This document shows positions 1 through 64,000 of a stretch of DNA of 64,000 bases, in pieces; the stretch's first letter is position 1; every line of letters begins with the position of its first letter. The stretch spans positions 159,311 to 223,310 of the forward strand of contig NZ_JBALDR010000064.1 of the NCBI RefSeq assembly GCF_036917315.1, in the 5' to 3' direction. Source of the DNA: Nostoc sp. (GTDB lineage: Bacteria > Cyanobacteriota > Cyanobacteriia > Cyanobacteriales > Nostocaceae). The notes below the pieces were generated by a model. It was not told where the DNA came from, made no database searches, and saw only the letters and a program-made list of their open reading frames with translations. The position numbers and the translations under genes were made by a program.

Positions 1-596
1 TTTTCCACAGTTCGAGGACTCAGGTGTAGCTGATGACCCATTTCGGCATTAGAAAGACCATGAGTCAATAACTCTAAGACTTCCTGTTCTCTGTGAGTTA
101 GGGCTGAGTGCAGATGAGATTTCTGAATTTGAGTGGACAGAGAATTATGGGCGTCTCCCGCTTTTGTTAAGCCGGAAATGCCCAAACTGTCTTTATGAGA
201 AAAACGATACTCTGATTGGATAATTTGCGATCGCTCTAAAAGATTGCGGATTGCTGCTGCTAACTCTTCCAGTTCAAAAGGCTTGGGTAAATATAAATCG
301 CACCCTGACTGGTAGCCCAAAATTCTTTCTTGGGTCTTAATGCGTGCCGTTAATAAAATTACAGGCAATAAACGAAACACTGGTTGTTGACGCACCCGGC
401 GCACCAGTTCATAGCCATTCATCCGTGGCATAACAATATCCGTGACAATCAAATCAGGATGATACTCATCCACCATAAACAAAGCCTCTTGACCGTCATT
501 AGCCACGATCACCGAGTAGCCAGACAGTTCAAGATAGTCGCTAACAGACAGACGAGTGCCCAAATCATCATCCACTACAAGGATCGTCAAGGGCAT
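1..596 (-). CDS. NarL/LuxR-family response regulator (Ycf29-like); 3' end runs off the window
   Basis: Manual translation of the minus strand gives MPLTILVVDDDLGTRLSVSDYLELSGY...PDLIVTDIVMPRMNGYEL (REC) and ...GLSNAEMGHQLHLSPRTVEK (LuxR HTH) at the window edge. Not in the ORF track, presumably because the stop lies outside the window. Confidence 0.9.
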   Translation of the reverse strand, partial: MPLTILVVDDDLGTRLSVSDYLELSGYSVIVANDGQEALFMVDEYHPDLIVTDIVMPRMNGYELVRRVRQQPVFRLLPVILLTARIKTQERILGYQSGCDLYLPKPFELEELAAAIRNLLERSQIIQSEYRFSHKDSLGISGLTKAGDAHNSLSTQIQKSHLHSALTHREQEVLELLTHGLSNAEMGHQLHLSPRTVE

Positions 597-1260
597 GGAT
601 AATACACCCCTAGCATTTTTTTACTCAGAAATTTGCTTCTATTTACTCCGTTACTGAACACACACAATAATAGTGTTCTTATGTTTCATACTAAGACAGG
701 ATTACCAGCTAATGACTGCTCTCTGGGTTTATTTATAAAGGAAATCTTAAATCATTAGGAAGATTAACGAAGTGTAACCACCTTAGACTCCCTGTGCTTA
801 GGAGGTATAGAGAGCTTTGTAATTTGTAACAACTCATCAATCAAGGAGAGTAAATTTTCATTAGCGTCATACCAATTATTTGTCAGGATTTATGCAAAAA
901 GGGAGTGAGGGGAATTCATCTAAACGCAAAGAAGCAAGTTACGCTGAGTCTTTCGTAGAGTAGTGGTTTCCCATAGGGTATTGCCTTTACTTGATGTGTA
1001 AGTCCTATTTGTGAAACTGCACAAAATCAGGCTTGGTGAGACAAGTTGCTCAAGTAACTTGTTCTATGAAACCTCAGAGGTAATCGAGGTAATCGCTATC
1101 AGCTAACTTAAAAGTTGCCAGAAAACCTTAATTGTGAACTTAGAAAAGCTAAATTAGTGATATACAGTTCACCATTTATAGCGGTTCTAAGATACACCGT
1201 ATAATTCACAAGCCAATCCAAATAATTTTTTAGGTACATTTAAAGCACACAAAATTATCA

Positions 1261-1728
1261 ATGAGCGACAAGAACGAAGGTTACAAAGTCATTTGCGACA
1301 ACCGTCAAGCCCGTTATTTGTATGAAATTCTAGAAACTTACGAAGCTGGAATTGAGTTGACAGGAACAGAGGTGAAGTCGATTCGCGCGGGTAAAGTCAA
1401 TCTCCAAGATGGCTATGCTTTGCTTCGCAATGGCGAAGCATGGTTGATCAATGTGCATATCTCGCCTTACAACGCCAGTGGACAATATTTTAATCACGAA
1501 CCAAGGCGTACACGCAAGCTTCTATTGCATCGTCAAGAACTGCGTAAGCTAATTGGCAAAGTCGAGCAGCAGGGTTTAACTTTAATCCCTTTGAAAATGT
1601 ATCTCAAACGAGGCTGGCTAAAAGTCAGTATAGCCCTTGGCAAAGGTAAAAAGCTCCACGATAAGCGAGAAGACCTGAAACGACGCCAAGACCAGCGTGA
1701 TATTCAACGGGCCATGAAAAGCTACTGA
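1261..1728 (+). CDS. smpB: SsrA-binding protein SmpB
   Basis: NRQARYLYEILETYEAGIELTGTEVKSIR, HEPRRTRKLLLH, GKKLHDKRE motifs. Confidence 0.98.
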   Translation: MSDKNEGYKVICDNRQARYLYEILETYEAGIELTGTEVKSIRAGKVNLQDGYALLRNGEAWLINVHISPYNASGQYFNHEPRRTRKLLLHRQELRKLIGKVEQQGLTLIPLKMYLKRGWLKVSIALGKGKKLHDKREDLKRRQDQRDIQRAMKSY

Positions 1729-1911
1729 GGATTCAGTGTTGCTAAACTACCACAGCAAGAATGAGAAACAGACTGCTGTGAAAACCATGTTGTATGTCTA
1801 TAGCGTGAGTTATAAAAATGCTTATTTTATAGCCGCAGATTGATTTTGTTAAGGTTGAGACTCGATACAGTGGTGAGTGACTTCGGATAGCATCAGGAAC
1901 TTTTACAACTT

Positions 1912-2193
1912 ATGAAAAGTAATTTGATTACAGCTGTTGGCGCTGGCGTTCTCACCTTGAGTATGGGAATTTTACCTTTAACTCTATCTGCACAAGCTCA
2001 GACAACTAATGATACCGGAGCTACTACTACTGCTCCAACAACGACTACTAACGATCGCAACGATTTTGATTGGGGTTGGCTAGGATTGCTTGGTTTATTC
2101 GGTCTAGGCGGGTTGGCTGGCAAAAAGAACGATCGCGAATCTGTAGCTTATCGCGACCCTAATGCCCCAAGTGCCACTACCTACAGAGATTAG
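1912..2193 (+). CDS. Small exported protein with WGxxGxxG-CTERM-type membrane anchor
   Basis: Signal peptide ending AQA, Thr-rich linker, DWGWLGLLGLFGLGGLAG followed by basic KK. Confidence 0.8.
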   Translation: MKSNLITAVGAGVLTLSMGILPLTLSAQAQTTNDTGATTTAPTTTTNDRNDFDWGWLGLLGLFGLGGLAGKKNDRESVAYRDPNAPSATTYRD

Positions 2194-2270
2194 ACAATTC
2201 AAAATTTATTCATGGAAAATTCAAAAGTTGTCAGGTGTCCGGTAAGAAAACAACTGACAACTTATTTATG

Positions 2271-3692
2271 TTAATTTACTGCTGGTTCTGAGTTAGTTGA
2301 ATTTGTCTGGTTTTGAGCTAAAGGTGTCCAATAGCTGGCAATTAAGGCAACGATCAGCCACCAGAGGGTATTGACTTCAGGACGATACCAGACAGTATCT
2401 ACGGTACCGTGAGCTAGCATACCCAACAAAATAGCGATCGCTCCAATTAACCAAAATCCTTCTACACTTCTGATTTGTCGCAATCGTCGCAGTTGCAAAA
2501 GTGCCGTATTAAATGTGACAATTAGGAGCCAGAGAAAGCAGGCTAAACCAACAAAGCCAGTTTCTACAGTCACTTCAAACAATATCGAATAGGCGCTCAA
2601 AGCAGTGTAACGAGGGCGTTGGTAGAGGGGATAAACTTTATTAAAAGAGCCGTGACCGGGCCCAATGCCGAAAATCGGGCGATCGCGAATCATTTCAAAA
2701 ACAGCATCCCACACATTTCGGCGAAAATTATTACTGCTATCCTTACGGTCGGCAAAAATACTAAACACTCGCAGCCGCACTGGCTCTACAAATATCACTG
2801 CTAGCACCAATACGCCGATCAAACCTCCTAAAACAATCGGTATTGACCAAGTACGCCAAAAACGAGGCATTTCCACGCTTTTCCAATAAACTAGCAATGC
2901 CATCACAGCTAACACTGCCACCACTAGTCCAATCCAACCACCACGACTAAAAGTCAGAATCAGGCAGGAAATATTGACAATTAGCATCGTTAATGCAAGA
3001 GCTTTTTTAGGCCAGCTGTGCCATACAAAAATTGCCACTAAGCTAAAAATTACTGCTGGTAAGAGGTATCCAGCCAATAAGTTGGGATTGCCTAAATAAC
3101 TGTAGACTCTTGTAGTCTTAGACATAGGAGATTCTGGATCGACCCAAGTTGCCAGTGCTGTGGCTCCAAAAAACCATTGCCGCAACCCGTATACACTAAC
3201 AATTAACGATACGTGCAGATAAAGGATGATAATCCAAGAACGGAGGCGAGGCGACCTTAATACCCTGGCACAAAGGGTAAATAGTAGCAAATACAAGGTC
3301 AAGGTTCCCAAGTCGTTAAGTGCCGCCTTTTTCACTGGTGATAATGCTGTTGCGATTGCGGCAACTCCCCAGTAAAGCAGTACCAGCAAGTGAATGGGAG
3401 TGACTGACGACGAGATATTTACTGGTGTTACTTCATCAGATAAAGTCAACAACAGCCAAAATCCGACACAAGCCACCAGCAAAAAACCCACCAATGTACT
3501 CGAAGCAAAAGGTGCTAGAGCATATATTAAGCTGAGTAAAGCCGCTGCGATCGCATCTCCCCACTGGAGCAAGACGCTAGTTTGCCGCCAAGAACTTAGC
3601 AGTCCCACCAGAGAGCGGTGTACATAACTGGTAGCAAGATATTCTTTGAGCGGTAAAGTTGATAGAGTAAATCGTTGCCAGACTAAATTCAT
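2271..3692 (-). CDS. ictB: IctB family O-antigen ligase/Wzy-like membrane protein (historically called a bicarbonate transporter)
   Basis: RVYSYLGNPNLLAGYL, LTFSRGGWIG, DSSNNFRRNVW, GIGPG, HGTVDTVWYRP. Start placed at MNLVWQ; the ORF track extends to 3701. Confidence 0.9.
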   Translation of the reverse strand: MNLVWQRFTLSTLPLKEYLATSYVHRSLVGLLSSWRQTSVLLQWGDAIAAALLSLIYALAPFASSTLVGFLLVACVGFWLLLTLSDEVTPVNISSSVTPIHLLVLLYWGVAAIATALSPVKKAALNDLGTLTLYLLLFTLCARVLRSPRLRSWIIILYLHVSLIVSVYGLRQWFFGATALATWVDPESPMSKTTRVYSYLGNPNLLAGYLLPAVIFSLVAIFVWHSWPKKALALTMLIVNISCLILTFSRGGWIGLVVAVLAVMALLVYWKSVEMPRFWRTWSIPIVLGGLIGVLVLAVIFVEPVRLRVFSIFADRKDSSNNFRRNVWDAVFEMIRDRPIFGIGPGHGSFNKVYPLYQRPRYTALSAYSILFEVTVETGFVGLACFLWLLIVTFNTALLQLRRLRQIRSVEGFWLIGAIAILLGMLAHGTVDTVWYRPEVNTLWWLIVALIASYWTPLAQNQTNSTNSEPAVN

Positions 3693-4020
3693 AAAAAACA
3701 TTGCGATCGATTAGCCTGCCGACGCAGAACTTGGAATCGATCATAATGCTTATAGCTATAAAAAGGTAATAACAGAAATTGCCCATCGCGCGATCGCGCT
3801 CTTATTCCTAGCCATCATCCAACAGGAAGTTAAGATAGTTCTTCATATACTTAGTACAGCTTGACGTAAAATGGTGGCGAATTAAGGGTTGAAATTTAAA
3901 GGCATAGGTAAGCGCAGAAGCACACAGAGAATTAATCAAATCTAGATAGAAAATACGTCTTTCCTAATCTCCATTACCCCTTATCCCCAGAGGGGGCCCC
4001 ACCTTCCCCAATCCCCACGA

Positions 4021-5574
4021 TTAGACATCGCTAATTGCTTGTGAGGAAGTCGCTAGTTGCAGTGGCAAAGAAAGCACATAACGATATCCTGATTCTGGTG
4101 AACCTTGAATCAAAATATGTCCACCATGCAATTCTGCCAATTGACAACTTAATAATAGACCTAAGCTTTCGCGAGAAAGACTTCCATGTGATTTAGCTAA
4201 ATTTATACCTGAACTAGTAGCAAAGAAATTTGAGTGGGAATCACTCAAGTTTTTGGAATTTTCCACTGCTACAGATGAAGTATCTAGTTGTTCTTGTCTT
4301 TCTGTATGAGTATTGTAAGTTGCTACCTCACCTGTAAGCTCCAGTAGCGACAAAGAATTTAGACGAAAGTAAGGATCGACCTCTGTTATCCCGTCTCCTA
4401 ACCAGGGATGGGAAACCCAAATAGTAATGTTGAGCGTATCTTCTTTGTAAGAAACATGAATGCGAACAATGCTACCTGTAGCTGAAAGTTGAATCACACT
4501 GAAAACCAGATGATAAAGCATTTGTCGCACCTTGTCTTTATCTAAAGGCCAAATGCGACTGCGTCCCGGTTCTATAGACAGGCGAATATCTTGTTCGCGA
4601 CGATTAGCTACTTCTTCGAGAGTATTGATAGCTTGTTGGCATAGCATTTCAATATCCACGGGAGCTAGATTTAGCACAGTTGAGTTTTCATCCATCGCTC
4701 CTAGTTCGGCAATTTCGTTGACTAGGGAAAGTAAGTACCGACCACTGTGTTGGATAATTTCCACATATTCTCTCTGCTTGGTCGTCAAAGGCCCATAAAT
4801 CTCACGTCCTAAAACACTAGCCATACCGAGTACAGATGTTAAGGGCGTGCGTAATTCCTGAGTTAGCTGACTCAAAAGTTCTAGCTTCAGTTGCTTAGTA
4901 GAAACAGAGTCGCTATCTTGAGTAGATGCAGTGATTTTAATTTCAGTGTTACGTTCCTCATTCAGTGAAAATATCGGAACGTTCTTGGCAGCGCTTGATT
5001 CTAGTTTCCCTTGCAGGAGTCGGTTACGTTCAAATTCACTCATGCTCCAACGAGCGATGATTTGTAAAAACTCAATGTCTCGGGTTGTAAAATTGCGCGG
5101 GACTAAATCCATCACCGCTAATGCACCTAAACAATGTCCCTCAGCATCAATTAATGGCGCTCCTAAGTAAGCACGAATACCATAATCTTGCACTAACTTG
5201 CTGCTAGCAAGTACTGGATCGGTAAGCTTATGTGTATCATTAATTACAAATACTTGAAAGCTGTCTACTACCTGAGTGCAAAATGATTCCCGGCGTAGTA
5301 GTTGGCGGCTTTGTGCCAAATGATTCATTAGTCCTAGTCTAGATAAGCCTATCGCCGATTTGAACCAATGGCGTTCTTGATCCACAAATCCCAATATGGA
5401 AATTGGTGCTTCCAAAAAGTGGGCAGCAGTCTGTGTGGCTTCTTCAAAAACCGGAATCGTTTCTGGTTGCCGCAAACCTAAATCGGACAAAGCTTTGAGG
5501 CGTTGCTGTTCTCTTGATTCATGAGAATCCCAACCATCCTTTAGGGCAAATAATTTGTTTTCAGGCTCTATCAT
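4021..5574 (-). CDS. GAF-domain histidine-kinase-like protein with degenerate H-box and ATPase domain (probable pseudokinase)
   Basis: N-terminal GAF (EQQRLKALSDLGL...IRAYLGAPLIDAEGHCLGALAVMD), H-box TQELRTPL (Gln in place of His), degenerate N-box. Start codon uncertain (5574 or 5619). Confidence 0.85.
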   Translation of the reverse strand: MIEPENKLFALKDGWDSHESREQQRLKALSDLGLRQPETIPVFEEATQTAAHFLEAPISILGFVDQERHWFKSAIGLSRLGLMNHLAQSRQLLRRESFCTQVVDSFQVFVINDTHKLTDPVLASSKLVQDYGIRAYLGAPLIDAEGHCLGALAVMDLVPRNFTTRDIEFLQIIARWSMSEFERNRLLQGKLESSAAKNVPIFSLNEERNTEIKITASTQDSDSVSTKQLKLELLSQLTQELRTPLTSVLGMASVLGREIYGPLTTKQREYVEIIQHSGRYLLSLVNEIAELGAMDENSTVLNLAPVDIEMLCQQAINTLEEVANRREQDIRLSIEPGRSRIWPLDKDKVRQMLYHLVFSVIQLSATGSIVRIHVSYKEDTLNITIWVSHPWLGDGITEVDPYFRLNSLSLLELTGEVATYNTHTERQEQLDTSSVAVENSKNLSDSHSNFFATSSGINLAKSHGSLSRESLGLLLSCQLAELHGGHILIQGSPESGYRYVLSLPLQLATSSQAISDV

Positions 5575-6314
5575 TGCCACTGCTACCTTAATAATTTCTC
5601 GATCGTGTAATTGATCCAAGTCCTATTTCTAGGTTATCAATTGCTATTTTTAAGCATTCCCTAATTTTGCCTCTGACAAACAAATTTAGGGCAAAATTTT
5701 TTTCTCCCTTCCATTAAGCCAAGATGTGGTGTCTGCTAGTTACTAGTTACTGGTGCTGAATGTTCTTTGTTTAGCACTGGTGTAGTCTTTCTTGCTTGAG
5801 ATTTTGCAATCAGACTGCGTTAGATTTGGATTCAGCCAGGGTAAGCTAATGCTAAGGATACAATACAAAGGGGCTGTCATTCTTTATGGATATAAGGGAA
5901 AATTTTTACTGGAACATTCAAAGTAAATTTACTTAAAATAATAGACATTAGTGTAATTAAATATAGACATTTTACTGATAACAACTAGCACCCAGAGATG
6001 ATAATCCTAGTGCAGGATGACCTAAATAGGTCAACCATATCCCTACGGATTAGCAAGCTATCAAATTATTGAAAAGCCCACTTTCTGAACTTTTTGAATT
6101 TTGAGAGAAGTTGGAGTGGCGGCTTCAGAGAAGTCTGATGGCAACTTCGGTTGCTGAAATTAAGAGGGCGTGATTTTGAATTAACCATAACCGCCTAAAT
6201 AGTCGATCTAAGCCTTTACCCAATAGATTAAATCTATGACAATTTCATACCGAAAATTGTACAAGGTTTTCTATTTTTTTCATGTGAGGAAACATTTTTT
6301 GAGGACGACTGGTA

Positions 6315-7508
6315 ATGAATAAAATGACTATTAGAGTTCCTTTTGTAGACCTGAAGTTACAACATGAACCAATTCAAACACAATTGCAAGATGCAATCCA
6401 ATCTGTATTGGAACGGGGAGATTTTATTTTAGGGCAAGCACTTTCAGATTTTGAAGCAGCATTTGCGGCAGTATCTGGTACAGCTTATGGAGTTGGTGTG
6501 GCATCAGGAACAGATGCGATCGCTCTGGGATTACAAGCGTGTAATATTGGTGCTGGTGATGAAGTGATTTTACCCGCAAATACTTTTATCGCCACCTTAA
6601 TTGGGGTAATACGTGCTGGCGCCAAGCCAATTTTGGTAGATTGCGATCGCCAAACTGCTTTAATTGATTTAAGAGAAGCAGCAAAGGCAATTACGCCTCA
6701 GACTAAAGCAATTATCCCTGTGCATCTCTATGGTCAGATGGTATCACCACGCGATCTAGTGAACTTTGCCGATACCTACAAACTCCTCATTTTTGAAGAT
6801 GCCGCCCAAGCACATCTGGCCCAAAGAGACGGATATTACGCTGGTTCAGTAGGAATAGCAGCAGCTTTTAGTTTCTATCCCAGCAAAAATTTGGGAGCAT
6901 TTGGGGATGGGGGAATGCTGCTGACACGAGATGCAGATGTAGCCCAGAAGATGGTGCGCTTGCGAAATTATGGTGCATCGCAAAAGTATTTTCATACTGA
7001 ACCAGGTACGAATAGCCGCTTGGATACTTTGCAAGCAGCAATTTTGCACAAAAAACTCCCATATTTGCCGCAATGGAATCGCGATCGCCTGACTATTGCC
7101 CAGCAGTATGATAATGAACTAGCACCCTTGGCAACTGCTGGAATTATTCCTATAGAAAATCAAAGCGATACAGGACACGTTTATCATCTTTATGTGATTA
7201 AAGTTGATGATTCTTGCCCAATAGAACGCCAGCAACTCCAGGAAAAACTCACAGCGGCGGGAATACAAACTGGCATTCACTACCCAATTCCTTGTCATCT
7301 CCAGCCAGCATTCACCAACTTAGGCTATCAACCAGGAGATTTTCCCCAAGCAGAGAAGTTGTCAAAGCAAATATTATCATTACCGATGTATCCTGGTTTG
7401 AGTAGTAGCCAAGTTAAAGAAGTTGTAGCAGCGATCGCCAATGCAGTGTCAACAAATTATCAGGTAGATAATCTATCTCCTGCTGACCTTGGCAGCGTGG
7501 TAGCCTGA
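6315..7508 (+). CDS. DegT/DnrJ/EryC1/StrS sugar aminotransferase
   Basis: VPFVDL, SGTDAI, EDAAQAH, FSFYPSKNLGAFGDGG, NSRLD, HYPIP motifs. Confidence 0.95.
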   Translation: MNKMTIRVPFVDLKLQHEPIQTQLQDAIQSVLERGDFILGQALSDFEAAFAAVSGTAYGVGVASGTDAIALGLQACNIGAGDEVILPANTFIATLIGVIRAGAKPILVDCDRQTALIDLREAAKAITPQTKAIIPVHLYGQMVSPRDLVNFADTYKLLIFEDAAQAHLAQRDGYYAGSVGIAAAFSFYPSKNLGAFGDGGMLLTRDADVAQKMVRLRNYGASQKYFHTEPGTNSRLDTLQAAILHKKLPYLPQWNRDRLTIAQQYDNELAPLATAGIIPIENQSDTGHVYHLYVIKVDDSCPIERQQLQEKLTAAGIQTGIHYPIPCHLQPAFTNLGYQPGDFPQAEKLSKQILSLPMYPGLSSSQVKEVVAAIANAVSTNYQVDNLSPADLGSVVA

Positions 7509-7545
7509 AGTTAATTCATACTTAATGTACATCTAAAAATTAGAC

Positions 7546-7610
7546 ATTTGTCATTTGTGCTTTATCTAAAACTAATGACCAATGACTAACGATCAATGAC
7601 TAATGACCAA
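7546..7610. repeat. STRR-type heptamer repeats (TTTGTCA / AATGACT) in inverted arrangement
   Basis: catttgtcatttgt ... aatgaccaatgactaacgatcaatgactaatgacc. Confidence 0.8.
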
Positions 7611-7633
7611 AAGTTTTTGAATTACTTAAAATC

Positions 7634-8527
7634 ATGGCACTCCAGCAACAGGTTAAAAATATAAACGCATCAGGCTTGTTAAATCTAGCTATTTTAGGCG
7701 TTTTGCTGCTGCTTTATGCTCCGATATTGTTACACTGGTTGGATGGTTGGCTGCACAAAAATATTAGTACAGAACACGAATATTTCAGCCACGGAATTAT
7801 TGGTCTACCATTTGCGGCTTATCTGGGCTGGATGAACCGGAAAAAGTGGAAACGTTTGCCAGATACCATCAATCCTTTGGGCGCTGTTTTGTTGTTATTA
7901 GGAGCAATTTTTTATCTTAGCGGTGTTACAGAGTGGGTTAACCTTTCCTTGCCCGTGATATTAATCGGATTATGCTTGTGGTTTAAGGGAATAGCAGGTT
8001 TGCGATTACAAGGATTCCCTCTACTACTAGTATTTTTAGCAACCCCAACAGCATTACCCTATCTCATTGCTCCCTATACCATGCCTCTGCAAAGCTTCAT
8101 CGCTGGCACAGCAGGCTTTATACTGAATCAATTTGGGATGGAAGTAACCGTAGATGAGATCAATCTTTACGTGGGAGGACGGATTGTAGAAGTTGCTCCC
8201 TATTGTGCAGGACTGAAAATGTTATTTACGACTATCTACGTTGGCTTGATGCTGCTTTATTGGACAGATGCTTTGTCTTCACGACGAACAACTATATCGT
8301 TTTTATCTCTGGCTGCGATCGTTAGTATTATTGCCAATATCATTCGTAATACTCTACTGACTTTCTTTCACGGCACGGGTCAAGAAGCGTCTTTTAAATG
8401 GCTGCATGAGGGTTGGGGTGGCGATCTTTACTCTGCTTGTATGCTGGTGTCACTAGTGCCCTTACTGAATTGGATTAATAGCTATTTTTCAGCATCTCTA
8501 GAAACTGAGCAAGAGGCAGAAAGTTAG
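7634..8527 (+). CDS. crtB: Cyanoexosortase B (exosortase-family transpeptidase)
   Basis: HEYFSHG, VEVAPYCAGLKML (catalytic Cys), ANIIRNTLL (Arg), WLHEGWGG (His); multi-TM. Here crtB means cyanoexosortase B, not phytoene synthase. Confidence 0.88.
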   Translation: MALQQQVKNINASGLLNLAILGVLLLLYAPILLHWLDGWLHKNISTEHEYFSHGIIGLPFAAYLGWMNRKKWKRLPDTINPLGAVLLLLGAIFYLSGVTEWVNLSLPVILIGLCLWFKGIAGLRLQGFPLLLVFLATPTALPYLIAPYTMPLQSFIAGTAGFILNQFGMEVTVDEINLYVGGRIVEVAPYCAGLKMLFTTIYVGLMLLYWTDALSSRRTTISFLSLAAIVSIIANIIRNTLLTFFHGTGQEASFKWLHEGWGGDLYSACMLVSLVPLLNWINSYFSASLETEQEAES

Positions 8528-8559
8528 AGGCATTGGGGATTAGGCAGAGAAGCAAAGAG

Positions 8560-8642
8560 GCAGCACTTTTCTACGAGAGACTGCGCGTAGCTTGCTTCCA
8601 CGAAGTGGTACGGCTACGCTCTGTTACCGAGGAGCAGAGGAG
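8560..8642. repeat. Nested short dispersed repeats inside an AGCAGAGG-type repeat
   Basis: gcagcactt[ttctacgagagactgcgcgtagcttgcttccacgaagtggta]cggctacgctctgttacc gaggagcagagg. The outer unit resembles those at 46125-46146 and 61643-61665. Confidence 0.6.
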
Positions 8643-8791
8643 AAAATTTTCTGCAACTTCTCCCCTGTTCTCCATTCTTCACTCTCAACTCCCTTAATTT
8701 TTCATCACTTATACGTAAGTCCTAAATATTACTGAACTCACAATGTGATTTTATAAAGTAAGATTTTGCCTAAGTATTGCAAATTTTACTG

Positions 8792-9514
8792 ATGATTTCC
8801 TTCTCTAAATTTTTCAAGGAAAACCAATTAACTCAGGTAGCAGCACTTTTGTTATTGCTACTGCTGCTAGCAATGGCAGGGGTTCCCGGATACCTGACAG
8901 GACACTGGCAATGGAAACAGCCGCCCCCTGTTCCTACCCTCCACGAATTAAAACAGATCCGCAAGACTGGGTTAACCCTTCCTGGTTGGCACACCATTGA
9001 ACAAGCAGAACAGCAAATTGGCGAACATAATTGGTCTTTGCAGGTAGTTAAAAAAGAAGGTTCCGAATCCCAGGCAATCCTGCTTTTGTTGCCGCAAAAT
9101 GGACCTATGGATCAACCAGAGGTAGAGTGGACAGATGTTAACGGTTGGGGAAGATCGCGCTGGGGAAAGTGGGATATAGCTCAATCTCGTTCTGCGGAAT
9201 TTACTGTGAAACCATCTGCAAAGTTGGCTTCTAATGTCGAAACTAAAGTAGAAGCTAGATTCTTTCGCGCCTCCACACCACAGCAAACCTTCGCTGTTTT
9301 GCAATGGTATGCGATGCCAGACGGCGGAAATCCATCACCTTTTCACTGGTTCTTGGCAGATCAACTGGCACAGTGGCGCAAGCAACGCACTCCTTGGGTT
9401 GGCGTGAGCATTCTGATTCCAATGGAACCTTTGGGGCAGGTAGAAACATCTTGGACTTTAGCCCAGTCTATTGGGGAAACAGTGCAAGCTGCATTAATGG
9501 CAGGCGCTTTGTAG
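8792..9514 (+). CDS. Cyanoexosortase B system-associated protein
   Basis: Directly downstream of the exosortase; N-terminal TM then GVPGYLTGHWQW, LLLLPQNGPMDQPEVEWTD, VLQWYA. Confidence 0.8.
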   Translation: MISFSKFFKENQLTQVAALLLLLLLLAMAGVPGYLTGHWQWKQPPPVPTLHELKQIRKTGLTLPGWHTIEQAEQQIGEHNWSLQVVKKEGSESQAILLLLPQNGPMDQPEVEWTDVNGWGRSRWGKWDIAQSRSAEFTVKPSAKLASNVETKVEARFFRASTPQQTFAVLQWYAMPDGGNPSPFHWFLADQLAQWRKQRTPWVGVSILIPMEPLGQVETSWTLAQSIGETVQAALMAGAL

Positions 9515-9771
9515 AGTCTGTTATAGATGCCCTTGTGCAGAGATTTATCAAGAGTATGTCTATAAATTGTGTTCAGACTGAAACTCATCTAAAATGATGT
9601 TAACAACATGAAGTTAGAAATTAAATTGAGCAAAATTATTCTCTTTCTCTTGGTAAATACTTCTAGATAAAAGAGACATAGAAGGCATTTTTAGAGTAAA
9701 ATAACCACTCGGCGCGACTAATTTCTATATCAATATTTTCTACACCGATGTTCATAGATCCCAGTTATTAT

Positions 9772-11106
9772 ATGCGTGGATTCAGCGCCCTGTGTTTTGT
9801 CAGTCTTCAAGTAGGAGTTTTTTTAACAACGCCTATCCAACTTGTTGTTGCCCAGCCTTTTCCATCTCAAGGACAATCACCAGGGAAATTCCCTTCACCT
9901 GTGCCAGTTAATGAAGTTGCACCTCTAGGCACAAATGAAGAAATTTCCCCGCAACTGAGCCGCTACCTTTTAGGACCAGGAGATGCAATTGGTGTTGTGC
10001 TTCAGCGTCCTCCTGGTCCATACCGTTTAGGCATAGGAGATGGAATTAGCGTTTCGGTTCAGCGCTTTCCAGATTTGAGCTTTCAAGCTTTAATCAACCC
10101 AGAAGGTAATATTGCGGTGCCGTTATTGGGAACAGTTTCTTTACAAGGTTTAACTTTGGAAGAAGCTCAAGAAAAAATTCGCTTGGGTTTAAATCGTTAT
10201 GTAGTCGATCCAATAATAGTTTTAGCTTTAGCAGCACAGCGTCCAGACCTCAGTTTTCAAGCTGTAATTAGTCCAGAAGGCAACATCATCGTGCCGCAAG
10301 TGGGAACGGTGTCATTAAAAGGTTTAACCTTGGAAGAAGCTCAAGAAAAAATTCGCCTGGGCTTGAGTCGCTTTTTTCCAGATCCAATCGTGGTGGTATC
10401 CTTGGCAGGAACGCGACCAGTTCAAGTTACTATTAGCGGGGAAATATTTCGACCAGGAATTTATCCAATTAATTCACCAACACCCCGCGTTGCTGATGCT
10501 TTGCTAACATCTGGTGGTTCAACTTTGAATGCAGACCTGCGACAGGTGCAAGTACGGCGAAAGTTAATCGATGGTTCTGTGATTTCACAAACTATTGACT
10601 TATACGCAGCATTGCAAAATGGCGGTTCAATCCCGAATTTACGCTTACAAGACGGAGATGCAATACTCGTGCCCCGTCGTGAAGTTGGTAATGAGGATGG
10701 TTATGACCGCAATTTAGTAGCACGTTCATCCTTGGCCACACCACAGATTAGAGTCCGAGTTTTAAACTACGCTGCGGGTGGTCTTTCCATTCAAGCACTG
10801 CCTAACGGCAGTACATTTGTAGATGCTTTGGGAGGTGTAAATCTAGACACTGCTAATCTGAGAGATATCGCTCTGGTTCGCTTTGATTCGGAACGAGGCA
10901 AAGCTGTTACCCAAAAACTTGATGCTAAAAAAGCTCTAGGCGGTGATGCATCGCAAAATGTAGCACTTCAAGATAATGATGTTATTGTTGTTGGTCGGAA
11001 CCTCATTGGTAGAATTACTAATTTCTTGACCACCATTACCCAACCTTTCTTCAATGTTCAATCCTTTCTCCGGTTTTTTGACAACATCGGTGGTGGATCG
11101 AATTAG
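9772..11106 (+). CDS. wza: Polysaccharide export protein (Wza/OPX-like, Poly_export + SLBB domains) with internal domain duplication
   Basis: YLLGPGD, PEGNIAVPLLG, VTISGEIFRPGIY, LRLQDGDAILVP; two 58-aa copies PDLSFQ... Confidence 0.85.
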   Translation: MRGFSALCFVSLQVGVFLTTPIQLVVAQPFPSQGQSPGKFPSPVPVNEVAPLGTNEEISPQLSRYLLGPGDAIGVVLQRPPGPYRLGIGDGISVSVQRFPDLSFQALINPEGNIAVPLLGTVSLQGLTLEEAQEKIRLGLNRYVVDPIIVLALAAQRPDLSFQAVISPEGNIIVPQVGTVSLKGLTLEEAQEKIRLGLSRFFPDPIVVVSLAGTRPVQVTISGEIFRPGIYPINSPTPRVADALLTSGGSTLNADLRQVQVRRKLIDGSVISQTIDLYAALQNGGSIPNLRLQDGDAILVPRREVGNEDGYDRNLVARSSLATPQIRVRVLNYAAGGLSIQALPNGSTFVDALGGVNLDTANLRDIALVRFDSERGKAVTQKLDAKKALGGDASQNVALQDNDVIVVGRNLIGRITNFLTTITQPFFNVQSFLRFFDNIGGGSN

Positions 11107-11327
11107 TAACATTAAAAGAAAGATACAACCTCGAAATAGTTTGGAGTGTAGGAAGGCACATCTCTAACTGATATTTGAATTTATTAATGGAAAAATTTTA
11201 AAGATATCAACCGATATATACAGTAGGAAGTTGATAGCATACTTGTATCAAAGCCACTATCTTTAGTTTGGTGCTTCCTAAATTTTGAATTTTGAATATT
11301 TAAATTTTGAATTGGAGCGAAGCGACC

Positions 11328-13502
11328 ATGACCCCACCAATTGTTAAACGCTATCTTATTGCTTTTGATAAATATAAGTGGATTGGACTAGCTAGTTTTG
11401 GTTTAGTTGTCGCCGGATCGACTGTGGTAGCTATGCAACCAGAGCCACCTATTAGCTATATAGCATCTGGGGCACTTACTTATAGTGGACCACCAGTTTC
11501 TTTCTCTGCAACTGGTAATGAAATCCAACAGCAAGGAAAGGAACTAAATGAGGAAGTTTTACTATCAAACCAGATAATTGCAAGTGTGGCGGAGAAAGTG
11601 GGTGTCAAACCGAAACAACTCGGTGCAAGTCTTGCTCTTGCTCTACCTAAAAAAAATGCTAAGAGTGGAGAATTAGAATCTTCTACCTTTGAACTTAAAT
11701 ATGTAGATAGTGACGCCAAACGAGGCATACAGGTATTGACGGAATTGATGCAAGCAATGATCAAGTTGAGTAGTGACATCAATACTGGGCGCTTACAAGC
11801 AATTATTCAAAAGATTAACGATCGCACACCACAAGCTAAACGGGAATTGCAAATTGCTGAAAAGAAGTTGGAACAGTACGATCGCGTCGAGCGAACAGCA
11901 ATATTAGCAGCAGAGAATGGTAGCTTGTTAAGCGCCATTACTGCCAGCCAAAATCTCCAACGGCAAATTCAATTAACTATTTCTGGGGTTGATGGTCAAG
12001 CTCGCAGTTTACAAAATAAGTTAGGCTTAACAGTCGGACAAGCTTATGTTTCTTCTGCTTTGAGTGCCGATCCAATTATTGGTAACTTACGAGCGCAAAT
12101 TTATCAAAGTGAATCGCAAATCGCCGTACTCAGAAAAGATTTGCGGCCGGAACATCCAACGATGGTGCAGTTAATGCGTCAGAAACAAGCTGCTGAGGAA
12201 TTACTACAACAACGTGCTGCTGAAGTTTTAGGTGGTGGTGGGACTGCGGCTCCGCTTCAGGGTAGCGTTGCAGGTATTCGCACTCAAAGCAGCTTAGATC
12301 CAACACGCCAGCAATTGGCAAACCAAATGGTGTCTTTACAAACTCAAAGGGAGACACTGCAACAACAACTAGCTCAAGAAATCCAACTAGAAGCGCGACT
12401 CCGGCGAGAGTATGCTCTAATACCCAATAAGCAATTAGAGCGATCGCGTTTAGAACAGGAGGTTGGACTCAAAAAAGCCATCTATGACCAAATGCAGGTG
12501 AAGCTAACAGATGCGAAAACCGCAGAGGCAGAAACGACTAGCAGCCTCAGCGTTGCCAGACGCCCCGCAGTCACTGTCGATGCCAAACCTCCGAAGAGTG
12601 TGCCTATTACCCTTGCCGTGGGTGGTTTCTTAGGTGTATTGATTGGTGGCGGAGTGATATTTTTGTTGGGAGCGCTGGAAGGGACTTTCAAAACCAGAGA
12701 GGATATTCGCGAGAGCCTCAAGCAACGAGAAGTGGCACTGTTGGGAGAATTGCCTTTAATGCCAGTTGATGATTTGGAGCCAGATGCTGTACCGGTAGTA
12801 TTTTCCCAAGATTCTCCTTATTTAGAATTTTATGAGAAATTCCGTAGTAATATGCGCCGCATTGGTGGTAAAAACTTAAAGGTAGTATTGATTACTAGCA
12901 CCAGTAGCCTAGAGGGTAAAACGGCAAGTGCTTATAATTTGGGTGTTGCTTCCGCCCGTGCTGGTAAAAGAACCTTAATTATCGAAACAGATTTGCGATC
13001 GCCTTCCCGTTGTACATCGTTAAAAGTAATTCCTGACCCTGAAGCCACTATTGAACCCCTACGTTATTACGCTAATTTGAGTGAATGTATTCGTTTAGTT
13101 CCTGATGTTGAAAATTTATACATTCTTCCTAGCCCTGGCCCAGTACGGCAATCCGCTGCTATTCTTGAATCCAGCGAAATGCGGCGGCTGATAGAAGATG
13201 TCCGCGAACGTTTTGATTTAGTAATTTTAGATACTAGCCCCCTCAGCATATCCAATGACCCTTTGTTAATTCAACCCTACAGCGATGGGATCGTACTAGT
13301 GGCGCGACCAAACTATACGCAGGAGAATATGCTAGGTGAAGCTATCGATCAATTGGTTGAATCTGAACTGGGGTTATTGGGAGCAATTATCAATGGTGCT
13401 GATATCATCGTTTCTGCACCTGAAGAAGTTCCAAAATCATCAGCATTTACATCTGAGGTAGAACAGTCAGAAGAAGTTTCAGCGAGTGCCAACAAAAACT
13501 AA
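11328..13502 (+). CDS. wzc: Wzc-like polysaccharide co-polymerase / BY-kinase-like protein
   Basis: Two TMs flanking a coiled-coil periplasmic region; LRPEHP; Walker A-like SLEGKT, LIIETDLR, VILDTSP. Confidence 0.85.
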   Translation: MTPPIVKRYLIAFDKYKWIGLASFGLVVAGSTVVAMQPEPPISYIASGALTYSGPPVSFSATGNEIQQQGKELNEEVLLSNQIIASVAEKVGVKPKQLGASLALALPKKNAKSGELESSTFELKYVDSDAKRGIQVLTELMQAMIKLSSDINTGRLQAIIQKINDRTPQAKRELQIAEKKLEQYDRVERTAILAAENGSLLSAITASQNLQRQIQLTISGVDGQARSLQNKLGLTVGQAYVSSALSADPIIGNLRAQIYQSESQIAVLRKDLRPEHPTMVQLMRQKQAAEELLQQRAAEVLGGGGTAAPLQGSVAGIRTQSSLDPTRQQLANQMVSLQTQRETLQQQLAQEIQLEARLRREYALIPNKQLERSRLEQEVGLKKAIYDQMQVKLTDAKTAEAETTSSLSVARRPAVTVDAKPPKSVPITLAVGGFLGVLIGGGVIFLLGALEGTFKTREDIRESLKQREVALLGELPLMPVDDLEPDAVPVVFSQDSPYLEFYEKFRSNMRRIGGKNLKVVLITSTSSLEGKTASAYNLGVASARAGKRTLIIETDLRSPSRCTSLKVIPDPEATIEPLRYYANLSECIRLVPDVENLYILPSPGPVRQSAAILESSEMRRLIEDVRERFDLVILDTSPLSISNDPLLIQPYSDGIVLVARPNYTQENMLGEAIDQLVESELGLLGAIINGADIIVSAPEEVPKSSAFTSEVEQSEEVSASANKN

Positions 13503-13640
13503 TAGTTTCAAATGTGTAAATTTTAACGCAGACGATCGCATTCGCCTTGGCATTCGCTTTAGCGTCTCTGAAAGAGAATCGTCTCGCAGAGAATTGAAAG
13601 GTAGCAATTTTTTTGCTACGAGTTTCAGGAAATGCTGTAT

Positions 13641-14345
13641 TCAGTCGCGCCGAAACAAGCCAAATAAAGGAGCAAGAATTACCCCAAATATAAAACCACC
13701 GATGTGCGCCCAATATGCAACCCCACCAGTTTCCACGCTCATGTTAGCGGCTGTTTGCAGGGTAGCAAGACCAGAAATTACATTTTGCACAATGAAAAGT
13801 CCAATTATTACTAGTGCTGGCACTCTGATTGTGGTGATGAAAAACCCCAAAAATATTAAAGTCATGACTTGAGCCTGGGGAAAGCGGATAATGTATGCAC
13901 CCAAAATCCCAGAAATTGCACCACTTGCCCCTAAGGAAGGAATCTCAGAATTCATCCCAATAAACCATTGGCACAAGGCAGCTAAAGCACCACACGCCAA
14001 ATAAAAAATCAGATATTTGGCATGACCTAAACGATCTTCAATATTGTTGCCAAAAACCCAGAGAAACACCATATTTGAGATTAAGTGCCACCAACCGCCG
14101 TGTAAGAATTGCGACGTAAATAACGTTATCCACTCTCCATTCAAATTGGTGGTTAACTCTTGAGGTACTACCGCATACTCACTTAAAAACTGACTCAATT
14201 GTGCATGTGACAGGCTCACCTCGTGAATAAAAACTAAAACATTCATGCCAATTAACCCATAGGTGAAATACGGGGTAATTCGCGTCGGATTTTCATCGTA
14301 GAGGGGAAACACAGGTGTTTTTCCTAAATTATTGATTAACTGCAA
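13641..14345 (-). CDS. Rhomboid family intramembrane serine protease
   Basis: FLHGGWWHLISNM, GASGAISG (Ser), YWAHIGG (His). Confidence 0.93.
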   Translation of the reverse strand: MQLINNLGKTPVFPLYDENPTRITPYFTYGLIGMNVLVFIHEVSLSHAQLSQFLSEYAVVPQELTTNLNGEWITLFTSQFLHGGWWHLISNMVFLWVFGNNIEDRLGHAKYLIFYLACGALAALCQWFIGMNSEIPSLGASGAISGILGAYIIRFPQAQVMTLIFLGFFITTIRVPALVIIGLFIVQNVISGLATLQTAANMSVETGGVAYWAHIGGFIFGVILAPLFGLFRRD

Positions 14346-14438
14346 TATAGCTTGTAAGGCTAGCAGTTGCGAAGGTTAAGCAATTTCACCTATTAAATCA
14401 ATCAGTATAATTGAGGGTAAGTGCGATATTATGAAAAA

Positions 14439-15158
14439 TTACTTGTACCAAGATTCTTCCTGGGATTTATCGCTAAATAAACCCAACAGCGGTCCGAGAA
14501 TTGCCCCAAAGATAAACCCGCCTGCATGGGCCCAGTAGGCAATACCGCCGCTTTCCATACCGATGTTGGTACGTGTTTCGAGGCTAGCAAGTCCGTAGAA
14601 GGCTTGTTCGAGAAACCAGAATCCTAAAAAGAAATATGCGGGGACACGGAAAGTTGGGAAGAAAAACCCTAAAGGTACAACGCCAAGAACTTCGGCGTTG
14701 GGAAAGCGGAGAATGTATGCACCCATGACACCTGCGATCGCACCACTTGCACCTAAAGAAGGAATGCTAGAATCTTGAGCGAAGAACCACTGGGTCAAGG
14801 ATGCCAAAACACCACAAGATAAATAGAACAGCAAATATTTGGCATGACCTAACTTATCTTCAACGTTGTTGCCAAAAATCCAAAGAAACAACATATTACC
14901 TGCTAAATGCAAGAAACCACCATGTAAAAATTGTGAGGTAATTAAAGTTGCCCACTCTGGTACTGGTTGATGTAGAGAGACGCCCGCAAAGCTTAAAGTC
15001 AGTTCTCGTGGAACTACAGCCGCAAGGTGTAAAAACCCATTTAATGCTCGTGGGGGAAGATTTGCTTCATAAAGAAAAGCCAGGACGTTGGCAGCAATCA
15101 GTCCATAAGTCACATAAGGGGTGATTTTTGTCGGATTATTATCTCTAATGGGAACCAC
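14439..15158 (-). CDS. Rhomboid family intramembrane serine protease (tandem paralog)
   Basis: FLHGGFLHLAGNM, GASGAIAG, YWAHAGG. Confidence 0.93.
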   Translation of the reverse strand: MVPIRDNNPTKITPYVTYGLIAANVLAFLYEANLPPRALNGFLHLAAVVPRELTLSFAGVSLHQPVPEWATLITSQFLHGGFLHLAGNMLFLWIFGNNVEDKLGHAKYLLFYLSCGVLASLTQWFFAQDSSIPSLGASGAIAGVMGAYILRFPNAEVLGVVPLGFFFPTFRVPAYFFLGFWFLEQAFYGLASLETRTNIGMESGGIAYWAHAGGFIFGAILGPLLGLFSDKSQEESWYK

Positions 15159-15369
15159 GAGCGTTTTTTCCTGATTTTAAGATATCAGTTACACAATACT
15201 GAATAATTTAAGTAGTTTCTTCTACCCCGTGGATGGATCTCGCTTTGAGATTTAAGATTGATAATAAGACTTAGGCGAAGGAAACTGCACTCCTTGAATA
15301 CCGATATCAAGATTGATTAACAAAATTCCAAGCAATACCAATTAATCCAAAAAGTCTGTGAAGCAGTAG

Positions 15370-15849
15370 TTATGTAATAAATTTCCACGTAGAGAAGAAA
15401 GCAGCTTGACCGTAGTGCTGATTTTGCTCATCTAAAACGTTCCATAGAATAGTATCTTCTATGTAAAAACGTTTACCATTACTAGAAGTGCGGATACCGG
15501 AATAGTTGGTGATAAAGCCTTTAGTTGTTGCTTCTGCTAAGAGGCGATCGCGTTCTTCCTGCACTACCTCTTCAGCCGATTTCCGAGAAGGCATTTTGGT
15601 AAATTCTTCCCAAGAAAGTTCCCATAGTTCCAACGCTTTGCGATTACCATAGTTAAAAATTGGGTCTGACTCGGTGCCGTGAGAAACTAAGACGAAAGGC
15701 GCTTCAAATAGGGCCTGTGCTTTTTCAAGTGGTGAACCATTGGCATCCAGCAAAGAATTTCCCATCCAATGCTGAAAACTATTTATTAGATATTGGCTGT
15801 GGAGAATAATGGCCTTTTGCTGCCAAGGAAACTCAATCGCGCTGGTCAT
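15370..15849 (-). CDS. Stand-alone MEKHLA (PAS-like) domain protein
   Basis: LFEAPFVLVSHGTESDPIFNYGN...PSRKSAE...YSGIRTSSNGKRFYI. Confidence 0.88.
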   Translation of the reverse strand: MTSAIEFPWQQKAIILHSQYLINSFQHWMGNSLLDANGSPLEKAQALFEAPFVLVSHGTESDPIFNYGNRKALELWELSWEEFTKMPSRKSAEEVVQEERDRLLAEATTKGFITNYSGIRTSSNGKRFYIEDTILWNVLDEQNQHYGQAAFFSTWKFIT

Positions 15850-15960
15850 AGAAAAATAGAAATATATTTAGTATGACAAAAGTTGACTCATTTTAGGGGT
15901 TGACTAGTTCTCCCCAAGCCTGAAAATATTCTATTTAATGCATATTAGCTAGCCAAACTC

Positions 15961-16575
15961 ATGTTTTTTTCAAATTCTCTGGAAAATCAACTCCAGCGCT
16001 GGAACGAAACCACTCGCAATCAGCCGAAAAATCCCAATGCTTACATTCGCCGAGGCATGGTTAACTTTCAACTAGCCAAGATTGATGAATCTATTCAAGA
16101 TTTTGATATGGCAGAGCAATTAGATGCCCGTATTAAACCGTACCTCTGGCAACGGGGATTATCGTACTATTATGCAGAAAGATTTGTTGAGGGCGCTGAA
16201 CAATTTGAAATAGATTTGACAGTGAATGCTCAAGATGTAGAAGAAACAGTATGGCGATATCTCTGCATAGCTCGTTCGTTAGGTGTTGAAGAGGCGCGTA
16301 CTTCTTTACTAACTGTGAAAAATGACCCTCGACGTATTATGCAGCGCGTATATGATTTGTATGCAGAAAATTGTACGCCAGATGATGTTTTAATTGTTGG
16401 TCAATCAGAAGGTATAAAGGGGAATTTTTACAGTCATCTTTACTTGGGATTATATTACGAAGCTCAAAATAATCTTGATTTAGCTCAGGAGTATATAGTG
16501 AAAGCTGCTGATAATTACAAAATTGATGATTATATGTGGTATTTAGCACAGGTACATAAGAAATTGCGAGGATGA
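15961..16575 (+). CDS. TPR protein (NlpI-like)
   Basis: AYIRRGMVNFQL, YLWQRGLSYYY, DVEETVW, YSHLYLGLYY. Confidence 0.85.
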   Translation: MFFSNSLENQLQRWNETTRNQPKNPNAYIRRGMVNFQLAKIDESIQDFDMAEQLDARIKPYLWQRGLSYYYAERFVEGAEQFEIDLTVNAQDVEETVWRYLCIARSLGVEEARTSLLTVKNDPRRIMQRVYDLYAENCTPDDVLIVGQSEGIKGNFYSHLYLGLYYEAQNNLDLAQEYIVKAADNYKIDDYMWYLAQVHKKLRG

Positions 16576-16748
16576 AGTTTGATTTGCTCAATAGTAAATA
16601 AATTTAAGCTTTATAGAAATGGAAAGGTACAAAACCTTTAATAAAAAGGTTATTTATCTAATTAGAAGCTTGCTTTTAGTATATCCAAATTTACTGTTTT
16701 TTTATCGGAAGCGTTTGCATCTCTTCCGATAAATACTGAACCACATAT

Positions 16749-17822
16749 TTAATTTTGCAGATTCAGAACTGCTTTCAGAACTTCTTCGTTTGTAAAATAG
16801 TGATCGTGAGATTCACCAGTAAGCTGCTTCCATAGAGAAAAGGATGTTCGGGTTTCTCTCTGCTGTATTCTCTCAGAACTAGATTTTTTGGGAATAGGTG
16901 TTTTTGTACACAACCAATCTTGATCTGAATAAAAATCAATCCAAGCTTCTATCTTTTCGTTGTTAAGACATTTGCTAATTTCCTTTTCCAGTTGTCTGGA
17001 TTTGCATGATATAAATTTTAGACAACCCCCCATAGATATATATCTAACTCTACGATCCTCTTGATAATCCGCAAGTACATCAGTTGCGATAACAACACCA
17101 AAACTATGGGCTAAAATAGTTACTTTATCGTAAAGCCCTGTCTCTAGAACAGCATTTAATTTATCTGTAACCTGCTTTCGGATCTTTGCCTTCAATATCT
17201 TACCTTCAGAGTTCTCTTCCAAATATCGTGTAGAAAAATCTGCAACATCAGCAATTAGGTTGATTGGCACAAAGCTGAAGATGCCACTTACAATTAACCA
17301 GACCGACCAATTAGTCATCTGCTTTCCAAAAGAACTGATTGGCTTTGACCAATCTTCAGGAATGGGAAATCCTAAAAAGCTTGGCTCTTGTCCTAGTGCT
17401 ACAAATGCAAGTCCAACAATTCCATAAAACCAAAAAATCCACAATACTAAGGATGTTCCCAAACCTATTAGTAGAGGAGGAGAGTTTCTCAGTGCAAGTA
17501 AATTCTTTGTAAAGAACCAATAGAATAATATATATATCCCGCGAAACACTTGGGTTTTTAAATTGCTACCACTTAGCGGTTTACTAAATAAGTCATTCCA
17601 ATAAGCATCATAAACATCAATTTCTCTAGAGATATTTTTACCTAAATCTAACTTGAATTTTTTTCCAATATGTCCTGTTATCTTTTCCTCTCCTATTTCT
17701 TGAATTCTGGGGAACTCCAAAACCTCTGTAAGACCAATGGATAAACAATCAATAAAGTGATTTCTATCTCTGCCAAGATAAAAACCATGAACAAAAATAA
17801 TAGCTTCTCGTTGGGATGCCAT
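16749..17822 (-). CDS. Membrane-anchored alpha/beta-hydrolase-like hypothetical protein
   Basis: IIFVHG near the N-terminus, hydrophobic segments in the middle, ILAHSFG nucleophile elbow, SDQDWL, C-terminal His (SHDHYF); AT-rich. Confidence 0.65.
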   Translation of the reverse strand: MASQREAIIFVHGFYLGRDRNHFIDCLSIGLTEVLEFPRIQEIGEEKITGHIGKKFKLDLGKNISREIDVYDAYWNDLFSKPLSGSNLKTQVFRGIYILFYWFFTKNLLALRNSPPLLIGLGTSLVLWIFWFYGIVGLAFVALGQEPSFLGFPIPEDWSKPISSFGKQMTNWSVWLIVSGIFSFVPINLIADVADFSTRYLEENSEGKILKAKIRKQVTDKLNAVLETGLYDKVTILAHSFGVVIATDVLADYQEDRRVRYISMGGCLKFISCKSRQLEKEISKCLNNEKIEAWIDFYSDQDWLCTKTPIPKKSSSERIQQRETRTSFSLWKQLTGESHDHYFTNEEVLKAVLNLQN

Positions 17823-18005
17823 CTGCGATGCAACTCATAGTAACAAAAGACTCTATTTTATGATATGAAAGAGCCTTTTGTAGTTCAGTACACTACTGAT
17901 TGCATTTTTACTAACTAACGTTATACTAAAAGTTTGCACATCCACTGAATTGCTACCCTGACTAAGCACTAATGCTCTAGTATTTTATGTTGCAGATGCT
18001 TGTTG

Positions 18006-18034
18006 GCGATGTCTACGACGGGCTACGCCTACGC
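18006..18034 (+). mobile_element. 21-nt small dispersed repeat inserted in a HIP1 site
   Basis: GCGAT[GTCTACGACGGGCTACGCCTA]CGC; removing 18011-18031 restores GCGATCGC. Confidence 0.85.
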
Positions 18035-18096
18035 ACATTCTGTAAGAATCGCTATTGTAGGCGATTATTCTTGTTAGAAGTGTGAAATCAGTTAGG

Positions 18097-18678
18097 TCAA
18101 TTTTCGATTGCTTCAGTTTCAAACTGCACTTGTCGATACAAAGGGGCGATCGCAATTTCTACATCCACCGATTCCAGCCGTAATATATCGCCCAAATTAT
18201 ACTCAGACAGCACCCATTTACCCTGTTCGTTGCGCCAAAACACTTCTACAACTGGTTGAGCTACTTGTACTAAGACATATTCTTGCAAGGTTGGAGATTG
18301 GCGATATTTGGCAAACTTTTTCCCCCTATCGGCTGCTTCTGTTGAAGGTGATAGCACTTCGATAATTAAGCAGGGAAATTGTACTAATTGTGGATCGGTA
18401 TCTCGCTCATCGCAAGTCACCACCACATCTGGATAAAAATACTTTTGCCCCGGTTCTACCTGAACCTTCACATCTACAATGTATACTTCGCAGGTGCGGT
18501 TAACTAGGGCATCATCTAGAAGCTTAAAGAAATTTGCAGAAATCCGATTATGGTTGCGTGTAGCACCACTCATCATCACAACTTCGCCATCCCAATACTC
18601 GTAGCGTTCCTCTTGGGTAGGTTCCCAAACCAGATATTCTTCTGCACTCATCAAAATGTTGTCGGGTAAAGCAACCAT
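18097..18678 (-). CDS. Uma2 family putative endonuclease
   Basis: ERYEYWDGEVVMMSG, YPDVVVTC, IIEVLSPST...K...Y. Confidence 0.93.
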   Translation of the reverse strand: MVALPDNILMSAEEYLVWEPTQEERYEYWDGEVVMMSGATRNHNRISANFFKLLDDALVNRTCEVYIVDVKVQVEPGQKYFYPDVVVTCDERDTDPQLVQFPCLIIEVLSPSTEAADRGKKFAKYRQSPTLQEYVLVQVAQPVVEVFWRNEQGKWVLSEYNLGDILRLESVDVEIAIAPLYRQVQFETEAIEN

Positions 18679-18928
18679 CGGCGCGATCTCTTAATGATTC
18701 ACTTTATTTAGGATAGCGAAAAATGAGTGTTCTCTTTTGGCATGACTATTCCCACATCCTCTAAACAGAATAAGCATCGAATTTTTTATACCTGCTAATA
18801 ATAATTTTTAGATGTGTAAGCAAATTAGGCGATCGCCTATCCTGTAACCGAGACTTCTAGTAGTTTAGGGAGTAATAAATTAGACTTAACAAACTTTAGG
18901 GGAATATTGGTCAGCATAAGAATTCACG

Positions 18929-20926
18929 TTAACGTCCCAACATTTTATCCCGCAGATGTTTAATGCGATCGCGCAATTTACCCGCCTCTTCAAATTCCAG
19001 TTTCTTTGCTGCCTCTTTCATCTGCGCTTCTAACAGAGTAATCAACCCTGGAATCTGTTCTAATGGCAGTTCATCCAGATGTTCATCTACAACTTTCAAG
19101 TCAGTTGCATTCAACCGCCGAGATACATCTAAAAAAGCCAAAATTGCATTACTTGATTTTTTTACAATTGGTTGCGGTGTAATTCCATGCAGTCGATTAT
19201 GTGCTGTTTGAATCCCACGCCGCCTATCTGTTTCATCAATAGCTTTAATCATGCTACCTGTCATGTTATCGGCATACAAAATCGCTTGTCCCTGGACGTG
19301 ACGCGCAGCTCTACCAATAGTTTGAATTAAGGAACGCTCGGTTCGCAAGAAACCTTCTTTATCTGCATCCATAATTGCTACTAAGGAAACTTCGGGTAAA
19401 TCCAAACCTTCCCGCAGCAAGTTCACACCAACTAAAACATCAAATTTACCTTCGCGCAAATTCTGCAAAATCTCAATGCGCTCAATAGAAGTAATCTCGG
19501 AATGTAAATACCGTACCCTGATACCGTGGTCTTGCAAATATTCGGTTAAATCTTCCGCCATCCGCTTGGTTAATGTGGTAATTAACACTCGCTCATGGCG
19601 ATCGGCTCTATCTTTAATTTCACCTAACAAATCATCAATTTGTCCTTCTGTGGGACGCACGGAAATTTCTGGATCGACCACCCCTGTTGGTCGAATCACT
19701 TGCTCAATTACATGGTCTTCAGAAACTTCTATTTCCCAATTTCCGGGAGTTGCTGAAACAAAAATACACTGATTCACCTTTTGCCAAAATTCCTCGGCTT
19801 TCAAAGGACGGTTATCAGCAGCGCTAGGAAGCCGAAATCCATGTTCAATTAAAACTTTTTTTCTCGCTTGATCGCCGTTATACATCCCGCGAATTTGGGG
19901 TACAGTAACGTGAGATTCATCAATAATTAATAGCCAATCCTTAGGAAAATAATCAATTAAACATTCTGGTGGATCTCCAGCTTGTCTTCCTGCTAAGTGA
20001 CGGGAATAGTTCTCGACACCGTTGCAGTAACCTACCTCGCGCAGCATTTCTAGGTCATAGCGTGTACGTTGATCTATGCGTTGCGCTTCTAATAATTTGC
20101 CAGCTTGTTCTAAGTCTAGTTTTTGCTGTTTTAACTCGGCTGCAATGTCATGACAAGCTACTTCTAATCGTTCTTCTGGGGTGACAAAGTGACGTGCAGG
20201 GTAGATATTTACCGCTTCCAAGCTTTTGAGAATTTCACCTGTCACTGGGTCAATATAGCGAATCGCATCTATTTCATCACCAAAGAATTCGACGCGAATA
20301 ATTCGGTCTTCATAAGCTGGGCCAATTTCTAACACATCACCCCGGACGCGAAATTTCCCTCGGCCCATTTCGATGTCGTTGCGGCTATATTGAACATTTG
20401 CCAAATCTCGTAAAATTTGGCGTTGATTTACTTCCATACCTATCTGAAGGGGGATGGCAGCTTTCAGATATTCCGCTGGCATTCCCAAACCGTAGATGCA
20501 ACTGATGGAAGCAACGACAATGACATCACGACGTTCAAACAGCGATCGCGTCGCTGAATGCCGCAACATATCTATTTCATCATTAATCGCTGCCGTTTTT
20601 TCAATATAAGTATCGGTGACGGGAATATACGCTTCTGGCTGATAGTAATCGTAGTAACTGACAAAATATTCGACTGCGTTGTTGGGGAAAAAATCCCGCA
20701 ACTCGTTACAAAGCTGTGCAGCCAGGGTTTTGTTATGCGCCAGAACTAAAGTAGGCTTGCCAATTTTTTCTATAACTGCTGCTACCGAAAATGTCTTACC
20801 AGTTCCAGTGGCTCCTAGTAAAGTTTGGTAACGATTGCCTGATTGGATACTAGTAGTTAGCTGTGCGATCGCTTGTGGTTGATCGCCTGTGGGACTAAAG
20901 GGAGCTTGAAGACAAAATTCTGTCAT
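18929..20926 (-). CDS. uvrB: Excinuclease ABC subunit B
   Basis: [33 protein letters not shown]-like motif, [11 protein letters not shown]-terminal UVR helix. Confidence 0.99.
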
Positions 20927-21179
20927 ACAGTTTTGCTGTAAATACCCTATCTCATGGTGAGGATTCCGCTCTGTATCTATTGTAGCTGGCTTATTAGAGC
21001 AAATAAATAGTAATAATTATTTACAAAATTTATTGCTTTAAAGTTACTTATGTATTAGTTTTAAAAATTCTTATATCTATATGAGGTTTTTTAAGGTTAA
21101 ACTCTAAGGTATATGGAAAAAAATTTCATCTTTCCTTAACTATTGTAAAATTCAGTTAACAAACTAGAGGTGTTCGTTT

Positions 21180-21632
21180 ATGACTATTAGCAACACTGGC
21201 AAAGCAACCAGTTCTCGGCAGAAGTATGCCAAGTCTACAGAGCAAGTTGAAAATCAACAAGACCAGAGCTTGAATGCAGATAAAGCCGAGGAAGTTAATG
21301 AACTGCCAGTAGGAGCTTCTGGAACACTCGCCATTTCTGGAATTCGTCCCATAGGCGCTAGCGACTTAGAAGTTGCTGAACACCTTTCAATTTCTGGGGT
21401 GCGTCCCGTTAGCACCAGTACGTTAGAAGTAGTTGAAACCTATAACTCAATGGGTATTCGTCCAATTGGCGCTAATACATTCCAAGTCGTTGAAAGTATC
21501 AACCTCTCTGGGATTCGTCCAATTTCCTCAAGTTCATTGGCAATTTCTGACAGTTATTCCACCTTCGGGAATCGTCCCATAGCACCAAATGAGATTGACA
21601 ATTCTGAAAGCCTAATGGGTTTTCTAGATTAG
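21180..21632 (+). CDS. Hypothetical protein with five 19-aa repeats (xGxRP[IV])
   Basis: SGIRPIG / SGVRPVS / MGIRPIG / SGIRPIS / FGNRPIA at exact 57-nt spacing from 21336; GAGG upstream; hairpin plus T-run downstream. Confidence 0.8.
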   Translation: MTISNTGKATSSRQKYAKSTEQVENQQDQSLNADKAEEVNELPVGASGTLAISGIRPIGASDLEVAEHLSISGVRPVSTSTLEVVETYNSMGIRPIGANTFQVVESINLSGIRPISSSSLAISDSYSTFGNRPIAPNEIDNSESLMGFLD

Positions 21633-21979
21633 ACAAAAAACATCCCCATAACTTTATTAACCCATTTTCTACAAGAAACTGGGTTTTTTATTTAAAAAGT
21701 AGATATTACCATCTTTACACTTTTTTCTATGTCTTTTAGCATAGGTAACTAAACTCGCCTGATTTTAATTTACATTAAGTCAACAGCCAGGATGCTTGGT
21801 ACAATTAGTTTTCTTAATTTTGAGTTTTGAGTTTTTAATTTTTAATTGTTTAATATGCCTTGTGGTAGAAGGCTTTAGCAAAAACTTTAAGTTACTGTGT
21901 AAAGGTAATAACAAAGAGTTTCAAAGTTAGTTTGTTTCTAGCTTTGAAATGAGTTTTTAATTTAATCAGGAGTATCAAA

Positions 21980-22162
21980 ATGAGCATAGAAGATCGCGCA
22001 AAGGCTGCTGCTAAAAATGTTGAAGGTAAAGCCCAAGAAGCTTTAGGAAACGTCACTGGAGATCCAGAAGATAAAGCCAAAGGTAAAGCAAAGCAAGCCG
22101 AAAGCGAAGTACGTCATGGAATTGAAGACGTGAAAGATAATGTCAAGAAAAATATTGACTAG
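21980..22162 (+). CDS. CsbD family stress protein
   Basis: MSIEDRAKAAAKNVEGKAQEALGNVTGD...GKAKQ. Confidence 0.92.
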   Translation: MSIEDRAKAAAKNVEGKAQEALGNVTGDPEDKAKGKAKQAESEVRHGIEDVKDNVKKNID

Positions 22163-22322
22163 TAATTCATAATTTTTTTGCAGAAACTCTAGGGATATAA
22201 ATGGGGTGGATTCCATTTTTGCAAGGAAAATTAAGAAATGCTAAATCTTCAATGCTATGTACCTTTATTCTGTTCTTAGCAAACGTTGAAAGATAAAGGG
22301 TTAGCTTGATTGACAGAAATTT

Positions 22323-22352
22323 TATAGAGACGTAATTAATTACGTCTCTATA
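22323..22352. repeat. Perfect 30-bp palindrome (REP-like TAGAGACG stem)
   Basis: tatagagacgtaatt|aattacgtctctata. Confidence 0.85.
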
Positions 22353-22837
22353 TTTATGCTTAATTTATTCTTATAATTATTAGAAAGCAATACAGTTCAG
22401 ACAAGCCCAAAAACCTGATGTAGAGACGCGATTTATCGTGTCTTTAAAGACCAATCACCCTTAACTAAACCCGATCGTATTCTAAAGTTAGAACTTACGC
22501 ACTCAGATACCCCAACTTTCTTTAAAGTAATTTTCTGCTGGCAATCTATGGAGTATGGTTTGATTGCTGACAATTCTGACTCATTTTCTCTGTATAGTAC
22601 ATTTGATTATCTCTCACTCAACTAAAAACCGCTAATATTCTGTTTAATCTCTGCTGCTGCACCAATACCTACCTTTTGAATGGCAATGTCTACGACGAGC
22701 CTAGCTAAGGTAAATTTGCCCAATCTGAACAATCATTTCAAATCTCAAAAATTGTAGTAATATACCACAGGCATTAACTATCTTCAGCTACATCTGATTG
22801 TTAGCGCTTTTAAATTCACAATCGATGAGAATATACC

Positions 22838-23476
22838 GTGAACCTAACTCTTTATTTCCTCCGTCACGGACAGACAGAATGCAGCCGCAATAATTCCTTT
22901 TGCGGTTCTATAAACTCAGAACTCACTCCAGAAGGGTTGGAGATGGCAAAGGCTTTTGCTGAGGCATATAGTTCTATGGATTGGAAAGCAATATTTTGTA
23001 GTCCAATGCAGCGAACTGTATTGACAGCAAAACCGTTGTATGAAGCAATAGGAATAGAACCACAACTCAGAGATGGTTTGAAGGAAATCAACTATGGCTT
23101 GTGGGAAGGAAAAACTCCAGAAGTAATTACGCGTGAATATCACGATGATTATATTCGCTGGTCAGCAGATCCCGCTTGGAATGCGCCTAATGGTGGAGAA
23201 ATGGCGGTTACAATTGCTTATCGTGCCTTGCAGGTAATTGAAGAAATCAAGCAAAATTACACTAGTGGTAATGTGTTAGTGGTTTCACACAAGGCAACTA
23301 TCAGAATTATTCTGTGTAGTTTACTAGGGGTTGATGTGGGACGCTTCCGTTTTCGTTTGGGATGCCCTGTTGCTTCGGTCAGTATTGTAGAATTTACCTC
23401 ACATGGCCCGTTATTAAAGGTTTTGGCAGATCATAGTCATTTGGATGAACGTTTGCGAAATTTACCAGGAACGTGA
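22838..23476 (+). CDS. Histidine phosphatase family protein
   Basis: LRHGQT, SPMQRT, LKEINYGLWEG, VVSHK. Confidence 0.93.
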   Translation: MNLTLYFLRHGQTECSRNNSFCGSINSELTPEGLEMAKAFAEAYSSMDWKAIFCSPMQRTVLTAKPLYEAIGIEPQLRDGLKEINYGLWEGKTPEVITREYHDDYIRWSADPAWNAPNGGEMAVTIAYRALQVIEEIKQNYTSGNVLVVSHKATIRIILCSLLGVDVGRFRFRLGCPVASVSIVEFTSHGPLLKVLADHSHLDERLRNLPGT

Positions 23477-23776
23477 GGGAGTTAGGAGTTATTATTTTTC
23501 CCTTGTTCTTGCTGACTTTCTGGCTCAGTGTATTTGCAGAGAACGTTTATTCCAATTTTGATAATATATAACACCACAATTGTTGTGATTAATACCAATT
23601 TCAGAAAAAAATAAAACAGATGCGTAGGTTGGGGAGCCACTCATGTGGGCGGGTTTCCCGACTTGAGTGAAGTGGCGTTTGAACGCAGTTAAACCCAACA
23701 ATTACAATACTTTGAGGTGTTGGTTCGAGGGACGAAACCCAACCTACATTCTATTTACTAGAATCTATATCTCTTA

Positions 23777-23983
23777 GAGGTTGTTTGAAAAGTGGTTGAC
23801 TGTGATTTTAAGCACTAACTGATCCCCCCTAGCCCCCCTTTTTAAGGGGGGAACCGGAATCAAAGTCTCCCTTTTTAAAGGGAGCCAGTGCGGTCTTGGG
23901 GGTTTCCCCCATGAGCAACTGGCGTGGATTTAGGGGGATCTAGAACGTTTTGCTACCAAGAAGAGGAATTTTCAAACAACGTC
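23777..23983. mobile_element. MITE with IS5/IS1031-like ends carrying a nested short repeat
   Basis: Left gaggttgtttgaaaa and right ttttcaaacaacgtc (14/15 inverted match); flanks tta/cta; internal CCCCCTTTTTAAGGGGG stems interrupted by gagccagtgcggtcttgggggtttcccccatgagcaactggcgt. Confidence 0.7.
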
Positions 23984-24060
23984 CTAGAAAATTACCTAGA
24001 GAGAATTTATTAGTTCTTGAATCAACGATCGCAGTTATAAGTGAATGTCTTGTCGTCACC

Positions 24061-24197
24061 AACATTACAACATTAAGCCTTAAGGTTACGACATTAAGAC
24101 TTAACGTTACGACATTAAGGCTTAACGTTACAACATTAATCACCAGCATTATAAGATTAAGGCTTAAGGTTACGACATTAAGCCTTAACATTACAAC
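24061..24197. repeat. 21-bp tandem minisatellite, 6.5 copies
   Basis: aacattacaacattaagcctt / aaggttacgacattaagactt / aacgttacgacattaaggctt / aacgttacaacattaatcacc / agcattataagattaaggctt / aaggttacgacattaagcctt / aacattacaac. Confidence 0.9.
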
Positions 24198-24328
24198 TTT
24201 TTGACAAAAGCTTATGCGATCGCTCTTTAGGGAAGTGCGCTCTGTGCGATCGCAACCAATGTTATACTAAGCTTTTAATTCAGTACAGATACAGCGATAA
24301 TTTACTCAAATCATCACCGAGTTATTTC

Positions 24329-25456
24329 ATGCTGCCAGTTATTGAAACTATTGTCTTACGTCAAATGGCTTCGGGCGATCGCCTCTACTTACAACTATAC
24401 AAATTCATCGGCGCTCAACCTGGTAAAAAGGTTTACATTCAATCTAATCTACACGGTGCAGAAATTGCTGGTAATGCCGCTATTCACCAGCTAATTGAGT
24501 TTTTATTAACAGTAAATGATACAGATTTAGCTGGAGAAATTTGGCTAGTTCCCGTTTGTAATCCAATGGGGACAAATGAACGCGCTCATCATTTTTCTCC
24601 TGGACGTTACTGCGTTTACGAAGCTAAAGACTGGAATCGCATATTTTGGGACTACGAGAAAGAAGCTGATGATTTAGTCGCTTTTGCTAAATCTCAACTT
24701 CATAGCGATCTAGAGGTCGTTCGACAAAATTATCTAACTATAATTAAGCAGCAATTTGCAAAAATTTTAGAGAAAATTAATTCTTCTGGTGGTGTTCCTT
24801 ACACTGAGCTTTTTGGTTACAAACTACAAAACTTGAGTTTAGATGCAGACTATTTAATTGATTTACATAGTTCTACCAATCAAGCATTAGACTACGTTTA
24901 TTACTTTCAAAATCGAGAAGACAGTGCCAAATACTTCTTACTCGATTTCGGAATCTTGCTTAATAAATATGATGGTGATGCTTTTGATGAAGCTTTTATC
25001 AAACCTTGGTTAGCACTAGAAGCTTGTTTTAAAGATTTGGGTAGAGATATCAAGTTTGATGTGGAAGCTTGGACACTGGAATTAGGAGCAGGAATGCAAA
25101 TGAACCCTGATTCAGTCGCTAAAGGTGTACGAGGTGTAAAAAGTTATTTAGCACAAAAAGGTATACTGCAAATTACTGATTTATCAGACAATACAAAAAC
25201 CCATGAAATGACTTTTGCATCTAGCAGCAACCGGAAAAAATATTATGCGATCGCAGGTGGGATGATTCAATCTAGAATAGCATTAGGCACTTCAGTAAAA
25301 GCTGGAGACAAACTCTATCAAATTCTCAGTTTTAATAAAGAAGGTAAGTTACCTAGTGTAATTGATGTCTGCGCTCAACAAGATGGATTAGTTTATGATG
25401 TTGCAACCAATCAAGCTGTGAATGAAGGCGAGTTTGTATTAGGAGTTATTAATTAG
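24329..25456 (+). CDS. Succinylglutamate desuccinylase/aspartoacylase (M14-like) family protein
   Basis: QSNLHGAEIAG, PVCNPMG, IDLHS, TLELG; biotinyl-like C-terminal domain. Confidence 0.9.
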   Translation: MLPVIETIVLRQMASGDRLYLQLYKFIGAQPGKKVYIQSNLHGAEIAGNAAIHQLIEFLLTVNDTDLAGEIWLVPVCNPMGTNERAHHFSPGRYCVYEAKDWNRIFWDYEKEADDLVAFAKSQLHSDLEVVRQNYLTIIKQQFAKILEKINSSGGVPYTELFGYKLQNLSLDADYLIDLHSSTNQALDYVYYFQNREDSAKYFLLDFGILLNKYDGDAFDEAFIKPWLALEACFKDLGRDIKFDVEAWTLELGAGMQMNPDSVAKGVRGVKSYLAQKGILQITDLSDNTKTHEMTFASSSNRKKYYAIAGGMIQSRIALGTSVKAGDKLYQILSFNKEGKLPSVIDVCAQQDGLVYDVATNQAVNEGEFVLGVIN

Positions 25457-25533
25457 GGCATGGGGTATTGGGCATAGATATTCATGTAATTGTCATCACA
25501 TACTAAACATGAAATTTTTTTTCCCTAAATCAT

Positions 25534-25620
25534 CACAAAGACGCGATAAATCGCCGTCTCTACAAAAAACTAATTATTGTAGAGACGGCGATTCATCGCG
25601 TCTCTTGCCTTAACCGAACA
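25534..25620. repeat. Pair of REP-like GTAGAGACG...CGTCTCTAC palindromes between convergent genes
   Basis: aaagacgcgataaatcgccgtctctac ... gtagagacggcgattcatcgcgtctct. Confidence 0.7.
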
Positions 25621-25629
25621 GTATTGAGT

Positions 25630-26727
25630 TTAGTCTCCTAAATAAATACTCATACCACGAGCGGTTTTAACTAAAGTCCCATTGGGATCGACAGCGCTAT
25701 ATTGAGCGATCGCTTCTGTAATTGGTACACTTAATACTTGGCGATTTTGCCAAGTCACCATGCGATCGTATTTATCTTCGGCAATCAGATTAACTGCTGC
25801 TACGCCAAAGGCGGTTGCAACTAATCTATCTAGTGGTGAAGCAGTTCCACCCCGTTGAATGTGTCCTAAAACTGTGACTCGCGTTTCTACACCGATGTGC
25901 TGAATAATTTCATCGGCTAAATATTCGCCAATTCCACCGTATCGAGATTGACCTAAGCGATTGGTAATCGTCACATTTTCGCCATCTTGAGTACGAACGG
26001 CTTCAGAAACAATAATCAAACAATAGTTTTTGCCTTTCTCTTGGCGTTCTTTGATTTTGTGGCAAATGTGTTCAACTGTATAAGGTATTTCGGGAATTAA
26101 AATTACATTTGCTCCCCCCGCAATTCCCGCAGCTATTGCTATGTGTCCAGCATCACGACCCATTACTTCCAAAATCATGACTCGGCTATGACTTGCAGCA
26201 GTAAAATGTAACCTATCTAATGCTTCCGTGGCAATATTTACTGCTGTATCAAAACCGATGGCATGTTCGGTTACGCCAATATCGTTATCAATGGTTTTGG
26301 GAATTCCTACTAAATTAATACCACCTTTTTGAGCGAGGCGACGCAAAATTGCCAAGCTACCATCGCCACCAACACCAATCAAAGCGTCTAAACCTAGTTC
26401 ATGATAACCTGCAATAATCTCTTCAGAGCGATCGCACAAACTTCCATCCGCCATTGGAAAAGCAAAAGGGTCGCCTTTATTGGTCGTCCCCAACATTGTG
26501 CCACCCGCAGTTAACAACGAGTCAACTTGATCGACTTCCAGCTTGGTGAATTGTGGCGGACGCGCCATTAATCCTAGAGTCGCTTGACGGATTCCCAAAA
26601 CCTCCCAGCCGTAAGTATTTACAGCACAATTTACTACAGCCCTAATCACAGCATTTAAGCCAGAACAATCACCTCCACTCGTCAGAATTCCTATGCGTTT
26701 GGGTTCTCCCACATTTTTTATTGACAT
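25630..26727 (-). CDS. pfkA: ATP-dependent 6-phosphofructokinase
   Basis: GILTSGGDCSGLN, GGDGS, GIPKTIDND, EVMGRDAG, TVLGHIQRGG. Confidence 0.97.
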   Translation of the reverse strand: MSIKNVGEPKRIGILTSGGDCSGLNAVIRAVVNCAVNTYGWEVLGIRQATLGLMARPPQFTKLEVDQVDSLLTAGGTMLGTTNKGDPFAFPMADGSLCDRSEEIIAGYHELGLDALIGVGGDGSLAILRRLAQKGGINLVGIPKTIDNDIGVTEHAIGFDTAVNIATEALDRLHFTAASHSRVMILEVMGRDAGHIAIAAGIAGGANVILIPEIPYTVEHICHKIKERQEKGKNYCLIIVSEAVRTQDGENVTITNRLGQSRYGGIGEYLADEIIQHIGVETRVTVLGHIQRGGTASPLDRLVATAFGVAAVNLIAEDKYDRMVTWQNRQVLSVPITEAIAQYSAVDPNGTLVKTARGMSIYLGD

Positions 26728-27141
26728 TTTGATCCAAATGTATATATTAATTAGTCGATGAAACTTAAGCCAAAGTTAGTATTAGATTAAACTTAAGCAA
26801 AAGTCTTCCCTATTAATGCCAAAGTAATTTTATGTTTCTTTTGTATCTAAAAACAAAACAAAGTCTAAAAGTTCAGCAACTCTTGAGCCAGAAGTCATAA
26901 TTTATGTGGGTTTAGTACGATCGCCGATGAAATGAGGTAAACTTAGAGTTTAATTTTTTTAATATTCTGACTACTGAATTCTGACTCCTGAATACTACAA
27001 CTAAGGTTATCTCAGCTGTAAAATATAAGTGTAGAGTCGGTAGTAGATTAAACCTCGGCAAAAGCAATCCCTAAAAATGCCAGGGTAATTTTATGCCTAT
27101 TTTGTGTCTAAGAAAAAACCAAGTTATCCCAGCTATAAAAT

Positions 27142-28116
27142 ATGAGGGTGGAGCCAAAGGTGACTAGTATTGAAAATTACAACTTCTCTTTTTCAGGAGA
27201 AGTAGCAATTCCCCAGGCTCCTCCTGAGTTTAAGTCAGGTTTTATCGGCATTGTTGGTCGTCCCAATGTCGGTAAATCTACTTTGATGAATCAGTTAGTA
27301 GGACAGAAAATTGCCATTACATCACCAGTAGCACAAACAACACGTAACCGTTTGCGCGGTGTATTAACTACACCAGAAGCGCAGTTAATATTTGTAGATA
27401 CGCCAGGAATTCATAAGCCCCATCATCAATTGGGCGAAGTCTTGGTGCAAAATGCCAAAATTGCCATTGAATCGGTGGATGTAGTGTTATTTGTGGTAGA
27501 TGGAGCGGTGGCTTGTGGATCGGGCGATCGCTATATTGCTGAATTGCTCAGTCGCAGCAAAACACCAGTAATTCTGGGTGTGAATAAAACCGATCAACAA
27601 CCGGCTGATTCGCAGTTTCTAGATGATAGTTACGCTCAGATGGCCCAGTCTCATGAATGGGAAATCGTGAAATTTTCTGCCAAGACTAGTACCGGATTAC
27701 CACAACTTCAAGAATTATTAATTGAGCATTTAGAAATTGGGCCATTATATTATCCTCCAGACTTGGTAACTGACCAGCCAGAACGCTTTATTATGGGTGA
27801 ATTAATCCGAGAACAAATTTTATTGTTGACTCGTGAAGAAGTACCCCATTCAGTTGCGATCGCCATTGATTTAGTAGAAGAAACTCCTAGCATTACCCGT
27901 GTACTTGCTACCATCAACGTCGAGCGTGATTCCCAAAAAGGCATACTCATCGGCAAAGGTGGAGCAATGCTCAAAGCAATTGGTAGTGAAGCCCGCGAAC
28001 AAATCCAAAAATTAATCGCTGGCAAAGTTTATCTCGAATTGTTTGTGAAAGTCCAGCCAAAATGGCGACAGTCGCGGATTAGTTTAGCAGAGTTAGGCTA
28101 TCGGGTGGAAGAATAA
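27142..28116 (+). CDS. era: GTPase Era
   Basis: GRPNVGKST, QTTR, DTPG, NKTD, EEVPHS, SQKGILIGKGG (KH domain). Confidence 0.98.
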   Translation: MRVEPKVTSIENYNFSFSGEVAIPQAPPEFKSGFIGIVGRPNVGKSTLMNQLVGQKIAITSPVAQTTRNRLRGVLTTPEAQLIFVDTPGIHKPHHQLGEVLVQNAKIAIESVDVVLFVVDGAVACGSGDRYIAELLSRSKTPVILGVNKTDQQPADSQFLDDSYAQMAQSHEWEIVKFSAKTSTGLPQLQELLIEHLEIGPLYYPPDLVTDQPERFIMGELIREQILLLTREEVPHSVAIAIDLVEETPSITRVLATINVERDSQKGILIGKGGAMLKAIGSEAREQIQKLIAGKVYLELFVKVQPKWRQSRISLAELGYRVEE

Positions 28117-28120
28117 TTAA

Positions 28121-28222
28121 TTGGTCATTTGTCATTAGTCACTGGTCATTAGTCATTGGCAAGCAGAAAAAGCAAAGGACAAAGGACTAATGACTAATGA
28201 CTAATGACAAAGGACAAATGAC
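28121..28222. repeat. STRR heptamer inverted array (TCATTAG / CTAATGA)
   Basis: ggtcatttgtcattagtcactggtcattagtcattgg ... ggactaatgactaatgactaatgacaaaggacaaatgac. Confidence 0.85.
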
Positions 28223-28237
28223 TCTTAATTAATAAAA

Positions 28238-28915
28238 ATGTCTTTAGATACTCACTATCCCTTAAATTTACCCGTCAATGCTCCGCCCTTGCGCGTGTTA
28301 ATTGTCGAGGACGATCCGATGATGCAACTGGGATTAGAGCAATCATTAATGGCTCATCCTCAGTTGGAGATTGTTGGACAAGCTGAAGATGGTTATCTGG
28401 GAGTTCAAGCCGCACTGCAACTGAAACCTGATTTGGTGGTTATGGATATTGGGTTGCCGCGATTGGATGGCATTGCTGCGACACAGCAAATTAAGGCGGC
28501 ATTGCCAGCAACTCATGTAGTAATGCTGACATCTCATCAAACGGAAACAGAAATTATTGCAGCCCTATCTAGCGGTGCAGATGCATATTGTATTAAAGGT
28601 GCAAGTGTGGAACGATTGTTAAGTGCGATCGCAGCCGCAGTTGATGGCGCAGCCTATCTCGATCCCCAAATTGCACGGCGAGTAATTGATAATCTCAAAC
28701 CGCCTTCACCCACCACAAACAACGCCAACTTATCTGGACGCGAGTTAGAAGTGTTAAAGCTGATGGTAGACGGGTTGAGTAATCCCGAAATTGCCGAAAA
28801 ACTCTATCTCAGTCCCAACACCATCAAAACTCACGTCCGGGGAATTATGAATAAATTAGCAGTGGACGATCGCGTGCAAGCAGCAGTTGTGGCACTGCGT
28901 TCCGGGTTGGTTTAG
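28238..28915 (+). CDS. NarL/LuxR family response regulator
   Basis: VLIVEDD, VVMDIGLP, YCIK; LSGRELEVLKL...NPEIAEKL...TIKTHV. Confidence 0.95.
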   Translation: MSLDTHYPLNLPVNAPPLRVLIVEDDPMMQLGLEQSLMAHPQLEIVGQAEDGYLGVQAALQLKPDLVVMDIGLPRLDGIAATQQIKAALPATHVVMLTSHQTETEIIAALSSGADAYCIKGASVERLLSAIAAAVDGAAYLDPQIARRVIDNLKPPSPTTNNANLSGRELEVLKLMVDGLSNPEIAEKLYLSPNTIKTHVRGIMNKLAVDDRVQAAVVALRSGLV

Positions 28916-28977
28916 AAAACAAATGCAACCCAATCCCCAATCCCTAATCCCCAGTCCCTTTTACTCCCATTTACAAG

Positions 28978-29007
28978 TAGAGGCGTACATATATATGTAC
29001 GCCTCTA
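28978..29007. repeat. Perfect 30-bp palindrome (REP-like TAGAGGCG stem), preceded by STRR CCCCAAT-type repeats
   Basis: tagaggcgtacatat|atatgtacgcctcta. Confidence 0.85.
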
Positions 29008-29061
29008 GAGCCAATTTATTTGTTGACGATTTTCTGGAAAAATAGTCTACCTCAATGCATT

Positions 29062-29229
29062 TTAGTTAAAAGAGTGTGAGAATTGATTAGGGTCAATATT
29101 AGCAGGAAATAACAAAATTTCCTTGCCTTCTAAACTTGCTTTTTGGTGAAGCAAAATTGCCTTTTCCAAAGAACAATATTTAATTGGAACCCATCTGTCG
29201 CTATAAAAGTAGACAGTTACTCGGCTCAT
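29062..29229 (-). CDS. Small hypothetical protein (55 aa)
   Basis: MSRVTVYFYSDRWVPIKYCSLEKAILLHQKASLEGKEILLFP...; plausible globular composition; start codon chosen by eye. Confidence 0.5.
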   Translation of the reverse strand: MSRVTVYFYSDRWVPIKYCSLEKAILLHQKASLEGKEILLFPANIDPNQFSHSFN

Positions 29230-29596
29230 TGCATACTCTTTCAACGGCAGTGGAAGAGACCAGGACGAGTCCAGAGTTTGAACCTTACCTGTTGAGTCCA
29301 TGCTTTGAACCTCAGTTATTAAGTATATTTACTTTCACTGATTGCAATGATTTAAAGGAACTATCATAAGTAATAACAATCTGTCTTAAAACTACATCTT
29401 TAGATAAAAGTTAGAATAATTAAAATTGATCTCACGACCTTGGCGCTAAATGCGATCGCTACTTCTGCTATCTCATCAGCAGTCATTACTCAGATCGCCA
29501 TTGTAAGAATAAGTAGGGATTTCATAGAAGAGTGCGATCGCATAACCTAGTTTTTTGACAGCTATTTTCAGCAAAAAAGCTGTAAGCTTTATGCAT

Positions 29597-30337
29597 CTAA
29601 CTCTTAATGAATGTCCACTCTAGTACCTTAATCGGGGCTTTTTGTAGTGCTTGAGTTAATTCGGCGCTGCTCTGAAATTTTACCTGAGAGAGGTCGCAAG
29701 CTTCGATGCTAACCGTGAATTTATGCTCTTGGAAGGGCCAGGGTTTGACAACAACCAACTGATCGCTGCGCTGCATGATGTCATAGCGCTCACCTTCAGG
29801 GCCCTTGCTAATTTCTAAAAACCGCTCATCGTCAGGTAGTTCTTGCTGACAGAGAATAAGCGAAAGGCGATCGCACCATTGCATAAATGCATAGGCTGCA
29901 TCAACTTCCTCCTTTTTGATGCCCAATTCTTTGCGCCAACGTTGCTGGTTTTGAAGTTGCTCGTCTAAAAGTTTGTCTAATTTTGAAGACTTACCGCGGC
30001 TTGACTCATTTAAACGGCTGATGTGCATGGAAATTAATAGAGCTACCCATCGTCCACGGTAAAGAGCATTCTTTGCCAAATTAGCCAATTTATCGACACC
30101 TGCATCTAAATCGGCATTTGTGGAGAGCATGAAGTCCTTTGGCGCACCCGCTTGAGTTAGAATATCTTCTTCCCACTCTTTTTCTAGATCGTCGTGATGA
30201 GAAATTGCAGCTATTGTTTCATATACCCTTGCTGGAGCATCTTTGCGTCGCCATTGTCCTGCTAGTTCAGCTGCTAATAAAGCATGGGCACGATGATAAA
30301 TGACTTCCCAACCATTTGGCGTAGCGTTGACAATCAC
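29597..30337 (-). CDS. DUF3891 family protein
   Basis: MIVN...IYHRAHALLA, AISHHDD, MQWCDRLSLILC, VKPWPF. Confidence 0.8.
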   Translation of the reverse strand: MIVNATPNGWEVIYHRAHALLAAELAGQWRRKDAPARVYETIAAISHHDDLEKEWEEDILTQAGAPKDFMLSTNADLDAGVDKLANLAKNALYRGRWVALLISMHISRLNESSRGKSSKLDKLLDEQLQNQQRWRKELGIKKEEVDAAYAFMQWCDRLSLILCQQELPDDERFLEISKGPEGERYDIMQRSDQLVVVKPWPFQEHKFTVSIEACDLSQVKFQSSAELTQALQKAPIKVLEWTFIKS

Positions 30338-30480
30338 AAGTGAATCTCCTAATTCTGAGTTTTGATTTTGAGTTGAATTAATTTCTGAAGTCAGAAATAT
30401 CGCAGTAGAAATTAAAAGGGGCGCAAGAAATTGCGCCCCGACAACAGGCGCCGCTAAAATACATGAAAATTGCTGTAAAT

Positions 30481-30517
30481 AAAAATCCCGACCTCTTAGA
30501 AAAGTCGGGATTTTTTT
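30481..30517. terminator. Hairpin flanked by A and T runs (bidirectional terminator-like; same family as 57264-57297)
   Basis: aaaaatcccgac ctcttagaaaa gtcgggattttttt. Confidence 0.6.
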
Positions 30518-30659
30518 TGCTCACTCAATGTAGCTAAACAGCCCAACATTTTATAAACAAGGTAGGCTATTTGCCTACCATATTATTGGGAGTTGTTCAG
30601 AATCTGCCAAAAACTCTTTCACTCAAAATAAATCTATATTCTGACTGCAATCTATGCAA

Positions 30660-31352
30660 TTAAGAGTGGCTTTCTAGCGGATTAGCAACGTATTTGAATG
30701 TTGGCTCAGAATTCCAAGGGCCGCGCTCATCCTTACCATCTCCGTTTGTAGATAGATTGTAGTAGAGAGCGACCGTTTCATCTGGCTTAATATTACCAAA
30801 GAAAGGATCTGTCAACTTACCTAGTGAATCTAGAGCTTTCATAAACATCTGAGTATGAGAAATTTCTCGTGTTAACAGATGGACTAAAGTCTCTTGGGTT
30901 CCTTTGTCGGTTGCCAACTTAATCAATTCTTCGTAAGTTTGACGAGCGCCAGCTTCAGCTGCAACGTTAGCTCTTAAATCACGTACTACATCTCCACCCT
31001 CATTCAAGTAACTTGCAGTCCAAGCATTACCTTGGCTATCTAGAAAATGAGGTCCCATTCCTCGGACTGCAAAAAGAGTACTCTTGTAAGCCTCTGTTTG
31101 ATCTACATTTTTAGTATGAGCCTCAATGAGTTTCCCAACCATTTCTAAATGGCTGAATTCCTCAATGGCAATGTCTTGGAGCATGTCTTTAATGCCAGCA
31201 TTTTCGACATGGAATGATTGAACCCAATATTGAAGTGCTGCACTAAGTTCTCCAGTAGCTCCGCCAAACTGCTCTAAAAGCAACTGAGCAAAACGAGGGT
31301 TTGGTTCACTAACGTTAACTGCGTGAATAGGCTCTTTTTTGTGAAAAAACAT
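30660..31352 (-). CDS. katB: Manganese catalase KatB
   Basis: MFFHKKEPI, EQFGGATGELSAALQY, IEEFSHLE, AAEAGAR, TREISH. Confidence 0.96.
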   Translation of the reverse strand: MFFHKKEPIHAVNVSEPNPRFAQLLLEQFGGATGELSAALQYWVQSFHVENAGIKDMLQDIAIEEFSHLEMVGKLIEAHTKNVDQTEAYKSTLFAVRGMGPHFLDSQGNAWTASYLNEGGDVVRDLRANVAAEAGARQTYEELIKLATDKGTQETLVHLLTREISHTQMFMKALDSLGKLTDPFFGNIKPDETVALYYNLSTNGDGKDERGPWNSEPTFKYVANPLESHS

Positions 31353-31517
31353 AGATTTACACTTCCCAAAATTTGGTGTTACACAATGAATCAACTTATC
31401 TTTTAGTCTTTTTCCAGATAGAGCTAATTTGATGTTTTATAGCTTCTTCAACTGGTGAACTAGAAGACGGAATAAAATAGAGTAGTTATCTCAAGGTTGA
31501 TAACTGCCAATCAGCGG

Positions 31518-31818
31518 TTATACATTGCTGCTTCTTCTGATTAATCCCTACAGATAAATAGCAACAATTGCACCAAGCACAGCCACTAAAATACCAGGAG
31601 GAGTTAAATCAGCGCCAGCCGCAGTAATTTGCAGAGTTCCTGTTCTTAACAAGGTAAATAAACTTCCACCGACGAAAGCACCAATGATACCCAAAATCAT
31701 TGTGGAGAGAATTCCGCCGCCTTGATAACCAGGATAAATAGCTTTAGCGTAGGCGTAGCCTGCCGTTAGGCATAGCACCTGCCAAAATTCCTAAAACTAT
31801 CCAAGCAATAATACTCAT
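31518..31818 (-). pseudogene. GlsB/YeaQ/YmgE (transglycosylase-associated) membrane protein, disrupted by a 22-nt insertion and a probable Trp-to-TAG change
   Basis: MSIIAWIVLGILAGA + [22 nt] + IAKAIYPGYQGGGILSTMILGIIGAFVGG. Removing 31750-31771 restores the frame. The TAG at 31548-31550 is followed in frame by GLIRRSSNV-TAA. Confidence 0.85.
31750..31771 (-). mobile_element. 22-nt small dispersed repeat inserted in a HIP1-like site (GCTAT^CGC)
   Basis: Minus strand GCTAT[GCCTAACGGCAGGCTACGCCTA]CGC; same family as 18011-18031. Confidence 0.85.
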
Positions 31819-32345
31819 AACCGCCTCAACAATCTCACTCACTTAATATCTAAGTTATCAACTCTAATTCCAAATTCTTTCTACCAGATGGGGTAAATGC
31901 TAAATCCAAAAGTTATACAAAATAATTTATATCCAGATTGTATAGATTGGATGATAATTGGCATATTTTACATCTTAATGTCAAACAAAAGTTTTAGCAT
32001 ATTTAATTTAGATTTTAGTAAAAATATATAATCACAGATATATTTTTTCCTTGCAAACTCAATGTTAATTTCCTAGTCAATCTATTCTTTTTTATCTCTA
32101 CCCTAAGGCATAAAGTTTGTATCTAACTTTTTGGGGATGTATTAAAAGTATTTGTTCATAAGATTATTGATTATTATCATTATAAATAAATAATTAACCA
32201 AGCCTTTTGTACATTTTTTATTTAACAACTTTATTTGAATTTGCCGATGCTTTGGGGAGGGGAAGTTTTGGCTTTAGATAAAACTGGAGTGGAGTGACGC
32301 GGATAGTGATTGTAAGCCAGTGGACTTAATACCACGTGGGCATTG

Positions 32346-32545
32346 CCCATTGGTGTCAACTTAAGCCGAAAACTATATCAGACAGGCGTTTTGCAAATCC
32401 CTCACGCCCTCATCCCCTAACCCCTTCTCCCTTGGGAGAAGGGGAATTGAATGTCTAGCTCCCCTCTCACTGATGAGAGAGGGGCTGGGGGTGAGGGCAA
32501 AACGTTGTCACCAAGCGGGTTTCATGTTAAATTGACACCAATGGG
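32346..32545. mobile_element. 200-bp MITE with 19-bp TIR and 5-bp direct repeat CATTG
   Basis: cccattggtgtcaacttaa ... ttaaattgacaccaatggg (18/19); cattg at 32341-45 and 32546-50; internal cccctaaccccttctccc...gggagaagggg stems. Confidence 0.8.
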
Positions 32546-32690
32546 CATTGCCGTGCCCCTATACCCCGCGACATAATGTTGTACCGCATCTGAATGGGAA
32601 CCGCTATATAGTCTTAATAATATCCCCTCAACTTTTATTGTTAAATTAGATTGAGGAGATAATATGTGGTAAATATTTGCAAAAGCGATA

Positions 32691-34073
32691 TCAAATAGCG
32701 CGGGAGAACTTTGTCTCTCGCGTTCTTGTGTGAGTATCAAATATAACGGCAATATTTCTTACTAATAATCTCCCGATGTCGGTAATCTGGATTTGATTTT
32801 TTGATAAACTAACTAGACCATCGGCTTCTAGTGGTTTTAACGCCTCTAGTTCCTCAGAGAAATATTCATCAAAACTGATATGATATTTGTTTTCAATATC
32901 TTGCTTATGAAGCTGAAAATGAGACATAATACCCATAATCACATCCCTTCTAATAATATCATTCTGACTGAGTTTGATACCTTTACTAACAGGTAAACTA
33001 CCTGCTGCCAATGTCTGATAATAATCCTTTAATTCTTTGTGGTTTTGAGCATAAGCATCTTCTAACATACTGATGGATGTGGCTCCAAAACCAAATAATT
33101 CTGTCTCGGCGTGGGTAGTGTAGCCCTGAAAATTGCGTTTGAGAGTACCATTACGTTGAGCGATCGCTAGTTCGTCATTAGTTTTAGCAAAGTGATCCAT
33201 GCCAATAAATAGATATTGGTTATTCGTCAATTCTTCAATGGTCATTTTCAGAATCTCTAACTTTTCCTCTGCTGGAGGTAGCGCCTCTTGAGGAATATTT
33301 TTTTGTGTCGGTTTGAGCCACGGCACATAAGCAAAGTTAAAGACAACAATTCGGTCAGGATCTAATTCAATCGTCTTTTTCAGCGTCTCTTGAAATGTCT
33401 CACGTGTTTGATAAGGTAAACCATAAATTAAGTCTACGTTCACACTTTCAAACTTAGCTTCTTTGATCCAACTCATGACATCAAAGAGCATTTCTTCTGG
33501 CTGGACACGATTGACAGCTACTTGAACTTGGCGATTAAAATCCTGAATGCCAAAACTAATGCGGTTAAATCCAATCTGTCTTAGAAAGAAAATGTAGTTT
33601 TTATCGATATAGCGGGGATTAATCTCAATTGAGATTTCTGCTTGGGGATCGATGTTGAAATAGCGATTGATGTTTTTCCATAAAAATTCTACTTGGTGAC
33701 GCTCCAAGTAATTAGGAGTACCACCTCCCCAATGGATTTGCAACACTTTTCTATCAGAATCGATTAAAGCTGCGGTGTTTTTGATGTCTTGAACCAAAGA
33801 CTCTACGTAAGGTTTAGCAATATTCTTGTTGTTGGAAATTACTGTGTTACAGCCGCAGAAGTAGCAAGCACTTTGGCAGAAGGGGATATGGAAATACAAA
33901 GAAAGAGGGGTTTTGCGTTGATTCGAGGCGGCGATCGCGGCCTTAAAATCAGTTTCAGTGAATGTTTCGCTTAACTCTGTAGCAGGTGGGTAACTGGTAT
34001 ATCTAGGTGCGCGAGTGTCGTACTTTTGAATCAGATCCAGATCGAACTTGACACCAGGTAATAGAAAAACCAT
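32691..34073 (-). CDS. hemN: Oxygen-independent coproporphyrinogen III oxidase
   Basis: PRYTSYP, YFHIPFCQSACYFCGC (radical SAM), WGGGTP, GMDHFA, RNFQGY. The ORF-track N-terminal extension is repeat-derived. Confidence 0.96.
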   Translation of the reverse strand: MVFLLPGVKFDLDLIQKYDTRAPRYTSYPPATELSETFTETDFKAAIAASNQRKTPLSLYFHIPFCQSACYFCGCNTVISNNKNIAKPYVESLVQDIKNTAALIDSDRKVLQIHWGGGTPNYLERHQVEFLWKNINRYFNIDPQAEISIEINPRYIDKNYIFFLRQIGFNRISFGIQDFNRQVQVAVNRVQPEEMLFDVMSWIKEAKFESVNVDLIYGLPYQTRETFQETLKKTIELDPDRIVVFNFAYVPWLKPTQKNIPQEALPPAEEKLEILKMTIEELTNNQYLFIGMDHFAKTNDELAIAQRNGTLKRNFQGYTTHAETELFGFGATSISMLEDAYAQNHKELKDYYQTLAAGSLPVSKGIKLSQNDIIRRDVIMGIMSHFQLHKQDIENKYHISFDEYFSEELEALKPLEADGLVSLSKNQIQITDIGRLLVRNIAVIFDTHTRTRETKFSRAI

Positions 34074-34120
34074 TGAGTTGCTTTCCAATGAATGAAGGGA
34101 GTAGGTAGAGACGTGATTAA

Positions 34121-34234
34121 TGGGGAGCAGGGGAGCAGGGGAGCAGGGGAGCGGGGGAGCAGAGGAGAAGTTACAGTCAGTTTTTCCCCTCTGCCTCTTG
34201 TGCCCAATGACAAATGACAAATGACAAATGACAA
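34121..34234. repeat. GGGGAGCA octamer array plus AATGACA heptamers between heme oxygenase and hemN
   Basis: ggggagcaggggagcaggggagcaggggagcgggggagcagagg ... aatgacaaatgacaaatgacaaatgacaa. Confidence 0.85.
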
Positions 34235-34236
34235 AA

Positions 34237-34953
34237 TTAATTAGCCGCAGCTACTTCAGTGCTACCTGAATTCTGAGAACGAGTGAGGCTATTAAAGAGA
34301 ACTTGACCGAGTGCTTTAATTAAACTTCCCTCTAATTCTTGAGCCATCTTTAAATTGAACCCAAAGGCATTATTGGCTTCTGCAACAATCCGTTCTGCTG
34401 TTATATCATCAACGGGTAATGCATTTAATGCCTGACGATACTTATCCTTAAATGCCTTTTTGTCAGGAATTTGCTCAAAGTTATAAAAGGATGTGCCTTC
34501 ATAGCCAGAAAGCTTCAGGGCTGACTGAGCAACTTTTTGTAGCATTTGACCCCCAGAAAGATCGCCCATGTAGCGAGTGTAGGCATGACCTAGCAATAAG
34601 GCTGGTTCACTAGCAGAAATTTCCCGAATGCGGTCAATGTAGCTCTGGGCAGCAGGTGAGGGTGTAACTTGCTCTCTCCAATTATCCCCATAATAGAACA
34701 CCATGTCTTTTTCGAGTGAGGATTGGCGATTAAGTTCAGGAAAGTAAACCGCACTAATCACAGGATGCTTTACATGGCTCTCTAATGCCGCTTCTAGTTC
34801 GCTGTAGACGTAATACAAGTTGCTTAAGAATTTAGCGAAGCAGTCTCTATCCACAACTCCTTGCAAAAAACATTTCATGAATGCCACATTTTCCGCTGAT
34901 GTGTGGGCTTGTTGAGTTCCAGAGCGGAGTTTGATGGCTAGATTGCTACTCAT
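34237..34953 (-). CDS. Heme oxygenase (biliverdin-producing), paralog linked to hemN
   Basis: LRSGTQQAHTSAEN, HAYTRYMGDLSGGQ, EANNAFGFN. Confidence 0.95.
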   Translation of the reverse strand: MSSNLAIKLRSGTQQAHTSAENVAFMKCFLQGVVDRDCFAKFLSNLYYVYSELEAALESHVKHPVISAVYFPELNRQSSLEKDMVFYYGDNWREQVTPSPAAQSYIDRIREISASEPALLLGHAYTRYMGDLSGGQMLQKVAQSALKLSGYEGTSFYNFEQIPDKKAFKDKYRQALNALPVDDITAERIVAEANNAFGFNLKMAQELEGSLIKALGQVLFNSLTRSQNSGSTEVAAAN

Positions 34954-35320
34954 TGTTGCTTCCTTCATGTTCAAGCGCAAGGTTTTGGGCAGTCACCGAC
35001 TCACGATGCCTACCACGACCAGCTAAAAAATTGTTATTCTAGGTTTAGAAAGGATCTGCATCACTCTATCCACAACTGCCGATGCAAATCCCAGCTATTT
35101 TTATTTCTCCTAAGATTATTTAACTATTCATTCATATATAGCTATTAAGATATTCATATTTATTTATGTTTTTCTGATGCTGATATTCAGGCACATCCTA
35201 GTTGACTAGTAACAAAAATGGTTGTGAGATAGGCATTTAAACTCTTCTGAAAGGATGGGCGATCGGCGCTGAACTCGTGACTTATGGTCGTAAGTGTGCA
35301 GCTTGCAGAAATAAAACTTG

Positions 35321-35441
35321 GGCGTTGCATATTTGCGGGATGATTTTGCTAGTTTTGTGGGATGGGCATCTTGCCCGTCCCTTGTATTTCAGGGCGCTCG
35401 TGTCGCCCACGCTACAAGAATCATCCCTTGATTCAGCAACG
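35321..35441. mobile_element. Degenerate MITE-like element with internal REP-like hairpins
   Basis: cgttgcatatttgcgggatgatt ... aatcatcccttgattcagcaacg imperfect TIR; internal gggcatcttgcccg. Confidence 0.55.
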
Positions 35442-35743
35442 TATTTTAGTGCTATTGAAGGAAAAATTTAACTTAATCTTATCCTTGTTTTGATTTGTTC
35501 TTAGTTGTACTAAAACTTTTAATACAATATATTCTATTTAATTAGTAGTAAATCTTCTATAAAAATCCAATTTAATTTTTGAAAAGCTTGCCTGCTATAG
35601 CTTTGAGTGATGTAAACCAGAGCTTCAGTATACTTAAGAAGATTAATACCGGATTCTTAAGAGTTCTATGTGATATTCTCAAAACAGATTTAAGGATTCA
35701 GCTGACCGTTTGGTATGGCCCTCACTAAATCAGGATAAACTCT

Positions 35744-38005
35744 ATGTATAGATTCCAGATCAGTGCATACACTCAAACGGGCGAATCCATTGGTCTGGTG
35801 GGTTCTACTCCAGAGTTGGGTTTGTGGGATATTAGTAAATGTGTTCATCTGCGTACAAGTGGCGATCGCTATCCTTTATGGTGGACAAATATTGATATTC
35901 AAGAGTCAGCCGATGTCTCACGACAAGCCACTTCGTGTCTACGCCAGAAAGTTGAATACAAGTATGTGCGTCTCGATGCAAACGGTAATGCCCGATGGGA
36001 GAGCTTACTAGATACAAACCGCTGGATTCCCATTGAGTCTAACAATCGTGCCAACACAATTATTGTGGATGATGGCGCATTCGGTTATTTACAACCTTAT
36101 CCGTTCGGATATATTGAGAACCCTGCTGTCCGAATACCCGTAGATGAAGACTCTGAAGGGTTAAAAATCGTAGTCATTGGTAGTTCCGTTGCATTAGGTC
36201 ATAAAGCCTGGTTTTTGCAAGGTTGGGTCTGGTTGTTGGCACAGGCTTTACAGCAAAAATATGGGCATAAACTCGTGAATGTGTCGGAGGTGGGGGCGAA
36301 TGTCAGCAGAACGATCGCTCGATTCCCCTGGTTTGTCACCCCAGAAAAACCGGATATCGTCATCATTGCCCTATCTCTGGGTAACGAAGGGTTAGCTTAC
36401 TGTTCCCCTCACGAACGGCGGGCGGCACAACGGCGGTTTGAAAGTGGCTTGCAGCAGCTTGTGAAAATGACGCGCGACATCGGAGCAATCCCGATTCTAG
36501 GCGGAGTCTATCCCAACGGTGATTATTCCTTAGAACATTATCGGCTAATCCGAGACACACACAAACGGATGCTAAGTTGGGGCGTGACTGTATTGGATTG
36601 GTTGGCAGCCGTGGATGATGGACAAGGACGATGGAAAGCTGGGACATCCTTCGATCCGGCTCACCCGAATACAGTCGGTCATAGCCTTATGTATCAGCAG
36701 ATCGACCACCATTTATTCGATATCGACAAAGACGAATTAGCAAAAGAAAAACAAAGCTTCCAGCAACCGAATGAATTTCCTATCTACTTTGATAATGGGG
36801 GCTTTCATATCTCTGTGTGTATAGAAGAGAAGCGTTTACGGATCGTTAATTCATCGGAATACAGCTACACGATCGCTCCCTATTGGCAAGAACTACAAAC
36901 TGCACTGCAAAGTAAGGCTGGATTGATACCGGGTATTTACATTGCGAAGTCTGTCAAGCCGGGGACGCTCCCTTTCTTGGCTGTAGAGGATGGTGCGATC
37001 GCAACTACAATAAACATCCCCCCAAATACCGATCTAGAATATAGCCCCGCCTTCAATCTCTTTTCGTCGAACAACGTTTTATTCGATGACGGGCATTTGG
37101 GGATTTTGCAAGCAGATGAACGCCACCTTTGGATAATCAACGAATCAGACAGCGAGTACAACATTCAGCCGATGTGGACGGAAGTTTGTAACGCACTTAA
37201 AGCCATGCCATCGGGTGTTTATGAAGATCCGCTTTATCCCGATGTCCCGTTTCGCACGATGATGATTGGTAAGGATGGGCTAGAAAGTCGGGTGAAAGCA
37301 CCACCTAAGTCTGCGGTGTTGTTCCAATACAAATGTGAGTTATCGGATATCAGCCGTGTGGCAATTCTTCCCCTTGGCGATCGCTGTGCCGTCCGCATGA
37401 TGCTATATAAGATGGAATATGATGGGCCCGCCTTTCCGTTTGATCTAACGCGCACCACTAATATTGCAGATGTTGCGGATGCGATCGAACACGGTTTTGA
37501 TGATATGTGGAACCCTGCTTTTTTGCATTACAGTCCTGATGCAGGCAGAATTTACCATAGTAAGTGGTCGGGTTTATCCTTTGCCCATGAAGTTGAGGAG
37601 ACAGACGACCCCACGAACGATATGTTTCCCGTCCATGAACGGATGCGCGTTCGTTACACAGCACGCTCTGAAAGGTTTTGGTATGCACTGCGGCATTGCG
37701 ACAAAGTGCTTTTTGTTCGCACAGGAATTAGCGATCGCGGTGGTGTAATTGATCTGGTCAAGAAGCTAGAAAAACAATGCCAGGGGAAGCCATTTCATTT
37801 GTTGCTTCTTTCTCCCCAAAGCGGCGATGAGTTTTTAGACCTTCCCAATGTGCTGCATTACAATGTCGAGTTTAATCCCGATCGCATGTATGACGATTTG
37901 GGACACTGGATGTACTGCACAGAGGTGATGCGAGAAATTCTGCAATCCCTTGGTGTGTCCAGTAAAAACCTTTTTTGGTGTCCGCCGAAAATACCCAAGG
38001 TGTGA
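35744..38005 (+). CDS. CBM20 + SGNH/GDSL hydrolase + DUF1796 (papain-like) fusion protein
   Basis: GESIGLVGSTPELGLWD...YPLWW...VEYKY (CBM20); VIGSSV, GAN, SLGNEG, DPAHP (SGNH blocks); LPLGDRCAVR...FPFD (DUF1796-like). Confidence 0.8.
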   Translation: MYRFQISAYTQTGESIGLVGSTPELGLWDISKCVHLRTSGDRYPLWWTNIDIQESADVSRQATSCLRQKVEYKYVRLDANGNARWESLLDTNRWIPIESNNRANTIIVDDGAFGYLQPYPFGYIENPAVRIPVDEDSEGLKIVVIGSSVALGHKAWFLQGWVWLLAQALQQKYGHKLVNVSEVGANVSRTIARFPWFVTPEKPDIVIIALSLGNEGLAYCSPHERRAAQRRFESGLQQLVKMTRDIGAIPILGGVYPNGDYSLEHYRLIRDTHKRMLSWGVTVLDWLAAVDDGQGRWKAGTSFDPAHPNTVGHSLMYQQIDHHLFDIDKDELAKEKQSFQQPNEFPIYFDNGGFHISVCIEEKRLRIVNSSEYSYTIAPYWQELQTALQSKAGLIPGIYIAKSVKPGTLPFLAVEDGAIATTINIPPNTDLEYSPAFNLFSSNNVLFDDGHLGILQADERHLWIINESDSEYNIQPMWTEVCNALKAMPSGVYEDPLYPDVPFRTMMIGKDGLESRVKAPPKSAVLFQYKCELSDISRVAILPLGDRCAVRMMLYKMEYDGPAFPFDLTRTTNIADVADAIEHGFDDMWNPAFLHYSPDAGRIYHSKWSGLSFAHEVEETDDPTNDMFPVHERMRVRYTARSERFWYALRHCDKVLFVRTGISDRGGVIDLVKKLEKQCQGKPFHLLLLSPQSGDEFLDLPNVLHYNVEFNPDRMYDDLGHWMYCTEVMREILQSLGVSSKNLFWCPPKIPKV
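35915..35941 (+). mobile_element. 27-nt small dispersed repeat inserted in frame at a HIP1-like site
   Basis: GCCGAT[GTCTCACGACAAGCCACTTCGTGTCTA]CGC; adds VSRQATSCL. Confidence 0.7.
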
Positions 38006-38148
38006 GAAATTAGTTAGTGGCGATCCGCTCAAACCCTTTAAATTACTGCTGGCTAGCGCTTTCTAGTATCTATTTCAGAAAATTTTAGTTATCCTTGAAT
38101 ATGCAATATAAAAAAGATTGGCTCCGGTGATTAAAGCATTTTCATCTT

Positions 38149-38373
38149 ATGACAGACCCCGGATCAAATGATAGCCCGGAATTACTTTCTGTAGCTCAAA
38201 CTGCCAAGCTACTTGATGTAACTCGTCAGCGAATTCACGACCTAATTAAGAACGGTCAGATTATAGCTCACAAACTTGGGCGTTACTATTATATAGAAGT
38301 TGCTGAGGTACAGAGGTATAAGAATCAACCTACTGGAAAACCCTATCAGCCGCGTAGTACAAACTCTCAATGA
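38149..38373 (+). CDS. Excisionase/MerR-like HTH DNA-binding protein (putative R-M controller)
   Basis: LLSVAQTAKLLDVTRQRIHDLIKNGQIIAHKLGRYYYI. Confidence 0.85.
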   Translation: MTDPGSNDSPELLSVAQTAKLLDVTRQRIHDLIKNGQIIAHKLGRYYYIEVAEVQRYKNQPTGKPYQPRSTNSQ

Positions 38374-38409
38374 AACTCTATTGACAATTAGCAATAGAGT
38401 TTCTATACT
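38372..38409 (+). promoter_or_regulatory. Sigma70-type promoter of the methyltransferase overlapped by a perfect 12-8-12 operator-like palindrome
   Basis: gaaactctattg (38372-83) acaattag caatagagtttc (38392-403); TTGACA 38381-86, N17, TATACT 38404-09. Confidence 0.75.
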
Positions 38410-38441
38410 CAAGCTATACTAATGTACTAAAGGTTAAGTCA

Positions 38442-39428
38442 ATGCTCCCGTTTCAAGCGATCGCACCTGACGTTGCAACTCAACAAGGACTGCAACAGGT
38501 TTACATTAGTGAGCATGGCATACTCTACCAAGGAGACTGCCTTAAACTTCTATCAGCTTTGCCTAATGAGTCAGTGGATCTGGTATTTGCCGACCCACCT
38601 TTTAATCTTGGTAAAGAATATGGTGAAGGTATAAGCGATCAGATGGAGGCAGATCGGTATCTAAGCTGGTCACAACAGTGGCTGAGTGAGAGCATTCGCA
38701 TACTTAAACCAGGTGGCAGCTTATTTATCTTCAACCTTCCCAAATGGTGTATGGAGTACGGCGCGTACCTAAATCGGAAAGGAATGTGGTTTCGGCATTG
38801 GATTGCTTGCAGAATGCCGAAGGCTTTTCCTAGAGGTAAAAAGATGTCTCCGGCTCATTATGGACTGATCTATTATACAAAAGGTGAGCCAGCCGTTTTC
38901 AACAAAATCTACACACCGATTCAACTCTGTCGGCACTGTGGCGGAGAGATTCGTGATTATGGTGGGCATCGAAAAAGCCTCAATGACAAGGGCATCAACT
39001 TAATGGATGTCTGGGATATGCCAGAAGATGTTTGGGAAGATGCGCCTGAAGCTTCCACTACTGAAGTTTTATGGACGTTAACCGAGGAGATGTGGACTGA
39101 TATTCCACCCGTTCGGCATCGTCGGCACAAAAAACGAGTTCCCAACGAACTAGCTCCCATTATGCTGGAGCGGATTATTGCAATGGCATCTGATCCAGGG
39201 CAGATTGTGGTTGATCCTTTTGGGGGCTCTGGTACTACATTGTATGCAGCAGAAAAACTACACCGTTACTGGATTGGTTCAGAAATTGGAGATATAGAGC
39301 CAGCAGTAGACCGCTTGACTAATTTGGCTAATGGAATTATAGAGCAATGGGAATCGGCAAGGGGAAGCAAGAAATTGAAACAAGGCAAAACAACTGCATT
39401 ACAACTGCCCATTCCTTACTCTACATAG
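38442..39428 (+). CDS. Beta-class N4-C/N6-A DNA methyltransferase (M.BamHI-like)
   Basis: GDCL, VFADPPFNLG (motif IV) before DPFGGSGTT (motif I); PAHYGLIYYTKG. Confidence 0.92.
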   Translation: MLPFQAIAPDVATQQGLQQVYISEHGILYQGDCLKLLSALPNESVDLVFADPPFNLGKEYGEGISDQMEADRYLSWSQQWLSESIRILKPGGSLFIFNLPKWCMEYGAYLNRKGMWFRHWIACRMPKAFPRGKKMSPAHYGLIYYTKGEPAVFNKIYTPIQLCRHCGGEIRDYGGHRKSLNDKGINLMDVWDMPEDVWEDAPEASTTEVLWTLTEEMWTDIPPVRHRRHKKRVPNELAPIMLERIIAMASDPGQIVVDPFGGSGTTLYAAEKLHRYWIGSEIGDIEPAVDRLTNLANGIIEQWESARGSKKLKQGKTTALQLPIPYST

Positions 39429-39446
39429 CTATTCATGCAGGAAAAT

Positions 39447-40040
39447 TTAGACTAATGCACGACCATCTGTTCCTTTGGTGATCTTTGGTACATTTTCATC
39501 TAACCCATCGTGTTCAATCACGAAGATTGCAAGAAAACCTTCTTCAATGCGAACTGCCCGCCAAACATCAAAGTATGGCTCTAGCTCTTCATAATTGCCA
39601 ATACGATCGGTTAGATAAGGGTAGAGTTTTCTACTGGGGAGTACCAAGACAGCACCTAAAAATACACCTCGCAATAATCCAAGACTCAGTTTATTGACTG
39701 CTCGATGGCTTGAAGAGATGTTGCCCGTTTCCCACTCAAGTGCAAAAAGATAGTTGTCAATTATCTTTGTTGCATCGACCTTTCCTGGGGATCGAGTTGC
39801 ATAGTTAATCGAAGTTTCGAGACTCCATCCAAATTTATCTCTCAATGCAATCATGCAAGCATCTTTAATTGGCTTGACACCATTACCGTGCTTTGTTGGA
39901 TTAATTGTAAAACTGGATGCACCAGGAGGATGAACGATTAAAGAGATAGCATCACGAATTTCAGCCCGAATGATATACCAATCGTTTGATTCTTCAAAAT
40001 TCCCAATACTGATCAGAGAAACTTCTTGAACAATTTTCAT
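39447..40040 (-). CDS. BamHI-like type II restriction endonuclease
   Basis: TINPTKHGNGVKPIK, GKVDA, ALEWETGNISSSHRAVNKL, YLTDRIGNYEELEPYF, PKITKGTDG align by eye with BamHI (NGVVPIK, IDV, EFETGNISSAHRSMNKL, YLTDRVTNFEELEPYF, IPKGSDG). Confidence 0.9.
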   Translation of the reverse strand: MKIVQEVSLISIGNFEESNDWYIIRAEIRDAISLIVHPPGASSFTINPTKHGNGVKPIKDACMIALRDKFGWSLETSINYATRSPGKVDATKIIDNYLFALEWETGNISSSHRAVNKLSLGLLRGVFLGAVLVLPSRKLYPYLTDRIGNYEELEPYFDVWRAVRIEEGFLAIFVIEHDGLDENVPKITKGTDGRALV

Positions 40041-40212
40041 ACTAACTACTGATTAACTTAGCTATGCAAAAGTAGTGCAGGTTTGCCTATTTGTTGCCAG
40101 AGTTAAGCTTTGTTTCTACATCGTCTAACAGATAATCTCGCGCTACGGCCTCATAGTCAACTCGAAGCCAGCTAACTTTAAAACTCCAGGTCTAATTGGG
40201 CGTTGACGATCG

Positions 40213-41718
40213 CTATGCTTGAAATAGCTCAACCACCGTTGGCTTAGTCACTTTCCCCATCGCGTTGCGCGGTAATTCTTCAACTATCAAAATTTGGGTT
40301 GGCACTTTATAAACAGCCAATCGCTCTTTTGCCCAACTCCTGAAAGCTTGTAATGTTAAAGGTTGTGAACCTTGCAATACTAACGCGGCACACACCCGTT
40401 CGCCCCATTCTAAATCAGCAACCCCAACCACTGCACATTCCTGAATATCTGGATGCGATCGCAATACCTCTTCAATTTCTAAAGCTGAAACTTTATACCC
40501 TCCGGTTTTGATGATATCCACACTCATCCGTCCCAGAATTCGGTAGTTGTCATTCTCAATTACGGCGGTGTCTCCAGTACGGAACCAGCCATCTTGGAAG
40601 GCTTTGGCGGTTGCTTCAGGGTTTTGCCAATATTCGAGAAACACTCCAGGGCCTTTAACTTGGATCTCTCCTGGTGTTCGGGCTAGAACTAACTCTCCGT
40701 TCTCATCTACTAATCTTACTTCAACTTGAGGTAAAGGTTTCCCCACATATCCAGCCAACCGTTCACCGTGTAAAGGGTTCGATAACGCCATGCCGATTTC
40801 AGTCATACCATAGCGCTCAAGCAGAAAATGGCCGCTGATGGTTTGCCACTTTTCTAAAACTTGAACTGGTAATGCTGCCGAGCCAGAAACCATCAGGCGC
40901 ATCTTAGCACAGCCTTCTGACATACTTTTTTGGCGTTCTTTAGAGGCAGTTTCCCAAGCCGCAATTAGTTTCACATAAATTGTTGGTACTGCCATAAATA
41001 AGGTTAAGTCACCATCACAAATTCGGTTCCAAACGGTTTCGGCATCAAATTTGCTCAATATATGGCATTCCGCCCCAGCCCATAAAGCACAAGTCAGTAC
41101 GTTAATAATTCCATGAATATGATGTAGTGGCAGGATATGTAAAATGCGATCGTCCGATGTCCATTCCCAAGCAGTATTTAAGCTAGTCACTTGCGCTTGA
41201 ATATTTTGGTGAGTCGTAACTACACCTTTTGGTTTACCAGTTGTACCACTGGTGTAAAGAATTAAGGCGCGTCTAGTGATATCTATCTTCGGGAGGCGAC
41301 TAACATTAGATGAGAGCGTTTCTGAGGTAAGAATAAATCGCAAATTGTGTGCTTCGGCGAGCGATGCCTGCGGCGGTAAACTACGCAGTATATCCTCAAA
41401 ATTAGGATGAGCAATAATAATCGATGCTCCAGAATTGGTAATTACATACTCCAATTCTGGGCGTGGATGGGAAACACACAGAGGTACAGCTATGCCACCA
41501 GCCCGCCAAATTCCCCATTGAGTGGCTACATACTCAAACCCAGGCGGAATGAGAAAGGCAACTCGCTGCTCTTGTAAATCTTCTGCATTTTGAAGAAGAC
41601 TTGTTGCTATTTGACTGGAAGTGTGTAGCAAATCCCGATAGGTAAATGCTCCGTCCGTTGTCACAATTGCGGTTTTTTCGTTATATTCTTCAGCACGAAT
41701 AATTAATGGGATATTCAC
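40213..41718 (-). CDS. Acyl-CoA synthetase, malonyl-CoA synthetase (MatB/ACSF3)-like
   Basis: YTSGTTGKPKG, LPLHHIHG, ERYGMTE, FRTGD, IIKTGGYKVSALEIE, GKVTK. Confidence 0.88.
   Translation of the reverse strand: MNIPLIIRAEEYNEKTAIVTTDGAFTYRDLLHTSSQIATSLLQNAEDLQEQRVAFLIPPGFEYVATQWGIWRAGGIAVPLCVSHPRPELEYVITNSGASIIIAHPNFEDILRSLPPQASLAEAHNLRFILTSETLSSNVSRLPKIDITRRALILYTSGTTGKPKGVVTTHQNIQAQVTSLNTAWEWTSDDRILHILPLHHIHGIINVLTCALWAGAECHILSKFDAETVWNRICDGDLTLFMAVPTIYVKLIAAWETASKERQKSMSEGCAKMRLMVSGSAALPVQVLEKWQTISGHFLLERYGMTEIGMALSNPLHGERLAGYVGKPLPQVEVRLVDENGELVLARTPGEIQVKGPGVFLEYWQNPEATAKAFQDGWFRTGDTAVIENDNYRILGRMSVDIIKTGGYKVSALEIEEVLRSHPDIQECAVVGVADLEWGERVCAALVLQGSQPLTLQAFRSWAKERLAVYKVPTQILIVEELPRNAMGKVTKPTVVELFQA
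41366..41383 (+). mobile_element. 18-nt small dispersed repeat inserted in frame in a HIP1 site of the acyl-CoA synthetase
   Basis: GCGAT[GCCTGCGGCGGTAAACTA]CGC; protein reads LR-SLPPQA-SLAEAH instead of LRSLAEAH. Confidence 0.85.
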
Positions 41719-41738
41719 GTTTATTTACCGAATAGATA

Positions 41739-42719
41739 CTACAACCAACGTTGTTTTTTGGCATAAACAATACTGCCAATCACAATTAATGCCATCATGC
41801 CGATCACCACAGGGTAAGCCCAAGGTTGTTCTAATTCCGGCATATATTTGAAGTTCATACCATAGAAACCAGACATAAAAGTGATTGGTAAAAATATTGT
41901 CGAGAGGATAGTCAGGCGATTAATTCGTTCCCCTGTTTTACTAGCAATATTATCGCGTTGAATTTCCATTAATTCTGACATCCAGGCTCTTATAGCTTGA
42001 TATTCTTGCCAGAGTTTATCAACGTGATGAACCAATTCTTGATTGAATAGTTCTTTTACTGGCTGGCTAATCCATTGGAAATCTTCATTATCCATAATAG
42101 CCATAAGTAACTTGATGCTTTGAAAATTACGGCGTCCAGAACGAGTAGATTGCCTCATTGTGGCAATTTTTTGGTAAGTTGATTCATCACCAGAATTGTC
42201 TAAAACTTCATCTTCTAAATCATCAAGTTTTCTAGAAATATAGGTAAATACAGTTTCGTAATTATTCAAAATATCTTTAAATATGAGATAAAAAAGATAG
42301 TCGATCCCGAATTTTTGAATATCTAGATTTCGCTTTTGGAGATTATTAGTTAAAATACTTAAGATTTTTAGTTCAGTGATTTCAAAAGTTATAATAAAAT
42401 TATTTCCAACTACAATATTGCCACGCACCACCTCAAACTCATTATTTTTTATTTTAGAACTTAAGATTTCATAGCTATCAAATAAACAATCTTCTATATC
42501 TTCATCAATTCCAACAGGGGAATGGTTGAAAATCATGTTAACACGAGATGGATTGAGTCCAAAGTGTTTGATAATTTTGGCTGTCCCAGTGCGATCGCGG
42601 AAGTGAACACAACGCAACCAAATATTGTGAGAACCATCAATTCTTTTCAGTACCGTATCCACATCTCTATGGGTGAAGATTTCCAGGTTATCTGGATGAA
42701 AAGTCAGGAGAATTAGCAT
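41739..42719 (-). CDS. corA: CorA family Mg/Co transporter
   Basis: IWLRC, RINRLTILSTIFLPITFMSGFYGMNFKYMPEL. Confidence 0.92.
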   Translation of the reverse strand: MLILLTFHPDNLEIFTHRDVDTVLKRIDGSHNIWLRCVHFRDRTGTAKIIKHFGLNPSRVNMIFNHSPVGIDEDIEDCLFDSYEILSSKIKNNEFEVVRGNIVVGNNFIITFEITELKILSILTNNLQKRNLDIQKFGIDYLFYLIFKDILNNYETVFTYISRKLDDLEDEVLDNSGDESTYQKIATMRQSTRSGRRNFQSIKLLMAIMDNEDFQWISQPVKELFNQELVHHVDKLWQEYQAIRAWMSELMEIQRDNIASKTGERINRLTILSTIFLPITFMSGFYGMNFKYMPELEQPWAYPVVIGMMALIVIGSIVYAKKQRWL

Positions 42720-42939
42720 ATAGCAATCCTAATTGAGTCGTAATAAAATACTGTGACTCATGGTAATTAATCAGGACTTTAGTCCTTGTTTTCTAAGCAC
42801 TTTAGTCCTTACTACAAACCATCAAAACTAGTTTGATAAAGTAATAGTCGTAAATTTGTAAAGTAAAACACATTTAAATAGCACAATCACTCTCTAAGAG
42901 TTTTGACTGTTGATAGTCAACACTATATTGAGTGGTAAC

Positions 42940-45003
42940 TCAATTTTTTTCTATTTTCCCAGATTTAGGGCGCGTAGTTGGCGCTGGCGCTGAATTATTT
43001 TGCAGAATTGCAATTTCCCGCCGTGCATCTTGATAACTATCTTGTTCCCCTTGCTGTTGGAATAGTTTTGCAGCTTTTTTGAAGTCTGCGATCGCACCCG
43101 ATTTATTTTTCTGCTTGGTGCGAATCACACCCCGGTTATAATAGGCTAAGGCGTTGTTAGGATTAATTGCGATCGCTCGTGAATAATCTTGATTTGCAGC
43201 TTTTTTATTTCCCAGTTCGAGATAGGCGTTACCACGGTTGTTGTAAGCTGCTACATTATTACTATCTAGTTTTAGTGCTGCGGTGTAATCTTCAATAGCG
43301 CCTTTATAATCTCCAAAAGAAAAGCGGTGAATACCTCTGTGAATATAAGCTGCAATAAATTTAGGATCGATCTGTAAAATAGTATTGTAATCTTCAGTAG
43401 CTTCTACTTGATTTCCCAAATCGCTGTAAAGATCGCCACGATTCAAATAAGCTTCTATGTATTTGGGATTGATGTTGATTGCATCTGTATAATCTTTAAT
43501 TGCTTCATCTTTTTGTTTATTAATAGATTGAGTTAAACCTCTTTGATAATAAGCTTTGGCATCACTAGGATTAATCTTAATTACTTGATCAAAATCTTGG
43601 ATTGCTTCAAGTCTTTGTTTGAGACGACGGCGGAGAATACCTCGTTGCAAGTAAGCTTCGGTATATTGGGGTTTAAGAGCGATCGCTTTGCTAAAATCTT
43701 CAATTGCACCTTTATTATCCTTCGATTGAACGCGAGCTAATCCTCGCCCATAGTAAGCATAAGCATCTTTAGAATTTAACTTAATTGCTTGAGTATAATC
43801 TGCGATCGCTTCTTTGTATTTGCCTAATGCCGAAAAAGCAAATCCTCGGTCAAAATAGGCATTAGCATCTTGAGAATTAAGCACAATAGCTTGGCTAGAA
43901 TCTGCTTGTGCTTGCTCGTAGTCTCCTAATCGATAATAAGCATCACCTCGCCGATTATAAGCTAAAGCGTTTTGGGGATCTAATTTAATAGCCTGATTGA
44001 AATCTTCAACTGCTCCTTCATAGTTTCCTAACTCATATTTATTTACTCCCTCTTGGTATAATGTCTTTTGAGCATTACTCACAAGTTTTGGCGATCTCAA
44101 TTGCCACGCTGCAACACTAAGGGTAATACAGCCAGCTATCCCTGCTAGAACTAGTAATAATTTTTTCTGATGCTGTTTTTGTCGCTCGTCATCAACATTT
44201 ATTAACTTTTTCAGGTCGTCTAAGACTTCCGTTGCATACTGGTAGCGCTTACGATAATCAAAACGCACCATTTTATTAATAATTTTTGCTAGTTTTCTGT
44301 TAACTTTGAGATTTTTATCGCGCCAAACTATTTCACCCGTCAGCTTATTTTTCTGACTTCGCAAATTAGATATTTCCTTTGTAGGTAAACCTTTCAGGGC
44401 TGCGATCGCAACGATACCTAAAGCATATATATCACTGTTGTATTTGAGGTTGCCGTTAATTTGCTCTATCGGCATATACTCGGAATTGTCAACAGTATTA
44501 TCGATTGCTTCATTAAAAGTACCCAAATTAGCCAAAACTAACTTTTTATCTGATTCCCGGCGAATAATATTTGCTGGTGTAATATTCCGATGAATTATGC
44601 CATAGCTATGTACAACGACTAAAGTTTCTAATATCTCTGACAAAAGACTAATTATTTGGTCTTCCTTGAGAAGTTCTCCCTGGATAATTTCGTCAGTTAA
44701 AGGATTACCAGCGATGAATTCTTGGACTAGATAAAATTCTTCATTTTCTTCAAAAGAAGTAATGAGCTTTTGAATTTTATCGTGTTCTTTTCCTAGTTTT
44801 TCTAAAGTTGCTGCCTTATTCGTAAATAAGCGGCGTAGGATTGTTAAAGCTTGAGGATTGCTATTAGTAAGAGATAACTGCTTTACTATAAATTCTTTAC
44901 CATTAAGATTAACATCTTCAACTAGATAGGTTTTCTCTTTTTCCCCATCATTGAGAACTTTTAGTATTTGATAATGTCCATCTAGTAAATGACTATTCAT
45001 CAA
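42940..45003 (-). CDS. Ser/Thr kinase-like domain + TM + TPR array (probable pseudokinase)
   Basis: YQILKVL, YLVQEFI, HRNITPAN, LANLG, SDIYALG, RYQYATE; TM LLLVLAGIAGCITLSVAAW; about 10 TPRs. Confidence 0.9.
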   Translation of the reverse strand: MMNSHLLDGHYQILKVLNDGEKEKTYLVEDVNLNGKEFIVKQLSLTNSNPQALTILRRLFTNKAATLEKLGKEHDKIQKLITSFEENEEFYLVQEFIAGNPLTDEIIQGELLKEDQIISLLSEILETLVVVHSYGIIHRNITPANIIRRESDKKLVLANLGTFNEAIDNTVDNSEYMPIEQINGNLKYNSDIYALGIVAIAALKGLPTKEISNLRSQKNKLTGEIVWRDKNLKVNRKLAKIINKMVRFDYRKRYQYATEVLDDLKKLINVDDERQKQHQKKLLLVLAGIAGCITLSVAAWQLRSPKLVSNAQKTLYQEGVNKYELGNYEGAVEDFNQAIKLDPQNALAYNRRGDAYYRLGDYEQAQADSSQAIVLNSQDANAYFDRGFAFSALGKYKEAIADYTQAIKLNSKDAYAYYGRGLARVQSKDNKGAIEDFSKAIALKPQYTEAYLQRGILRRRLKQRLEAIQDFDQVIKINPSDAKAYYQRGLTQSINKQKDEAIKDYTDAININPKYIEAYLNRGDLYSDLGNQVEATEDYNTILQIDPKFIAAYIHRGIHRFSFGDYKGAIEDYTAALKLDSNNVAAYNNRGNAYLELGNKKAANQDYSRAIAINPNNALAYYNRGVIRTKQKNKSGAIADFKKAAKLFQQQGEQDSYQDARREIAILQNNSAPAPTTRPKSGKIEKN

Positions 45004-45157
45004 TATAAATTATAGTCTGATAAATTGCTCGATTATAGCTTATGTGTTATTACTCCTGCTTTTAAAATATAAATATTTATTTATTAAGTAATTTCAAATG
45101 AGATCGAGGCGCGGGCTGCTACCGCGTGTATATTGCAAAGTCCCTCTCCCAAGCTTG

Positions 45158-45489
45158 GTACGCTGTATACACAAGTCTGAAATAGCTGAGTAACCAAGGT
45201 TTTACCCCACCCTAACCCTCCCCTTAGAAAGGGGAGGGAACTAGATTTCTGTTTCCCCCCAATATATCCTACGGTGTACACACAAGTCTTCTAGAGTTGC
45301 GCCACAGGCTTTTGATCCCCCCAACCCCCCTTAAAAAGAGGGGCAAAAAGCTCTTAAAGTCCCCCTTTTTAAGGGGGATTTAGGGGGATCTAGGACGATT
45401 TTGGTTTTCTAGAAAGATGTGTGTACACCGTAGCCAATATATCGGGGGGATTAAGGGGGGTAAATCCAGGGTTTGGGTGTACACCTTAG
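45158..45489. mobile_element. MITE (CTACGGTGTACACACAAG-type ends) with 10-bp direct repeat CCCAAGCTTG, containing a second MITE
   Basis: cccaagcttg at 45148-57 and 45490-99; with the inner copy removed it is the reverse complement of the element at 50466-50619. Confidence 0.8.
45269..45433. mobile_element. Inner 165-bp MITE with 10-bp direct repeat CCAATATATC
   Basis: ctacggtgtacacac ... gtgtgtacaccgtag; ccaatatatc at 45259-68 and 45434-43. Confidence 0.85.
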
Positions 45490-45536
45490 CCCAAGCTTGG
45501 TAGAGGGATTTAGGGTGAGGACTTTTGATTAAGATT

Positions 45537-47417
45537 TTACGCTGGCACGACAAATTTCTCGCTACCAGCCAGTTCAAAGGCTGCATGAATGGCTTGCAAA
45601 GCTTTAACACCTTGCTCTTGCGCCACAACGCAACTAATTTTGATTTCTGAAGTGGCAATCATTTGAATATTGATTTGTTGTTGGGCTAAAGCTTCAAACA
45701 TTTTAGCGGCAATACCTGGTTGTCCTAGCATACCTGCACCGACAATACTCACTTTAGCGATCGCATTATCTAAAACAACTTCACCCCATCCTAACTCTGC
45801 CGCTACTTGGGTAAGCATTTTTTTGGCACTTTCCCCATCTATGCGCGAGACTGTAAAGGCAATATCTCGTCTGGGAACACCATCAATCACCCGGCAACGC
45901 TGAGATTGGATAATCATATCAACACTAATATTATGTTGTGCTAATAATCCAAACAACTTCGCCGCCATCCCCGGACGATCTGGCAATTGGCGAATAGCAA
46001 GACGCGCTTGATTCAAGTCGAGGGCGACACCGCGAACGGGAGGACAATTGGGCAGAGGGGCAGAGGGGCGGAGGGGCAGAGGGGAATCTATGCAGGTACT
46101 CTCCCCTGCTCCCTTGCTCCCCCGGTTACTGAGCGCAGTCGAAGTATGCTCCCCTGCTTCTATTTCAAAGGCAGCGCGGAGTGCTAAGACGGCGCGATCG
46201 CATTCGGTGGCATCGACTACGCAACTTACTTTGACTTCGCTGGTGGAAATCATTTGAATGTTCACGCCAGCTTCAGCTAAGGTGGCGAACATCTTTGCAG
46301 CTACACCAGGACGCCCAATCATTCCCGCGCCTGCGATGCTGACTTTGGCAATGTTATGTTCTACCATTACCTCGGCTTCGTCAGATTTGGGGTTAGATTG
46401 ACTTCTTAGTGCTGGGGCGATCGCTGTTGCTACTGCTTCTGCCCGTTTTAATATTGGTGTTGTGACAGTGAAGGCAATGTCATTACTGTTACCTTCATGA
46501 ACTGACTGAATAATCAAATCTACGTCTACTTTTTGCCGAGAAATTTCGCCAAATAACCTAGCTGCCACACCTGGTTTGTCGGGTACGCGCAACAAAGCAA
46601 CCTTTGCTTGGTTAGTGTCAAATTCTACATGATCTACAGGACGGGCAATTTCTAGATTGATTAGCGATCGCCCTTGGGGTTTGGCTGATGTCACCCAAGT
46701 CCCTGGTTGATCTGTCCAACTAGACCTAACTACCAGGGGAACACCATAGTTACGGGCAATTTCCACAGCACGGGGATGCAGCACTTTTGCGCCCAAACTA
46801 GCTAATTCCAACATTTCATCGCAGGTGATGGCATCCATCAACTGGGCTTCGGCAACCAAGCGGGGATCTGTAGTGAGAATACCTGGAACATCTGTATAAA
46901 TTTCGCAAAAATCCGCTCTTAATGCGGCTGCGATCGCCACTGCTGACGTGTCAGAACCACCGCGCCCCAAAGTCGTAATTTCCATCTCTCCGGCGCTGGA
47001 TGTGCCTTGAAACCCTGCTACTACAACTACTTTACCTGCATTTATGTGGCGAGTTAGGCGAGTAGTTTCAATATGCAAAATTCGAGCGCGGCTGTGTTCG
47101 GCTTCAGTAACAATTCCTACTTGAGCGCCAGTCATGGAAATTGCGGGTTGTCCGAGTTCCTGCAAAGCCATACTGAGTAAGGCAATAGTTACTTGTTCGC
47201 CTGTGGAAAGCAGCATATCCATTTCCCGGCGGTTAGGATTTGGAGAAATTTCATTAGCTAGTTTGACGAGTCCATCGGTGGTTTTGCCCATTGCTGAAAC
47301 CACTACTACCAGAGAGTTTCCAGCTTGGACAGTTTTATAAACACGCTGTGCGACAGCTTGAATGCGTTCCACTGAACCGACAGATGTACCACCGTATTTC
47401 TGAACTATGAGCGCCAT
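45537..47417 (-). CDS. lysC: Aspartate kinase with four ACT domains and a repeat-derived linker
   Basis: MALIVQKYGGTSV, TTLGRGGSDTSAV, YTDVPGILTTDPR; repeated KVSIxGAGM and IATSE ACT motifs. Confidence 0.97.
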   Translation of the reverse strand: MALIVQKYGGTSVGSVERIQAVAQRVYKTVQAGNSLVVVVSAMGKTTDGLVKLANEISPNPNRREMDMLLSTGEQVTIALLSMALQELGQPAISMTGAQVGIVTEAEHSRARILHIETTRLTRHINAGKVVVVAGFQGTSSAGEMEITTLGRGGSDTSAVAIAAALRADFCEIYTDVPGILTTDPRLVAEAQLMDAITCDEMLELASLGAKVLHPRAVEIARNYGVPLVVRSSWTDQPGTWVTSAKPQGRSLINLEIARPVDHVEFDTNQAKVALLRVPDKPGVAARLFGEISRQKVDVDLIIQSVHEGNSNDIAFTVTTPILKRAEAVATAIAPALRSQSNPKSDEAEVMVEHNIAKVSIAGAGMIGRPGVAAKMFATLAEAGVNIQMISTSEVKVSCVVDATECDRAVLALRAAFEIEAGEHTSTALSNRGSKGAGESTCIDSPLPLRPSAPLPNCPPVRGVALDLNQARLAIRQLPDRPGMAAKLFGLLAQHNISVDMIIQSQRCRVIDGVPRRDIAFTVSRIDGESAKKMLTQVAAELGWGEVVLDNAIAKVSIVGAGMLGQPGIAAKMFEALAQQQINIQMIATSEIKISCVVAQEQGVKALQAIHAAFELAGSEKFVVPA

Positions 47418-47640
47418 AACTTTTATGCAATCAATTGTGTCTGTTTTGCTCAACGCCTCCGCCGGGTTAGGAAGCCTTGAAGATATTAATAGATATTTAG
47501 TTTACTAAAAATTGTGTAGCATACCCAATCATGAGTTGATTAAGCTGTTGTGTCTTTAATTTGCACTAACATTTTTTTCAATATGATTGTGGGGTGGGCA
47601 ACATGAGCGCCCTGATAGTGCAAGTTGTATACGTAACAGC

Positions 47641-48210
47641 TTATTCAAAAACGACATCTTCGTAAAGCGCTGCCATCGTTTCCTCAAAATCCACGCTGTT
47701 GAGTCGAAATGATTGATGCTCTGCTGTGTAGGATTGTAAAACCCATAACCCTTGCTCATTGCGGCGAAAACACTCAACTCGCTGACGTTTTGTATTAATT
47801 AAAACATATTCTTGAAGACTTTCGAGTGTTTGATAATCGGCGAATTTGTCGCCTCGGTCAAAGGCTTCGGTAGAATTAGATAAAACTTCGACAATTAAAC
47901 AGGGAAATCTTTTATAACCTGGTGTTTCTCGATCTCGTCGATCGCAAGTAACCATCACATCGGGATAATAAAAGCGATTCAGAGATTCAATCCTGGCTTT
48001 CATGTCACCGATGTAAACACGACAACCAGAGCCGCGCACATGATTACGGAGGAGAGCAAACAGGTTTCCCGCAATGGTAACGTGTGGATCTAGCGCTCCA
48101 GCCATTGCGTAGATGTAGCCGTCGATATATTCATGCTTGATATCGCTCTGTTCCTCCATTTGGAGATATTCTTCAGCAGTAATATAGTTTTGTTGGGGTG
48201 AGGCTATCAT
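47641..48210 (-). CDS. Uma2 family putative endonuclease
   Basis: KHEYIDG, YYPDVMVTC, VEVLSNSTEAFDRGDKF. Confidence 0.93.
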   Translation of the reverse strand: MIASPQQNYITAEEYLQMEEQSDIKHEYIDGYIYAMAGALDPHVTIAGNLFALLRNHVRGSGCRVYIGDMKARIESLNRFYYPDVMVTCDRRDRETPGYKRFPCLIVEVLSNSTEAFDRGDKFADYQTLESLQEYVLINTKRQRVECFRRNEQGLWVLQSYTAEHQSFRLNSVDFEETMAALYEDVVFE

Positions 48211-48468
48211 AAGTTGAAACTTTAATTCATGAATATAGGCTTCATTCTAGCGATTGCTTACTATCACCATTGCCATTTTTATCCTCTAAGAATAATGGCG
48301 ATCGCACCCTCAAACCGCGATCGCCTTTTCTCTTTGAACGAAAAATTGTCGTTTCAAGCACTTGAAATAATCGAATGTAGAACAAAAAACCTTTTTTGGT
48401 ATGGTGATGCCTAAGAGCCTACTTTATTTCCTTAACCGAGCAATATCGTAACCAGATGAATATCCTCA

Positions 48469-48993
48469 TCAACTATGGATAATGCTATCGAGTTGGAGTT
48501 CAAGATAAATAGTTTTAAATCCGCTCTTGTTTGGGGATTCACCAATTTGGTAAAAACCGCGTTTGAGATAAAGCATTCGGGCTACATAAGAAGAAGAATG
48601 TTCCCAAGTATATAACCGTAAGTACCTTTTTGCTTTTGCTTGTGCTAGGTCGATGGTAAAGTCTAATAGCTCTTTTCCAATTCCTTTTCCCCGAAATTGT
48701 GATGCTACACAAAACCAGCCTAACCAGTCAGCTTCTTGTTCGTCCTCGCTTTTGCAATATAACCCAGTTAGCCCAATTACTTGGAAAGATTTCTCATCGA
48801 TAGCAACCCAGTAATTGAGTTGGGTAATTCCACTGTTTGAAAACCATTGAGCATATTTATCTCGATATAAACTTGCCGCCAACGATGGACTATCACTACT
48901 ATTATTCACGCCTGGGAAAACTTCCTCTCTTAAGTGAATTGCTTGCTCCAGGGTTGCTATCGATAATGATTCAATGTACATAGCACTAGTCAC
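48469..48993 (-). CDS. GNAT acetyltransferase
   Basis: WFCVASQFRGKGIGKELL, LYLKRGF. Confidence 0.9.
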   Translation of the reverse strand: MTSAMYIESLSIATLEQAIHLREEVFPGVNNSSDSPSLAASLYRDKYAQWFSNSGITQLNYWVAIDEKSFQVIGLTGLYCKSEDEQEADWLGWFCVASQFRGKGIGKELLDFTIDLAQAKAKRYLRLYTWEHSSSYVARMLYLKRGFYQIGESPNKSGFKTIYLELQLDSIIHS

Positions 48994-49129
48994 TCAAGCT
49001 TAAAGTAACCATATCTATATCTAGGCTACTATCTCAATTAATCTGTAAATTTTTTGGTGAGCAGGCAGACTTAATGGGAACCATCATTGCTGCCATTCTC
49101 CCTCTTCATCCCGAAGAACTAATTCTACC

Positions 49130-49651
49130 CTAGTTTTCATACCTAATTTGCTTTTCCTCTTTCAGTTTGTTTTTCTTAGTTGGGGATGGCACCAAATCGA
49201 AACGAAATACGAGCAAGTCCTGAATCTGAATGCTGTTTTCGTAGCTTGGTTGAGGTAAATACCAAAAGTAGTCCTGGCGCACACAATCCATGCGAAATCC
49301 GCACTTTTGATAAAAAACAATGTTGGCGATACTTGAATTAGACGTGCCGACGAGTATCTGTCTCTTGCCGCGTTGCCTCGCCTCTTGAATCAACCAAGCA
49401 ACGAACTCTTTACCTAATCCCTGCCTTTGAAAGTCAGGGGCTATACCAAGTTCCATAATTTCGCAGGGATCGCTGCGCCATTTCATCGTTGCTGCACCAA
49501 CCAAGTGTTCGCTGTCGTCCATGCGATATACAGCATCGACGAGGTTAGCAAGCCCCCATCGCAGCGCACGCTCCGATTGTTCTGCCAACAGTAGTATTGG
49601 AATCAGCGCTTCAAGTTCATCGTCACGAGCTTGTCGAATAGCGATCGCCAT
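49130..49651 (-). CDS. GNAT acetyltransferase (YvbK-like)
   Basis: LGIAPDFQRQGLGK, VGTSNSS, FYQKCGFR. Confidence 0.9.
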   Translation of the reverse strand: MAIAIRQARDDELEALIPILLLAEQSERALRWGLANLVDAVYRMDDSEHLVGAATMKWRSDPCEIMELGIAPDFQRQGLGKEFVAWLIQEARQRGKRQILVGTSNSSIANIVFYQKCGFRMDCVRQDYFWYLPQPSYENSIQIQDLLVFRFDLVPSPTKKNKLKEEKQIRYEN

Positions 49652-49750
49652 TCACATTCCCCTTTTATCACAATTTATTTAGGACTTACGCAACTGGCAC
49701 CAAGTGATAGTGGCAGTTGCATAAGTCCTATTATAAAAGTGAAATATTTT

Positions 49751-50140
49751 CTATCTGCTTACTCTGGAAGGTTCAACCCACTTATCCCAAGAGCTATCGT
49801 AGCCATCATAAGTAATTTTATAAAGATCGTTACTAACTTCTAAAACCTGTCCTGGATACCATTTTCCTTTCCACAAAATTCTCACTGCATCTCCAGTTTT
49901 AAATGATGCTCGGAAGCGTCCAGTGCCAACCCATTCATTCCAGGAACTGCTGTAACCATCGTAAGTAATATAGCACCTCTCATCATTAACCTTAAGTACC
50001 GTTGCTGGATACCATCTTTTCTTCCAAAAAACCTCAGCCTTTTGTCCCACAGAACAGGGGGAAGCAGCAAAAGCGCTAGGAATTAATGTTCCTACCCAAG
50101 TTGCCATAAAGATGGCACCAAACAATACTTTGTTTTTCAT
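49751..50140 (-). CDS. Secreted protein with two Tudor/Agenet-like repeats
   Basis: Signal peptide (SAFA); WKKRWYPATVL...ITYDGYSSSWNEWV and WKGKWYPGQVL...ITYDGYDSSWDKWV. Confidence 0.8.
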   Translation of the reverse strand: MKNKVLFGAIFMATWVGTLIPSAFAASPCSVGQKAEVFWKKRWYPATVLKVNDERCYITYDGYSSSWNEWVGTGRFRASFKTGDAVRILWKGKWYPGQVLEVSNDLYKITYDGYDSSWDKWVEPSRVSR

Positions 50141-50465
50141 CGTTTTTTCTCTCCTCAAACAGTAAAACCGAATTTTGATGATGATTTCTGGAAATCTACT
50201 TCAAAATTTGCAACTAACTGTTACTATTTTCGGGGAATTTATTTAGCGATCGCCTCAGCAAAAATTAGGAATTTCTGCCGCCAAATGTGAAGATAGCACC
50301 ACAGGATTCCGCATTTAAAAATAACAGTAGTTACTGATTTTACGAATTTGACATCAATGTATGGTAGTGCTTATACCAAAGCTGAATTTCATATATTATT
50401 CATTAGATATCTTGCAAAATTCCCTACCTAACACCTCACTCCTTAATCCCCTCCCCTTACCAAGG

Positions 50466-50619
50466 CTACGGTGTACACACAAGTCGAATTACCCCCCTTA
50501 ATCCCCCCTTATAAAGGGGGGAAACAAGAAATCTAGTACCCTCCCCTTTCTAAGGGGAGGGTTAGGGTGGGGTAAAACCTTAGTTAATCAGCTATTTCAG
50601 ACTTGTGTGTACATCTTAG
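50466..50619. mobile_element. MITE with CTACGGTGTACACACAAGTC ends
   Basis: ctacggtgtacacacaagtc ... gacttgtgtgtacatcttag; flanks cttaccaagg/ctttagtagg only partly match. Confidence 0.8.
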
Positions 50620-50652
50620 CTTTAGTAGGGTGGGGTTGTTATTGTCTATTTT

Positions 50653-51600
50653 TTAATTCCCCTTTCTAAATCTAATTTCATAAAGTCCGAGCAAACCTGC
50701 TGCTACTAACAAAGGTAAGAAATAATAGACTCCACGATAAGCTAACATTGAACCCAAAACTGCCGCCGCCGAAACTTTTGAGGAGAGAATCAGCAAAATT
50801 ATAGTTTCAAATACTCCCAAACCACCGGGAACATTACTGACAACGCCTGCAAACATCGCTAGTAAATAAATACCCAAAAAGTCTAGATATGACAAAGATA
50901 TATTGCTAGGAAGTAAAACATAAAGAACTGCTGCCGCCAGAATCCAGTCAAAACTAGAAATTGCTATTTGAGCCAGGGATATTTTCAAAGAAGGAAATCG
51001 AAATTCATGTCCACGAATTATTAATGGTTGTTTAATAAAAATACTTCCTAGTAAATAAACCGCAACTAATAGCAGAAAAATTACGCCAATGGGACGCACA
51101 GTAGCAAAAGGTAAATGTAATTGAGTAGGAATCTTGAGGGGATTGATGAGGAACAAGAAACCTGCAACGGCAAACATCCCCAACCAAAAGGTAAAATTGG
51201 CGAAAGCAATGACTTGAGCGATCGCAACTGCTGACGCTCCCCAACTAGCATAAAATCGATAACGGATAGCACTACCAGTTAGCAAGGCAAAACCGATGGT
51301 ATTACTAAATGCAGAGCTAATAAAGTTAGTGAAAGCGATCTTATTCCAGCTTAGGGAGCGATTAATGTAGTTAAAACCTAAGATATCGTACCCAATCATC
51401 ACTAGATAGCCCAAAGCTGTCAGCCAAATTGCCCAACTTACGCGACTTTTGGGAATAGCAGCTAGAGAGTTGAGGATATCACGATAATTATACTGACGTA
51501 ACTCGTTTGCGATCGCCCACAGGGAAAGCAGCAGCAGCAACAAGCCAAACAAAGAACTGAAATTGAGTCGCAGCTTTTTAAGCATCATCAAGAAACTCAT
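50653..51600 (-). CDS. MprF N-terminal-like membrane domain (lysylphosphatidylglycerol synthase TM / flippase)
   Basis: Multi-TM; GFALLTGSAIRYRFY, VSNVPGGLGVFE, LAYRGVYYFLP. Confidence 0.85.
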   Translation of the reverse strand: MSFLMMLKKLRLNFSSLFGLLLLLLSLWAIANELRQYNYRDILNSLAAIPKSRVSWAIWLTALGYLVMIGYDILGFNYINRSLSWNKIAFTNFISSAFSNTIGFALLTGSAIRYRFYASWGASAVAIAQVIAFANFTFWLGMFAVAGFLFLINPLKIPTQLHLPFATVRPIGVIFLLLVAVYLLGSIFIKQPLIIRGHEFRFPSLKISLAQIAISSFDWILAAAVLYVLLPSNISLSYLDFLGIYLLAMFAGVVSNVPGGLGVFETIILLILSSKVSAAAVLGSMLAYRGVYYFLPLLVAAGLLGLYEIRFRKGN

Positions 51601-51732
51601 CCTAACTCTTGACTTTTAATTTACAACCAGTCGTAAAGTTTCCATCTTGTTGACACAGCGTTGACATACCGTTTGCATAAGCTTTTGAAGGCAAGCAACG
51701 ATTAACTACCCCATGCCCAATGCCTTTCAAAG

Positions 51733-52695
51733 ATGAACTACAAACAATCTAAAATTCTCTTGCTATTTTCAGTATTAACCCTAGTTGGCTGTAATTTCTC
51801 CCAAGGTGTCGTCGCAAAACCACCGCAACAGCAGGATTTACAAACAAAGCCTTCCATTCTTCCAACCCAGCCGAATACTAGCAACTCAGCGACTCTCCTA
51901 ACCTATAAAATTGAAACTTACGATAGTCAAGCAATGGGTGCAAGTCGCACTTATGGCGTTTCTTTACCTCCTGGCTATGAGCAAAACCCAAAACAAAGGT
52001 ATTCTGTAATCTTTCTCCTCCACGGTGGACATGGTAATCCCAGTGATTGGTTTATTCAGAATAAGGGACAAGCTCTCAAGACTGTAGAACAACTTTATAC
52101 TACAGGTAAGTTGCCACCCAGCATCATCATTACACCAGATGGCAACGACAAACGCGGCTCTAGTCCCTACCGAGATCCCGAATATATCGATGGCCCTAAC
52201 GGTAAAGTCTCTACAGCCGTAGGCGATGAGTTAGTAAAAGTTGTGCAAAGCCGTTATCGTACAATAAATAATCCAGATTTTTGGGCGATAGGTGGTTTAT
52301 CTTCTGGTGGTTGGGGAGCAATGAATGTGGGATTACACAATTTGGATCGTTTCTCGATTTTATTTAGTCATAGTGGTTATTTTAATGATAAAAGTGGCCC
52401 AGCGAATAGCCCAATATTTTATATTAAAACCATTCCCAGACAAGCTCAAAAAAGGTTGAAAATTTATCTAGATTCGGGTACATCAGATATTGATGAAATC
52501 AGGGAAGCAGAGCGATTTAGCAAAGTCCTAAATCAACTGAAAATTTATAATTCATTTCGTGAGTTTCCTGGCAGTCATACTTGGCAATACTGGCGGAAAC
52601 ATTTAGCAAATTCATTGACATTTGTCGGCGAACAATTTCGAGCTTCTGAAACAGCAAATATGGCTGATAATTTAAATATTAATCAAAAAAAGTAA
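51733..52695 (+). CDS. Putative esterase (alpha/beta hydrolase), predicted lipoprotein
   Basis: LVGC lipobox; VSLPPGY, FLLHGG, GGLSSGG, YLDSG, GSHTWQYW. Confidence 0.88.
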   Translation: MNYKQSKILLLFSVLTLVGCNFSQGVVAKPPQQQDLQTKPSILPTQPNTSNSATLLTYKIETYDSQAMGASRTYGVSLPPGYEQNPKQRYSVIFLLHGGHGNPSDWFIQNKGQALKTVEQLYTTGKLPPSIIITPDGNDKRGSSPYRDPEYIDGPNGKVSTAVGDELVKVVQSRYRTINNPDFWAIGGLSSGGWGAMNVGLHNLDRFSILFSHSGYFNDKSGPANSPIFYIKTIPRQAQKRLKIYLDSGTSDIDEIREAERFSKVLNQLKIYNSFREFPGSHTWQYWRKHLANSLTFVGEQFRASETANMADNLNINQKK

Positions 52696-52845
52696 TTAAA
52701 ATAATTAAAAATCCCTGTGATCGATAATACTACTTTGCAAAACCGTTGATATTTAAACATTAATGTGAAAAACTCTACTGCAATTTCTCAGCAGATTAAT
52801 TATAGTAAGTTCTAAGGGAGGTGATTTTTTTAGCTGTAAAAGAAT

Positions 52846-53754
52846 ATGAAGATTTATAAATCGTTAATTAGCTTAGTAGGAGCGATCGCACTTCTTACTA
52901 CTGCTGGTTATTATTATGTATTCATCTTAGGTGCGCCACAACTAGACCCACCCAAAAAAGAGGCAAATACTGGGCTAAAGTTTCAATTAGCAACCTTCAA
53001 CTCCCAAGCGATGGGTGCAGTCCGTAACTACGGCGTGATTTTGCCGCCTGACTATAGCAAAAATCCCCAAAAGCGCTACCCTGTGATATTCTTACTACAT
53101 GGTGGTCACGATGATGCTCGTGCCTATGCTAATAAATATGCACTCTTAGACGTGTTGCATGAACTTTATCAAAGTGGAAAATTACCGCCATCGATTGTGA
53201 TTACACCTGATGGTAATGATAATCGCGGTTCTAGTCCTTTATACGACCCCGATTACTTTGATGGGCCGAATGGCAAAGTGGGAACTTTGATTGGTTCAGA
53301 ATTAGTACAAGTTGTCAAGTCGCGCTACCGCACTTTGAAAGAACCCCAATTTTGGGCGCTAGGAGGTCTATCTTCTGGAGGATGGGGGGCATTTAATATC
53401 GGATTACGCTATCTCAACAACTTTCAGATTTTGTTTAGCCATAGCGGTTACTTTACTGATGACAGCGGTTCACAAAATAGTCCTCAACAAATTGTGCAAC
53501 AGCTAACCGTTCAAGATAGGAAGCGATTGCGTGTTTACCTAGATGCGGGTGTAAACGATACTAATTTGCTAGCTTCTACCAAAGCCTTCAACGAAACCTT
53601 AAATAAATTAGGCATTGCTCACGTGTTTTATGCATTTCCTGGAGGTCATGGTTTGTCTGGTGCTAATGTAGGCTGGAACTACTTCCACAAACATCTTAAA
53701 GATTCACTCTCGTATGTAGGGGAACAGTTTAAAAAGTTAGAAATTAGGAGTTAA
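52846..53754 (+). CDS. Putative esterase (alpha/beta hydrolase), membrane-anchored paralog
   Basis: N-terminal TM; LPPDY, FLLHGG, GGLSSGG, YLDAG, GGHG. Confidence 0.88.
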   Translation: MKIYKSLISLVGAIALLTTAGYYYVFILGAPQLDPPKKEANTGLKFQLATFNSQAMGAVRNYGVILPPDYSKNPQKRYPVIFLLHGGHDDARAYANKYALLDVLHELYQSGKLPPSIVITPDGNDNRGSSPLYDPDYFDGPNGKVGTLIGSELVQVVKSRYRTLKEPQFWALGGLSSGGWGAFNIGLRYLNNFQILFSHSGYFTDDSGSQNSPQQIVQQLTVQDRKRLRVYLDAGVNDTNLLASTKAFNETLNKLGIAHVFYAFPGGHGLSGANVGWNYFHKHLKDSLSYVGEQFKKLEIRS

Positions 53755-53812
53755 GAGTTAAAAATTGAAAACTCCTAACTCCTAACTTTTTACTCCTAAC
53801 TACTAACAAAAA

Positions 53813-55483
53813 ATGACAAATAATTTAAAAACTAAGATTGGACTTTGGAGTGCAGTTTTTCTAACAGGTTTAGTCGGAATAGTAAATTTATTATCAGCAG
53901 TGACACCTAACCTGTATGGGCGGACTCACTGGTTAAAGGAATTTTTACCATTTGAAATTCGCGCTAGCGGTCATATATTCTCAGCATTGACTGGGTTTGT
54001 TTTATTAACACTTGCTACTAATTTATTACGCCGGAAAAGAATAGCCTGGTTACTAACCATTGCTTTACTAGTAATTTCCATTTGCAGCCACTTACTGAAG
54101 GGACTGGACTATGAAGAAAGTCTACTCTCTGGAGTTTTGCTAGTGCAATTAATTTGGATGCGCCATTTTTTCACGGCGCAATCAGACCGTCCTTCCATTG
54201 CACGGGGAGTTAGAGTGCTGATAGGCGCTTTACTATTTACCCTGGCATACGGAACTATTGGATTTTACTTGTTAGATGGGAAGTTTTCAGAGAATTTTAA
54301 TTGGCGTGAAGCGATAGTTCAGACTTTGGCGATGTTCTTCACCGAGGATAATTGGGGACTGCAACCAAAGAGTCGATTTGGAGAATTTTTTGCTAATTCT
54401 ATCTATATTATCGCCGCAGGTACTATTACTTATGCAATAGTAATGCTGTTGCAACCTGTGTTTTGGCGCAATCTAGCAACTACAAACGAGCAACGAAGAG
54501 TTAAAGAAATTGTCGAACAATATGGATGTTCTTCTTTAGCAGCACTTACACTCTTAAATGATAAAAGTTATTATTTCAGTCCTTCGGGTAATAGTGTAAT
54601 TGCTTATGTTCCCAAAGGACGGGGCGCGATCGCATTAGGAGATCCCATCGGCCCGATTGAAGACCGTAAAGAGACAATTATTGCTTTCCAGCAGTTTTGT
54701 CAGCGTAATGACTGGTATCCTGGCTTTTACCAAACTATGCCCGATGATGTTGAGCTTTACAAATCATTGGGGTTTAAGGTACTCAAGATTGGAGAGGAAG
54801 CGATCGTTGACTTAAAAAGTTTTACCTTACAAGGTAAAGCCGGTAAAAACTTTAGACCATCAATCAGTCGTTTAACTAAGCTAGGATACCAAATCGACTT
54901 TTACCAACCACCCATCGCCAATGATTTATTGCACCGACTCAAATCTGTAAGTGATGAATGGTTGAAAATGGTACAAGGTTCAGAAAAACAATTTTCTTTG
55001 GGTTGGTTTGACGAAGCTTACCTGCGAGAGTGCGAGATTGCTGTGGTGCATAATCCTGAAGGTCAGATCAGCGCCTTTGCCAACATTATCCGGGAGTACC
55101 AACTTAACGAAGCGACTATTGACATGATGCGACATCGCTCGTCTCTTGAAAATGGCACAATGGACTTTCTATTTATTTCCCTGCTCCAGCATTTTAAAGA
55201 GGGTGGCTACGACAGCTTTAATTTCGGGCTTTCTGCGCTTGCTGGAGTTGGAGACAACCCCGAATCACGCCGCTTGGAGAAAGTATTGCACTATCTTTAC
55301 GAGCATTTGAATCGTTTCTACAACTTCAAGGGACTGCACGCCTACAAAGACAAGTTCCGCCCCCGTTGGGAACCGCGTTACTTGGTTTACCCCAGTTTAG
55401 CCACCTTACCAGATGTAGTTGTAGCATTGATTCGCGCAGATTCAGGCGATCGCCTCTTCGATTATTTCAAACCCGGAGCCTAA
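53813..55483 (+). CDS. MprF C-terminal-like aminoacyl-phosphatidylglycerol synthase (DUF2156 / LPG_synthase_C)
   Basis: TM region then DKSYYFS, IALGDPIG, KIGEEA, IDMMR, FNFGLSAL, YNFKGLHAYKDKFRPRWEPRYL. Confidence 0.9.
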   Translation: MTNNLKTKIGLWSAVFLTGLVGIVNLLSAVTPNLYGRTHWLKEFLPFEIRASGHIFSALTGFVLLTLATNLLRRKRIAWLLTIALLVISICSHLLKGLDYEESLLSGVLLVQLIWMRHFFTAQSDRPSIARGVRVLIGALLFTLAYGTIGFYLLDGKFSENFNWREAIVQTLAMFFTEDNWGLQPKSRFGEFFANSIYIIAAGTITYAIVMLLQPVFWRNLATTNEQRRVKEIVEQYGCSSLAALTLLNDKSYYFSPSGNSVIAYVPKGRGAIALGDPIGPIEDRKETIIAFQQFCQRNDWYPGFYQTMPDDVELYKSLGFKVLKIGEEAIVDLKSFTLQGKAGKNFRPSISRLTKLGYQIDFYQPPIANDLLHRLKSVSDEWLKMVQGSEKQFSLGWFDEAYLRECEIAVVHNPEGQISAFANIIREYQLNEATIDMMRHRSSLENGTMDFLFISLLQHFKEGGYDSFNFGLSALAGVGDNPESRRLEKVLHYLYEHLNRFYNFKGLHAYKDKFRPRWEPRYLVYPSLATLPDVVVALIRADSGDRLFDYFKPGA

Positions 55484-55573
55484 ATCTAGACTCAAAACAA
55501 AGTCACTCAAGGGTGCAAAGTTTAGAAAGCATATATGACGTTATTCAGCAACACCATAACACCTCATTGCACA

Positions 55574-55602
55574 GCGATATCTACCAGGGGCTACGCCTAC
55601 AC
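55574..55602 (+). mobile_element. 21-nt small dispersed repeat in a decayed HIP1 site
   Basis: GCGAT[ATCTACCAGGGGCTACGCCTA]CAC. Confidence 0.75.
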
Positions 55603-55868
55603 AACTTGCCCTTTATATGATACAATTGTACTATAAGTTTACAAGGCTGTTCTTCGCGTTGCCTAAGTTCGTAATGAATAAACTCAAACAAACTTTGCGC
55701 TCCTCTGCGCTATACTTTGCGCCCCTTTGCGTTTAAACTCAAACCCTCAATTGTCCACGAACTTACCATTAAATTTTGCACGGTAAGAACAGTTTATTTT
55801 GGAATATTAATAAACTTCAATAACCGTGGCTTTAAAAGATTCTTGACCTTTATCTGGAAGGTGGCAAT

Positions 55869-57260
55869 ATGACAAAGAATCAGATTTCGTTAGTAGAACT
55901 AATCCAAATTTTTGCAGAATATCGCAACAATATTATCGTCAATATTAAACAACTGCAAGAAGATTATCAAAGAACAGGTGTTAAGCGTATTAGAGGTGTA
56001 AGAAACGAAAATGGAGAACTGTTACAACCTTGGTTAACAACAGAACATATAGATAATGCTAAGTATGTTGATATGGGCGATTTTCAGTTTAGCCGCAACA
56101 CGGCTACTATCAATATGCTTGTAAAACGTAGAGTTAAACTTGCCAAACTTGAAGACCAAACTCCTACTATTGAAGTAGCAGGTTTGTTAGTCAATGACCT
56201 CAACACCTTTAATAATTACACGATTGTAAGTGACGGCAAAATCAACGTAAAGTCATTACTAGTAAAAATTAGCAATAAAAAAGCCTTTGATTTACTCAAA
56301 CAAAAAGGCATACTGGACGCAGAAGAATTTGACTTTCGGGCAGAATATACGATTCAGTTAGATAACTTGCCACTTGTCGCTGCTAATAGTCGTTACAGCA
56401 GTATTGATAGACTATTCAATGAACTAGCAGAAATTAAAGTACTGACTAGTATTATTTCTGCTCACTTAAAAAAGGAATCAGATGTATTTATCGAGGCACA
56501 GTTAGATGAATTTAAAAAGCACTATCTGTCTAAGAATACTTACATCAACTTTCCTACAACCAATGAATACACTGATATCAGCGAAGCTTTAGCTAATGGT
56601 ACTATTGAATCAAAATTGAGTTATAAAATCGATATCGGCAGTCAAGATATTCTGAACTTGAGTAAGTTACCTTCTGCTAACAAGTTTCTCAATAGAATGT
56701 ATCGTCTTTATGACAAAGAAACTGGAGAAATTATCATTAAACCGAGTTTCGAGATGGCATTTAATCAGAATCTCGCTGTGAGGCACAGATTGCTGTCATC
56801 ACGTACCAAGATTACAAAAGTTGATGAATTGATGAAACCAATTTTTGATGATTTTCTTGGGCTTGAGCAAAATGGTATTGTTGGAGATATTCTTCAGAAA
56901 GTTGGTGCTGATAGTTTGGCGCAGTTCTTGCAGGATAAACAAACTGGTAAGCAGATAAACAAAGAAGAAATGGTTGCAGCTTTAACAGTGGCAAATAAAA
57001 AGTTAGAACAATATGCAGAAAATATCTACCAAGATAAAATATCTCCCTTAGTATTTTACATTGGTTCTACTGGACTATTGCCAGATCAAATGGAAGCCAA
57101 AGCCATGACTGCTGATGAAGCTGCTGCTAAATACCCAAATTTGCAATTTTCTAAAGATGAGCAAGAAGGTAGTTTTTTTGCAGTTGGTGATAGTATTCTC
57201 AGCATTTATAGCAAGACTGAATATTACAGCAAAAAGGTAACTACCCTAAATCATTTGTGA
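55869..57260 (+). CDS. Hypothetical protein (463 aa)
   Basis: Long ORF with GAAGG upstream and a hairpin downstream; no motif recognised. Confidence 0.8.
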   Translation: MTKNQISLVELIQIFAEYRNNIIVNIKQLQEDYQRTGVKRIRGVRNENGELLQPWLTTEHIDNAKYVDMGDFQFSRNTATINMLVKRRVKLAKLEDQTPTIEVAGLLVNDLNTFNNYTIVSDGKINVKSLLVKISNKKAFDLLKQKGILDAEEFDFRAEYTIQLDNLPLVAANSRYSSIDRLFNELAEIKVLTSIISAHLKKESDVFIEAQLDEFKKHYLSKNTYINFPTTNEYTDISEALANGTIESKLSYKIDIGSQDILNLSKLPSANKFLNRMYRLYDKETGEIIIKPSFEMAFNQNLAVRHRLLSSRTKITKVDELMKPIFDDFLGLEQNGIVGDILQKVGADSLAQFLQDKQTGKQINKEEMVAALTVANKKLEQYAENIYQDKISPLVFYIGSTGLLPDQMEAKAMTADEAAAKYPNLQFSKDEQEGSFFAVGDSILSIYSKTEYYSKKVTTLNHL

Positions 57261-57362
57261 GCCAAAAAATCCCCGATTTCTTTGAGAAGTCGGGGTTATA
57301 TGGGTTAGAATTATCACAAATCAAATAGGACTACTATATATATATAAATAATCCATTATTGC

Positions 57363-57986
57363 TTAAAAATCTGCTGACTCTTCCCCAAGCAATGACTGTA
57401 TAACTAAATCAGCAATGCTAGCCAGTCCCATCCCAAATTCTGGAATTATGAATATAAGCATCATTGCAAAGAGTCCGAATTGGGTATATTGCAATGGCTT
57501 TAGCTTAGGAAAAATTTCGCTGAAAACATGAAATCCATCAAGTGGTGGAATTGGCAAGAGATTAAACAAAAATAATGTCAAATTAATCCGAGCTGCTAAG
57601 TAAAAAAAATCTTCACTCAAAAGTCCTGAAAGACTGAGATTAGAAAGAAATTTCAGCACCATAATAAATAGAACGCCTAAAGCCAGATTTGATAATGGCC
57701 CAGCTGCTGATACCAAAATATTGCCTAGCTTACCAGAGCGAAACTTAGATGGGTTGACGGGCATTTGTCCCCAAGCTATACCCATAAGACAGAGAAAAAT
57801 GATTGATTCTTTGCCCATGTGAACTACAGGATTCAGCGTCAGATGACCAGTCTGTTGTGGAGTGTTATCTCCCTGACTCATCGCAGCCCAGCCGTGAGCA
57901 AGTTCATGCAAAGTGATCGAAAAGATGACAATGGCAACGATTCTAAAAAAATGAATCGGCTCTGTGATGAGTGTTTCGATAAACAT
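57363..57986 (-). CDS. Site-2 protease (M50) family
   Basis: LHELAHG, SAAGPLSN, NLLPIPPLDG. Confidence 0.93.
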   Translation of the reverse strand: MFIETLITEPIHFFRIVAIVIFSITLHELAHGWAAMSQGDNTPQQTGHLTLNPVVHMGKESIIFLCLMGIAWGQMPVNPSKFRSGKLGNILVSAAGPLSNLALGVLFIMVLKFLSNLSLSGLLSEDFFYLAARINLTLFLFNLLPIPPLDGFHVFSEIFPKLKPLQYTQFGLFAMMLIFIIPEFGMGLASIADLVIQSLLGEESADF

Positions 57987-58513
57987 ACTTTACTAAATTT
58001 TGGTAATGCCCCATCTTTGGAATAACAAGCTATTGATATAAATGTTATTAAAAAATTTACTTAACCTGCTAGGGTGATTTTTGGTATATTTTAAAAATCA
58101 AAATTTACTACTTTTATTAATCTCACTTGATTTAATAACTTAAAAAAACATTCCATAACACTTGAAGGATTTTAAAACCTAGTAGTAACCACCTATTTAT
58201 TTTATTTTTTAATATATAAAAATTTAATTTCTGAGTTAGTGCTTTAGCCAAGTGTATAAAAAGATACTAGAAAAGCAAGAAATAACAAATCACTGAATAG
58301 ATCCGCTTTATTTGTGTCTAACTGCATCTATAGTTTTATGTTTCTTGACTCAAAACAGAGTCGCTATTGTCTTGTTATTTGGGTATATCACTTTGCAAAG
58401 TTAATTTTATTACCTGATGTAGCAATAGATTTACTAATAATCTTTAAGAAAATTACGCAGAAATCAGCTTCAATGAGACAATCTGACCTAATCTTCTCCA
58501 CCTAAAGGAAGAC

Positions 58514-58789
58514 ATGAACGATCGCACAAAGGCTCTCCAGGCACTCGCCGCTGAACGTTGGCGGGTATCCTTGATTCTGACTGGAGCCATGATGTTTATT
58601 TACTTCGGCTTTATCCTATTAATCGCGTTCAATAAACCCCTGCTGGGGTCATTAGTAGTTCCTGGCCTCAGCCTGGGAATTTTACTAGGGGCGCTGGTAA
58701 TTGTCTCAGCATGGGTATTAATTTTTATCTATGTACGTTGGGCAAATAGTAGTTATGACGACCAAATTGCAAGGCTGACACGCAAGTAG
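58514..58789 (+). CDS. DUF485 (YjcH-like) membrane protein
   Basis: Two TMs, IYFGFILL, YVRWAN..YD; upstream of the symporter. Confidence 0.9.
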   Translation: MNDRTKALQALAAERWRVSLILTGAMMFIYFGFILLIAFNKPLLGSLVVPGLSLGILLGALVIVSAWVLIFIYVRWANSSYDDQIARLTRK

Positions 58790-58870
58790 AAAAGTGCTGA
58801 GTGCTGAGTAAGGCAATTAGCTATAAGCAATTTCTAGTCCCAAATTCAAAAATACTAAACCAAAAAAAGC

Positions 58871-60439
58871 ATGAATAGTGTGTGGTTCGATCTGCCGCTA
58901 GCGGCGGATATTACCAGTCTTGGTAAGTTTAACCCGTTGGCGATCGCTTTCTTCTTTCTGTTTGTTGTAAGTTCTTTAGGCATTACCTATTGGGCGGCAA
59001 AGCTTACCAAAAATACGGCACAGTTCTATACAGCTGGTGGAAAAATCAGCGGTTTCCAAAATGGGCTGGCCCTAGCAGGAGACTTTATGAGTGCAGCTAG
59101 CTTTTTAGGTATAGCTGGGCTGGTGGCACTCAACGGCTTTGATGGCTTAATTTACTCTATCGGCTTCTTGGTGGGCTGGCCGATTGTTATGTTCCTAATT
59201 GCCGAACCACTACGAAACTTAGGTAAATACACCTTTGCCGATGTAGTGGCTTTTCGCTTGCAGCAAAAACCTGTACGTATTGCATCTGCAATTGGAACGC
59301 TGGTAGTAATTAGCTTTTACTTAATTGCCCAGATGGTAGGTGCTGGGGAATTAATCAAACTACTGTTTGGCTTTGATTATGAATTAGCTGTGGTCATCGT
59401 CGGTTGTGTGATGATGGCTTATGTGATTTTTGGCGGGATGATTGCCACCACTTGGGTACAAATTATCAAAGCAGTTTTGTTGCTCGGCGGAACTATTTTA
59501 CTAGCTATCTTGGTACTGGCACGATTTGGCTTTAACCCACTTGCTCTTTTCGCCGCTGCATCTGAGAAATATACAGGTGTATTAGCTCCGGGCAAACTGG
59601 TTTCTAACCCTTTGGATGCTATCTCTTTAGGGATGTCGTTGATGTTCGGCACTGCTGGATTACCCCACATCCTGATGCGTTTCTATACAGTACCCGATGC
59701 CAAAGCAGCGCGGCTCTCTGTTACTTATGCCACAGCTATTATTGGCGTTTTTTATCTTCTTACCTTCATCCTGGGCTTTGGAGCGATGGTACTGGTAGGT
59801 AAAGATGCCATTGAGAAAATTGGTACTGGTGGTAACATGGCTGCGCCGATGTTGGCAGAATTTCTCGGTGGTGATGCTTTCTTAGGCTTTATTGCGGCTG
59901 TTTCCTTTGCAACTATTTTGGCAGTTGTCGCTGGGTTGACACTCTCAGGTGCAGCTGCATTGTCTCATGATTTATGGGTAAATGTGGTGCGCTCTGGCCA
60001 TGCTGACGAGTCAGAACAATTGAAGGTGGCTCGTGGTGCGACAATGCTTTTGGGGTTAGTGGCGATATTCTTGGGTATCTTGTTTAAAGGGCAAAATGTA
60101 GCCTATATGGTAGGTTTAGCATTTGCGATCGCTGCGAGTGCAAACTTTCCAGCGTTACTCTTATCAATGCTTTGGCGACGCTTCACAACCAATGGTGCAG
60201 TTGCAAGTATGTTAGTAGGAACTGTCTCCTCTTTAGTGCTGATTTATTTATCACCTACTATTCAAGTAACGATTCTCAAGCACGCTTCTGCACCCTTTCC
60301 TCTAAAAAATCCTGGATTAATCAGTATCCCACTGGCGTTTATTGTGGCGATTGTCGTTTCACTATTGAGTACTGAACAGCTGGCACAGGAAAAATTTGCG
60401 GAAGTTGAGGATCGCATTCACATTGGTTCTGGGATGTGA
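58871..60439 (+). CDS. actP: Cation/acetate symporter (SSS family)
   Basis: [51 protein letters not shown]. Confidence 0.92.
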
Positions 60440-60538
60440 TTTTGTCATTTGTCATTTGTCATTTGTCATTGGGCATCAAGAAGAGACAAGGTAGAGATTT
60501 GTTCAATAATTCCCCCTTGTCTCCTTGTCCCCTCATCT

Positions 60539-60626
60539 CCCCTGCTCCCCTGCTCCCCTGCCCCCCTGCTCCCCTGCTCCCCTGCCCCCCTGCTCCCCTG
60601 CTCCCCTGCCCCCCTGCTCCCCTGCT
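60539..60626. repeat. 11 copies of CCCCTGC(T/C) with a 24-bp higher-order period, between convergent genes
   Basis: Last base of the units runs T,T,C,T,T,C,T,T,C,T,T; preceded by TTTGTCA heptamers at about 60441-60470. Confidence 0.9.
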
Positions 60627-60639
60627 CCCTGCCCCTCTG

Positions 60640-61482
60640 CTACTGCCCAAGTTCTTTGATGTTATTCATCACTTGTTGGTATAAGTCGTTGTTACCTTGA
60701 CTTTGAAAAATGTTTGCTGCTTGTTGTAAGTCCTTGAGCGCCCCCTGTTTGTCTCCATTGGTGGCGCGGGCATTTCCTCGGTTATTGTAGGCAGGGGCAA
60801 AGTTACGATTGAGGCGAATGGCTTGATTGTAATCTGCGATCGCACCCTTGGGATCTCCATTGGCAGCACGGGCATTTCCTCGGTTATTATAAGCGATCGC
60901 ATATCTGGGGTTGAGGAGAATCGCTTGACCAAGATCGTCTATTGCCCCTTTTTTATCTCCATTGGCGGCGCGGGCATTTCCTCGGTTATTGTAAGCTTCG
61001 GCATAGTTGGGATTTAGGCGAATCGCTTCACTGTAATCTTTAACTGCTTCTCTGTTGTTTCCCAGTGAGGCGCGGGCATTCCCCAAGTTATTGTGGGCTT
61101 CGGCGTCGTTAGGGTTGATGCGGAGTGCTTGATTGTAATCTGCGATCGCTTTTTCCTTGTCTCCCAAATCAAAGTAGGCTAATCCCCGCGCGTTGTAGGC
61201 AGCGCCATACTGAGAATTTTGACTAATTGCCTTACCATAGGAAGCGATCGCAGCTTGCAAGTCGCCGTTTAAATGCTGATTCTTTCCCTGAAGATAAAAT
61301 TCCCCACCATTGGAATTTGTAGCTGAACCACGGCTAGGTTGACTAACTCCTATTTCTGTTACTAATACATTGTCATTCTTACTACAAGAAATACTGCTAG
61401 TTGCTGTCAATGTAGTAAAAATAGCTATGGTAAATAAAGTATTTACCCTTGTTCGCTTTTGCCCAAATAAACGCCGTCTCAT
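60640..61482 (-). CDS. TPR protein with lipoprotein-like N-terminus
   Basis: Hydrophobic stretch followed by ISCS; repeated AYNNRGNARA...GD..GAI.DY TPRs. Confidence 0.9.
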   Translation of the reverse strand: MRRRLFGQKRTRVNTLFTIAIFTTLTATSSISCSKNDNVLVTEIGVSQPSRGSATNSNGGEFYLQGKNQHLNGDLQAAIASYGKAISQNSQYGAAYNARGLAYFDLGDKEKAIADYNQALRINPNDAEAHNNLGNARASLGNNREAVKDYSEAIRLNPNYAEAYNNRGNARAANGDKKGAIDDLGQAILLNPRYAIAYNNRGNARAANGDPKGAIADYNQAIRLNRNFAPAYNNRGNARATNGDKQGALKDLQQAANIFQSQGNNDLYQQVMNNIKELGQ

Positions 61483-61758
61483 AAGTTAATATAAACTGCC
61501 ATAATACCTGAATGTAATTAGTACCAAAATCTAGATTTTAATTCTTTAGCTCAATAACTATTCTAACTTTTGATAGCCCTTTAAAGCTAATTGACAAATT
61601 TCCCTAATATTTTATAGATTTATAAGATGAGCCAAGAGGCAGTGTTTCGACTACGCTCAACAACCGGACAGTAGGCAGGAGGAAAGAATTATGAAATTTA
61701 AAAATTTATTCTTCACAATAACTCTATAAAATCTGACATTTGTATCAATATGAACAAT

Positions 61759-62679
61759 TTACTCATCCTCTATTTCACTCTCTGGAGTTTTAGAAGTTAG
61801 TCGCCAAGAGGTAGTTTTGTCAATATCTACAGATAGTTGTTCTAGATTTTCCCCTAAATCTTTTTGGAGTTTCTGAGTTAGTGTAATCGGAAAATCTAAA
61901 TTAATACCTTGAGTTTGGGCTAGCTTTGCCAATTCTGTAAATGCAGCTTTGATTGTAGTCCGTTCATAACTAGTCAGCTTATAATCATAAGTTTCTGATA
62001 TATCCTGAGCTTGCATGGCTTTTTTTATACGTTCTTGCAAATGCTCAAATTCTGAATTCAACAATTTCCATTGCTGCTCAACTTGCGAGTATCTAGCACT
62101 TAGCGATCTTAAGTCTTCTGTTGCAGGTTCGGGACTGGCTTGGGCTTGTAAGCCTAACAAGTTTAGGTGAATTTGAGCAAGATAAATGCAGTCTAGGTAA
62201 GCATACTCTATCTGTTCTTCAGTCAGAGGGCGTTTTGCCCAATCGCTTTTTTGTTCTTGTTTATCGATATTATTAAAGCTACAAAGTGCTGTAGCTATGG
62301 TCTTGAGTTGGTAGTTGGGTAATGGCAAAAGATAGTAGGGAATTTTTTTGGCCATTTCCAAAGTGCAAGTAATATTTTTGGCTTTCTTGCTACCGAGAAA
62401 TTTTAGATCGTAACTCGCGTTGTGAAAAACTTTTTCAATTGCAGAATTTATCATAATTTGCTCGATAAATTCAGCTATAATATTAGGCTGGTCTAAGACA
62501 TCTAAAAGATAGACGCGATCGCCACTCATATCTTGAGGATTATCTAATACCTGAATCAGCGATAATCGGGGATTACGACTTTTATAGTCAGCGACTTCTG
62601 TATCTATCCACAGTGTTTTAGCGTTTGTATATTCAGCGACAATAGCACGAATTTCGCTAGCCGAAGTAAGGTAGGGCAT
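61759..62679 (-). CDS. RNase D-like 3'-5' exonuclease with C-terminal helical extension
   Basis: LWIDTE, KVFHNASYDL, QKSDWAKRPLTEEQIEYAYLD. Confidence 0.9.
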   Translation of the reverse strand: MPYLTSASEIRAIVAEYTNAKTLWIDTEVADYKSRNPRLSLIQVLDNPQDMSGDRVYLLDVLDQPNIIAEFIEQIMINSAIEKVFHNASYDLKFLGSKKAKNITCTLEMAKKIPYYLLPLPNYQLKTIATALCSFNNIDKQEQKSDWAKRPLTEEQIEYAYLDCIYLAQIHLNLLGLQAQASPEPATEDLRSLSARYSQVEQQWKLLNSEFEHLQERIKKAMQAQDISETYDYKLTSYERTTIKAAFTELAKLAQTQGINLDFPITLTQKLQKDLGENLEQLSVDIDKTTSWRLTSKTPESEIEDE

Positions 62680-63146
62680 TGGCTAATATTTCCTGATATT
62701 TAAGGCATTGTAAGTAAGCCATAGTTTTATAAAGTAACATTTTGTTGGTAAGAATGCTTATACAGGATTGGAAAAAAGCTGAAGTTTGAAATTCGTCATA
62801 GACATCGCCAAATTGACTCAAATCTGATAACATCGAGTCACTACTGTAGAGTGGCATAGTCTACCATCAAAACAGCTACTCAGCATCTACCTTAAAGTCA
62901 TAGAGATCCACAGACTGTGTGTAAAGCCATCCTGGTTAGCAGCCGTCAGAAAAATTGAATTGGCATTTCTCAAAACTAGGCGCAAAATCTTAGCTTCAAG
63001 AAATCGTCCAAATTTCAATTTTCAGCAACCTGAGCTATTGCTTAAGCACTTTTGCTACTTCACTTTTAATTGTTTTTTTAAATTTGCTCCTCATCATCAC
63101 ACACACCTCAATTAACCGCTTCAAGTACTCAATTCGGAGATAGATA

Positions 63147-63605
63147 ATGAAAAAGCTAATTCTATTGGTAGTTAGTAGCATTTTGGTAGTTGGTACTTTT
63201 GGCTGCCAAGAGGCTCCTAAAACTGGTTCAGAAACTCCTAGCACAACTAATGAAGCCGCTCAAGCACCAGCAAAACCAGCTTCGCAGACAAATCAAACTG
63301 CCAAAGTTCCAGAAACACAAGCTACTCCTTTAGCAGCTAATACAGGTACGAAAGTTAAAACCGATGCTGAAAAAACGGCAGCAACAAAAGCTAAGAGCGA
63401 TTTAAAAACTGAAGTTAGCGCCAAGTTGAATAAAGGCTTACCAGGCAACAAGTTGCAAGTTGAAAACAAAGAGGGTGAAATTATCCTCAAAGGTACAGCC
63501 GCTTCTGTTGAAGAACTCAAGAAAGCTGAAACCTTAGCTAAAGAAGTTCAAGGTGTGAAGACAGTCAAGGTAGAAGCAAAAGTTGATACTGTGAAAAAGC
63601 CATAA
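63147..63605 (+). CDS. BON domain lipoprotein
   Basis: TFGC lipobox, Ala/Thr/Pro linker, LKTEVSAKL...ILKGTA...EVQGVKTV. Confidence 0.88.
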   Translation: MKKLILLVVSSILVVGTFGCQEAPKTGSETPSTTNEAAQAPAKPASQTNQTAKVPETQATPLAANTGTKVKTDAEKTAATKAKSDLKTEVSAKLNKGLPGNKLQVENKEGEIILKGTAASVEELKKAETLAKEVQGVKTVKVEAKVDTVKKP

Positions 63606-63688
63606 AAGAATAGACCTTTTGGATAAATCAAAAATAAAGAACCCCACCCCGCATTTGAGTAAAGCAAACCTTCCACCTCCCCACAAGC

Positions 63689-63800
63689 CTACGGTGTAGA
63701 CAACAAGTCAAATTACCCCCCTTAATCCCCCCTTATAAAGGGGGGAAATAAGAAATCTTGTTCTCTCCCCTTTCTAAGGGGAGGGTTAGGGAGGGGTATT
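63689..63800. mobile_element. Truncated copy of the 50466-type MITE (left end only)
   Basis: ctacggtgtagacaacaagtcaaattaccccccttaatcccccttataaagggggg... matches 50466 onward; right TIR not seen. Confidence 0.7.
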
Positions 63801-64000
63801 TTTGTACTTCATTAACTTGCAATCTACTGTAAATAAAAGTAAGGAATATAGAGGTTATCAGTTGGGTGCAATATATAGCGGTTTTCAGTTGAATAAGGTA
63901 AAAAACCTCACCCACAACCCTCTAAGAGAATGTTTTAAATTCTATTTTTCATCTTTCAACTTCCATTATTTGAACCTCGATAAATTCGCTCCATCTGCTC

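What the first reader, a model, noticed from the sequence alone, without database searches (positions are those of the whole stretch)
38149..40040. BamHI-like R-M cassette with an excisionase-type HTH gene and an operator over the methyltransferase promoter
Seen: the order is HTH(+), MTase(+), then convergent REase(-). Starting within the HTH stop codon is a perfect inverted repeat, gaaactctattg-N8-caatagagtttc, covering the -35 and spacer of TTGACA-N17-TATACT, 32 bp before the MTase ATG. I saw no copy upstream of the HTH or REase genes. Established: classical controllers such as C.BamHI are XRE-type HTH proteins that chiefly time REase expression. Inference: this is a different regulatory design, in which a MerR/Xis-like winged HTH, or the MTase itself, controls a strong MTase promoter.
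Basis: partly seen in the sequence, partly recalled or inferred. Interest (0 to 1): 0.75.

Follow-up and report, generated by a model that had tools for sequence, protein, structure and literature searches.

The report
Xis-fold controller of BamHI-type restriction cassette
A 2.2-kb mobile BamHI-type restriction-modification cassette carries a small excisionase-fold DNA-binding protein plus a conserved palindrome over the methylase promoter, which together most likely form a previously undescribed kind of on-board controller that turns methylase expression down after the cassette has established itself.

Summary
The gene order is HTH (38149-38373, +), MTase (38442-39428, +) and a convergent REase (39447-40040, -). 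A perfect 12-N8-12 inverted repeat (38372-38403) covers the -35 box and spacer of TTGACA-N17-TATACT.

The REase is BamHI/OkrAI family. The MTase is 41% identical to that of a classical BamHI-like system. The HTH is HTH_17/excisionase type, and its model has a Xis/BldC-like fold.

Comparative evidence:
- All 57 aligned cassettes with the HTH keep TCTATTGAC-N4-GnCAATAGA; in the 51 scored it starts 63-71 nt (mostly 66) before the MTase ATG.
- 23 M-R pairs without the HTH lack it.
- HTH homologues down to about 50% identity, including Chloroflexota, occur only in this triad and keep the same operator.
- The operator cores are 97% and 88% identical, although synonymous divergence is about 0.84.
- Classical BamHI-like plasmid systems instead have an XRE-type C gene in front of R.

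Best explanation: the HTH is a dedicated repressor of a near-consensus MTase promoter. The control logic is closest to Kpn2I, but the protein fold and gene layout differ. Binding, the transcription start site and the timing are inferred, not shown.

Verdict: a new variant of a known kind, of moderate interest.

The parts
38026..40214 (.). The inserted R-M cassette (about 2.19 kb). It sits between two convergent housekeeping genes: a CBM20/GDSL protein ending at 38005 and an AMP-binding acyl-CoA synthetase ending at 40213.
   Evidence: The empty site in Nostoc sp. B(2019), locus L159, aligns with the window up to 38025 and again from 40215. L163, L170 and L177 are also empty.
38083..38107 (+). 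Conserved block (A..A..T.AGTTA..CTT.A..ATGCAA) about 45-65 nt upstream of the HTH start codon. It is a candidate promoter or regulatory region for the HTH gene; its function is not established.
   Evidence: It is conserved at 80% or more across the 29 HTH-carrying cassettes that passed a motif pre-filter for part of this block, so the breadth is overstated. It is retained in the HTH-less deletion derivatives L012-L014, where it is fused to the MTase 5'UTR. The promoter scan found no good sigma-70 consensus here.
38149..38373 (+). Gene for a 74-aa HTH_17 / excisionase-family winged-helix protein, the proposed controller.
   Evidence: Pfam HTH_17 at 2.4e-11 and TIGR01764 at 5.6e-9. The AF2 model reads beta-alpha-alpha-beta-beta-alpha, with block-mean pLDDT of 82-88 over roughly residues 11-60; the closest structures are Xis 4j2n and BldC 6ama. 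dN/dS is 0.10 at dS 0.84. The gene is found only in this triad.
38372..38403 (.). Palindromic operator. In this copy it is a perfect 12-N8-12 repeat. The conserved core is TCTATTGAC-N4-GnCAATAGA at 38377-38398.
   Evidence: core identity 0.97 and 0.88, against 0.56-0.72 in the flanks. The same core occurs in Chloroflexota cassettes.
38381..38409 (+). Predicted MTase promoter PM: -35 TTGACA (38381-38386), 17-nt spacer, -10 TATACT (38404-38409). The predicted transcription start is near 38416.
   Evidence: 11 of 12. The -35 box is kept as TTGACA in 54 of 57 loci, and the T and A of the -10 box are invariant. The start site has not been mapped.
38442..39428 (+). Beta-class N6/N4 DNA methyltransferase (328 aa), the cognate MTase of the cassette.
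   Evidence: Pfam N6_N4_Mtase at 2.7e-39. PADLOC MTase_II at 1.2e-89. 41% identity to the MTase of the Desulfocapsa BamHI-like system.
39447..40040 (-). BamHI/OkrAI-family type IIP restriction endonuclease (197 aa), convergent with the MTase.
   Evidence: Pfam BamHI at 1.4e-78. OkrAI 3odh at 2.3e-60 and BamHI 1bam at 5.1e-29, with the E-x-E, HR and TDR motifs aligned.
40041..40214 (-). REase upstream region inside the cassette. It carries no operator copy. One weak promoter-like match (TTGACT-N17-GATTAT) lies at 40160-40132.
   Evidence: About 95 nt next to the ATG are shared by a subset of loci; in the others the sequence differs right up to about 15 nt from the ATG.

Best explanation
The segment 38026-40214 is a self-contained, horizontally mobile type IIP restriction-modification cassette of the BamHI/OkrAI family. 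Its probable target is GGATCC.

Its third gene encodes a 74-aa excisionase/BldC-fold winged-helix protein that serves as the cassette's own transcriptional controller. Two copies of the protein bind the 22-bp palindrome TCTATTGAC-N4-GnCAATAGA. The left arm of the palindrome contains the -35 hexamer of the near-consensus MTase promoter, and the right arm fills the spacer. Binding would therefore occlude RNA polymerase and repress PM.

Proposed timing (inferred):
1. On entry into a naive cell no controller is present, so PM fires at full strength and the genome is methylated.
2. The controller, made from its own non-consensus upstream promoter, accumulates and turns PM down to a maintenance level. 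This keeps the MTase from protecting incoming phage DNA.
3. The REase has no operator and variable upstream DNA, so it is probably transcribed constitutively and weakly.
4. M and R converge with an 18-nt gap and no terminator. Strong early PM transcription may therefore also interfere with R transcription, and repression of PM would relieve that interference.
5. A bound controller at the 3' end of its own ORF may also block read-through into M.

Shown here: gene identities, the protein fold, conservation of the operator and promoter, strict linkage of the HTH gene to the operator, and mobility of the cassette.

Inferred: DNA binding, the sign of regulation, the transcription start site, the timing, and the interference between convergent transcripts.
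For: 1. Identity of the parts.

2. Fold: the AF2 model has mean pLDDT 76, with block means of 82-88 over roughly residues 11-60. The top Foldseek hits are Pukovnik Xis (rmsd 1.3 A over 49 residues), BldC and RdfS.

3. Co-occurrence: 51 of 51 HTH-carrying cassettes match the operator consensus at 16-20 of 20 positions, starting 63-71 nt (mostly 66) before the MTase ATG. The 23 HTH-less M-R pairs score 10-16 of 20; some keep only the -35 half.

4. Exclusive linkage: 53 of 58 HTH loci in species-representative genomes are hit by all three proteins, although in three of them (L092, L103, L115) the REase is frameshifted or truncated. One of the remaining five is cut by a contig end and four are decayed cassettes. 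Chloroflexota and metagenomic homologues at 50-65% identity sit in the same triad and have the same operator and a TTGACA-N17 -10 arrangement. This holds even where the 5'UTR is about 100 nt longer.

5. Constraint: operator cores are 0.97 and 0.88 identical, against 0.56-0.72 for the flanks, while the HTH gene's dS is 0.84 and its dN/dS is 0.10. The left arm is equally conserved where a premature stop makes it non-coding, as in the window, L003, L008, L020, L021 and L049.

6. Joint loss: in L012-L014 the HTH gene, the operator and PM were all removed by deletions with at least two different junctions.

7. Contrast: BamHI-family systems on Desulfocapsa and Geobacillus plasmids use an HTH_3 C gene in front of R.

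8. Precedent for the logic: C.Kpn2I represses a strong M promoter at its -35 box, R is constitutive, and the binding site lies inside the C gene (PMC6237814).

9. Weak transcript data: in 12 lake metatranscriptomes laid on a related cassette (L051), about 16 contig pieces lie on M, 5 on R and 1 on the HTH 5' end. None crosses the HTH 3' end and operator.
Against: - There is no binding, footprint, reporter or transcription-start data for any member.
- The transcript evidence comes from unstranded, low-depth contigs. One piece runs 4 nt upstream of the predicted -10 box, and one 'RNA?' contig on the window starts 17 nt upstream of the palindrome.
- The structurally characterised Xis and BldC relatives are described, from my own knowledge and not tested here, as binding direct repeats as monomers or head-to-tail arrays, not palindromes. 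The model shows no obvious dimerisation element.
- The operator lies downstream of the controller gene, so there is no evident autoregulation and the steady-state MTase level is unexplained.
- The outer stem positions show slight symmetric covariation (21 cells against 13.7 expected; 7 of 500 shuffles reach this). That would also fit a hairpin role.
- M appears to be at least as well represented as R and the HTH gene in environmental RNA, so repression, if real, is partial.
Confidence: 0.7

Rival explanations
1. The HTH is a MerR-style activator. It binds the dyad between -35 and -10 and stimulates PM rather than repressing it.
For: The protein belongs to the MerR-like/HTH_17 superfamily. From general knowledge, MerR operators are dyads lying within the promoter spacer. 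M transcripts are readily detected in established populations.
Against: The promoter already matches the consensus at 11 of 12 positions with an optimal 17-nt spacer. MerR-type activation acts on over-long 19-20 nt spacers. The dyad is centred about 29 nt upstream of the predicted start site (predicted geometry) and includes the -35 hexamer itself. The protein lacks the coiled-coil and effector domain of MerR proteins (74 aa). HTH-less cassettes keep a TTGACA-N17-TATTAT promoter without the right arm.
Confidence: 0.07
2. The palindrome works mainly as an RNA or DNA hairpin, that is, a terminator or attenuator that insulates the HTH transcript from M. It would not be a protein operator.
For: The RNA folds into a 12-bp stem, with a z-score of -3.4 against shuffles. 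80% of cells pair across 57 sequences, and there is weak covariation in the outer pairs. No metatranscriptome contig crosses this region.
Against: No U-tract follows the stem, and the terminator scan does not call it. The seven core pairs are essentially invariant in sequence rather than covarying. Single-arm changes that break pairing are common; at the individual core pairs (columns 31-37 with 44-50) 0-6 sequences are unpaired at six pairs and 36 at one. A structural role alone does not explain why the sequence itself is fixed across two phyla, why it coincides with a -35 box at a constant spacing from a -10 box, or why it vanishes with the HTH gene.
Confidence: 0.08
3. The palindrome is bound by the MTase or by a host factor. 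The HTH protein would have another role, such as acting on the REase gene or on host genes.
For: Self-regulating MTases exist: the SsoII/Ecl18kI type (PMC2760811) and regulation by promoter methylation (review PMC12707154). No experiment links the HTH protein to this site.
Against: The MTase is a bare catalytic domain (Pfam domain at residues 45-283 of 328), and it is shorter than its 417-aa classical relative. No GGATCC lies in the promoter. The palindrome is absent from the 23 loci that keep a homologous MTase but lack the HTH gene. A host factor is unlikely to be shared by Cyanobacteriota and Chloroflexota. No other conserved candidate site for the HTH protein exists in the cassette.
Confidence: 0.08
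4. The HTH is a true excisionase or recombination directionality factor. The inverted repeat would be a recombination site used to move the cassette.
For: The protein is a member of the excisionase family. The cassette is clearly mobile, with empty and occupied sites.
Against: There is no integrase, transposase or attachment-like repeat within 38026-40214; the cassette contains only the three ORFs. The palindrome is internal rather than at the cassette ends, and it is locked to the promoter hexamers.
Confidence: 0.03

Closest known systems
Kpn2I R-M system and its controller C.Kpn2I (Klimuk et al. 2018, PMC6237814)
   Same: A small dedicated DNA-binding protein acts at the -35 region of a strong MTase promoter. 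The REase promoter is weak and independent of the controller. The binding site lies inside the controller's own coding region, which holds here for most homologues, where the ORF reads into the operator. The expected outcome is the same: MTase first, then MTase turned down.
   Different: C.Kpn2I is an XRE-type C protein whose gene is divergent from M, with overlapping promoters. Here the protein has an excisionase/BldC fold, its gene is co-directional with and upstream of M, the operator is at the 3' end of the gene, and R is convergent. Nothing has been tested experimentally here.
Classical C-protein control (C.BamHI, C.PvuII, C.AhdI, C.Esp1396I)
   Same: A small regulator carried on board a type II R-M cassette, with a palindromic operator and a presumed role in timing establishment. 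C.Esp1396I also represses M.
   Different: Classical C proteins are HTH_3/XRE proteins. They are encoded just upstream of R and co-transcribed with it, and they activate and then repress their own promoter through C-boxes. That layout is seen in BamHI-family plasmid systems. None of these three features holds here.
SsoII/Ecl18kI-type regulatory MTases (PMC2760811)
   Same: Negative control of the MTase promoter by an HTH module that binds an operator at PM.
   Different: There the HTH is fused to the N-terminus of the MTase, giving true autorepression. Here it is a separate gene of a different fold, transcribed from its own upstream region.
Small MerR-like/Xis-fold DNA binders: BldC (6ama, 6amk), mycobacteriophage Pukovnik Xis (4j2n), RdfS (8dgl)
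   Same: The fold and size are the same: rmsd 1.3-1.6 A over 45-50 residues for Pukovnik Xis and BldC (3.8-4.9 A for RdfS), and Foldseek probability 0.99-1.00. All have a stand-alone winged HTH with no effector domain.
   Different: From my own knowledge (not tested here), those proteins bind direct repeats and act in recombination or development. Here the site is a palindrome on a promoter inside an R-M cassette. Sequence similarity is marginal (4j2n E = 0.17).
BamHI and OkrAI restriction-modification systems
   Same: The REase is a clear family member, and the catalytic and recognition motifs align. The MTase is homologous to that of a BamHI-like system.
   Different: The cyanobacterial and Chloroflexota cassettes are minimal: REase 197 aa, and an MTase of 328 aa lacking about 90 N-terminal residues. 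Their genes converge, and the controller is not homologous to C.BamHI.

Membership tests
BamHI-family type IIP R-M system | REase with the BamHI fold and catalytic/recognition motifs | tested here: met
   Pfam PF02923 at 1.4e-78 over the full profile. OkrAI at 2.3e-60 and BamHI at 5.1e-29, with EWE, SSSHR and LTDR aligned to the BamHI EFE, SSAHR and LTDR motifs.
BamHI-family type IIP R-M system | Adjacent cognate DNA methyltransferase | tested here: met
   PF01555 at 2.7e-39. 41% identity over 281 residues to the MTase next to a BamHI-type REase on the Desulfocapsa plasmid.
BamHI-family type IIP R-M system | Recognition of GGATCC and protective methylation of that site | not testable with these tools
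   GGATCC occurs 0 times in 64 kb against 4.6 expected. At least 15 other 6-bp palindromes are also absent, so this is not specific. A methylome or a cleavage assay is needed.
Classical R-M controller (C) proteins | XRE/HTH_3-type helix-turn-helix protein | tested here: not met
   No HTH_3, HTH_19 or HTH_31 hit. The best match is HTH_17, and the fold matches Xis/BldC. True C genes of BamHI-like systems score HTH_3 at 2.5e-13.
Classical R-M controller (C) proteins | Gene immediately upstream of, and co-oriented with, the REase gene | tested here: not met
   The HTH gene is upstream of M, and R lies on the opposite strand at the far end. The layout is the same in all triads examined.
Classical R-M controller (C) proteins | Operator (C-box) upstream of its own gene, giving autoregulation | tested here: not met
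   No copy of the half-site lies upstream of the HTH gene in 50 cassettes. The only site is at the 3' end of the gene, over PM.
Kpn2I-like control logic | Controller site at the -35 region of a strong MTase promoter | tested here: met
   The left arm contains TTGACA, and the palindrome spans the -35 box and the spacer of an 11-of-12 promoter match. This is conserved in 54 of 57 loci. Occupancy has not been tested.
Kpn2I-like control logic | REase promoter independent of the controller | tested here: inconclusive
   No operator copy lies near R, and the R upstream DNA differs between loci. No expression data are available.
Excisionase / HTH_17 (TIGR01764) family | Sequence match above the curated thresholds, and a winged-helix fold | tested here: met
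   HTH_17 scores 44.1 bits (cut-off 27) and TIGR01764 scores 36.2 (cut-off 28.8). The model shows beta-alpha-alpha-beta-beta-alpha, with TM-score 0.80-0.83 to 4j2n.
Excisionase / HTH_17 (TIGR01764) family | Acts with a partner integrase at attachment sites (recombination directionality factor) | tested here: not met
   The inserted segment 38026-40214 holds only the HTH, M and R genes. The flanks are housekeeping genes that are adjacent in empty sites.
Intrinsic terminator | GC-rich stem followed by a U-tract | tested here: not met
   The scan does not call it. The stem is AT-rich and is followed by UAUACUC.

The most novel reading that the evidence does not exclude
A second, non-homologous class of R-M controller proteins exists, built on the excisionase/BldC winged-helix fold. 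It would time establishment by acting only on a consensus MTase promoter. The REase would be de-repressed indirectly, through relief of convergent transcriptional interference. The operator doubles as the last codons of the controller ORF, so the bound protein would also block read-through. The module has travelled with a minimal BamHI-type cassette between Cyanobacteriota and Chloroflexota.
Probability: 0.35. Interest if true: 0.65.

Novelty: new variant of a known kind. Interest (0 to 1): 0.55.

Why it matters
In current reviews, regulation of type II R-M systems is covered by four modes: promoter methylation, HTH-fused MTases, antisense RNA, and XRE-type C proteins (PMC12707154).

A dedicated controller of a different fold, fixed in at least 58 species-representative genomes plus Chloroflexota assemblies and metagenomic contigs (two phyla), would show that on-board R-M control evolved more than once.

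It would also give annotation pipelines and REBASE-type resources a new marker for regulated cassettes. At present these genes are labelled only 'helix-turn-helix domain-containing protein'.

It would provide a compact repressor-operator pair (74 aa, 22 bp) native to cyanobacteria.

Finally, it bears on the genetic tractability of Nostoc and related strains, where BamHI-type restriction and its control affect transformation.

Tried and rejected
- RNA evidence for the window itself: only DNA metagenomes and one doubtful 'RNA?' run hold the sequence. Its fragmentary, unstranded contigs at about 90% identity are uninformative.
- Metatranscriptome contigs laid on a related Aphanizomenon cassette show that M, R and the HTH gene are transcribed. 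They are too sparse and unstranded to map a transcription start site.
- A second operator copy upstream of the HTH or R genes: none was found. A recurrent TTTATTGAC inside the REase gene (39689-39697) lies in the conserved HRAVNKL codons and was judged a coding by-product.
- An HTH homologue on plasmids: no hit.
- Literature on an excisionase-, MerR- or winged-helix-type R-M controller: nothing was found. One search on the MADS system was wasted on the mitotic protein MAD1.
- GGATCC avoidance as evidence of specificity: rejected as unspecific.
- A sigma-70 promoter for the HTH gene in the conserved upstream block: no convincing hexamers.
- The search for related loci with a five-sequence distant alignment failed. 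It was replaced by the search for homologous proteins followed by the look-up of encoding contigs.
- A dimer or DNA-complex structure prediction could not be run with the tools available.
Full report
**Observation.**
- Three ORFs are present: HTH 38149-38373 (+, 74 aa), MTase 38442-39428 (+, 328 aa) and REase 39447-40040 (-, 197 aa).
- The inverted repeat GAAACTCTATTG-N8-CAATAGAGTTTC lies at 38372-38383 / 38392-38403 and is perfect. It begins at the G of the TGA stop codon.
- TTGACA (38381-38386), a 17-nt spacer and TATACT (38404-38409) give an 11-of-12 promoter match, the best in the region. The -10 box ends 32 nt before the ATG.
- No other copy of the arm exists in the window.
- Perfect 12-bp inverted repeats are expected 0.22 times per 64 kb.

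**Identity of the genes.**
- The REase is a full-length BamHI-family enzyme: Pfam 1.4e-78, OkrAI 2.3e-60, BamHI 5e-29. The acidic E-x-E motif and the HR and TDR recognition motifs align. That these motifs are the catalytic and recognition residues of BamHI is my recollection of the BamHI structures, not something tested here.
- The MTase is a beta-class N6/N4 enzyme. It is 41% identical to the MTase next to a BamHI-type REase on a Desulfocapsa plasmid, but it lacks about 90 N-terminal residues.
- The small protein is HTH_17/TIGR01764, above both curated cut-offs.
- An AlphaFold model built from 46 homologues has mean pLDDT 76, with block means of 82-88 over roughly residues 11-60. It shows beta-alpha-alpha-beta-beta-alpha followed by a disordered, proline-rich tail. 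Its nearest solved structures are mycobacteriophage Pukovnik Xis, BldC and RdfS.
- It is not an XRE-type protein.

**Comparative genomics: linkage.**
- A scan of one genome per species with the REase gave 80 cyanobacterial loci.
- 51 carry the HTH gene in the same position (49 full HTH-M-R triads; in two the REase match is N-terminally incomplete). In all 51 the upstream region of M contains CTCTATTGAC-N4-GnCAATAGAG (16-20 of 20 consensus positions), starting 63-71 nt, mostly 66 nt, before the ATG.
- The 23 scorable loci with M and R but no HTH gene score 10-16 of 20. The Microcoleus group keeps the -35 half and a TATTAT -10 box at the same distance but has lost the right arm.
- Searching from the HTH side gave 58 loci. 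In 53 all three proteins are hit, although three of these have a broken REase. One of the other five is cut by a contig end and four are visibly decayed cassettes.
- A profile search of 1.84 billion representative proteins collapses the clade to two representatives. It then finds homologues at about 50% identity whose C-termini still read ...NSIDK, which is the translation of the operator's left arm.
- These homologues, together with a Chloroflexota clade (Kouleothrix, 'Chloroflexi bacterium AL-W'), sit in the same HTH_17 -> N6_N4_Mtase -> <- BamHI triad.
- They keep TCTATTGAC-N4-GnnAATAGA followed at the right spacing by a -10 box. This holds even where the 5'UTR is about 100 nt longer.
- More distant HTH_17 proteins lie in phage-like contexts without these genes.

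**Comparative genomics: strength of constraint.**
- Mean pairwise identity across 57 loci is 0.97 for the left core, 0.88 for the right core and 0.80 for the -10 box. It is 0.56-0.72 for the neighbouring coding, outer-arm and 5'UTR segments.
- The HTH gene itself has dS about 0.84 and dN/dS about 0.10.
- In most homologues the ORF is 80-82 aa and runs into the palindrome. In the window and five other loci an earlier stop or a frameshifted tail takes the left arm out of the conserved reading frame, yet it is equally conserved. The constraint is therefore on the DNA, not on the peptide.
- In L012-L014 the HTH gene, the operator and PM are all missing, through deletions with at least two different junctions. 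This fuses a conserved block upstream of the HTH gene directly to the MTase 5'UTR. It implies that this upstream region can drive M on its own.

**Hairpin or operator.**
- The RNA would fold into a 12-bp stem, with a z-score of -3.4.
- However, no U-tract follows the stem, and the terminator scan does not call it.
- On the 57-sequence alignment the seven core pairs are invariant in sequence rather than covarying, and single-arm changes that break pairing occur repeatedly.
- Only the outer pairs show a weak excess of double changes: 21 cells against 13.7 expected, reached by 7 of 500 shuffles.
- This pattern, the fixed register with the promoter hexamers and the strict co-inheritance with the HTH gene all favour a sequence-specific protein site. 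A secondary hairpin or roadblock role is not excluded.

**Mobility.**
- In Nostoc sp. B(2019), Calothrix NIES-4105 and other genomes, the two flanking housekeeping genes (a CBM20/GDSL protein and an acyl-CoA synthetase) are direct convergent neighbours.
- Alignment places the insertion at about 38026-40214.
- Other Nostoc genomes carry REase or MTase fragments at this site (L147, L152, L156).
- Several cassettes elsewhere have a broken REase but an intact HTH-M pair (L092, L103, L115).
- The insert contains no integrase or transposase.

**Comparison with known systems.**
- BamHI-family systems on Desulfocapsa and Geobacillus plasmids have the classical layout: a divergent M, and an HTH_3 C gene overlapping or just upstream of R.
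- A 2025 review lists promoter methylation, HTH-fused MTases, antisense RNAs and C proteins as the regulatory modes. It does not mention excisionase- or MerR-type regulators.
- Targeted literature searches found none either.
- The nearest precedent in logic is Kpn2I. There the C protein blocks the -35 box of a strong M promoter, R is constitutive, and the site lies within the C gene, where it acts as a roadblock.
- The present system shares that logic but uses a non-homologous protein and a different gene arrangement.

**Mechanism proposed.** The HTH protein binds the palindrome as two subunits and represses PM by occluding the -35 box and the spacer.
1. PM is fully active in a naive host.
2. 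It is then throttled as the controller accumulates from its weak upstream promoter.
3. R is constitutive.
4. The convergent arrangement has no terminator: the gap is 18 nt here, and the called M and R genes overlap by 4 nt in the Chloroflexota and metagenomic loci. Early PM transcription may therefore also dampen R.

These steps are inference. The only transcript data are sparse, unstranded metatranscriptome contigs. They show M covered more than R, and R more than the HTH gene, with no piece crossing the operator.

**Verdict.** It is a new variant of a known kind of system: an R-M controller of a different fold and layout. It is not a new principle. Interest is moderate (0.55), and confidence in the repressor model is about 0.7.

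Noticed in passing
window 38026-40214; loci L159, L163, L170, L177 (empty sites); L147, L152, L156 (remnants): The cassette is an insertion between two convergent housekeeping genes that are direct neighbours in other cyanobacteria. Related Nostoc genomes carry only REase or MTase fragments at the same site, which indicates repeated gain and decay.
   Followed up: yes
L012, L013, L014 (upstream of the MTase gene): In these derivatives the HTH gene, the operator and PM have been deleted, with at least two different junctions. A conserved block from upstream of the HTH gene is fused to the MTase 5'UTR. This is a natural test suggesting that M can be run from the HTH promoter alone.
   Followed up: partly
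window 38083-38107: A conserved block, A..A..T.AGTTA..CTT.A..ATGCAA, lies 45-65 nt upstream of the HTH start codon in many cassettes. It has no convincing sigma-70 hexamers, and its function is unknown.
   Followed up: partly
L092, L103, L115, L126: These cassettes have a frameshifted or truncated REase but an intact HTH gene, operator and MTase (in L126 the MTase is also deleted). They are possible regulated orphan methyltransferases.
   Followed up: partly
window 39689-39697: TTTATTGAC, which differs from an operator half-site by one base, lies inside the REase gene. It recurs in 17 of 50 cassettes and falls in the conserved HRAVNKL codons, so it is probably a coding by-product.
   Followed up: partly
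window 38415-38420: A second TATACT lies 11 nt downstream of the first -10 box and is conserved as TATAC/TATAT in many loci. It has no suitably spaced -35 box. It could be an alternative -10 box or a 5'UTR element.
   Followed up: no
window 22323-22352, 25550-25590, 28978-29007, 30481-30515: Four other perfect 12-bp or longer inverted repeats are present. Three share a GAGACG/CGTCTC-like core, which suggests a family of short hairpin repeats dispersed in this genome.
   Followed up: no
whole window: At least 15 six-base palindromes are absent altogether, for example CTGCAG (0 against 15.8 expected), GCGCGC (0 against 7.6) and CCATGG (0 against 6.7). The HIP1 octamer GCGATCGC occurs 65 times. 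This is the signature of a cyanobacterial genome shaped by many R-M systems.
   Followed up: no
proteins P0122, P0124, P0126-P0128 and others: After the cassette clade, the next-closest relatives of the HTH protein are 220-250-aa proteins made of three to five tandem copies of the same HTH_17 domain. Their context and function were not examined.
   Followed up: no
window 40041-40135 and the homologous regions of about 20 loci: About 95 nt upstream of the REase ATG (GTAGAAAC.AAGCTTAACTCT...CAAATAGGCAAA.CTGCACTACT.TTGC.TAGC) is shared by a subset of cassettes and replaced by unrelated DNA in the others. It may be an alternative REase promoter module.
   Followed up: no

Follow-up and report, generated by a model that had tools for sequence, protein, structure and literature searches.

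Why are two exported serine esterases encoded between the separated halves of an MprF protein in a Nostoc species? The cluster that raises this question occupies positions 50653-55483 of a 64,000-nucleotide stretch of Nostoc sp. DNA (contig NZ_JBALDR010000064.1, hereafter the window). The initial annotation took it for a candidate lipid aminoacylation and deacylation system whose esterases either tune aminoacyl-lipid levels or pass the aminoacyl group onward, an interpretation that is partly supported here. We propose, from sequence comparison and gene context, that the cluster probably encodes a modular system for aminoacyl lipids made up of synthase, flippase and deacylase, with the esterases acting as hydrolases on the outer face of the membrane. 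If so, they would meet the flipped aminoacyl-lipid head group where it is exposed. Phosphatidylglycerol (PG) is the only major phospholipid of cyanobacteria, and our literature search turned up no account of aminoacyl lipids in these organisms.

Cluster organization and the split MprF

The cluster is composed of the following elements:
50653-51600, minus strand: MprF flippase half (ORF1; subdomain 1, TM1-8), a stand-alone gene of 315 aa; PF03706, bifunc_MprF
51601-51732: intergenic region of 132 bp separating Est1 from the divergent flippase-half gene; presumed bidirectional promoter region
51733-52695, plus strand: Est1, lipoprotein PF00756/CE1-type serine esterase, 320 aa; lipobox, proposed triad S190/D252/H282
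52846-53754, plus strand: Est2, membrane-anchored PF00756/CE1-type serine esterase, 302 aa; proposed triad S176/D238/H268
53755-53812: Est2-synthase spacer, 58 bp; CTCCTAA-type heptamer repeats
53813-55483, plus strand: MprF synthase half (ORF4), 556 aa; subdomain 2 (TM9-14) and tandem-GNAT aminoacyl-tRNA:lipid transferase domain

The reading of ORF1 and ORF4 as one MprF split into two genes, with a divergent gap of exactly 132 bp between ORF1 and Est1, is confirmed. ORF1 matched the Pfam profile PF03706 (LPG_synthase_TM, E=8e-14) and covered positions 4-300 of the 841 in the NCBIfam model bifunc_MprF (228 bits), while ORF4, with five to six hydrophobic segments at its N-terminus, matched PF09924 (LPG_synthase_C, E=1e-86, 291 bits, model positions 2-298 of 298) and covered bifunc_MprF positions 316-840 (513 bits); the equivalog cut-off of that model, 600 bits, is reached by neither half alone. 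Among PDB entries, ORF4 matched the full-length MprFs 9w50, 6lvf and 7f47, the LysPGS 4v36 (E=6e-65) and the AlaPGS 4v34 (E=4e-54). It also passed the LysX-type TM model PF16995 (32 bits, cut-off 26.8), but its score with the NCBIfam LysX model was 174 bits, as against 513 bits with that of the canonical MprF forming aminoacyl-PG (aa-PG).

Subdomain 1 of RtMprF extends from Leu24 to Arg325 in the solved structure (PMC8131360). ORF1 aligned with residues 26-325, and the break between the two Nostoc genes coincides exactly with the boundary between subdomains 1 and 2. ORF1 keeps the motifs GVFE (E265) and Y288-R289-x-x-Y292; through the homologous MprF 7f47, E265, Y288, R289 and Y292 appear to correspond to the RtMprF gate and head-group residues Glu280, Tyr303, Arg304 and Tyr307. 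A scan of the 132-bp divergent region with a promoter consensus gave sites no more frequent than in shuffled sequence.

All sequence-defined parts of the canonical bifunctional MprF (S. aureus, R. tropici LpiA, P. aeruginosa) are thus found in the Nostoc cluster, but the canonical enzyme is a single polypeptide of approximately 850 aa, whereas in Nostoc the parts are divided between two opposite-strand genes 2.2 kb apart. In S. aureus, MprF(-8), from which the first eight TM segments were removed, still makes Lys-PG, the minimal synthase being six TMS plus the C-terminal domain, and the engineered halves MprF(-8) and MprF(-C) complement each other in trans (PMC2774229). MprF(-8) has the architecture of ORF4, and the engineered cut and the natural Nostoc break lie at matching positions.

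Two membrane-tethered esterases of the CE1 type

Est1 and Est2 are paralogues (54% identical) that match PF00756 with E=1e-25 and E=4e-20, respectively. Their description as one lipoprotein and one TM-anchored enzyme proved correct: the N-terminus of Est1, MNYKQSKILLLFSVLTLVGC, contains a lipobox (LVGC, Cys20), conserved to at least 90% among 28 homologues, and residues 2-27 of Est2 form a hydrophobic helix in the AF2 model (pLDDT 93). An N-terminal hydrophobic segment was present on every esterase in 88 loci. These signals place both enzymes toward the periplasm or the thylakoid lumen; cyanobacterial Sec and lipoprotein signals may target the lumen as well. Both proteins also retain, as first noticed, the nucleophile motif GLSSGG (Est1 188-193, Est2 174-179), a catalytic acid (D252 in GTSD of Est1, D238 in GVND of Est2) and a catalytic His (H282 and H268). 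S190, D252 and H282 were invariant in the 28 homologues, and in alignments the Ser and His residues match their counterparts in CE1 esterases of known structure.

The label "Fes/antigen-85-type" given to the pair holds at the level of the Pfam family only. The closest solved structures were feruloyl and acetyl-xylan esterases of CE1, with esterase D next, and the best PDB neighbours of the Est2 model were the CE1 feruloyl esterases 5vol, 7b5v, 7xrt and 1jjf; Fes and Ag85 were both absent from the top 50 structure neighbours. The CE1 matches were strong (E=6e-23 by sequence; E=1e-21 by Foldseek, target-normalised TM-score 0.80-0.85), at an identity of just 21-28% to the CE1 enzymes and esterase D. 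The score with the NCBIfam enterochelin esterase model was 50 bits (cut-off 222), Est1 matched the C. glutamicum mycoloyltransferase PS1 with E=1e-7, and neither esterase matched the VirJ (PF06057) or AhyD-type alpha/beta-hydrolase models. The esterase clade is tight, since only 41 clusters (50% identity) from 8783 hits reached E<1e-30. Est1 and Est2 share fold and catalytic motif with the CE1 feruloyl and acetyl-xylan esterases (5VOL, 7B5V, 1JJF) and with esterase D/S-formylglutathione hydrolase, but they are membrane-tethered, they lack a carbohydrate-binding module (none was found on any first-tier esterase), and their genomic partner is an aaPGS gene instead of xylanase genes. Because these neighbours cleave small acyl groups, an aminoacyl ester is a compatible substrate.

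Conservation of the cluster and synteny across phyla

All four genes occur in unchanged order at 67 of 80 Nostoc-type loci, moving as a unit among differing flanking genes; the arrangement is not due to chance. The flippase half was detected at all 80, and both MprF halves have unbroken reading frames whose products are 72-99% identical in at least 70 species. At ten Nostoc loci the flippase half and Est1 are retained and Est2 and the synthase are absent nearby. In Nostocales other than this Nostoc, a third, cytoplasmic alpha/beta hydrolase (PF12697/PF00561), lost from this window, belongs to the cluster and may be an AhyD-like component; in Fischerella and Anabaena an extra alpha/beta-hydrolase gene sits between the flippase half and Est1.

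The association of the esterases with DUF2156 genes recurs strongly beyond Nostoc and across phyla, which makes it very likely that the esterases act on the aminoacylated lipid in one way or another. Among 57 diverse loci whose flanks were long enough, 51 have a synthase no more than 3 kb away from the esterase (the median gap is 40 nt, and sometimes the genes overlap by 4 nt). Of 58 cases with the synthase downstream on the same strand, 49 are within 150 nt; three first-tier loci had no aaPGS gene within their flanks. The single-copy esterases of 49 diverse loci are Est2-like, and the lipobox-bearing Est1 type is almost confined to the two-esterase loci of the Nostocales arrangement. Est2 is the ancestral and widespread synthase partner. 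A split MprF bracketing two esterases, as initially described, is correct for Nostoc, but it is a Nostoc-specific elaboration of a widespread core consisting of one Est2-like esterase followed by a 6TM+GNAT synthase.

The flippase half was found at only 24 of 90 diverse loci, and in cyanobacterial loci it is never fused to the synthase; even where the two halves are collinear (locus L092) they remain separate ORFs. It is absent within 10 kb at most non-Nostocales loci and at 29 cyanobacterial loci with one esterase and a synthase. Together with the ten Nostoc loci lacking Est2 and synthase, this indicates that the four parts are not an obligate unit. More distant, tier-2 esterases (31-39% identity; Armatimonas-like, Ktedonobacterales-like and unclassified bacteria) adjoin fused or unfused MprF genes in six of seven informative cases, i.e., a fused 880-aa MprF and a 537-aa synthase (each with a 4-nt overlap with the esterase), a 910-aa MprF, a 594-aa synthase, a 582-aa PF16995+PF09924 synthase and an 821-aa PF09924 protein; one tier-2 esterase had no aaPGS neighbour. 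The adjacency, with overlapping stop and start codons, thus occurs in at least three phylum-level lineages with differing gene orders and MprF architectures.

All four genes are represented in RNA assemblies of related Nostoc, whose contigs are unstranded and may include DNA. One RNA contig covers the 3' part of Est1 and continues to the end of Est2. The assemblies break in the 58-bp Est2-synthase spacer (contig depth >1000) because the heptamer repeat is dispersed in the genome.

Proposed function and alternatives

In the proposed mechanism, the 556-aa synthase would transfer an amino acid from aminoacyl-tRNA to a membrane lipid at the cytoplasmic face. Judging by the family to which the enzyme belongs, PG is the most likely acceptor, modified at its glycerol head group. 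The separate 315-aa, eight-TM protein would then flip the product, and on the extracytoplasmic face Est2 and its Nostocales-specific paralogue Est1 would use their Ser-Asp-His triads on the aminoacyl ester of the lipid exposed there. This processing step is suggested by conserved synteny, topology and fold; hydrolysis, the most likely outcome, which we infer over transfer, would set the steady-state level of modification and hence the surface charge. In many relatives an adjacent BaeS/OmpR-like two-component system, of which there is none in this window, may control the module and points to an envelope-stress role.

Serine hydrolases are likewise genetically coupled to lipid aminoacyl-transferases in Agrobacterium (AcvB/VirJ), P. 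aeruginosa (PA0919), Enterococcus faecium (AhyD) and fungi (ErdH with ErdS) (PMC6103681, PMC13197417, PMC7334510). AcvB, PA0919 and AhyD control aa-PG levels (PMC6103681, PMC13197417), and the same role in aminoacylated-lipid homeostasis is proposed for the Nostoc esterases; AcvB and PA0919 are extracytoplasmic and membrane-associated, as are Est1 and Est2. The contrast drawn initially with AcvB/VirJ and AhyD stands in that the families differ (PF00756/CE1 in Nostoc, PF06057 for VirJ or an AhyD-type alpha/beta hydrolase), and the paired paralogues with different anchors also set Nostoc apart from all of these systems. That contrast overlooked, however, a third class, PesT of Corynebacterium (PMC6103681).

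In C. glutamicum (Smith et al. 2015, as reviewed in PMC6103681 and PMC10580965), the "putative esterase" gene of PesT lies directly upstream of that of AlaDAGS in one operon, AlaDAGS being an MprF homologue with six TM helices and a GNAT-like synthase domain that lacks the N-terminal flippase subdomain. In gene layout this resembles the Est2-to-ORF4 arrangement and locus L170, so the esterase-synthase concept is not new. In the Nostoc cluster the flippase half has a gene of its own and a lipoprotein esterase is present in addition, the synthase lies much closer to canonical MprF of the aa-PG-forming kind than to its actinobacterial counterparts, and the hosts of this and related loci belong to the Cyanobacteria or to Armatimonadota-like and Chloroflexota-like bacteria, not to the Actinobacteria. 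Searches with the Nostoc esterases brought up no named actinobacterial homologue.

Both readings, hydrolase and transacylase, apply to PesT (PMC6103681) as they do to Est1 and Est2. We regard it as less likely than hydrolysis, but as a serious alternative, that Est1 and Est2 are transacylases, which would form an aminoacyl-Ser intermediate from a flipped or spontaneously flipping lipid and pass the group to an outer-face acceptor (PG, galactolipid, LPS, peptidoglycan or protein). Aminoacylation would then take place in the periplasm without ATP, by a logic like that of mycolyl transfer by antigen 85. At loci that lack a flippase gene, a neutral aminoacyl-DAG might pass through the membrane on its own, leaving the esterase to make the final surface lipid; the 29 cyanobacterial loci with one esterase, a synthase and no nearby flippase half would fit. 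In C. glutamicum, Ala-PG does not appear unless PesT acts with AlaDAGS, and a role as Ala-DAG-to-PG transferase was proposed (PMC6103681), which is unlike a simple deacylase and counts against the hydrolase reading; actinobacterial 6TM+GNAT enzymes of the same architecture produce aa-DAG (PMC10580965), PF00756 contains genuine acyltransferases, and the PS1 match of Est1 and the PF16995 match of ORF4 point the same way. Against transfer, the closest structures are hydrolases, ORF4 scores far better as an aaPG-forming MprF than as LysX, and all aaPGS-linked hydrolases characterised so far (AcvB, VirJ, PA0919, AhyD, fungal ErdH) are deacylases. The Nostoc flippase half keeps the aa-PG head-group residues, and with a dedicated flippase half a self-flipping carrier is unnecessary there.

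It is improbable that the esterases act on the acceptor or on acyl chains instead of the aminoacyl ester, for instance as lipases or lysophospholipases that provide or recycle DAG or lyso-PG as lipid substrate, or that remodel the fatty acids of aminoacyl lipids. The alpha/beta-hydrolase fold is common to lipases, PHA-depolymerase and PHB-esterase profiles matched weakly, and altering the substrate pool of the synthase is the second role proposed for PesT; however, the closest relatives cut small acyl groups instead of long-chain esters, and the catalytic domains lie across the membrane from the synthase active site, which makes a substrate-supply role awkward. That ordinary secreted CE1 carbohydrate esterases stand by chance beside MprF genes, or that the split MprF is a decaying, disrupted gene, is very improbable and effectively refuted by the synteny survey: the best sequence and structure matches of the esterases and the loss of Est2 and synthase at ten loci would fit, but the cross-phylum adjacency, the transcription, the missing carbohydrate-binding module, and intact halves broken at a subdomain boundary and separate even when collinear do not.

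The two alternatives offered in the first reading of the locus are the same two that PMC6103681 discusses for PesT.

Two-gene MprF in Nostoc

The flippase and synthase halves of MprF are encoded in the window by two separate genes, ORF1 and ORF4, and the genes for two PF00756 serine esterases, Est1 and Est2, lie between them on the plus strand. The ORF calls in the window agree precisely with the initial annotation, which had described all four genes, and the divergent gap between ORF1 and the esterase genes is likewise 132 bp, with both esterase genes reading away from ORF1. The two MprF halves are as follows:

window 50653-51600, minus strand: ORF1, flippase half, 315 aa, PF03706, positions 4-300 of the 841-position NCBIfam bifunctional MprF model
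window 53813-55483, plus strand: ORF4, synthase half, 556 aa, PF09924, positions 316-840 of the bifunctional MprF model

ORF4 covers positions 2-298 of the 298-position PF09924 model (LPG_synthase_C, DUF2156) at 291 bits (cut-off 27.5), and its PDB matches are LysPGS 4v36 (E=6e-65, 223 bits) and AlaPGS 4v34 (E=4e-54, 188 bits), a similarity that does not assign amino-acid specificity. The N-terminal part of ORF4, with five to six predicted hydrophobic segments or helices before the synthase domain, aligns (residues 4-230) with MprF model positions 316 to about 540. Six TM segments are the minimum for activity of S. aureus MprF (Ernst et al., PMC2774229), and the predicted membrane part directly preceding the synthase domain would provide ORF4 with the six required of an aaPGS. 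The features of flippase subdomain 1 (TM1-8) are present in ORF1, i.e. on a separate polypeptide. The two halves score 228 bits (ORF1) and 513 bits (ORF4), both below the equivalog cut-off of 600 for NF033480, and they are encoded by two genes on opposite strands; we therefore regard them as a two-gene MprF variant and not as the canonical bifunctional protein.

When aligned to RtMprF of R. tropici (6lvf), ORF1 corresponds to residues 26-325 and ORF4 to residue 354 onward. In the cryo-EM structure of RtMprF, subdomain 1 spans Leu24-Arg325 (TM1-8) and subdomain 2 spans Ser334-Arg530 (TM9-14) (PMC8131360). Judged from this alignment, the split in Nostoc coincides with the structural subdomain boundary. 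ORF1 also keeps E265 and Y288-R289-x-x-Y292, which correspond, via alignment to the homologous MprF 7f47, to the gate/head-group residues Glu280, Tyr303, Arg304, and Tyr307 of RtMprF. S. aureus MprF devoid of its first eight TM segments retains Lys-PG synthesis, and full peptide resistance is restored when the membrane part and the synthase part are supplied as two proteins (Ernst et al., PMC2774229); given the position of the split, the Nostoc genes are a natural version of this engineered pair. Gene decay as the origin of the split was rejected, because both halves are intact in at least 70 species (72-99% identity) and are still separate ORFs (317 and 555 aa) even in L092, a comparison locus in which they are adjacent and collinear.

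Est1 and Est2

Est1 and Est2 share 54% identity, and their PF00756 scores are 91 and 73 bits (cut-off 22). A protein of Nostoc sp. 'Peltigera membranacea cyanobiont' 210A matches Est1 at 98% identity. Both esterases carry signals for an extracytoplasmic location: the N-terminus of Est1 is a lipoprotein signal (LVGC, Cys20) that is conserved among homologues, and that of Est2 is a hydrophobic helix, uncleaved, which spans residues 2-27 in an AF2 model built from a diverse alignment of 42 sequences (pLDDT 93). The Est1 model built from 28 close homologues was poor (pLDDT 62) and was not used. The GLSSGG motif, Asp, and His that had been noted in the initial annotation are kept in both enzymes, the nucleophile being S190 in Est1 and S176 in Est2. 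The proposed acid is D252 (GTSD) in Est1 and D238 (GVND) in Est2, and the proposed His, within the SHTW/GGHG motifs, is H282 and H268, respectively. S190, D252, and H282 are invariant in 28/28 homologues, and the catalytic Ser and His are invariant in all 42 diverse sequences. The Ser and His align with those of 7b5v and 5vol. Est1 and Est2 thus fit the description of G-x-S-x-G serine esterases with a predicted Ser-His-Asp triad.

The best solved relatives by sequence are the CE1 feruloyl esterases 7b5v (E=6e-23), then 5vol and 1jjf; the best Foldseek neighbour of the Est2 model is also 5vol (E=1e-21, target-normalised TM-score 0.80-0.85), followed by other CE1 enzymes and then by esterase D/S-formylglutathione hydrolases. 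Both enzymes are of the esterase D/CE1 type of alpha/beta-hydrolase fold. CE1 and esterase D-type enzymes remove small acyl groups from alcohols or thiols, a reaction chemically akin to the release of an aminoacyl group from the PG glycerol. The Fes-type resemblance put forward in the initial annotation does not extend beyond the Pfam family: NF007758 matches the C-terminal hydrolase part only, at 50 and 47 bits versus a cut-off of 222, and PDB 2b20 is found at E=9e-4. Ag85 and the mycoloyltransferases share the Pfam family of Est1 and Est2, and PS1, the C. glutamicum mycoloyltransferase (6sx4), is a weak match (E=1e-7 over about 140 residues). No chain of Fes, Ag85, or PS1 is found among the top 50 structural neighbours of the Est2 model in Foldseek.

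Conservation of the gene cluster in Nostocales

Synteny of the esterases with DUF2156 genes elsewhere had been named as a check on the proposed system, and the adjacency recurs in Nostocales, in diverse loci, and in several phyla. The best 80 of 404 loci from a genome-contig scan are all Nostoc-type, and in 67 of them the order is flippase half (minus strand) followed by Est1, Est2, and synthase (plus strand); three more are cut by contig ends, and ten have the flippase half and Est1 alone:

L028, L037, L039, L041, L049, L051, L052, L056, L061, L070 (around 8900-11000 in most), divergent: flippase half and Est1 only

In these ten loci both genes are intact, and up to 10 kb of flank contains no Est2, no synthase, and no remnants of either; what lies downstream differs and includes an S8 subtilase gene in three. 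This arrangement suggests that the flippase half and Est1 can be retained where no synthase gene adjoins them.

The same cluster occurs in Fischerella and Anabaena, in other neighbourhoods. In these genera and in others an extra alpha/beta hydrolase gene (PF00561/PF12697, about 275 aa) is located between the flippase half and Est1:

L081:6134-6961, L082:6164-6988, and 12 further loci: extra alpha/beta hydrolase

This gene is lost from the lineage of the window. Its product has no apparent N-terminal signal sequence and is therefore presumably cytoplasmic; it may be an inner-face deacylase resembling AhyD, a known aminoacyl-lipid hydrolase.

Diverse loci and the module core

A metagenome scan seeded with Oscillatoria/Kamptonema-like esterases yielded 80 more loci, and together with contig look-ups of 50%-cluster representatives it gave a diverse set of 90 loci. 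By all-against-all clustering of this set, 88 loci have the esterase and 68 the synthase; 24 have the flippase half and 14 the extra hydrolase. The synthase gene lies within 3 kb of the esterase gene in 51 of the 57 loci that have at least 2.5 kb on both esterase sides, and the median gap between the two genes is 40 nt; in L092, where a permease gene and the flippase gene intervene, the synthase gene is just past 3 kb. The commonest layout is esterase-synthase (29 loci), with the flippase half absent from the flank; other layouts are hydrolase-esterase-synthase-flippase, esterase-synthase-flippase, and esterase-permease-flippase-synthase. The order is reversed in the Oscillatoria/Kamptonema-type loci L084-L089 (e.g. 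L085:8697-9863), where the esterase gene is preceded by a gene for a protein of about 350-390 aa, with about 30% identity to ORF4, that matches the C-terminal synthase domain only (388 aa in the synthase-esterase layout). Single-copy esterases are of the TM-anchored Est2 type, and the lipoprotein type of Est1 is almost confined to two-copy Nostocales loci; the core module is therefore Est2 plus synthase. The flippase half and Est1 form a second, partly independent pair.

At least 11 loci have a BaeS/OmpR-like two-component system directly upstream of the esterase or synthase gene, an adjacency that fits a role in envelope stress:

L085, L086, L088, L089, L093, L095, L097, L101, L109, L154, L167 (one locus non-cyanobacterial), divergent: BaeS-like histidine kinase (about 365 aa) and OmpR-family regulator (about 235 aa)

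No such system is present near the cluster in the window. Occasional further genes inside or beside the module are one for an amino-acid permease, located between esterase and flippase half (L092:10869-12800), a PEMT-family methyltransferase after the esterase in L165 and L166 (L165:7924-8316), and an AI-2E-family transporter beside a fused MprF (L167:9708-10823) and beside a lone esterase (L121:4571-5635).

Esterase-aaPGS linkage beyond cyanobacteria

When 1.84 billion cluster representatives were searched exhaustively, 8783 PF00756 relatives were detected, only 41 of them at E<1e-30; Est1 and Est2 thus belong to a tight clade of this very large family. At the next tier (31-39% identity), genomic context look-up found an aaPGS gene adjoining six of seven informative esterase genes; two further contigs were uninformative (gene at the contig end; contig of 918 bp). 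An Armatimonas-like esterase gene has a 4-nt overlap with the start of a fused 880-aa MprF gene, and a MAG esterase gene overlaps the end of a 537-aa synthase gene. Another, with a two-component system upstream, is convergent with the gene for a 910-aa MprF, and a fourth lies two genes upstream of a 594-aa synthase gene. A 518-aa form with a membrane N-terminus and an esterase C-terminus, from a Ktedonobacterales-like clade, precedes a 582-aa PF16995+PF09924 synthase. In a divergent pair of esterase genes, one lies ahead of the gene for an 821-aa PF09924 protein. One long-form esterase has no aaPGS neighbour.

A specific clade of PF00756 esterases is therefore a recurrent aaPGS partner in several phyla, which gives a broad comparative footing to the question whether PesT, the putative esterase encoded upstream of AlaDAGS in Corynebacterium, is a hydrolase or a transacylase. 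PesT is presumably a PF00756 protein as well; no named actinobacterial homologue surfaced in the esterase homologue searches, and the homologues of the long-form esterase P0208 included only Ktedonobacterales and metagenomic proteins and none from Actinobacteria. Soluble ectodomains of the Est1/Est2 type should be easy to assay.

Expression of the locus

The locus is present in RNA-seq assemblies of a related organism (X23, X24) and in lichen metatranscriptomes (X22, X28). The RNA depth of all four genes is similar and modest; the contigs are unstranded and may include DNA. One RNA contig covers the 3' part of Est1 together with the whole of Est2, and a second contains the entire synthase gene, which shows presence and Est1-Est2 linkage, short of a full operon map. 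The break between them (contig depth >1000) lies within the 58-bp spacer, at a dispersed repeat of heptamers:

window 53770-53807: CTCCTAA/AACTCCT-type heptamers in the Est2-synthase spacer

The spacer heptamers resemble the STRR repeats of cyanobacteria, and the window has about 21 copies of CTCCTAA or its complement. Scans with promoter and terminator consensus sequences performed no better than on shuffled sequence.

Proposed function

We propose that ORF4 would aminoacylate a lipid on the cytoplasmic face of the membrane, most likely PG given that ORF4 scores 513 bits against the MprF model for aminoacyl-PG formation and 174 bits against LysX. The flippase half would dock on the six TM helices of the synthase and so complete a translocation unit; in RtMprF, cavity P is formed by both subdomains (PMC8131360). 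Est2 and Est1 would then act on the exposed aminoacyl ester. We lean towards hydrolysis of this ester, which we hold to be somewhat the more probable outcome because of the analogy with the known aminoacyl-lipid hydrolases AcvB, PA0919, AhyD, and ErdH. Est1 and Est2 differ from AcvB/VirJ in having no VirJ family match in Pfam (E<=0.01), only PF00756, and may work like AcvB while standing outside that family. Operons of an aaPGS and a hydrolase are established, and the putative esterase class PesT is already listed among them as a third hydrolase type (PMC6103681). The layout in Nostoc is PesT-like: ORF4 follows Est2 after 58 bp, and PesT is encoded in an operon, directly upstream of a 6TM+GNAT aaPGS homologue (PMC6103681).

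That the esterases are transacylases is less probable but a serious alternative, favoured by the phenotype of PesT, the analogous Corynebacterium esterase, which is needed for Ala-PG to appear (PMC6103681), and by the lack of a nearby flippase gene in most non-Nostocales loci. Less likely still, the PF00756 esterases could be extracytoplasmic aminoacyl transferases that use the tRNA-derived aminoacyl lipid as activated donor and attach its amino acid to a further acceptor on the outside of the membrane (PG, galactolipid, LPS, peptidoglycan, or protein). If so, the aaPGS-esterase pair would act in two steps as an ATP-independent relay for the export of aminoacyl groups, widespread in Cyanobacteria and in Chloroflexota-like and Armatimonadota-like bacteria, and the PesT phenotype would be explained; in the many loci that lack a flippase half, the esterase would take the place of flipping, since aa-DAG, being neutral, passes through the bilayer on its own.

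Resistance to cationic peptides, daptomycin, and acid stress depends in large part on lipid aminoacylation by MprF, work on which has, to our knowledge, centred almost exclusively on pathogens and rhizobia. Cyanobacteria, lichen and plant symbionts among them, carry a conserved, transcribed version of MprF; nothing relevant on MprF or aaPGS in cyanobacteria was found in the searchable literature. As far as that literature shows, the presence and conservation of an aaPGS-esterase system in cyanobacteria, the naturally two-gene MprF, the duplication into a lipoprotein and a TM-anchored esterase, and the breadth of the PF00756-aaPGS partnership across phyla are new. The natural split at the biochemical and cryo-EM boundary offers a ready-made system for the study of flippase-synthase assembly and lipid hand-over. 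Should the product be aminoacyl-PG, it would represent a lipid class new to cyanobacterial, possibly thylakoid, membranes and could bear on desiccation or acid tolerance, and also on symbiosis, because host antimicrobial peptides are cationic.

Other genes and elements in the window

The following further genes were noted in the window:

window 48469-48993 and 49130-49651, minus strand: pair of GNAT acetyltransferase genes, some 1 kb away from the flippase gene
window 49751-50158, minus strand: small, probably secreted protein, N-terminal hydrophobic stretch, two Agenet/Tudor-like domains
window 55869-57260, plus strand: 463-aa ORF, no Pfam match, directly downstream of the synthase gene
window 35744-38005, plus strand: 753-aa multidomain protein, CBM20 starch-binding + GDSL lipase/acylhydrolase + DUF1796

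The GNAT genes were considered as Lys-PG N-acylases and rejected, being absent from 170/170 other loci (80 Nostoc and 90 diverse), even loci with an Est1 identity of about 98%; they would seem to be a strain-specific insertion outside the MprF-esterase system. The small protein is probably secreted and is encoded within the flanks of 36 of the 80 Nostoc loci; the Agenet/Tudor fold is usually tied to eukaryotic chromatin readers. The 463-aa ORF recurs in the flanks of 52/80 Nostoc loci, which may be mere local synteny. The region of about 500 bp downstream of the flippase gene (window 50159-50652) is rich in G/C palindromes, e.g. CCCCTTAGAAAGGGGAGGG, has very high RNA-assembly depth (240-537) in related strains, and is a candidate dispersed repeat, MITE, or abundant small RNA. 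In the 753-aa protein, DUF1796 is a putative papain-like peptidase domain.
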